From: an uncultured archaeon
GTDB taxonomy: Archaea > Thermoplasmatota > Penumbrarchaeia > JASLWR01
NCBI GenBank assembly: GCA_964342815.1
Contig: CAYFHS010000048.1
Location: 1 to 20,373, forward strand
Length of the DNA: 20,373 nucleotides
Direction: 5' to 3'
Shown here: in pieces, positions 1 to 20,373 of the stretch
How the letters are laid out: each line of letters begins with the position of its first letter
Position numbering within the stretch: position 1 is the first letter of the stretch
Translations under genes and position numbers: made by a program
The notes under the pieces: generated by a model
Databases searched by the model: none
The model's input: only the letters and a program-made list of their open reading frames with translations
What the model was told of the DNA's origin: nothing

Positions 1-2
1 TT

Positions 3-71
3 GGTAAAGTTGAACCAGAATGGGACGGCTTTACACATCAAAGAAGTGGTGCTGGGAGGCCGATTTGGTAA
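3..71 (+). CDS. Possible 3' end of an upstream CDS (partial; GKVEPEWDGFTHQRSGAGRPIW*), product unknown
   Basis: Frame 3 is open from the window edge to TAA at 69-71, reads as protein-like and converges on the kinase stop at 117. Too short to assign a family. Confidence 0.35.
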   Translation, partial: GKVEPEWDGFTHQRSGAGRPIW

Positions 72-116
72 TTGTAAGATACATCAGCGTCATCGGAGAA
101 AAGTGCTTATTCATTT

Positions 117-1808
117 CTATATAATACTGCAGATGTTATCATACATTGTATCCAAACTTTCCCATCGCTGTTTCTTGCTCTTTTCAAGTGCTTTTAGGAT
201 CGTTTCGTCCATACCCGGAGGGATCTCCGGATTTATACAGCTGGGCGGCTTGGGAGTTTTCTTTAGTATACACCCGATACTTCTCATCGCCGTTGTATCC
301 TGGAAGGGATTCTTTCCCGTCAACATCTCGTAGAAGAGGATCCCCAGTTGAAATACGTCAGTCCTTCTCTCGATCTTCCCGAATTTATTATTATCGAACT
401 CCTCGGGGGCCGAATAAGCATATATATTCTTGGAACCCGAGCCGCCTATCCCCGAAGCTATTACCTTCCCGATCCCCCAATCCCCGATCTTCGGTGCTCC
501 GGCTTTCGAGAAGAAGATATTTTCGGGGTTAAGGTTCCGATGAACGAAACCTTTCTCATGGGCATAGGACATTCCATGAAGCACCTTGTTCATGATATGG
601 ATCGCTTCCCCCAATGTCAACTTGTGTTTTATCATCAAATTACTCAAGCTCCCTCCGTCCATGGGTTCCGTTACGACGTGCGGCAGCGGTCGAAACTCGC
701 TGTCATAGACTTCCACTATATTCTCGTGTTTGAGCCCCTTCCACGCGTTTGCCCTGGCGACAAAATTTTTCCAGGTATCATGGTTTATTGGAACTTCTTT
801 CCTGAACTGGGGTACGTTTATGGAAACTCTCCTACCGGAGGAATCGATACCTTCGTAAATATTCGCATACGTTCCGGAATGAACTTGATTTTTGATTTTA
901 TATCTTGACAGTATTTTTCTGATAGACGATGAGGGTGGTTTGTTCCTTGCCGTGGGAATATATTTTATGTATGACCTTGACGGTACGACGACGATCTCTT
1001 TTTGGGACTTGAGTTGAGCGAGTTCGGTGCTGCTTTCCTTTTTCTTCACATCTTCTTTCTTCAAGGGAGTGGGGGTTGCTTCTGTTTTCTCGATGGTGGT
1101 CCCCATCACACTATACTGTATCTCGTAGCTCGGTTTTTCCAGAGTCCATCTGGATCCTTTGATATACGGGGATTCATTCTTTTTTTTTCTTTTCGAGGTC
1201 GAGGCCCTGTATACGTTTCGGGCGAGGTCCTTGCGGTGTTTTATCTGGACTCTAAGCTCGTCCAGATCCTTCTTTATATTTTCATATGAAATTATTGCTT
1301 TTTTTAGAGATTTAACATTTTCTTCGTTGCAATGGATATTCTCCATCAGTATCTTTTGGTGGGCGAGTGTTTTCTGGTAGATACTGGGGCTTATTCCGTA
1401 CTTTTCCACCTCATTGATCATCTGCTCGTTTTCCTTCATCCTTTCTTCCACTGTAGACCTGATATCGCGGAAAGACGTGTATGATTCATCACGTTTCCTG
1501 GTATTTAACCACCAGAAAATGTTACCCGCAAAGATGTAACCCAGCATGCCTCCTGAGAACATCTCTACGAATAGACCGGCAGTATCTCTTATCAAGTAAC
1601 TCCGGACTCCCTCGAGGACCGCACCGATTACCAACCCCGCGAGAGCCTTCTCCGAAAAATGCCTAATGGTTAAAACCAGTAAAAAAAGAGCGCCAACCCC
1701 TGCCATTACGCCCCCTGAGATTCCACCCAGAAATATACCTGCGCCTATCACCATTGCCCCGATGATCTCGATGATCACAACGAACTTCCAGCTAAAGTCC
1801 AGTTTCAT
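117..1808 (-). CDS. Membrane-anchored Hanks-type Ser/Thr kinase-fold protein (probable pseudokinase), 563 aa
   Basis: N-terminal hydrophobic helices (aa ~5-100), then a coiled coil and a Lys/Glu linker. C-terminal kinase fold with HENIV, HRNLNPEN, KIGDWG, YSAPEE, TDVFQLG, LTGKNPF. SD AGAGGT at 1820-1815, 6 nt before the ATG. Confidence 0.9.
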   Translation of the reverse strand: MKLDFSWKFVVIIEIIGAMVIGAGIFLGGISGGVMAGVGALFLLVLTIRHFSEKALAGLVIGAVLEGVRSYLIRDTAGLFVEMFSGGMLGYIFAGNIFWWLNTRKRDESYTSFRDIRSTVEERMKENEQMINEVEKYGISPSIYQKTLAHQKILMENIHCNEENVKSLKKAIISYENIKKDLDELRVQIKHRKDLARNVYRASTSKRKKKNESPYIKGSRWTLEKPSYEIQYSVMGTTIEKTEATPTPLKKEDVKKKESSTELAQLKSQKEIVVVPSRSYIKYIPTARNKPPSSSIRKILSRYKIKNQVHSGTYANIYEGIDSSGRRVSINVPQFRKEVPINHDTWKNFVARANAWKGLKHENIVEVYDSEFRPLPHVVTEPMDGGSLSNLMIKHKLTLGEAIHIMNKVLHGMSYAHEKGFVHRNLNPENIFFSKAGAPKIGDWGIGKVIASGIGGSGSKNIYAYSAPEEFDNNKFGKIERRTDVFQLGILFYEMLTGKNPFQDTTAMRSIGCILKKTPKPPSCINPEIPPGMDETILKALEKSKKQRWESLDTMYDNICSII

Positions 1809-2080
1809 CCGATAACCTCTTGTGAATTTTTACATTTGGGTCTTATCGAGCTAAACTCTCTCATGGCAATTCTCAGTTTCACACTACATAGTCGAGTTAT
1901 TATTTTCTCCCATCATTATCATATTTCTATCATTGATCAAGTCATTTTTTGAACAGTCTGTATCTAATGTCGAACGAGCACACCCTTTTTAAAACTGAAT
2001 TACATAGGTATTAACTACTCAGTGTCATATATGTAGTGAGGCACAATTATCGACACCTTTGGATTCTTTTAGTTCAGAAT

Positions 2081-2341
2081 TTAGGCAACAAGTACCGTAA
2101 CAATTTGACTTCCACGGACCTCTCCACCCTTTTCCTCCACTTTCTTCTCTCCTATAATGATGCCAAAGAAAAGTATGAACATCACGGCCACGAACGCCGT
2201 GGCATCCCTATCGAAATTTGCAGGTTTCATCATCCGACTGTTCCTGTTCATGTACCTGTTACGATAATCGGTGGAGATGATGTTCTCAACGTCTTCAATG
2301 GTTTCGAAAACGTCGCCGAGCCATGAGGAAGATGATTCCAT
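2081..2341 (-). CDS. Hypothetical small protein, 86 aa (MESSSSW...), one hydrophobic segment
   Basis: Sub-ORF of track ORF 2081..2497. ATG at 2341 is preceded by AAGGGAGAC; possible TM ATAFVAVMFILFFGIIIG. No recognisable family. Confidence 0.35.
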   Translation of the reverse strand: MESSSSWLGDVFETIEDVENIISTDYRNRYMNRNSRMMKPANFDRDATAFVAVMFILFFGIIIGEKKVEEKGGEVRGSQIVTVLVA

Positions 2342-2883
2342 GTCTCCCTTGGCGCTCGAACGGTAGGGCGACACATAGACAAAGAGCATGAGGTGATATA
2401 TGTACGACGATAGAGGAAATTTCCCGCTGCCCTGATGTGTAGTTAAGTATTTTGATGGGGACAAGGGCGACAATAAGCCGTGGAGGATGTAGATCATGAA
2501 GGCGGGGTGTGGGGTGCAGACGCGGGATTATGTTCCAAATTATTCTTTTTCCAGTCCTAGTGAGTATAATACAAGTCGATATTCTTTACTTTCACTCCCC
2601 CCACTATAACCCTTAAATATTTCTTCGACAAATCAACTTTTTCTAATATCGCCCTCGTATCCATTCCCTTAACAGCATCAGCGAAACACCCCGACATGTA
2701 ACCCAAAGAAAGATGATATTTCAAATCTCCAAATCCCCATAATTATAAGTAGATGAATGATGATTTTCCGATGAAAGCGGCCCTTCCGGATCGCTACACT
2801 TTCAAGTCAAGCTAGTACTTGGCTTTTCAAGCATTCCCACCTCGGAGGTGTCCCCCATAACCAGCATCAACCTCGATAACTTC

Positions 2884-4392
2884 ATGGAGACTGAGCGGAT
2901 ATATTCCGTGAACGAGATCACTCGTATGATCAAGTCGGTCATAGAGGATAGTGACCAGCTTCGTGATGTTGGGGTTCGAGGTGAAATTACAAATTTCTAT
3001 TTTCAACAAAATCGAGGGCACATGTATTTCGATCTTAAAAGCAAGGATTCCAAGATCAAATGCGTAAGTTTCCGGGGTATGAATAGAAATTTCAAGTTCA
3101 TGCCTGCAAACGGCATGAAAGTGATAGTGAGGGGATATGTCACCATCTACGAGGTTCGGGGCGAGTACCAGATAATGGTCAAGGATATTCGCCACGACGG
3201 AGTGGGCAATCTTCACGAAGAATACGAAAAACTGAAGGCGAAGCTGAAGGCTGAAGGGCTTTTCGATGAAGAAAACAAACTTCCCATACCACTATATCCC
3301 AAGAAGATAGGCATCGCATCGGGAGCCGAGAGCGCGGCCCTGCATGATATTCTGAAAATAATTAACCGAAGATACCCCTGTGTAGAGCTTTTTGTCGTAC
3401 CCACCATCGTACAGGGCATTTATGCAAAGGCCTCGATCATCTCGTCTCTGGAAATGCTGAACTCCCTCGATGATCTCGACGTTATAATTCTCGCAAGAGG
3501 CGGTGGTTCCCTCGAAGATCTGTGGGCTTTCAATCTGGAGCCGGTAATACGATCGGTTTTCAACTCCAGAGTACCGGTAATAACCGGAATAGGTCACCAG
3601 ACCGATTTTACTCTATGTGATTTTGTGTCCGATAGGAGAGCACCGACGCCTTCCACGGCTGCGGAAATGGCCGTTCCCGATAGATCGCAGTTACTGAAAC
3701 GGATAAATGAGCTTGAACGCGCTGCAGTACACACGGTAAAAAATACGTTGGAGAAAAGAAAATTTCACCTGGATTCACTGAAGGACCATATTCTGCTGCG
3801 GGATCCCGTTCGTCTGATTTCAGCGAGAATGCAGCATCACGATGAGATGGATTCCCGGCTGAAGCGAACTGGAAGTCTTATGCTGCAGGGATATAAGGTG
3901 CGGCTCAAGGCTTATGACCGCAGTGCCGCCTTCAAGAGACCTATGGATAATATTAGAAAGCTGAAAGGTAGCCTCGCACAGTTATTTTTTGAACTGGACA
4001 TTTATTTCAAGAACCGATTTACCGCTTCGAGGGATATGTGCAGCCTCTATACCAGCGCCGTATACCGAAATTCACCGGTGGAAATGATCCTTCGGCTAGG
4101 TGAAAGAGTTCAGTTGAACGACAAGAGATTACAGAAAAATATCACACATTTCATTAAATTTAGACAAAAAATGGTTGAGAACGGTTCCGTACTTTTAAGC
4201 TCGCTGTCTCCCGAGAGAATTCTCGATCGGGGTTACGCTCTGGTCCTCGACTCCGAAGGACGAGTTATTAGTGACGCCGAAAGAACGAATATAGGTGATA
4301 TAATAGAAGTGCGTTTACGCAGATCAAGACTGCGATCAGTTGTAAAAGACAAGGAGATAGATATACATGGCGGAAGAGATAGAAAAACTTAG
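2884..4392 (+). CDS. xseA: Exodeoxyribonuclease VII large subunit
   Basis: N-terminal OB fold (VRGEITNF...GHMYFDLK...VRGEYQI), LPIPLYPKKIGI, IILARGGGSLEDLWAFN, GIGHQTDFTLCDFVSDRRAPTPSTAAE, LSPERILDRGYALV. Start placed at ATG 2884 (METERIYSVNEIT) rather than the track's GTG 2848. Confidence 0.96.
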   Translation: METERIYSVNEITRMIKSVIEDSDQLRDVGVRGEITNFYFQQNRGHMYFDLKSKDSKIKCVSFRGMNRNFKFMPANGMKVIVRGYVTIYEVRGEYQIMVKDIRHDGVGNLHEEYEKLKAKLKAEGLFDEENKLPIPLYPKKIGIASGAESAALHDILKIINRRYPCVELFVVPTIVQGIYAKASIISSLEMLNSLDDLDVIILARGGGSLEDLWAFNLEPVIRSVFNSRVPVITGIGHQTDFTLCDFVSDRRAPTPSTAAEMAVPDRSQLLKRINELERAAVHTVKNTLEKRKFHLDSLKDHILLRDPVRLISARMQHHDEMDSRLKRTGSLMLQGYKVRLKAYDRSAAFKRPMDNIRKLKGSLAQLFFELDIYFKNRFTASRDMCSLYTSAVYRNSPVEMILRLGERVQLNDKRLQKNITHFIKFRQKMVENGSVLLSSLSPERILDRGYALVLDSEGRVISDAERTNIGDIIEVRLRRSRLRSVVKDKEIDIHGGRDRKT

Positions 4393-4636
4393 TTTCGAGG
4401 AAGCAATGTCCGAGATGGAAAAGACGGTGAAGAGTCTCGAGGAAGGAGACCTCTCTCTCGAGGATTCTCTTAAAAAGTTCGAGTACGGCATAGGCCTGTC
4501 GCGCCATCTCCATGGAAAGCTGAAATCGGCGGAACTGAGAATAAACGAACTGGTAAAGGAGAGCGGCGAACTTGTGGAAAGGCCTCTCGATATATCATTG
4601 ACGGAAGAGGATACCGGCGACGAGGGATCCCAATGA
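4367..4636 (+). CDS. xseB: Exodeoxyribonuclease VII small subunit
   Basis: LSFEEAMSEMEKTVKSLEEGDLSLEDSLKKFEYGIGL...LKSAELRI signature. Overlaps the xseA 3' end; AAGGAG upstream. Confidence 0.95.
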   Translation: MAEEIEKLSFEEAMSEMEKTVKSLEEGDLSLEDSLKKFEYGIGLSRHLHGKLKSAELRINELVKESGELVERPLDISLTEEDTGDEGSQ

Positions 4637-5427
4637 AGATCGCACTGGTCCAGACCCCATCCGTAATTGGTGAGGTTGATGCCAATATCGCTAAGATCGG
4701 GAAGTGCATGGGGGAGACCGATGCAGAGCTTTTGATATTCCCCGAAATGTTTCTCACCGGCTACAACATCGGTGACATGTTCTTTACACTTGCTCTCGAT
4801 ATCGAGGGAGCCGAGATTGAAAAGCTCGCAGCCCTTTGCCGTAATAATGAAAAATCAATTATTTTCGGTATTCCAAGGAAAGACGACGTGATACGCGGTG
4901 AAGTTCTCAACAGCTCCGTGGCAATAGGTGCGGACGGAGAGGTAACCTTTTACGACAAGTGGCATCTCCCGAACTTCGGCCCCTTCGATGAAAGGCGCTA
5001 TTTCCGGCAGGGCCATCACCTTGGAGTATTCGAGATAAATGACATAAAACTCGGCCTTATCATCTGCTATGACATCTTTTTTCCTGAACTCACCAAACAA
5101 TACGCCCTCATGGGCTGTGACGGCGTGGTCTGCATATCCGCCGCCCCGTCCATAACTTTAAGGTTTTTCGAGGCCATCGTTCCGGCCCGAGCCATCGAGA
5201 ACACTATCTTCATGATCTACTCGAACGTGATAGGTAACGAAAAGAATTTGGTCTTTAAAGGCGGGGGGCAGGTCTGGGGGCCGCGGGGCGACCGAAAAGT
5301 ACGGGCGGAAGATTTCACTGATTGTATCGTTGAGCTTGACCTTGATATGGCAGAGGTTGAAACAGCAAGGAGACTGCGCCCGGTTCTCAAAGATACCAGG
5401 ATCGAGGGGCTGTTCTCGGATGATTGA
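4633..5427 (+). CDS. Carbon-nitrogen hydrolase (nitrilase superfamily)
   Basis: Glu-Lys-Cys triad motifs IFPEMFLTGY, YDKWHLP..FDERRYF and ICYDIFFPE, plus RAIEN. ATGA overlap with the xseB stop. Confidence 0.93.
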   Translation: MKIALVQTPSVIGEVDANIAKIGKCMGETDAELLIFPEMFLTGYNIGDMFFTLALDIEGAEIEKLAALCRNNEKSIIFGIPRKDDVIRGEVLNSSVAIGADGEVTFYDKWHLPNFGPFDERRYFRQGHHLGVFEINDIKLGLIICYDIFFPELTKQYALMGCDGVVCISAAPSITLRFFEAIVPARAIENTIFMIYSNVIGNEKNLVFKGGGQVWGPRGDRKVRAEDFTDCIVELDLDMAEVETARRLRPVLKDTRIEGLFSDD

Positions 5428-7072
5428 ATTTCACGGTGAAAAGGATACTAAGTATGACGATAAGTGGTATGGGGTACCCCCCAAGGGCGAGCGACCCCTG
5501 CCCGAAAAATGGAGATTCCCCTGGGGAATATACCCACCACCGGGTAAGTGGATTTACCTCCTTGAGATACTGATGGTCATAGGGATCGAGTTCGGCCTAT
5601 GGAGTATTTACAGGTGGTTGAGCGCACCCTACATCAGTCCCTTCGGCAGTCTTAAGTTCTACATCGCCCACATCATCGCCGCCCCCACCATACACCTGGT
5701 CCCGATCCTCCTGTACTGGAAGTTCATTCTAAAGGAGAGAGGGCACCCGTTCACATTCACCCGGACCCGCATCATGAGCGGGGTCATGATCGGTCTATTG
5801 AGCGCCATTCTTTGGCGGGTTCTGGAGATGCTGACCTACGACACATTATCCGGTGTTGCAGGCGGGAGCGAATTCGGGACACTTGGATTCTTCAGCGTTC
5901 TTGATACGACCACCGTCCTTCTTTTCGCCATCATGACCTTCACTCATTTCTGTATCGTTGGGCCAGTGGAGGAGCTGCAGTTCAGGGGATTCACCCAGGA
6001 CCAGGCCGCGAGAGTGCTGCCAAACTGGCAGGCGGTGGTCTTTGCATCGATCCTGTTCGGGCTCAGTCACGTTCCCATAGCCATAACCGTTTACAAGATG
6101 CCCATCGAACAGCTCATAGTGGCCGAGATCGGGTGGATGACCGCGGGAGCGGTATTTGGCGCCCTGTACCTGTGGTCGAGAAACATATATGCTGTAATAA
6201 TAATGCACGGCATGGGGAACTGGCAGCTTTCCGTTTTCTTTTTCCAGAGCAGGGCCACTGCCGAGGGAATGAGTACAATGACGGATGTTACGGTGGGTAC
6301 GCTCACCTCCCTCATTGTGAACGCGATAATGATCATTGTTTTCTATCTAATATTCAAGTATTACTGGGAGCCGCAAAGAAAACAGAATGCAGCCATTACA
6401 CGGCCTTTTCCCATCGTCCAGAAAAGGATATTTGCCCATGATTACGGTAAAAGACCAATAAAAGCTACTTCAGTTAGACTGGCTGCGTTCAGTGTGGTGG
6501 TTTGCGGGCTCATTATGTTGGCCGCCTTTACCGTTGGGGAAACCGATTATGCCATGCTGGCTGCAATATCCGCCGAGCCATCGGAAGATATGGTTGATAT
6601 TAGCTCTTATGTGTTAGAAGAGGAAACGGTAACCGGGTCAGAGTATCTGAGCGAAGGTAATTTCATTACCATACCCTACAACTCAGAAGATGAGAAATAT
6701 ATTTCAGGGATTGCGGTAACACTCACATGGACCGATGAACCGGACATCCAACGTCTGCGGCGCTACGAGAATCAGCCGGATACTTTCTCATTGGAGCTGA
6801 ACGGTCCCAATATCACTGCTAGTGACAGCGGAGCCAATCCCCGAAATGGCGAAGGCACGATCTCGGCAGCACGGTCAATTCCATCCGAGGATATTCCCGA
6901 TATCATATCCACGGAAGGATACAATTATACGGTTGATGTGCTGATTACCATGGAGAAGGCAGGCAATTATGATGCGCGAGTTGGAGCTGGAGTGGTCAGC
7001 CTTGTGGATGGGGGGAACCAGTTTGACTACGAGATAATCATAGCTTGGTTTGTGCCCGAACGGACTCAATAA
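5420..7072 (+). CDS. CPBP (Abi/Rce1-like) intramembrane glutamic protease with a C-terminal extracytoplasmic domain, 550 aa
   Basis: Multiple TMs; motifs GPVEELQFRG, SILFGLSH and IIMHGMGN; acidic soluble domain after the last TM. Start at ATG 5420 overlaps the nitrilase stop (ATGATTGA). Confidence 0.88.
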   Translation: MIEFHGEKDTKYDDKWYGVPPKGERPLPEKWRFPWGIYPPPGKWIYLLEILMVIGIEFGLWSIYRWLSAPYISPFGSLKFYIAHIIAAPTIHLVPILLYWKFILKERGHPFTFTRTRIMSGVMIGLLSAILWRVLEMLTYDTLSGVAGGSEFGTLGFFSVLDTTTVLLFAIMTFTHFCIVGPVEELQFRGFTQDQAARVLPNWQAVVFASILFGLSHVPIAITVYKMPIEQLIVAEIGWMTAGAVFGALYLWSRNIYAVIIMHGMGNWQLSVFFFQSRATAEGMSTMTDVTVGTLTSLIVNAIMIIVFYLIFKYYWEPQRKQNAAITRPFPIVQKRIFAHDYGKRPIKATSVRLAAFSVVVCGLIMLAAFTVGETDYAMLAAISAEPSEDMVDISSYVLEEETVTGSEYLSEGNFITIPYNSEDEKYISGIAVTLTWTDEPDIQRLRRYENQPDTFSLELNGPNITASDSGANPRNGEGTISAARSIPSEDIPDIISTEGYNYTVDVLITMEKAGNYDARVGAGVVSLVDGGNQFDYEIIIAWFVPERTQ

Positions 7073-7076
7073 AATA

Positions 7077-7084
7077 TTTAAAAT
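7077..7084 (+). promoter_or_regulatory. Putative archaeal TATA box (TTTAAAAT) for a leaderless 4Fe-4S gene transcript
   Basis: Ends 26 nt upstream of ATG 7111, which has no SD; this is typical leaderless spacing. Confidence 0.4.
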
Positions 7085-7110
7085 ACGAATACTATGTCCG
7101 ACCGATCGAG

Positions 7111-7980
7111 ATGAGAATTCGTTCACTTCGTATAACATCCCAGATCTTCTTTCTAATACTGTCCATAGCAGGGATTTTCGGTATCGGGATGACCGGTCTT
7201 ATATATCCGTTCTTTTTCTGCGTCGCATGCCCTGGGGCTGTTGCGAACTGCCCCATAGGCGCTCTTCAATATGCCGTAATTGGATTCGAGAGCGGCGCCT
7301 GGTTGAAATTATCACTGTATTTATTTGGTTTTATTGCATTTCTCTCCGTTATTTTCGGAAGAGCGTTCTGCGGGTGGGCATGTCCTTTCGGAGCCCTGCA
7401 GGACCTGATTTCCCCTGTCACGAAACGCAACAATCGTTTTTTTCGAATACCCCGGATGTGGGAGGCACGGTATATGAAATACGGTGTGCTCGGTCTGGTG
7501 GTTGTGGCGGCGTGGGCGTTCAATACGAAATGGTTCTGCCTCTTCGACCCAGGGGGCATGGTGACCGCTACCATTCCGACGCTGGCCGTTTCCCGGTTCA
7601 CCGACGATGCATGGGGGAGCGGGGATTATCTTGTCATGAAGATCATCTACACGATTGTTTTTCTGATAGGAATTTTCATCATCAGCAGGGCATGGTGCCG
7701 ATTCATATGTCCATACGGAGCCATGGTGGCACCTTTCAACAAGATCTCCGTATTACATCTAAAACGCGATTCAGATAGGTGTATCAGCTGTAACCGCTGC
7801 TCTAAGAGCTGTCCCATGAACATCGACGTTGTTAGAGAAGAGCGTTCAGCCGAGTGTATCCTGTGCGGGCGGTGCGTGGAGGATTGCCCCGTGTCGTGTC
7901 TGGACCTATTCGCGTCCGGAAAGCAGGTGACGAAAGGAAATCCCAAAAAGGCAAAAGTGTCTGTCAATAATAGAATATGA
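7111..7980 (+). CDS. Membrane 4Fe-4S binding protein (NapH/MauN/YccM-like polyferredoxin), 289 aa
   Basis: CVACP..ANCPIGALQ, GRAFCGWACPFGALQD, RAWCRFICPYGA, and two CxxCxxCxxxCP clusters (CISCNRCSKSCP, CILCGRCVEDCP); several TMs. Confidence 0.9.
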   Translation: MRIRSLRITSQIFFLILSIAGIFGIGMTGLIYPFFFCVACPGAVANCPIGALQYAVIGFESGAWLKLSLYLFGFIAFLSVIFGRAFCGWACPFGALQDLISPVTKRNNRFFRIPRMWEARYMKYGVLGLVVVAAWAFNTKWFCLFDPGGMVTATIPTLAVSRFTDDAWGSGDYLVMKIIYTIVFLIGIFIISRAWCRFICPYGAMVAPFNKISVLHLKRDSDRCISCNRCSKSCPMNIDVVREERSAECILCGRCVEDCPVSCLDLFASGKQVTKGNPKKAKVSVNNRI

Positions 7981-8004
7981 ATGATGAATAAACGGAGGAA
8001 TTCT

Positions 8005-8496
8005 ATGGATATCAAACTGATCGAGGTAAAAAAACCCGAAGAAATGAATTTCATACTGGGTCAGGCCCATTTTGCACCGAAATCGGCGGAAGACCTCTAC
8101 GAAGCATTGGTGTGCAGCATGCCGTCCATCAAGTTCGGGCTGGCCTTCTGCGAGGGCTCTGACGAGAGGCTTGTGCGGGTCGAGGGTAACGACGAGAACC
8201 TGAAGGTTTTGGCTGCAAAGAATGCTTTCAAGATCGGGGTCGGCCACAGTTTTATCATTTTCATGAAAGGCGCGTTTCCATTGAACGTACTGAACGCGGT
8301 GAAGAACGTTAGAGAGGTCTGCTGCGTGTTCTGTGCCACGGGAAATCCAACCAAGGTGATCGTGGTGGAAGATGAAGAGAGCGGAAGAGGCATTATAGGT
8401 GTAATTGACGGAAAAAAGGCCAGCCGAGTGGAGAATGAGAATGAGAGAAAGGAGAGGATCGCTTTTCTCCGGAATATAGGCTATAAGTTGAGATGA
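8005..8496 (+). CDS. Adenosine-specific kinase / AMP-transferase family protein (DUF355, PAE2307-like), 163 aa
   Basis: NFILGQAHF, EDLYEAL, FGLAFCEGS...LVRVEGND, GHSF, FCATGNP, RGIIGVIDG, RIAFLRNIGYK. SD GGAGG upstream of ATG 8005. Confidence 0.88.
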   Translation: MDIKLIEVKKPEEMNFILGQAHFAPKSAEDLYEALVCSMPSIKFGLAFCEGSDERLVRVEGNDENLKVLAAKNAFKIGVGHSFIIFMKGAFPLNVLNAVKNVREVCCVFCATGNPTKVIVVEDEESGRGIIGVIDGKKASRVENENERKERIAFLRNIGYKLR

Positions 8497-8550
8497 ATTT
8501 TACTAATCGAACAAGATCCAATTGCAATAACTAATAACTCCATATCAGTT

Positions 8551-9525
8551 CTATATATAACTCGACGCAAACCATACGAGCGACGAAATAGCCCCCAGGA
8601 TAACCATTGCGTTTCCGAGGCTGGATTTCTTATCCCTTACTGCAAAAAACCCAAACAGACCTCCCAGTATGCCCAGCAGGACCGGGGCTGCGAACCAGGC
8701 ATAATCGAAAGCGTCCAATTCCTCGTCCCCCGGTGCTTCTGTTACTCTCTCTTCCTTCTGGACCGGAGCTTCCGGAAGATACTCCTGCCTCGCTTCGGGG
8801 AGCAGTGGTGGTTGTATCCTCGCTTTGGCGGGTTCCGGGCTTGGAATCCCGTAATCGTAGGGTTCCCTTCCCGGACCTTCTTCTTCCCAGCTATCCTCCT
8901 CCGCGTAATCCTCCCCCTCTTCCGGCCAGCTCTCCACCATTTCCTCCTCGACGAACTCGGCTTCCACCAATTTCTCCTCTTCTTCCATCTCCATCTCTTC
9001 TACCTCTTCCGCCTCCGGTTCCTCTGCCTCCTCTCCCTCTAATTGATCGGGTCCGGGAAGAATCGCATATGGTTTTTCGTAAACCTCGCCCTGGTGAAGT
9101 TTGAATGATTTCATCTCGATATTTATCGGATCGATTACCACTGCGGACTGGTATTCCTTCTTGAACATCCTGATCTGCGTGTCCTTGTCGGTGGGTGACA
9201 TGAAAGAGGTATGGCCCGGGTGGGAGTGGTACCAGCCCACCAGAAGATAATCCAATCCGTCTTTTTCGAATTTGTCCAATTTCTTGAAGAGTGGCTCGAA
9301 ACTGGCAAATTTCACCGAAACCGCCGTGGTATCGAGGTCCGAGGTGACAACATCTTCCACAACGGTGTATTCCCTGCCCTCCCACTCGTACTTGTGACCC
9401 ACCATGAAACCCATGACCTCGAGCTGGATGTCCCTGAAATCCTTGCAGTGTTTCAGCATCTTGAGGGCTGCATTCTTCTTTATGAACAGATCGATGTGTT
9501 CGTCCTCAAAGATAGGGTTGATCAC
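8551..9525 (-). CDS. JAB/MPN+ (JAMM) metalloprotease, Rpn11-like, with an acidic linker and a C-terminal two-helix membrane anchor, 324 aa
   Basis: E36 in EVMGFMVG; intact HxH-x7-S-x2-D motif (VGWYHSHPGHTSFMSPTD, nt 9228-9187); VIDP. GTG start with SD AGGAGG. Two hydrophobic segments at the C-terminus. Confidence 0.93.
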   Translation of the reverse strand: MINPIFEDEHIDLFIKKNAALKMLKHCKDFRDIQLEVMGFMVGHKYEWEGREYTVVEDVVTSDLDTTAVSVKFASFEPLFKKLDKFEKDGLDYLLVGWYHSHPGHTSFMSPTDKDTQIRMFKKEYQSAVVIDPINIEMKSFKLHQGEVYEKPYAILPGPDQLEGEEAEEPEAEEVEEMEMEEEEKLVEAEFVEEEMVESWPEEGEDYAEEDSWEEEGPGREPYDYGIPSPEPAKARIQPPLLPEARQEYLPEAPVQKEERVTEAPGDEELDAFDYAWFAAPVLLGILGGLFGFFAVRDKKSSLGNAMVILGAISSLVWFASSYI

Positions 9526-9552
9526 TGCAAATCTCCTCCTTTAATGGATAAT

Positions 9553-9690
9553 TTATAGGAATTTAGATAGGTATTCCTTCATCTTGGAAAAATCGGTCTT
9601 GCCGGGTAGATAGGAGAATTCCAGATCCTCCGGGGGCTCCTTTTCCTTCGTCTCCTTCTTTGTCTCGCTTACTATCTTGGGCAGTGCCAT
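9553..9690 (-). CDS. Unannotated 45-aa protein (MALPKIVSETKKETKEKEPPEDLEFSYLPGKTDFSKMKEYLSKFL)
   Basis: ATG lies 1 nt after the E2 stop (TGA-T-ATG), filling the gap between E2 and JAB, in the same reading frame as JAB. Below the ORF-track size cutoff. Confidence 0.7.
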   Translation of the reverse strand: MALPKIVSETKKETKEKEPPEDLEFSYLPGKTDFSKMKEYLSKFL

Positions 9691-9691
9691 A

Positions 9692-10210
9692 TCAATCACT
9701 TCTCACTATCTTCGGCCCCCCCCTGGTGGAGGATACTATGCCGGGCGGATGATAATCGTGTGTGGCGAAATACTGTGCGGCGGCCATGCAGCTTTGGGAT
9801 CCATAGGGGCTCCGCGGATTGGGCATTGACAGCAGCGATTCGATACCTTGAATGAACGCTAGAAGATTGGATTGAAAGTTCCAGGTATCGAGAAGCCGCG
9901 TGCAAACATAACCTCCGTCCTCGGGAACCATGATGTTGGGGTGAAATATATCCGTATGCCACCTGACTATCGGTTTCTGGTAAGGATAATTATTTGTTAT
10001 CTTCATGGTGAACTTGTGATTCCATGCATGGGTTATCCGGTTGTCCTTTAATTTGGGTCCCGCTATCTTTTTCATGTTTACTTCGATGGTAACGGGAAAA
10101 CCGTTCACTTCGGGATCGTCCACTAATATCTCGTGCACCAGTTTTCTTTTGCACATTGCGATCTCCTGGAGCACTCGTTTCCGTAGAAGGTCTTCGGGCA
10201 GTTGAGGCAT
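9692..10210 (-). CDS. Ubiquitin-conjugating enzyme E2 (UBC fold), 172 aa
   Basis: YPYQKPIVRWHTDIFHPNI (H90-P91-N92, nt 9943-9935), catalytic-position Cys103 in GGYVCTRLL (nt 9904-9902), W..QSNL and ESLLSMPNPRSP match the eukaryotic E2 pattern YP..PP.V.F.T.IFHPN...G.IC...L...LL..PNP.SP. Start placed at ATG 10210 (MPQLPED). Confidence 0.9.
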   Translation of the reverse strand: MPQLPEDLLRKRVLQEIAMCKRKLVHEILVDDPEVNGFPVTIEVNMKKIAGPKLKDNRITHAWNHKFTMKITNNYPYQKPIVRWHTDIFHPNIMVPEDGGYVCTRLLDTWNFQSNLLAFIQGIESLLSMPNPRSPYGSQSCMAAAQYFATHDYHPPGIVSSTRGGPKIVRSD

Positions 10211-10276
10211 ATGTTTTCTAACTCCGCACATTATTGATCGATAAAGGGAAATTATGGCAAAATCCAATTCAATGCT

Positions 10277-10284
10277 ATTTTAAA
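10277..10284 (-). promoter_or_regulatory. Possible TATA box (TTTAAAAT) for the E2-ORF45-JAB unit
   Basis: Lies in the AT-rich 115-nt gap between the priS stop and the E2 start, ~66 nt upstream of the ATG. Confidence 0.3.
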
Positions 10285-10325
10285 TTATGGGTAATTTTAA
10301 TGTTAAATACTTGATTTCCGTCACC

Positions 10326-11624
10326 CTAAACGCTTTGGGCTCCATAGGTCTCTTTTGGAAGTATCGCGCTGCCCGAGGCGAGGAAGAAAGCTCCCGCATA
10401 TACGGGTAAATTGTGTATTCCCGGACTGATCCTGAACTCATCCCCTTTTAGTTCGATATCCGCCGGCCGAACGCATTCTATCACCATCTCGTCATCCGGC
10501 AGTACAACTGCATCTTTCAGCGGATCGAAGCTCTTAATGGAATCGAGATCGATGGGTGTCACGCAAAAACCGGATTTGCCGTGAAGTGAGCCCGGGACCC
10601 TGATGAGCCTGTGTATGTCAGTGGTTACGGGTTGATCGGTTTCTCCTGCATTTACCCTGGATTCGGCCTTGATCAGATTCATGAAGAAATTCCGGTTACG
10701 GTCTTTCGAAAAAACCTCGAAGGTGCCGTCTCTCAATTTATCGACGCCTCTTTTACCGCTATCTCCGGAAAAGAGGTCCTTATAGGTGCTTATTACTGTG
10801 GCCTTTCCGTAATTATTGCCCTTATCGTCGCAGACACCCCGGGATTTCACGAGGTCCAGAATATATCCGGTGGCGTTTTTAGTATCCTTTTTCTCCAATT
10901 CGTCAAGCATAAATCGGATACCCTTTCCAATGATCCCTCTCCAACCCGGGTCTCTCGCACCGGGCATCTTCCTTACCGTCAGTACTTTCATGTGCCGCCC
11001 GAAGCTGGTCATACCCAACGATCTTTCGGGAAATAACCAGGAATCATCCTCAACTGGCAGTCCACTGCCGGTAATATAATCCACTATTTCCCTCCGTTCC
11101 CGGGTTCCCATACCATAGACCTTCGGGTCATTCACATGAATGTGATAACCCCTGCCCCCCGAGAAGAGAAGCTCTACGTCTTTTTCATTGAAACCAAAGG
11201 CATCAAGGACGTAGTTGTCAAGAAGTTTCATCACCTCGCTCTTCACCGCCCTGAGCTGTTCGCCGTATTTCATTTTCTCCGCCCCTTCGATGTGGTCTGC
11301 ATCGAGATCAAAAATTAGCTCGGCACCGATCCACTGTTTATCGTCCATCTTCGAAGCCCCGGGGTCCTGGTAAAAAGCCACAGAATAATACGAATGCCGC
11401 GGCGTCTCCCGGACAAAAAAGGCTTCGGCCTCTCTCCTGTCTGCAAAGGAAACGTGCCTCCGCATTCCCCCCTTACGAAAGGGAAAGAAACCCCATTCAC
11501 GTTTTTCAATTTCTTCCGGGAGCAGAGGGGGCCTCTTTCGGTAGTGTTCTCTGAAGATGTTTTTAAGGGCCAGCATGGCTTTCTCTCTTCTGTAGGAGAG
11601 AACGGCGTCCTTGAAATGCTCCAT
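10326..11624 (-). CDS. priS: Archaeal DNA primase catalytic (small) subunit, 432 aa
   Basis: REWGFFPF...MRRH, GAELIFDLDADH (DxD), FSGGRGYHIH, DQPVTTDIHRLIRVPGSLHGKSG. Start placed at ATG 11624 (MEHFKDA); the track's longer N-terminus overlaps the divergent antiporter. Confidence 0.95.
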   Translation of the reverse strand: MEHFKDAVLSYRREKAMLALKNIFREHYRKRPPLLPEEIEKREWGFFPFRKGGMRRHVSFADRREAEAFFVRETPRHSYYSVAFYQDPGASKMDDKQWIGAELIFDLDADHIEGAEKMKYGEQLRAVKSEVMKLLDNYVLDAFGFNEKDVELLFSGGRGYHIHVNDPKVYGMGTRERREIVDYITGSGLPVEDDSWLFPERSLGMTSFGRHMKVLTVRKMPGARDPGWRGIIGKGIRFMLDELEKKDTKNATGYILDLVKSRGVCDDKGNNYGKATVISTYKDLFSGDSGKRGVDKLRDGTFEVFSKDRNRNFFMNLIKAESRVNAGETDQPVTTDIHRLIRVPGSLHGKSGFCVTPIDLDSIKSFDPLKDAVVLPDDEMVIECVRPADIELKGDEFRISPGIHNLPVYAGAFFLASGSAILPKETYGAQSV

Positions 11625-11701
11625 TCGAAGAGGAATAGCCCTCGCATTATAATAACCTTTACCATTTGATTGGAAATGGGATGAATGGGGGAAATGCAAA
11701 C

Positions 11702-11709
11702 TATAAAAT
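11702..11709 (+). promoter_or_regulatory. Putative TATA box (TATAAAAT) with an A-rich BRE-like segment for the antiporter gene
   Basis: Ends 24 nt upstream of ATG 11734 in the priS/antiporter divergent gap; no SD, consistent with a leaderless mRNA. Confidence 0.45.
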
Positions 11710-11733
11710 ATCACCGATAAGTTACACTCCGTC

Positions 11734-12936
11734 ATGCTGGCGTCGAATATTCCAATATTCCTTATGGCCGGGATCGCTCTCGCACTGGCCTTGTTGATTG
11801 GAAAAGCGACACACTGGATAAAGGTGACCGGTGTGGTGGGATATTTGCTGACCGGATTTTTACTTGGACCTGAAGTTCTACAGCTGGTGAAGTTCACCCG
11901 ATTGGAAATTGAAATGATAACGTGGTTCTCTCTCGGCTTCATTGGTTTCACATTAGGAGGCAAACTTCCCCTTCAGCTCTTGAGAAAAAGTGGGAAAAAG
12001 ATTATTTTCATGATGCTTGGTGGTATTGTTTTCCCATTCGTTTTTGTCTTGGGAGGAATATACTTTTTGAAAGGTAATCTTTCTCTTGGGCTTATTTTCG
12101 GTGCTCTGGCATGTACCAGTGCCCCGGCGGGGACCATAGCGGTAATATATGAGTACAGAGCAAGAGGAAAACTTACCAATGCCATTGTTGCTGTTGTGGG
12201 TCTCGACGATGCTTTCGGAGTGGTTGTATTCGCAGTTACAATTGCAGGTGTATCGGCCATCATGGGGGGTAGCAATTCCTTCCTCTCAGCGGAAACGTTA
12301 TGGGAGCCCGCAAAGGAGATCGGCGGTGCACTACTGCTGGGGGGAGCAGCCGGAGGAATACTGGCATTGATTGTAAAGAAGGTTCATGAGAGAGCCGAAT
12401 TGTTCGTTCTGACCCTGGCGATTCTATTATCCTCCATAGGTACGGCCATGTGGCTGGGTTTCTCAGTGATTCTCGCCTCCATAACCATGGGAATGGTTTT
12501 CGTCAATATCCTACCACACGAGTGCAGGATCGTATTTCGTGACATGGACCGGATCACGCTTCCGATATTCATCCTCTTTTTCTTGACCGCGGGATTGGAA
12601 TTGAGGTTGGATCTGCTTTTGGGAAGCGGTGCACTGGTCCTTGTTTATGTGTTGTTCCGAACCATTGGCAAACTCTCGGGGCCTATGGCGGCCGCTGGGA
12701 TTGCCCGGACAGATCCTAAGTTGAAAAAGTACCTTGGTTTTGGTATACTGCCCCAGGCAGGGGTCGCGCTGGGCTTGGCACTGCTCGCTTCGCATAAGCT
12801 GGTGGAGCTTGGAAAACCCGAATTGGCGGGACTGGTAATCACCACCATAACAGCCACCACGGTGGTGTTCGAGATAATTGGCCCTATAGGTACGAGATTT
12901 GCCCTTGTAAGCTCGGGTGAAGCAAGAAGAAAATGA
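11734..12936 (+). CDS. Cation:proton antiporter (Na+/H+ exchanger superfamily, Kef/NhaP-like), 400 aa
   Basis: About 12 TMs; VTGVVGYLLTGFLLGP, TSAPAGT, VVGLDDAFGVV, FFLTAGLEL, LPQAGVALGLA, EIIGPIG. Confidence 0.92.
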   Translation: MLASNIPIFLMAGIALALALLIGKATHWIKVTGVVGYLLTGFLLGPEVLQLVKFTRLEIEMITWFSLGFIGFTLGGKLPLQLLRKSGKKIIFMMLGGIVFPFVFVLGGIYFLKGNLSLGLIFGALACTSAPAGTIAVIYEYRARGKLTNAIVAVVGLDDAFGVVVFAVTIAGVSAIMGGSNSFLSAETLWEPAKEIGGALLLGGAAGGILALIVKKVHERAELFVLTLAILLSSIGTAMWLGFSVILASITMGMVFVNILPHECRIVFRDMDRITLPIFILFFLTAGLELRLDLLLGSGALVLVYVLFRTIGKLSGPMAAAGIARTDPKLKKYLGFGILPQAGVALGLALLASHKLVELGKPELAGLVITTITATTVVFEIIGPIGTRFALVSSGEARRK

Positions 12937-12983
12937 CGGACTAATTCTAAAAAAACAAAAGACCTGAAAAAGGAGGTTTCATA

Positions 12984-13466
12984 TTGCCAGAAAAAAAAAG
13001 TTCCCGGATAAATAATCTCGAAGAGTTCTACGATCTGAAAGTAAAGGACGTAATTGACCAGCGCTTCTGGGACCTACCTATTGTAAGCGGGGATGATGAT
13101 ATGCATCATGTTCTTTCGATACTCCGCAGCCAGTACCACGTTTGGATCGTGGATGATCTTAAAAGCATGAAGCTTTGCGGTGTGATCACCGAACATGATA
13201 TCCTGAATATTCTGGCTCCGAAAAGACCTCCTGCACATATCTTTGGAATGGCAGATATCCAACGATGGTCCAGCGGCCGCATGGAAGGAGTTATTCAGGT
13301 CATGTGCAGGAGGCTTATCACATGCAAACCGGACGATTTGATCCATAATGTGCTCGTTAAAATGAAAAAGCACAGCGTCAGAAGGCTGCCCGTTGTGAAA
13401 AAGAGGAAATTAGTTGGAGAGATAACCTTTCACACGCTGCTTAATAAATACTATGATATAATATAA
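12984..13466 (+). CDS. Tandem CBS-domain protein, 160 aa (probable antiporter regulator)
   Basis: LCGVITEHDIL and VRRLPVV...LVGEIT CBS motifs. TTG start with a perfect SD AGGAGGT at 12971-12977. Confidence 0.88.
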   Translation: MPEKKSSRINNLEEFYDLKVKDVIDQRFWDLPIVSGDDDMHHVLSILRSQYHVWIVDDLKSMKLCGVITEHDILNILAPKRPPAHIFGMADIQRWSSGRMEGVIQVMCRRLITCKPDDLIHNVLVKMKKHSVRRLPVVKKRKLVGEITFHTLLNKYYDII

Positions 13467-13723
13467 TAGCAAGTCCGACCAATTAACAAATCAAAGATTC
13501 AGCCGATCCGATAGAAAAACGTGTTGTATGAGTGATCCTCAGGAGATGATAGCGCAATCTGAAATCCTTAAAATGAACTCCCGAGGTGCGAACGGTTGAA
13601 AATCTGAACATTTCGAAACAGTATATTTCATAAAAACAACGAATCTTCAATAAAACTCTCTCGTCCCTGCAAGAATAACAATTTTTCAGCAAAATATATG
13701 ACTTTTCAATTAGCTCCGTTATC

Positions 13724-13731
13724 TATAAATA
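13724..13731 (+). promoter_or_regulatory. Possible TATA box (TATAAATA) for the giant surface-protein gene
   Basis: In an AT-rich intergenic region ~76 nt upstream of ATG 13808; SD-like GAGGA at 13797-13801. Confidence 0.3.
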
Positions 13732-13807
13732 ATCTTAACACAATAATTTTTTCCCCAATTCCTGAACGTATGCTGGGAATTGTCTAACATAACATAGAGG
13801 AATGCAA

Positions 13808-16800
13808 ATGAATGAATTAAAAAAACCAAACCGGCCCCATAACCGATACGTTAAAATCGGAATATGGATCGTCCTGTCGGCACTAATACTGGCAGGGCTG
13901 GCAATCATCGTTGGAGTCGCCTTCGAGGAATTCGGAGGCGAGCGAGCATCCATCGAAGAAATCGTATATATGCCACAGCAGCACGATTATTCGAGAGGTA
14001 CGTCGACCTTAAGCTACTCCATGGCGGCGAGATATTCGGATGGCAGCATTGGATCCCTGCCGGATGTGAACAGGAATGAATTGTTCTTGGGAACAACGGA
14101 TACGATTAATACCGATACCGATGGCATGGATAAAGAAGACCGTACCCGAAAAACCGAAGAAGGCGCAGAATTCAATTTTTCATATACCGGAAGCGCACAA
14201 TCGTGGGAAGTGCCGGACAATGGAATCTATAAATTGGAAGTTTGGGGTGCCCGGGGAGGTTATTGTTATGCGAATTACGGAAAAGGGGGGAAAGCATGGG
14301 GTGAGCTCGAATTGACCAAGGGCGAAACCCTAAAAATCTATGTTGGTGGTAGTCCGGGCAATTCTCGTAACGGAGGATTTAACGGCGGCGGTAACAATCG
14401 AACCGGTTCAGGTGGCGGAGGAGGTGGAGGTACCGATATACGGAGAAATGGAGATGCAATGGCAAATCGTATAATCGTTGGCGGAGGAGGCGGTGGTACT
14501 GCATGTTCGTCCAATTCTCATGGAGGTGATGGTGGAGGAAACGAAGGGAAGCACGGCTATCGCTTTGGGAATTATAACGACCATTATGCCGGAGGAGGTG
14601 GCACACAGAATGGAGGAGGTCGAGCCGGGGGATGCTGCGGCGCCCAGCCGGGTCAACTTGGCCGAGGCGGAGATACTGCAACGGGGGATGATTGCGGTGC
14701 TGGCGGTGGCGGTTACTATGGTGGCGGCGGTGGCTCCAACGATTCCGGGGGCGGCGGCGGTTCATCTTATTACGCGAATCTTGATAATGGTGGAACCCAG
14801 GCCGGTGATAATGACGGCCATGGAAAGGTGAAGATCACCTTCGTTCAAGGCGGCGGCGGCTCCGCGGTATACGATTACAAATACAAGGATGGAACCGGCA
14901 TATCTAAGGATTTCACATATACCGGGGGACAGCAATCGTGGGTGGTCCCCGGTGGAACCAAGTTCATAGATGTGGACGCATTTGGTGGTGAAGGAGGGTC
15001 CGGAGGAAAGGGCGGTCAAATTAAAGCTAGACTAACGGTGACACCAGGTGAAACACTTTACATCTATGTTGGTGGAAAGGGAGCTAATCAGCACGGAAAC
15101 CGTTCCGGAGGCTGGAACGGAGGCGGCCAGGGAGGAAGTTCCAATGGAGGTCGCTACGGTGCCGGAGGCGGTGGGGGTACTGACATTCGCCGAGGCGGAA
15201 CAGGATGGGCTAACCGGATATTGGTGGCTGGCGGCGGCGGCGGTTATTACGGTGGCGGCGGCGGCGGTGCAGGTATAACGACTTGTTGTGGTGATAGTTC
15301 AAGAAACGGCAATTCTGGATCACAGGGTACTGGAGGCAAAGGTGGTGACGCACAGGATGGTTGTGCTTCTGGATACAATAATAATGGTGGTGACGGTGGA
15401 AAAGGAGGCGGGACCACAGGGGGTAATGGCGGAAGATATCGTGGATCGGGTAATCCCGGTAATGGAGGAACCCAAAACGGCGGCGGTTCCGGAGGCTCAA
15501 AGGCTGGTCAATGTGATGCCGACCAGATATCCGGTGGCGGCGGCGGTGGTGGAAGCAGCTATGCCAAATCAGGCAGCAAAAATATAAAACATACCCAGGG
15601 AGTGCATTCCGGGAACGGTAAAATTAAAATTTCGACACCTCCGGAAATCCTTGGCGTATACTATCAGGAACCGTTTTCCGATGAATTCAAGGATTCGGAA
15701 TTTGGACCTGCCTGGAGCCCTTACAGCAGCGACGATGAAAATGCCCGAAACGAGAGAATCGATACCGAACCGGGCAAGAAAGAGAAAGCAAAATTCACTT
15801 TCACCAACTGCACCCAGACCGGAAGGAACGGCCCTTCACAGGGGCAGGTAAATACAGCCTACGGCAATTCCAACTTAAATGGGAAGGTCACGGTCAGTAA
15901 TGGCGTTCAAAGTTGGGTAGTACCAGAAACCGGCAAGTATACCATCGAAGTTCAGGGTGCCGTAGGAGGCAAATCGAGATACGGCAGCGCGAATCCCGGG
16001 AAGGGGGCGAAAATGAGTGGTGAATTCAATCTGACGAAGGGTGAGACCATCTATGTTGTGGTTGGCCAGAAGGGGCTTCAGTGCCAGAGCTGGGCCAATA
16101 GTGCAAATGGAGCTGGTGGCGGTGGCGGTGGAACCTTTGTCTATAAAGCCAACAAAACCCTCCTCATCGCTGCGGGCGGTGGCGGCGGTGCCGGTCATGT
16201 CAATGCCAGAAATCCATATTACCACGGCATGGACGCTGTTACAGGGACCACGGGTACTGAAAGCAGGGGAAGAAATCCCGGTGGTTCAAACGGCAATAAC
16301 GGTAGCGGCACTTCCGGTGGAAGAGGATGGAATACGGTGAAGAATAATCCCATCGGAGAACCCTGCAGAGGCTGGGGCGAGTTCCAGGCACATGGTGGAT
16401 TTGGCGGCGGCGGCGGAAATTATTATCACGACGGCGGCGGCGGCGGTGGTTATTCCGGCGGCGGCGGTAACCGCGGCGGCGGCTCACCGACCTCATATCC
16501 GGCTGGCGGCGGCGGCGCTTCCTACAACAACGGTGCCAACAAGGATGACAAAGCCGGGGTAAATACGGAAGACGGGAAAGCCATGTTCATACAATATGAA
16601 GTAATTAACGACCCGGGTTTCGATGCATATGATGAGGAGGAACAGGGTACGACCTGCTGGGTAATGGACACTGCCGGTGCCAGAGGTGCCAACCTGAATC
16701 AGCTTCTGCTCCACATAGGCCTGGATGCCGGAGAAGGATCGGTCACAAGTTTGAAACTCTCGTTTGCAGCTGAGGTTTATGGTACTACCGAAGTAATGCC

Positions 16801-19800
16801 GGCCAGTTTCGGAGTGAATATGCTTCCCCATAACTATGACGGCGTTGCAGTGAGTATTGACAATGAGAACTGGTACAAGGTATGGTCGCCGAATTCAGCG
16901 GCAGAATGGGCATTGATCGAGAACAAAAATTTATTGAGCATTCTTCCAAATAGCTCCGTTGATGCGAAAGAAGACCTGTATATCCGGTTCCAGCAGTACG
17001 GGAGCGGCAAGATCAAAACCGAGGGAATTCTCTGGGACGAGATCTATCTCGAATCGAACGCGGATGTTGAATACATTTTCGAGGTACCGCAATTGAACAT
17101 TGGATTCGAAACGGCACCCGATCCGTTCACAATCTATGCTGAGACCCAGGGAGATCCTGATTCTGCTACCGTAAAAGTAAAGCTGTCCGGCTCTATCGGT
17201 TTCGACTGGGAAGGCGGCGCTCGTGGTCCTCGAGCCGAACCGATTGTTTACAATTTTTCAAATGCCGGGGCTTCAGGTAGATCCGGTCCTACTCAAGGCC
17301 AGGTGAATTCAGCTTATTCGAATACGAATTTAAAGGATCTGGTCACCATCAGAACCCGCGGAATACAGGAATGGAAGATACCGAAAAAAGGTGAATATAC
17401 TTTCACGGTAAAAGGGGCTGAATCTGGAACGGATCGCTATGGTGCCAATTATACCGGAAAAGGGGCCAGCATGCAAGGTACCTTCGAATTGGAAGCCGAT
17501 CAGGTCATAAAGATCCTGGTAGGCCAGAAAGGGGATAATACCGGATTTTGTTGCGGTTCGGCAGGTGGTGGCGGTTCGTTTGTGACGAAATCGGACAATT
17601 CGCCGCTGATAATCGCAGGTGGCGGCGGTGGAGCAAGAATGGATAGTGGTGGTACCAATCGTAGCTTCCAGGACGGAACTACCGGTAAAAATGGGCGAAA
17701 TGCTTATTATCGCGGTGAGAACGGTGGAACTGGAGGTACCAATGGTAATGGTGGCAGATGGAATCGGTCCGGATGCGGCGGAGGTCCGGGAGGTGGGTTA
17801 TCTGGTGATGGAGAAAATGGCGGCGGCTGCAGGGGTTCCGGAGGTAAGGCCTTTAAGAACGGTGGCGAAGGTGGTGTATCTTCTTACTGTGGTGGTACCT
17901 CTGGATTTGGCGGCGGCGGCGGAGTGGGCTGCGGCGGTGCGGGAGGAGGAGGAGGATATGGCGGTGGCGGTTCTGTTGACTGGGGAAGCGCCGGTGGCGG
18001 AGGTTCCTATAACGATGGTACGGAACAGAGCAATCAAGCAGGTGCGAATTCTGGGAATGGAAGCGTTACAGTCACATATATTGGTGGTGGAGATCCCATT
18101 GCCGAGGAGGTCAGGTTTACCTACGAAAAGGCAGAAGGTCTGGTCATTGATGGAGATGCTGACATTGAAGAAGTAACCTGGTCATCTGCAGATGAGAACG
18201 AAGAAGATGCATTACTTGATGGAGACGAGTTCGAGATCGAATTCGATCTTTCGTCCCCTGACGGGTTTTACGACAGTATCGGCCCTGCAACGGTTTCTTA
18301 CTTCTCTTGGGATGGCGATGAGATCGAATATGTTCTACCTATACCCAACTTGAGAATACAGGCTTTTTCCTATGCAAAATTGGAAGGAGAGGTTATAGCA
18401 AATAACGGTGCCGAACAGAATGATCCTGGTTCACTTTTGGCCATGGAATCATATGACGACCAGGACCCACCGGGCGTCATGCCGGGTCAGGTATTTACCA
18501 ACTGGCGTGCTAAGGACCTTGGCGACAGCGTGGAATTCATTGACGCCATAGATAATGCAACGGGTCAACCGTTCACCCACAAGAAGATAATCAGGGTTAC
18601 CGGTGGAAAACCCGGTGATACGGGAACTGTTTATACAACCCACAAGGCATCCGGGGAAGAGGATGGATACCCCGTCACCCTTGTTTCAGGTCCGGTTGCC
18701 CAGGGTAGCATCTACCAGCAGGAAACTTACGTCGTAGGTGAGACCGGTGTTATCTCAGTCGCCCTTGAGGATGATTACGGAAATGCCTGTGTCGATTGGA
18801 AGGACCGCATGTATGTGAAAGTGACCGCCGGTAAGGTGGAGTTCGAGGATAAGCTAGAAAATGATGCCACCGGAGACTACTACATGTATACTGCCAAGGA
18901 CAAGGGGGTCCATGATTTCATCATCACCCCTTTAACCTTCCATGCCATAGGCCCGACCGTCATCGAGTTCAAGACCGTATCCGTTCCCATCGGTGAGCCT
19001 GCCAGCCTCAAAGTCGTGGCGGGTCCGGTAAAATCCCTGCATGTTGACTACGACCCGGCAAACATGCCCGGATGGGATGGTTCATACTATGCCGGTGAGG
19101 AGCTGTATTTCACTATCTACGGCACTGACAAGATGGGTAACCCCTCCTCAACATATGATGCACCGATAATCGTGACCCATGATTTCAAGACCGAGAACAA
19201 GGAACTTGTTCCTGATCCGTGGCAGAGCAGTGACGGTGCAGTTATCTTGAACATGGTTGACGGTGTGGCCGCCAACTATCCCGATACGCCTATCAAGTTC
19301 TATGGTGCTGGCGAAGTAAGCCTGACATTCCGCTCGAAGGTAAATCTGGAAGGAATTAACGGATACACCAAGAAGATCACAGTGAATCCCACCTATCTTG
19401 ATCACCTGGAGGCAATGCCCGGCGGTCCTGATGCTGCGCCTGTAACGGTTGACGTGAAAGTGGGAGAAACCCAGTTCTTTTCCGTCAAGGGCTTCGACGA
19501 GTTCGACAACCCAATCGAGATCGATAGCACAACCTGGCGTGTGGATGCTGATATCAAGGCCAAGGAGACCCCCGATGTTCTGAATAATGGTGAGTTCAAG
19601 GCCATAGAGTACTTCGGCCCCAATGACGAAGGTGTCGTCTTTGACGTTGATCTGGGTTTATCCACAAGAAAAGGCAATGTTGAGGTTACTGCTGTCTGTC
19701 CCCGCGACCAGCGGGAGATAAAACGTGATATCTCAGTTCGAGTTTTAAATGACAAGGACGTGTGGCTGGATGCCAGCGATATCGAGCCTGAACATATACT

Positions 19801-20373
19801 TGCCGGACACGAGATGAACTTCAAGGCGAATATCTATTACGATATGCCCGTGACCGATCCGGGAACCAAGGACCAGGCTTCCGCCCTGGGTGATCTCTTC
19901 GAGGTCACAGTGATCGTGTCTCTCGTAGATAAGGACGGAAAGAATCCCTTCGAGCTTGTAAGGGAGCCGATCAGGTTTGAAGACCTGAACACCAATCCCG
20001 ATGGTATCGAGAGTTTCAACGTGAAGGTACCCTGGGAGAGTTTCAGCGATAACATCAAAGTATGGGAAGACGGTAACGACGACACCAAGAACTATCTGCT
20101 TGTCGAGGTAGATGAGGTTATCGGGGGAACTGACATGAAGCTCTTCGAGAAGACCAATGACAACAACCGGGTTACAGTGGAGCTGTATACCGTTGGAGCC
20201 CCTGCTGCGTCCCAGACACCGTCATTCGCCCCATCAGTTGCGGCAATGGGTATTGCTCTTCTGGGTCTCGCTGTAGGGAGCACTTTCTACTCTGGCAAGA
20301 GGCGGAAAAAAGGCTACCGAGGGGACCGCGAAGCTGTTTCTCCAGTTATCGCCATCATCCTCATGGTGGCCAT
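13808..20373 (+). CDS. Giant cell-surface protein, 3'-partial (>2188 aa): signal/TM, 4 ALK/LTK-type Gly-rich domains, jelly-roll and Ig-like/CARDB stalk, TPSF-TM-basic tail, internal class III (type IV pilin) signal
   Basis: Translated by hand in frame 2 from ATG 13802/13808 to the window end with no stop. All + strand track ORFs in this region are in other frames. N-terminus MNELKKPNRPHNRYVKIGIWIVLSALILAGLAIIVGVAF; C-terminus ...TPSFAPSVAAMGIALLGLAVGSTFYSGKRRKKGYRGDREAVSPVIAIILMVA. Confidence 0.92.
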   Translation, partial: MNELKKPNRPHNRYVKIGIWIVLSALILAGLAIIVGVAFEEFGGERASIEEIVYMPQQHDYSRGTSTLSYSMAARYSDGSIGSLPDVNRNELFLGTTDTINTDTDGMDKEDRTRKTEEGAEFNFSYTGSAQSWEVPDNGIYKLEVWGARGGYCYANYGKGGKAWGELELTKGETLKIYVGGSPGNSRNGGFNGGGNNRTGSGGGGGGGTDIRRNGDAMANRIIVGGGGGGTACSSNSHGGDGGGNEGKHGYRFGNYNDHYAGGGGTQNGGGRAGGCCGAQPGQLGRGGDTATGDDCGAGGGGYYGGGGGSNDSGGGGGSSYYANLDNGGTQAGDNDGHGKVKITFVQGGGGSAVYDYKYKDGTGISKDFTYTGGQQSWVVPGGTKFIDVDAFGGEGGSGGKGGQIKARLTVTPGETLYIYVGGKGANQHGNRSGGWNGGGQGGSSNGGRYGAGGGGGTDIRRGGTGWANRILVAGGGGGYYGGGGGGAGITTCCGDSSRNGNSGSQGTGGKGGDAQDGCASGYNNNGGDGGKGGGTTGGNGGRYRGSGNPGNGGTQNGGGSGGSKAGQCDADQISGGGGGGGSSYAKSGSKNIKHTQGVHSGNGKIKISTPPEILGVYYQEPFSDEFKDSEFGPAWSPYSSDDENARNERIDTEPGKKEKAKFTFTNCTQTGRNGPSQGQVNTAYGNSNLNGKVTVSNGVQSWVVPETGKYTIEVQGAVGGKSRYGSANPGKGAKMSGEFNLTKGETIYVVVGQKGLQCQSWANSANGAGGGGGGTFVYKANKTLLIAAGGGGGAGHVNARNPYYHGMDAVTGTTGTESRGRNPGGSNGNNGSGTSGGRGWNTVKNNPIGEPCRGWGEFQAHGGFGGGGGNYYHDGGGGGGYSGGGGNRGGGSPTSYPAGGGGASYNNGANKDDKAGVNTEDGKAMFIQYEVINDPGFDAYDEEEQGTTCWVMDTAGARGANLNQLLLHIGLDAGEGSVTSLKLSFAAEVYGTTEVMPASFGVNMLPHNYDGVAVSIDNENWYKVWSPNSAAEWALIENKNLLSILPNSSVDAKEDLYIRFQQYGSGKIKTEGILWDEIYLESNADVEYIFEVPQLNIGFETAPDPFTIYAETQGDPDSATVKVKLSGSIGFDWEGGARGPRAEPIVYNFSNAGASGRSGPTQGQVNSAYSNTNLKDLVTIRTRGIQEWKIPKKGEYTFTVKGAESGTDRYGANYTGKGASMQGTFELEADQVIKILVGQKGDNTGFCCGSAGGGGSFVTKSDNSPLIIAGGGGGARMDSGGTNRSFQDGTTGKNGRNAYYRGENGGTGGTNGNGGRWNRSGCGGGPGGGLSGDGENGGGCRGSGGKAFKNGGEGGVSSYCGGTSGFGGGGGVGCGGAGGGGGYGGGGSVDWGSAGGGGSYNDGTEQSNQAGANSGNGSVTVTYIGGGDPIAEEVRFTYEKAEGLVIDGDADIEEVTWSSADENEEDALLDGDEFEIEFDLSSPDGFYDSIGPATVSYFSWDGDEIEYVLPIPNLRIQAFSYAKLEGEVIANNGAEQNDPGSLLAMESYDDQDPPGVMPGQVFTNWRAKDLGDSVEFIDAIDNATGQPFTHKKIIRVTGGKPGDTGTVYTTHKASGEEDGYPVTLVSGPVAQGSIYQQETYVVGETGVISVALEDDYGNACVDWKDRMYVKVTAGKVEFEDKLENDATGDYYMYTAKDKGVHDFIITPLTFHAIGPTVIEFKTVSVPIGEPASLKVVAGPVKSLHVDYDPANMPGWDGSYYAGEELYFTIYGTDKMGNPSSTYDAPIIVTHDFKTENKELVPDPWQSSDGAVILNMVDGVAANYPDTPIKFYGAGEVSLTFRSKVNLEGINGYTKKITVNPTYLDHLEAMPGGPDAAPVTVDVKVGETQFFSVKGFDEFDNPIEIDSTTWRVDADIKAKETPDVLNNGEFKAIEYFGPNDEGVVFDVDLGLSTRKGNVEVTAVCPRDQREIKRDISVRVLNDKDVWLDASDIEPEHILAGHEMNFKANIYYDMPVTDPGTKDQASALGDLFEVTVIVSLVDKDGKNPFELVREPIRFEDLNTNPDGIESFNVKVPWESFSDNIKVWEDGNDDTKNYLLVEVDEVIGGTDMKLFEKTNDNNRVTVELYTVGAPAASQTPSFAPSVAAMGIALLGLAVGSTFYSGKRRKKGYRGDREAVSPVIAIILMVA
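14171..14845 (+). repeat. Gly-rich ALK/LTK-like domain, copy 1
   Basis: FNFSYTGSAQSWEVP...YKLEVWGARGG...GELELTKGETLKIYVGG...GGGGGTDIR...IIVGGGGGG...GGGGSSY...GHGKVKITF. Confidence 0.85.
14909..15634 (+). repeat. Gly-rich ALK/LTK-like domain, copy 2
   Basis: DFTYTGGQQSWVVP...DAFGGEGG...LTVTPGETLYIYVGGKG...GGGGTDIR...ILVAGGGGG...GGGGSSY...GNGKIKIS. Confidence 0.85.
15794..16597 (+). repeat. Gly-rich ALK/LTK-like domain, copy 3
   Basis: FTFTNCTQTGRNGPSQGQVNTAYGNSNL...GVQSWVVPETGKYTIEVQGAVGG...GEFNLTKGETIYVVVGQKG...GGGGGGTFV...LLIAAGGGGG...GGFGGGGG...GGGGGGYSGG. Confidence 0.88.
17249..18082 (+). repeat. Gly-rich ALK/LTK-like domain, copy 4
   Basis: YNFSNAGASGRSGPTQGQVNSAYSNTNL...GIQEWKIP...GTFELEADQVIKILVGQKG...GGGGSFV...PLIIAGGGGG...GFGGGGG...GGGGSYN...GNGSVTVTY. 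Confidence 0.88.
18730..19560 (+). repeat. Three Ig-like stalk repeats carrying a D-x-x-[GD]-N motif
   Basis: VGETGVISVALEDDYGN (~18734-18784), AGEELYFTIYGTDKMGN (~19091-19141), VGETQFFSVKGFDEFDN (~19460-19510). Followed by a CARDB-like segment ending EKTNDNNRVTVEL. Confidence 0.6.

Follow-up and report, generated by a model that had tools for sequence, protein, structure and literature searches.

What would a eukaryote-like E2 and an Rpn11-like JAB protease do in an archaeon when they are encoded side by side, with neither a modifier nor an activating enzyme next to them? Ubiquitin-type tagging by E1 and E2 enzymes is usually ascribed to eukaryotes, to Asgard archaea and to Aigarchaeota. The window, by which the whole analysed stretch of 20,373 nucleotides is meant, carries three co-oriented, linked ORFs on its minus strand, in the order E2, 45-amino-acid micro-ORF and JAB. 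The original prediction, which had described this arrangement and supposed a non-Asgard archaeal host, was right in both respects, and the trio is confirmed as a real observation in a marine archaeon of the phylum Thermoplasmatota. The three genes most likely represent the conjugation and deconjugation half of a dedicated Thermoplasmatota ubiquitin-like tagging system.

According to profile searches of the window, none of its genes encodes a Ubl, a ThiF/E1 or a RING protein, which bears out the earlier claim that modifier, E1 and E3 are missing from it, and the window gave no match in scans for tRNAs or Rfam families. The neighbours of the trio were identified with Pfam profiles as PriS, adenosine kinase, an Fe-S protein and a Na/H exchanger, the housekeeping context that had been described, and no nucleotidyltransferase, effector or mobile-element gene was found in the window. 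This gene order (CBS-NaH-PriS-E2-mic-JAB-AdoK-Fer4) is conserved in two other genera, that is, in three genera in all. Furthermore, contigs from two metatranscriptome libraries match parts of the E2 (9740-9903 and 9977-10132) and the start of the JAB (9393-9542); these contigs are short and unstranded and may be DNA carry-over, and none of them is placed on the micro-ORF, which indicates neither expression nor silence.

The E2 (9692-10210, minus strand) starts with the ATG at 10210, ends with the stop codon at 9692-9694 and comprises 172 amino acids. It matches Pfam UQ_con (PF00179) with an E-value of 1.4e-13 and 51.1 bits, above the curated cut-off of 27, its top PDB matches are the eukaryotic E2-C and UBE2A (about 1e-10), and 235 PDB E2 sequences match it at E-values up to 0.01. 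The HPN motif, the catalytic cysteine and the PNPxSP flap previously read from the sequence are all present, and in an alignment of 16 homologs H90-P91-N92, Cys103 and P130-N131 of the flap (here PNPRSP) are invariant, with P132 nearly so. By these features the protein is assigned to the UBC/E2 family and is predicted to form a thioester with an E1-activated Ubl. A single-protein scan with the window E2 detected 12 related loci, and the adjacency of E2 and JAB, on which the original prediction depended as it did on Cys103, is retained in 26 of 30 loci. The C-terminal tail ends in GPKIVRSD, and the alignment of homologs revealed that E2 tails bear a P-[KR]-I-[VLI] motif, often with acidic residues after it.

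The JAB gene (8551-9525, minus strand) starts with a GTG at 9525, stops at 8551 and encodes 324 amino acids. An AGGAGG ribosome-binding site for this restart can be read from the sequence at 9535-9540 of the minus strand, where it comes after two in-frame TAA stops (9553-9555 and 9541-9543). Residues 1-160 (9046-9525) form the JAMM/MPN+ catalytic core, as indicated by Pfam, by the Rpn11 structures in the PDB and by invariant columns; residues 161-270 (8716-9045) are an acidic, low-complexity linker with 39% Asp+Glu and 12% Pro; and a Kyte-Doolittle scan points to a C-terminal membrane anchor of two hydrophobic helices (275-297 and 302-324) followed by the stop codon (8551-8715). A similar anchor is found on the JABs of four other genomes (G077, G083, G004 and G158). 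In addition, the JAB occurs as a tandem duplicate in sister genomes, and the HSHPG histidine motif is kept in both copies.

The window protein matches Pfam JAB (PF01398) with an E-value of 2.6e-10 and 40.6 bits (cut-off 22.5) and Prok-JAB with 2.2e-6, and the JAMM residues E36, H100, H102 (the two histidines in the order H100-S-H102), S110 and D113 are invariant in an alignment of 24 homologs. Together with the corresponding results for the E2, these Pfam matches and invariant catalytic residues establish that both enzymes named in the original prediction are genuine. Among solved structures, those that match the JAB best are Rpn11 (5e-15), Caldiarchaeum Rpn11 (3e-12) and CSN5 (1e-10), followed by AMSH (5e-3), therefore the label 'Rpn11/CSN5-like' is right, and the earlier view that it is nearer to these than to short prokaryotic JABs is further supported by the fold of a fused homolog, for which Rpn11 (4o8x_B) is the best match, and by a score of 30 bits to the NCBIfam desampylase model, which has a cut-off of 130. 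The protein can thus be placed by sequence in the Rpn11/CSN5 branch of the JAMM/MPN+ family, and what suggests that it would cleave after the GG of the Ubl is the presence of variable residues past that GG. Rpn11 (PSMD14) and CSN5 are MPN+ isopeptidases that belong to the proteasome lid and to the COP9 signalosome, respectively. They are the best matches of the JAB core in both sequence and fold and have the same E...HxH...S...D zinc site; for the window JAB, by contrast, nothing points to a scaffold of the lid or signalosome kind or to an MPN- partner, and it is apparently tethered to the membrane.

The micro-ORF between the two enzymes (9553-9690, minus strand) begins with the ATG at 9690, 1 nt after the E2 stop, ends with the stop codon at 9553-9555 and is translationally coupled to the E2. 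A GTG at 9699 had been listed as its start and was rejected in favour of this ATG. Besides a PKIV motif, its 45-residue product contains a segment rich in Lys, a Pro-Pro pair, the beta-strand LEFSY and a short helix. Its sequence can be aligned with the N-terminal end of fused JABs, where the Pro-Pro pair is PPP; the equivalent of residues 14-45 is covalently part of the JAB chain in most lineages. The alignment indicates what appears to be new here, that the micro-ORF is a split-off N-terminal module of the JAB, and the window may encode an Rpn11-like enzyme that is split in nature and whose small subunit, a micro-protein, may be overlooked by gene callers. It occurs as a separate ORF in four genomes of the window's family and in G158, and it has been called as a 45-amino-acid protein in five public clusters. 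The micro-ORF is under strong purifying selection, with a dN/dS of about 0.01 relative to the same-genus genome G077 (15 synonymous changes and 1 non-synonymous change) and a range of 0.01-0.19 among the genomes compared, and residues I6, E9 and K12 are invariant. Stop-codon read-through that would fuse the micro-ORF to the JAB was considered and rejected, because the two share a frame in the window genome alone, their frames being different from each other in G077, G170 and G083.

The micro-protein is also predicted to dock on the JAB core. The model of this complex has an ipSAE of 0.82 (best control 0.02). In calibration, 58 of 80 solved complexes and 2 of 110 mismatched pairs attain this mark, counts that hold only roughly, since the model was built with the analysis's own unpaired alignments, and the pass partly reflects the likeness of two partners that are halves of one ancestral chain. 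At least 86% of contacts are shared among the model runs, the partner pLDDT is at least 74, and the N-module of a fused homolog is predicted to fold with a pLDDT above 90. The confident interface excludes residues 1-13, the part that harbours the invariant I6, E9 and K12, and this exclusion, the coupling of the micro-ORF to the E2 and the similar motif in E2 tails would suit a micro-protein that is not a JAB subunit but a free regulator or adaptor, binding the Ubl, the E1 or the E2 through its N-terminal PKIV-type motif. Such a role seems rather unlikely given that residues 14-45 are confidently predicted to complete the JAB fold and are covalently joined to the JAB in most lineages. The two roles are compatible, and a JAB subunit could have a regulatory function as well.

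If the trio is half of a tagging system, the other half should be encoded elsewhere, and the genome does encode a Ub-like GG tag, an E1, an E2 and a JAB, scattered over four contigs. The Ubl gene (C6:2529-2771) adjoins a second JAB, with a polytopic membrane AAA ATPase encoded next to both, and its product ends in ...PDPEGG-C. The predicted Ubl structure (pLDDT 88) has SUMO, Hub1, ubiquitin and Caldiarchaeum Ub as its top fold matches, and no SAMP or ThiS appears among the top 50, which leaves the proposal of a non-ubiquitin modifier without support. A minimal, UBA1/SAE2-like E1 is encoded on contig C22; it is nearer to UBA1/SAE2/UBA7 (about 1e-28) than to ThiF/MoeB (1e-18) and has the invariant Ser-Cys and Zn ligands. 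A second E2 lies on C15, the window E2 being on C48. The original notion of a split system is therefore well founded, with E1, Ubl, second E2 and second JAB all on other contigs. No single operon with all components was found in the 116 contigs of the window genome, and as this assembly is 89% complete, the part that is missing from it could contain additional copies or an operon that links the genes. The E2, the Ubl and the micro-ORF reach no NCBIfam model.

It had also been proposed that the modifier and E1 are borrowed in trans from a SAMP/UbaA system, so that the E2 and JAB would be a minimal pair without a modifier of its own, served by a SAMP/ThiS-type protein and a UbaA/MoeB-type E1 or acting on a non-Ubl conjugate. 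Haloferax SAMPylation (SAMP1-3, UbaA and HvJAMM1) is an E1-only archaeal Ubl conjugation with no E2. The window genome does have a MoeB/UbaA-like E1 on contig C17, which scores 217.9 bits to the NCBIfam SAMP-activating E1 model (cut-off 450), and a second Ubl-E2 pair is located about 1.8 kb from such an E1 in two relatives (G004 and G016), which, with the lack of a Ubl and an E1 in the window, would favour this explanation. However, the C17 E1 adjoins thiazole-synthesis genes, the candidate tight operon of MoeB-type E1 and Ubl-E2 pair was rejected since a HAD hydrolase and other ORFs lie between them in f13, and the genome has its own ubiquitin-fold Ubl and dedicated UBA1-like E1, both from families that share operons with E2 and JAB throughout the phylum. 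Borrowing is thus very unlikely. The trio's system resembles SAMPylation in having an archaeal GG-ending Ubl, a ThiF-family E1 and a JAMM deconjugase, and differs from it in the central place of an E2, in a tag of ubiquitin type as opposed to ThiS/MoaD type, and in an operon E1 other than the UbaA-like one.

A dedicated system is further indicated by the relatives of the window genome. Among 401 sampled Thermoplasmatota genomes the E2 is present in 90 and the Ubl in 99, and the window's system is thereby found in about a fifth of them; of the 90 genomes with the E2, 86 also carry the Ubl, which is directly upstream of the E2 in 72 of these 86 (counted by hand from the survey coordinates). The Ubl C-terminus reads ...LIPDPEGG followed by 0-8 variable residues (41 sequences). 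Relatives, Methanomassiliicoccales among them, have one E1-Ubl-E2-JAB operon, which is seen as a four-gene unit in G304, G361, G101 and G258, and G158, which belongs to the same class as the window genome, has the order E1-Ubl-E2-mic-JAB and natural E2-JAB fusions as well. The window genes are orthologous or paralogous to this canonical cassette (E2 40-60% and JAB core 40-50% identical) and share with it the order of E2 then JAB and the Ubl and E1 families. In contrast to the cassette, the window genome has its E1 and Ubl on other contigs, one extra E2 and one extra JAB, and the window JAB has its N-module split off and an acidic linker and putative membrane hairpin added. The ancestral form was probably a single E1-Ubl-E2-JAB operon, in the window's class E1-Ubl-E2-microprotein-JAB, which in the window's family would have been broken up and partly duplicated into the C22 E1, the C6 Ubl and JAB, the C15 E2 and the window trio. 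The window would illustrate the break-up and diversification of a ubiquitin-like operon.

The original prediction had reckoned with a canonical full operon elsewhere that was already described, and this concern is justified in part: a full operon exists across the phylum and the E2 clade has appeared in one preprint, but the window genome itself has no such operon. The Thermoplasmatota E2 clade is part of the E2 tree in that preprint (bioRxiv 10.1101/2023.07.25.550441), which already sets such E2s against those of Asgard archaea, eukaryotes and bacteria, and this clade is the one passing mention of Thermoplasmatota, Thermoplasmata or Methanomassiliicoccales ubiquitin within the searchable papers; only RING and UCH genes are given for one MGII euryarchaeote (Grau-Bove 2015). 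No biochemistry of any member of the Thermoplasmatota clade was found in the searchable literature.

Dispersal of the parts, the presence of spare paralogs and the two in-frame TAA stops between micro-ORF and JAB in the window genome might also be expected of a decaying remnant, in which an E2-JAB fragment and a stop-interrupted JAB N-terminus are no longer functional after operon break-up. This is very unlikely: every catalytic residue is intact, the JAB restart has a strong ribosome-binding site ahead of it, other genera retain the synteny, and the metatranscriptome contigs match parts of the E2 and the start of the JAB. Moreover, the micro-ORF stays separate, in different frames, in G077, G170, G083 and G158 at the low dN/dS given above, and a pseudogene reading of the split was rejected on selection and conservation.

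An anti-phage or conflict module of the Bil or CBASS Cap2/Cap3 type, which would modify an effector or phage protein, is most improbable, since the weak PADLOC matches in its favour (JAB 8e-7, E1 to Cap2 E1-E2 models 9e-13, C6 JAB to BilC 1.3e-5) are far exceeded by the eukaryotic E1, E2 and Rpn11 matches, the E2, Ubl and micro-ORF match no PADLOC model, the window has none of the nucleotidyltransferase, effector or mobile-element genes sought, and fixed housekeeping synteny in three genera, with a cassette near-universal in whole families (14/14 in f10; the Ubl in 41/48 in f11), agrees with a core gene set rather than with a defence island of patchy distribution. Like CBASS Cap2/Cap3 and Bil, the Thermoplasmatota cassette encodes E1, E2 and JAB activities together in a prokaryote; unlike them, it shows weak homology to defence models and none for the E2, lacks an E1-E2 fusion, a CD-NTase and an effector, and forms a core set of genes that is kept in synteny and passed on vertically.

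For the dedicated tagging system we infer the following course. A JAB would trim the residue or residues past the Ubl GG, after which the E1 would adenylate the Ubl and hold it on its invariant Cys. The Ubl would then move to Cys103 of the E2 and on to lysines of target proteins, a transfer that may be assisted by the RING-finger tails of giant membrane proteins. The window JAB, presumably membrane-tethered via its long acidic linker and completed by an edge beta-strand and helix that the micro-protein would supply and that belong to the same chain in other lineages, would remove or recycle the tag near the membrane.

The operons of Caldiarchaeum subterraneum (Aigarchaeota) and Asgard archaea encode Ub, an E1-like, an E2-like, a small RING finger protein and an Rpn11-like JAB (PMC3082918, PMC5654768, PMC6043591). 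The Thermoplasmatota proteins share with them a ubiquitin-fold tag with a C-terminal GG, often made as a precursor with extra residues, a UBA-like E1, an E2 of the UBC type that has HPN and Cys, and a JAMM protease resembling Rpn11, and the best sequence or fold matches of the Thermoplasmatota proteins include the structures of Caldiarchaeum Rpn11 and Ub. The systems differ in phylum, in the minimal E1 of about 250-275 amino acids, in the dispersed operon of the window genome with its duplicated E2 and JAB, and in the window JAB, which is apparently membrane-anchored and has its N-terminal module as a separate 45-amino-acid gene. Furthermore, neither the window nor the four-gene operons contain a small RING gene, and RING fingers end giant proteins instead.

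The window genome has 14 zf-RING_2-like matches, as opposed to none in 14 control genomes; one of the 14 exceeds the Pfam cut-off and none adjoins the window genes. It is conceivable, if on the whole doubtful, that in large-genome Thermoplasmatota the Ubl system serves membrane-proximal signalling or quality control, a non-Asgard pathway resembling ERAD or receptor ubiquitylation. Giant surface proteins whose RING tails lie in the cytoplasm would serve as E3s or as substrates and be charged by the duplicated E2s, the tethered JAB and its 45-residue subunit would reverse the mark, the AAA ATPase would extract tagged proteins, and the PKIV-type motif of E2 tail and micro-protein would be a SIM-like tag handle. 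In relatives, RING fingers sit on giant or other proteins; in G004, G016 and G036 they are encoded immediately before the Ubl or the E2, on its upstream side, and in G158 beside an E2. As RING-tailed giant proteins adjoin the operon in relatives, a system hitherto described as without an E3 gains concrete E3 candidates from these links.

The E2, the micro-ORF and the Rpn11-like JAMM protease (JAB) of the window form a real, probably functional ubiquitin-like conjugation module. Rather than an orphan or a novel type of system, the module represents a dispersed, elaborated variant of the Thermoplasmatota cassette. All three genes lie on the minus strand: the E2 (172 aa) runs from an ATG at 10210 to a TGA at 9692-9694, the micro-ORF (45 aa) from an ATG at 9690, one base past the E2 stop, to a stop at 9553-9555, and the JAB (324 aa) from a GTG at 9525, preceded by TAA-ATT-ATC-CAT-TAA and an AGGAGG box, to a stop at 8551. 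The micro-ORF had been noted correctly, apart from two small corrections to its start and length. The E2 scores 51 bits against Pfam UQ_con (cut-off 27), and its nearest PDB relatives are eukaryotic E2-C and UBE2A. Its HPN motif, Cys103 and P130-N131 of the PNP flap are invariant in an alignment of 16 homologs, with P132 nearly so. The JAB matches PF01398 and PF14464, and its JAMM residues (E36, H100, H102, S110 and D113) are invariant among 24 homologs. The PDB relatives of its core (Rpn11, 5e-15; the Caldiarchaeum Rpn11 homolog, 3e-12; CSN5, 1e-10) agree with the predicted Rpn11/CSN5 likeness. Past the core, a linker of 110 residues, 39% of them acidic, leads to a C-terminus with two hydrophobic helices (275-297 and 302-324). 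Searches of the window found no ubiquitin-like tag (Ubl), E1 or RING gene, and this result, together with the open frames, Pfam matches and conserved residues, confirms the gene content given in the original prediction.

The neighbours of the trio (PriS, an adenosine-specific kinase, an Fe-S protein, a Na/H exchanger and similar genes) provide the housekeeping context that had been noted. The order CBS-Na/H exchanger-PriS-E2-micro-ORF-JAB-adenosine kinase-Fe-S protein is kept in two other genera, and the site is stable within the family of the window (f1). The host is a metagenome-assembled genome of 4.35 Mb, 89% complete, in 116 contigs, of which C48 is the window. Names borne by E2 homologs include 'Thermoplasmatota archaeon' and 'Thermoplasmata archaeon'; the same-genus match (97% identity) is a marine Thermoplasmatota MAG, and remoter ones come from Methanomassiliicoccales, Methanomassiliicoccaceae and Methanomethylophilaceae. 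The stretch also occurs in public marine or seawater metagenome runs of several studies.

Further parts of the system are located on other contigs of the host genome (G000). On contig C6, the gene for an 80-aa protein with the C-terminal sequence ...PDPEGG-C precedes that of a second JAB (292 aa); C15 encodes a solitary second E2, C22 a solitary ThiF-family E1 of 274 aa, and C17 a MoeB/UbaA-like E1 adjoining thiazole-synthesis genes. The C6 Ubl is predicted to adopt a beta-grasp fold (pLDDT 88), whose best 50 PDB matches comprise SUMO, Hub1, ubiquitin, NEDD8, ISG15 and Caldiarchaeum ubiquitin, with SAMP, ThiS and MoaD absent among them. In 41 orthologs the C-terminus reads ...LIPDP(E/T)GG plus a variable extension of 0 to 8 residues, the sequence pattern of a modifier trimmed to GG. 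The C22 E1 matches UBA1, SAE2 and UBA7 at about 1e-28 versus 1e-18 for ThiF/MoeB, and seven aligned orthologs have in common an invariant Ser-Cys pair and zinc ligands of the CxxC and CxxH forms. At the C6 locus (C6:2529-7403, L009), the second JAB has a helical N-terminal domain of roughly 140 aa, and the opposite strand past the Ubl-JAB pair encodes a 95-aa membrane protein and a 1085-aa polytopic one that has an acidic tail and, at its C-terminus, an AAA ATPase domain; the latter protein might serve the tagging system in membrane extraction or unfolding. Separately, a weak ubiquitin-like domain opens a 511-aa frame at C2:108475-108687 (E 0.03 against Pfam ubiquitin, 3.6e-5 against the C6 Ubl); it is kept in the relatives G077 and G170 and seems to be an integral UBL domain rather than a modifier.

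An even sampling of the phylum (401 Thermoplasmatota genomes) revealed the E2 in 90 genomes, which span 49 of 162 genera; the Ubl is present in 99 genomes. Counted by hand from the coordinates in both survey tables, the Ubl is present in 86 of the 90 E2-positive genomes; in 72 of these 86 it immediately precedes the E2 on the same strand, and in 14, all from families f1, f6, f27 and f30, it is on a separate contig. Adjacency of E2 and JAB is kept in 26 of the best 30 loci, the JAB coming second. With wider flanks, four adjacent genes E1-Ubl-E2-JAB are found in G304, G361, G101 and G258, and every operon E1 found is of the C22 type; within the stretches examined, G148 has E1-Ubl-E2 without a JAB match, and G004 and G054 have Ubl-E2-JAB without an E1 match. 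G158, of the same class as the window but of another family, has the order E1-Ubl-E2-microORF-JAB, and its JAB carries an acidic linker and membrane hairpin like those of the window JAB; therefore, the window trio is the 3' half of this five-gene arrangement. The ancestral form of the system is one operon. In the E2 tree, window-type and C15-type copies fall into two clades, each with f1 and f6 members (supports 85/88 and 99/93), thus the E2 duplication predates the family of the window. G158 also encodes natural E2-JAB fusions with open frames of 692 and 552 aa (L104:1518-3596, minus strand; L105:3895-5553, plus strand), which argues that the two activities work together. The L104 protein ends in a zinc ribbon, and its JAB copy may be inactive since the HSH motif reads HSAP. 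Tandem duplicates of the JAB occur downstream of the E2, as two genes in G170 (L082:4545-6624) and within one protein in G083 (L080:9762-11294) and in G158 (L102:2985-4544). Both copies keep the HSHPG histidine motif. The arrangement resembles the paired MPN domains of Rpn8-Rpn11 and CSN5-CSN6, except that both JAB copies look active.

The original prediction that a SAMP/UbaA-type modifier and E1 are borrowed is unlikely, given the dedicated C6 Ubl and UBA1-like C22 E1 of the host genome, both of types that are co-operonic with the E2 in relatives. In family f13, a second Ubl-E2 pair lies about 1.8 kb from a MoeB/UbaA-type E1 (L099:115-3837 in G016:C82; L100 in G004:C47), with a HAD hydrolase and two unassigned ORFs between them, a loose link that may be due to chance. 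Decay of the module is likewise unlikely in view of the intact catalytic residues, purifying selection and a ribosome-binding site. In two metatranscriptome libraries, too, there are short contigs that match the E2 and JAB start, with DNA carry-over possible. A defence role is unlikely as well, for the E2 and tag match no PADLOC model, the remaining matches are weak, the locus has conserved synteny and a housekeeping setting, and nearly all members of whole families carry the cassette.

The micro-ORF is not a Ubl. Fused JABs of other lineages open with M-x-K-I-[TSV]-x-E-x-K-K ... P-P-P ... I-x-F-x-Y and a short helix; it is to just this N-terminal module that the micro-ORF aligns, and the window JAB starts where the core of the fused proteins starts. 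The two share a frame only in the host genome, where two TAA codons separate them, while the frames differ in G077, G170 and G083 and the module is a separate, stop-bounded ORF in G158; thus read-through is excluded and the split is old and stable. Compared with a same-genus genome, the micro-ORF has 15 synonymous and 1 non-synonymous differences (dN/dS about 0.01; 0.13 against G083), and among public protein clusters, five with a length of exactly 45 aa share 78-96% identity with it. A fused homolog is predicted with pLDDT 88 overall and >90 in the N-module, its fold best matching Rpn11 and the Caldiarchaeum Rpn11 homolog. A two-chain model of JAB core and micro-protein reached an ipSAE of 0.82 versus 0.02 for the best of three controls, a mark attained by 58 of 80 solved complexes and, among mismatched pairs, by 2 of 110, a calibration that holds only roughly because author-built alignments were used. 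As the chains are halves of one ancestral polypeptide, this pass is expected and is not proof of binding in the cell. The runs share at least 86% of contacts (partner pLDDT at least 74), and in the model micro-protein residues 22-31 would strand-pair with JAB 150-158, and its C-terminal helix would pack on the first JAB helix. Residues 1-13, with the P-K-I-V stretch and invariant I6, E9 and K12, lie outside the confident interface. Most E2s of the clade terminate in a P-[KR]-I-[VLI] motif, and most fused JABs begin with one, in many cases with acidic residues after it; the window E2 ends in ...GPKIVRSD (9695-9718) and the micro-protein begins MALPKIVSE (9676-9690). We conjecture that this motif makes a SIM-like contact with the tag.

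Complete Ub-E1-E2-RING-Rpn11 operons are known from Asgard archaea and from Caldiarchaeum, whose cascade and Rpn11 have been reconstituted (PMC3082918, PMC5654768, PMC6043591). In the 2015 review by Koonin, Aigarchaeota are the best candidate among archaea, with Thermoplasmata unmentioned in that context; for Euryarchaeota, the only genes reported by Grau-Bove et al. are RING and UCH genes of one MGII genome; and one preprint (bioRxiv 10.1101/2023.07.25.550441) has a 'Ca. Thermoplasmatota E2' clade in its E2/UEV tree. Our literature search found no paper describing or testing the Thermoplasmatota operon. The module's own novelties are a split Rpn11-like enzyme with a predicted micro-protein subunit, a predicted membrane tether and, in relatives, links to RING-tailed giant proteins.

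The canonical four-gene operon contains no RING gene. The giant proteins of G004 (L076:2-8131, open frame of 3155 aa) and G016 (L020) terminate in a C4HC3-type finger, with the Ubl gene about 100 nt downstream; a protein of >1880 aa in G036 (L107:3-5654) ends in one 25 nt before the E2, and a 325-aa protein of G158 (L105:1955-2932), encoded after an E2, has a RING-like finger at its C-terminus. The finger pattern is C-x2-C...C-x-C-x4-H-x2-C...C-x2-C, and three of these four proteins are giants (>1800 aa). The host genome has 14 zf-RING_2-like matches at E up to 0.01, one above the Pfam cut-off and mostly at the ends of open frames of 1000-2700 aa, whereas the same search returned none in 14 control genomes. 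Such proteins are leads as candidate E3s. Elsewhere in the window, positions 117-1808 (minus strand) encode a 563-aa protein in which an N-terminal region of about 300 aa, of unassigned family, precedes a eukaryote-type Ser/Thr protein kinase domain (Pkinase 6e-33). The gene at 5330-7072 (plus strand) overlaps the 3' end of the C-N hydrolase gene before it, and its product of 580 aa contains an Rce1-like CAAX prenyl endopeptidase domain. At 13802-20371 (plus strand), a giant open frame (>2190 aa) matches the ALK/LTK glycine-rich domain in three stretches (E 3.7e-41); it runs off the contig before its C-terminus, the end at which RING fingers are found in relatives of such giants.

Follow-up and report, generated by a model that had tools for sequence, protein, structure and literature searches.

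The window analysed here, a stretch of 20,373 nt from an uncultured archaeon of the Thermoplasmatota (Penumbrarchaeia; JASLWR01), ends at position 20373 together with its contig, C48 (CAYFHS010000048.1). Its 3' part holds a giant surface-protein gene that runs off the contig, and the last 52 codons of the open reading frame form the beginning of a C-terminal cassette. The features of this gene are as follows:

13802..20371, + strand: giant surface-protein open reading frame of 2190 codons, with its 3' end lost to the contig end
13802..13927, + strand: basic stretch followed by ~25 hydrophobic residues in the translation, a putative Sec-type signal or signal anchor
14219..14842, + strand: top-scoring of four ALK/LTK-type glycine-rich domains (Pfam, residues 140-347)
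20219..20233, + strand: P-S-F-A-P motif, PGF-CTERM-like and abutting the following helix; TPSF lies at 20216-20227 (residues 2139-2142, with the ATG at 13802 as residue 1)
20237..20290, + strand: predicted membrane helix 1 of 18 residues, read from the translation as a stop-transfer segment running from outside to inside
20297..20335, + strand: predicted cytoplasmic loop KRRKKGYRGDREA, which starts with KRRKK (20297-20311) and is aligned to a free-pilin leader
20336..20373, + strand: first part of the helix of a mature type IV pilin, VSPVIAIILMVA and 2 nt of one further codon, assigned from TIGR02537 and paralogs

The N-terminal signal, which has counterparts at the N-termini of homologs, would direct most of the protein to the cell exterior, and Pfam detects the ALK_LTK_GRD glycine-rich domain in four stretches of it (E 3.7e-41). 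At the other end, the frame passes from TPSF through helix 1 and KRRKK to GYRGDREA|VSPVIAIILMVA and is open to 20371. A preliminary description had read this region as a sortase-like tail joined in frame to an internal prepilin signal, and its nucleotide coordinates for TPSF, the helix, KRRKK and the cut at nt 20335/20336 proved exact when the translation was re-read. The residue numbers it gave to the cut, 2176/2177, had been counted from the second Met and do not stand; when numbering begins at the start codon (13802), the cut predicted for prepilin peptidase falls between A2178 and V2179. The topology from which it argued, an external segment followed by a transmembrane helix, a cytoplasmic basic loop and a pilin helix, holds as a prediction from sequence.

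The window stops 38 nt past the junction, within multicopy sequence, and fragmented Logan contigs of three other DNA runs leave positions 20198-20373 uncovered; both observations leave room for an error of assembly. An RNA run likewise contributed no sequence to this stretch. Against a misassembly, the in-frame fusion was confirmed by an identical junction, free of internal stops, in two diverged paralogs of the same genome as well as in independent assemblies and genomes that consist of a single contig. The two paralogs, on contigs C35 and C9, keep the frame and continue into the 164-residue pilin domain and stop that had been expected downstream of the window; at full length, the C9 paralog comprises 2360-2363 aa. 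Three diverged copies in the genome (79-87% DNA identity) keep the frame across the junction, where nearly all differences are synonymous, and a separate, independent assembly contains three to five fused genes, some of them in tandem. Contig C20 opens with the 3' end of a third pilin copy, 63 codons and the stop (C20:3-194); this is probably the missing end of the window gene, with ~264 nt expected between C48 and C20. The loop contains no ATG, GTG or TTG, and no internal Met is conserved among homologs, that within helix 1 included; an internal start for the pilin was rejected on this basis. A programmed frameshift at the A6 run was also rejected, there being no in-frame slippery heptamer and no stop in either alternative frame before the window end.

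The segment that follows the junction belongs to a recognised pilin family. In the C35 and C9 paralogs, Pfam PF07790 (Pilin_N; 33.2-34.1 bits, curated cut-off 25.2) and NCBIfam TIGR02537 (38.8-40 bits, curated cut-off 20) match at the same internal position. The 13-residue stub present in the window scores 14.3 bits on its own with TIGR02537, which is under the cut-off because the stub is truncated by the contig end, yet far above chance. The fused pilin part is under extreme constraint: over its 164 codons, all 48 differences between the C35 and C9 copies are synonymous, against 66 synonymous and 47 non-synonymous ones in the 180 codons upstream, and among five paralogs in a second genome the 161 pilin codons have 32-53 differences that are synonymous and 1-5 that are not. 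Throughout the fused family, the pilin is 160-175 residues long and consists of a hydrophobic helix and a beta-sandwich with a DxDxDG loop. Modelled with AlphaFold, the C35 paralog likewise shows a helix and a beta-sandwich (pLDDT 70 overall and ~80 in the head), and helix 1 appears as helix 29-47 at low confidence. The best Foldseek matches to this model were the archaeal pilus subunits 8rey, 8gi2 and 8fj5 (E 2e-3 to 9e-3), and VIA-align recovered archaellins at Z 7.1 and the archaellum stator proteins FlaF/FlaG (5tuh, 4p94) at Z 6.5-6.6, level with archaellins and Ig domains; structural similarity at this middling level does not tell a pilin from FlaF/FlaG. The same globular domain occurs on contig C1 behind a lipobox-like signal, adjoining an unfused short homolog, and elsewhere follows polytopic N-termini; its use is therefore not confined to filament subunits.

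Both the definition of class III signal peptides and the searches for them place these signals at the N-terminus. That of the window protein lies elsewhere, with its site at residue 2178 behind a membrane helix, and no prepilin peptidase is known to us, or described in the literature searched, that processes a site ~2000 residues into its precursor or after a membrane helix. Nevertheless, the window site DREA|VSPVIA conforms to the class III pattern of charged residues, G or A at -1 and a hydrophobic helix. Across the family, the residues around the predicted cut read K/R (-5), D, E/D, E/D, A/G | VSPVIA; preferences at positions -5 to -1 are equal in 35 fused and 97 free-standing prepilins, the -1 residue is A or G in all 35 fused ones, and the motif from -5 to +6 is retained across sequences that are elsewhere just 23-30% identical. 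The loop KRRKKGYRGDREA supplies the tail with its basic cluster and at the same time forms a class III leader that is complete but for its Met, and it aligns with MKRYSRDRNA, the leader of the free pilin encoded at C2:142717. Loops of Poseidoniales are acidic, save for the RR that adjoins helix 1.

The segment that precedes the junction was examined in the same manner. P-S-F-A-P abuts the 18-residue helix, KRRKK follows it, and the pattern is conserved; a motif, a helix and a charged cluster make up the tripartite pattern of sorting signals (10.1101/2023.06.07.544157). Among 32 fused homologs, the F and the second P of P-S-F-x-P are invariant and the first P and the S are at least 90% conserved, so that the motif family-wide is P-[S/G/A]-F-x-P, with PGFDP, PAFVP and PSFIP among the variants and a literal PGF in one homolog only. 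Helix 1 varies in sequence among homologs, and its hydrophobicity alone is kept. The PGF-CTERM model TIGR04126 found no match on whole proteins (E <= 0.1) or on the excised 48-residue tail (E <= 1); the window has Ser in PSF where the PGF-CTERM family has Gly, and the tail does not lie at the extreme C-terminus, as 164 further residues follow in the paralogs. Thus, the tail described earlier as PGF-CTERM-like retains that likeness in its conserved motif, variable helix and charged cluster, and lacks it in model match, glycine and C-terminal position. True C-terminal tails of the same genome carry PGFE or PGFG, with one PGFEP and one PSFSP (on C43), the latter being the single true C-terminal PSFxP tail that we found; the 80 loci examined contained none. 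Judged from this conservation pattern, the P-S-F-x-P tail has the character of a sorting signal.

The enzymes that such a precursor would require, which the preliminary description had proposed to look for, are encoded in the genome, as are pilus assembly genes. There is a single A24 prepilin peptidase gene (C7:49175-50335; Arc_PepC_II 56.5 bits, GGADAK motif). Pfam Exosortase_EpsH was discarded as a detector of archaeosortases, being too insensitive (it missed the Haloferax control), and TIGR04125 and TIGR04178 were used in its place; an archaeosortase A was identified (C30:16676-17698; TIGR04125 102.9 bits, cut-off 75), a second archaeosortase-family gene lies on C20, and canonical PGF-CTERM proteins are also encoded. 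Archaeosortase was present in all of the ~50 cassette-bearing genomes, but also in 223 of the 301 genomes (74%) of the phylum sample, and as these genomes are related, co-occurrence with the cassette is not discriminating. The assembly genes comprise five T2SSE matches and several T2SSF matches. Free pilins are encoded at C2:142717, C2:83994 and on C52, the first of them 2.6 kb from two T2SSF-family platform genes and a T2SSE-family ATPase gene. The window contains no pilus machinery, and in four Poseidoniales-like genomes the closest ATPase lies 42-47 kb from the fused gene; with the fused genes not adjacent to pilus machinery, we found no functional link of the predicted pilin to the adhesin.

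The architecture recurs well beyond this genome. Of 301 Thermoplasmatota genomes, ~50 have open reading frames of 1200-5500 aa that end in the full cassette, abundant marine group II archaea and Poseidoniales-like genomes consisting of a single contig among them, and in a protein search among 1.84 billion proteins ~25 of the best 150 matches carry it at the C-terminus of long proteins. The cassette is made up, in order, of P-[S/G/A]-F-x-P, helix 1, a charged loop ending in a prepilin leader, A/G|VSPVIA and a type IV pilin; this architecture is conserved and under selection. Public annotation labels the fused proteins only 'pilin N-terminal domain-containing' or 'flagellin', and the literature outside subscription journals yielded no description of the arrangement. 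Two relatives, P0018 and P0019, keep the stalk, helix 1, the loop, helix 2 and the globular domain, and both PSFAP and A|VSPVI are absent from them; a form that is an uncleaved hairpin is therefore viable.

One explanation of these observations is that the pilin is cut from a giant precursor. Conservation of the layout in ~50 of 301 genomes suggests that a pilin may be made by excision from a larger protein, and we consider it moderately probable that the window gene belongs to a family of giant surface proteins, conserved within Thermoplasmatota, that end in this composite cassette and are cleaved at the predicted site. The mechanism that we infer is as follows. The ectodomain would be exported by the Sec system; helix 1 would halt transfer and the pilin helix would re-insert with its N-terminus in the cytoplasm, where the A24 prepilin peptidase would cut after Ala2178 on the cytoplasmic face. 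Polymerisation of a pilin requires a free helix N-terminus, which is buried in the filament core; the cut would free the mature pilin and make it available to the type IV pilus machinery, and the pilins of all paralogs, being identical in protein sequence, would feed one common subunit pool. The same cut would leave a ~230 kDa protein with a truly C-terminal tail of motif, helix and basic cluster, a position that the tail attains only once the prepilin peptidase has acted first. The exposed tail may anchor the giant protein unchanged or, less certainly, be exchanged by archaeosortase A for a lipid. Only tentatively do we extend the proposal to its fullest form, in which the prepilin peptidase acts as a polyprotein processor, one particular type IV pilin of many Thermoplasmatota, marine group II archaea included, arises solely by excision, the cut unmasks a PGF-CTERM-like signal for an archaeosortase, and a lipid-anchored adhesin and a pilus subunit are produced 1:1 at the same membrane site.

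Two alternatives merit consideration. The first is that no cut takes place: helix 1 and the pilin-like helix would form a hairpin in the membrane, and the beta-sandwich would serve as an envelope-binding or oligomerising foot of the FlaF/FlaG type beside the stalk on the outer face. The two-helix layout of P0018 and P0019, the occurrence of the globular domain behind a lipobox-like signal (C1) and polytopic N-termini, the rank of FlaG/FlaF among the top structural matches and the distance of the fused genes from pilus machinery are all consistent with this arrangement, and an identical module on many paralogs would also suit a generic anchoring cassette. However, a hairpin has no obvious need of a -5 to +6 motif that matches free prepilins despite the low identity elsewhere, and in P0018 and P0019 the loss of this motif is accompanied by the loss of PSFAP. 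Furthermore, the near-invariance of the pilin helix has no counterpart in helix 1, whose sequence varies and whose model is of low confidence, so that nothing points to co-evolution of the two helices; we therefore regard the uncleaved form as rather unlikely. The second alternative accepts the prepilin peptidase cut and the release of the pilin, but leaves the giant protein as a type I membrane protein held by helix 1, with PSFxP having a structural or other role and with no involvement of an archaeosortase. The failure of TIGR04126 to match the tail, the replacement of the signature Gly by Ser and the hardly informative co-occurrence with archaeosortase favour such a simplified scheme. It is harder to reconcile with a motif that is near-invariant while the adjoining helix drifts freely and that, in the manner of archaeosortase and exosortase signals, abuts this helix, with the homolog that has a literal PGF, and with the true C-terminal PGFEP and PSFSP tails in the genome; we view it as possible but doubtful. 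A mis-join, frameshift error or missed stop at the contig end, or a pilin encoded by an independent gene that has a start of its own, is effectively refuted by the recurrence of the junction and the lack of start codons described above, and is exceedingly improbable.

The complete class III signal is conserved deep within precursors of up to ~5500 residues. If cleavage from a giant precursor is correct, it would widen the range of substrates known for prepilin peptidases and provide the first case of a pilin derived from a polyprotein, and it suggests an ordered maturation by two proteases in which the first cut makes the substrate of a sortase-like enzyme. Marine group II archaea are uncultured, globally abundant and thought to depend on particle attachment, and the fused proteins are their largest gene products.

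Several known systems share parts of this arrangement. The fused pilin resembles free Pilin_N/DUF1628 prepilins such as Haloferax volcanii PilA1-6 in its leader, cleavage motif and near-identical hydrophobic helix; its beta-sandwich is homologous to that of the C2 free pilin (31% identity over 140 residues), and the genome offers it the same peptidase and assembly genes as its free pilins. Unlike in free prepilins, a membrane helix and ~2180 residues precede the window signal, and the tail's basic cluster stands in place of the initiator Met. The tail shares with PGF-CTERM signals, the substrates of archaeosortase A exemplified by the Haloferax volcanii S-layer glycoprotein, a tripartite layout in which the motif abuts the helix, but it differs in having PSFxP, in lacking a TIGR04126 match, in not being C-terminal in the precursor and in the acidic loops of Poseidoniales. 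FlaF/FlaG (ArlF/ArlG) also combine an N-terminal hydrophobic helix with a beta-sandwich; in the fused proteins, however, Pilin_N is the sole family that Pfam finds in the pilin part, and their prepilin cleavage motif is complete. Substrate-binding proteins of the Sulfolobus bindosome extend class III signals to surface proteins beyond classical pilus subunits, although their signals are N-terminal and their functional domain comes after the helix (PMC13705601). The modular type IV pilins PilB and PilC of Streptococcus sanguinis likewise join a pilin and a large functional or adhesive module in one polypeptide, but their module is grafted C-terminal to the pilin and rides on the filament (PMC8179133), whereas that of the window protein lies N-terminal to the leader and therefore must come off before the pilin can polymerise.

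The window, which is contig C48 in its entirety, belongs to a 4.35-Mb archaeal genome bin of 116 contigs and ends in a giant surface-protein gene. The preliminary description had placed TPSF, a hydrophobic helix, KRRKK, GYRGDREA and a prepilin-like stretch in succession near the window end, and we recovered this order and these coordinates exactly in the sequence. The features of the gene, together with a related fragment from another contig of the same genome, are as follows.

13802-20371, + strand: giant ORF of 2190 residues, with no stop up to the contig end
N-terminus of the giant ORF, + strand: basic stretch followed by ~25 hydrophobic residues, read from the translation as a Sec-type signal or anchor
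Within the giant ORF, + strand: four ALK/LTK-type glycine-rich domains (Pfam PF12810, E 3.7e-41)
20216-20227, + strand: TPSF
20237-20290, + strand: hydrophobic helix
20297-20311, + strand: KRRKK, followed by GYRGDREA
From 20336, + strand: VSPVIAIILMVA, in the same frame as GYRGDREA
C20:3-194, on another contig outside the window: last 63 codons and stop of a third pilin-domain copy

Beta-rich repeats span ~700 residues of the product. Elsewhere in the window (8551-10267, - strand), a JAB/MPN protease gene (324 aa) adjoins a ubiquitin-conjugating E2-like gene (UQ_con, 191 aa), with a DNA primase small-subunit homolog beside them; the pair may represent a prokaryotic ubiquitin-like conjugation module.

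The proposed in-frame fusion of the tail to a type IV pilin proved to be real. The last 474 bases of the window match two contigs of the same genome, C35 (87% DNA identity) and C9 (79%), and in both paralogs the junction is crossed in the same frame and followed by 164 further residues, which complete a pilin domain, and then a stop; the C9 gene is complete, at 2360-2363 codons. At this internal position the two paralogs score 33-34 bits against Pfam Pilin_N (cut-off 25.2) and 39-40 bits against TIGR02537 (cut-off 20). The C20 fragment differs from C35 at 16 of 189 bases and from C9 at 25 of 189, all of them synonymous, and is identical in protein to the other copies over its 63 codons. The start of C20 most likely supplies the 3' end that the window gene lacks, ~264 nt beyond position 20373 being unassembled between the two contigs. 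Contigs from other sequencing runs leave the last 175 bases of the window uncovered. Immediately 3' of the fused gene on C35 is a second giant gene (locus L002, 1379-8002, + strand), whose 2207-aa product combines repeated beta-rich units with an anchor at its N-terminus.

Codon differences between the C35 and C9 paralogs
Pilin domain: 164 codons, 48 synonymous, 0 non-synonymous
Tail: 39 codons, 13 synonymous, 2 non-synonymous
Upstream region: 180 codons, 66 synonymous, 47 non-synonymous

Five paralogs in a second genome show 32-53 synonymous and 1-5 non-synonymous differences across 161 pilin codons. These synonymous-biased differences indicate that the pilin part is translated in this frame. 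It is the most constrained portion of these giant proteins, and its protein identity across paralogs is kept without homogenisation of the DNA.

We then consider the distribution of the cassette, that is, the PSFxP-type motif, first helix, charged loop, predicted cleavage site and pilin domain. With the 203-residue cassette as query, 598 relatives were recovered from 1.84 billion representative proteins, the majority free pilins of 150-180 residues. The preliminary description had suggested seeking pilins preceded by a membrane helix and >500 aa; in ~25 of the best 150 relatives the whole cassette, including the first helix, forms the C-terminus of a 300-4640-residue protein. Database records place the family in Thermoplasmatota: the closest relative is from a marine 'Thermoplasmatota archaeon', and many others are from Poseidoniales (marine group II). 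An independent assembly (GCA_964430885.1) carries a tandem array of three fused genes on a single contig, and further ones elsewhere. When 301 genomes of the phylum were scanned with a profile built from 32 cassettes, ~50 of them, in five families and including single-contig genomes, had the full-length match at the end of uninterrupted 1200-5500-residue ORFs. In one relative from the window's own family (G083), the cassette ends nine to ten genes, with ORFs of 1498-2424 aa on its contigs C26, C15, C2 and C37; five of these genes form a tandem array on a single contig. All have near-identical cassettes, and the set resembles a multigene family whose variable surface proteins share one C-terminal module.

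Across an alignment spanning 23-97% identity to its first sequence, P-S-F-x-P is nearly invariant (variants include PGFDP, PAFVP and PSFIP), and its F and second P are invariant. The helix behind it is freely variable, the loop that follows begins with basic residues in every cassette, and the pilin helix is nearly invariant. Preferences around the predicted cut are alike in 35 fused and 97 free prepilins (K/R at -5, D at -4, E/D at -3 and -2), with A or G at -1 without exception and then VSPVIA. In alignment, the window loop KKGYRGDREA corresponds to the leader, MKRYSRDRNA, of a free pilin at C2:142717 (31% identity over 140 residues); 2.6 kb separate this pilin from a T2SSE-family ATPase gene and two T2SSF-family platform genes. 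From this alignment and the common preferences, the cassette holds a complete prepilin including its leader, with only the initiator Met replaced. Membrane helices ahead of a class III site occur in a second context: two database hits (P0084 and P0101) are ~215-residue prepilins whose leaders of 58-66 residues contain two membrane helices before an otherwise normal site, ..DEA|VSPVIA.

AlphaFold modelled the C35 cassette (pLDDT 70 overall, ~80 in the head) as helices at 29-47 and 64-89 and a beta-sandwich. Foldseek ranked archaeal pilus subunits highest for this model (E 2e-3 to 9e-3; the Cuniculiplasma filament, Natrinema PilA1/PilA2 and the Haloferax volcanii pilus), and VIA-align gave Z 7.1 for archaellins and 6.5-6.6 for FlaG/FlaF; these middling scores fit the type IV filament superfamily, without separating its members. 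The head also has a conserved DxDxDG-type loop (..DGDHDGKLSIGD..; for example residues 341-355 of P0003) with two Asp invariant across the family, which suggests a calcium-binding site.

The genome was checked for the two proposed processing enzymes, and both are encoded: one A24 peptidase (386 residues; Arc_PepC_II 56.5 bits; DIRTRKVPN and GGADAK motifs) and archaeosortase A (TIGR04125, 102.9 bits; cut-off 75), as well as a second archaeosortase-family gene; secretion ATPases gave five matches and platform genes several. True C-terminal PGF-CTERM-like tails are present (PGFE.., PGFG.. and one PGFEP), as is one true C-terminal PSFSP-helix-RRKK tail. The earlier reading of the window tail as PGF-CTERM-like holds for its motif-helix-basic layout; the PGF-CTERM model itself does not match tails of this type. 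CPBP-family enzymes are proposed processors of other C-terminal sorting signals. A 580-residue Rce1-like protease of this intramembrane family is encoded 6.7 kb upstream of the giant gene (5330-7072, + strand); such a gene beside fused genes was not conserved in the two other genomes checked.

A type IV subunit with an N-terminal extension cannot polymerise, since the filament core encloses the beginning of its helix. Because of this, and because the cleavage motif is kept exactly as in free prepilins, prepilin peptidase would most likely cut after Ala2178. The main rival is that the cassette stays uncleaved as a two-helix hairpin. Two relatives keep the layout with both motifs lost, as a hairpin would allow, although joint loss is also expected if the motifs work together. 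The fused genes also show no linkage to pilus machinery, and the globular domain is found with other kinds of membrane anchor, as at one locus of the window's genome (L004, C1:233794-237045), where two genes lie tail-to-tail.

L004 203-2008, + strand: unfused 601-residue short homolog of the surface protein, with a plain-helix end and no PSFAP motif
L004 2160-2645, - strand: 161-residue gene for this globular domain (64% identity), here preceded by a lipobox-like signal (..IVMGC) in place of a pilin helix

Neither the reviews and censuses that cover archaeal type IV filaments (PMC4858521, PMC13705601) nor the papers on sorting signals and on marine group II genomics describe the architecture, and automatic annotation labels the giant proteins only 'archaellin/type IV pilin N-terminal domain-containing protein' or 'FlaG/FlaF family flagellin'. 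Under the favoured cleavage by prepilin peptidase, the large protein would be left with a terminal motif-helix-basic tail; acceptance of PSFxP by archaeosortase A is less certain. Archaeosortase/exosortase signals have a tripartite layout, with the motif directly next to the helix (10.1101/2023.06.07.544157), and the tail remaining after the predicted cut would share this layout.
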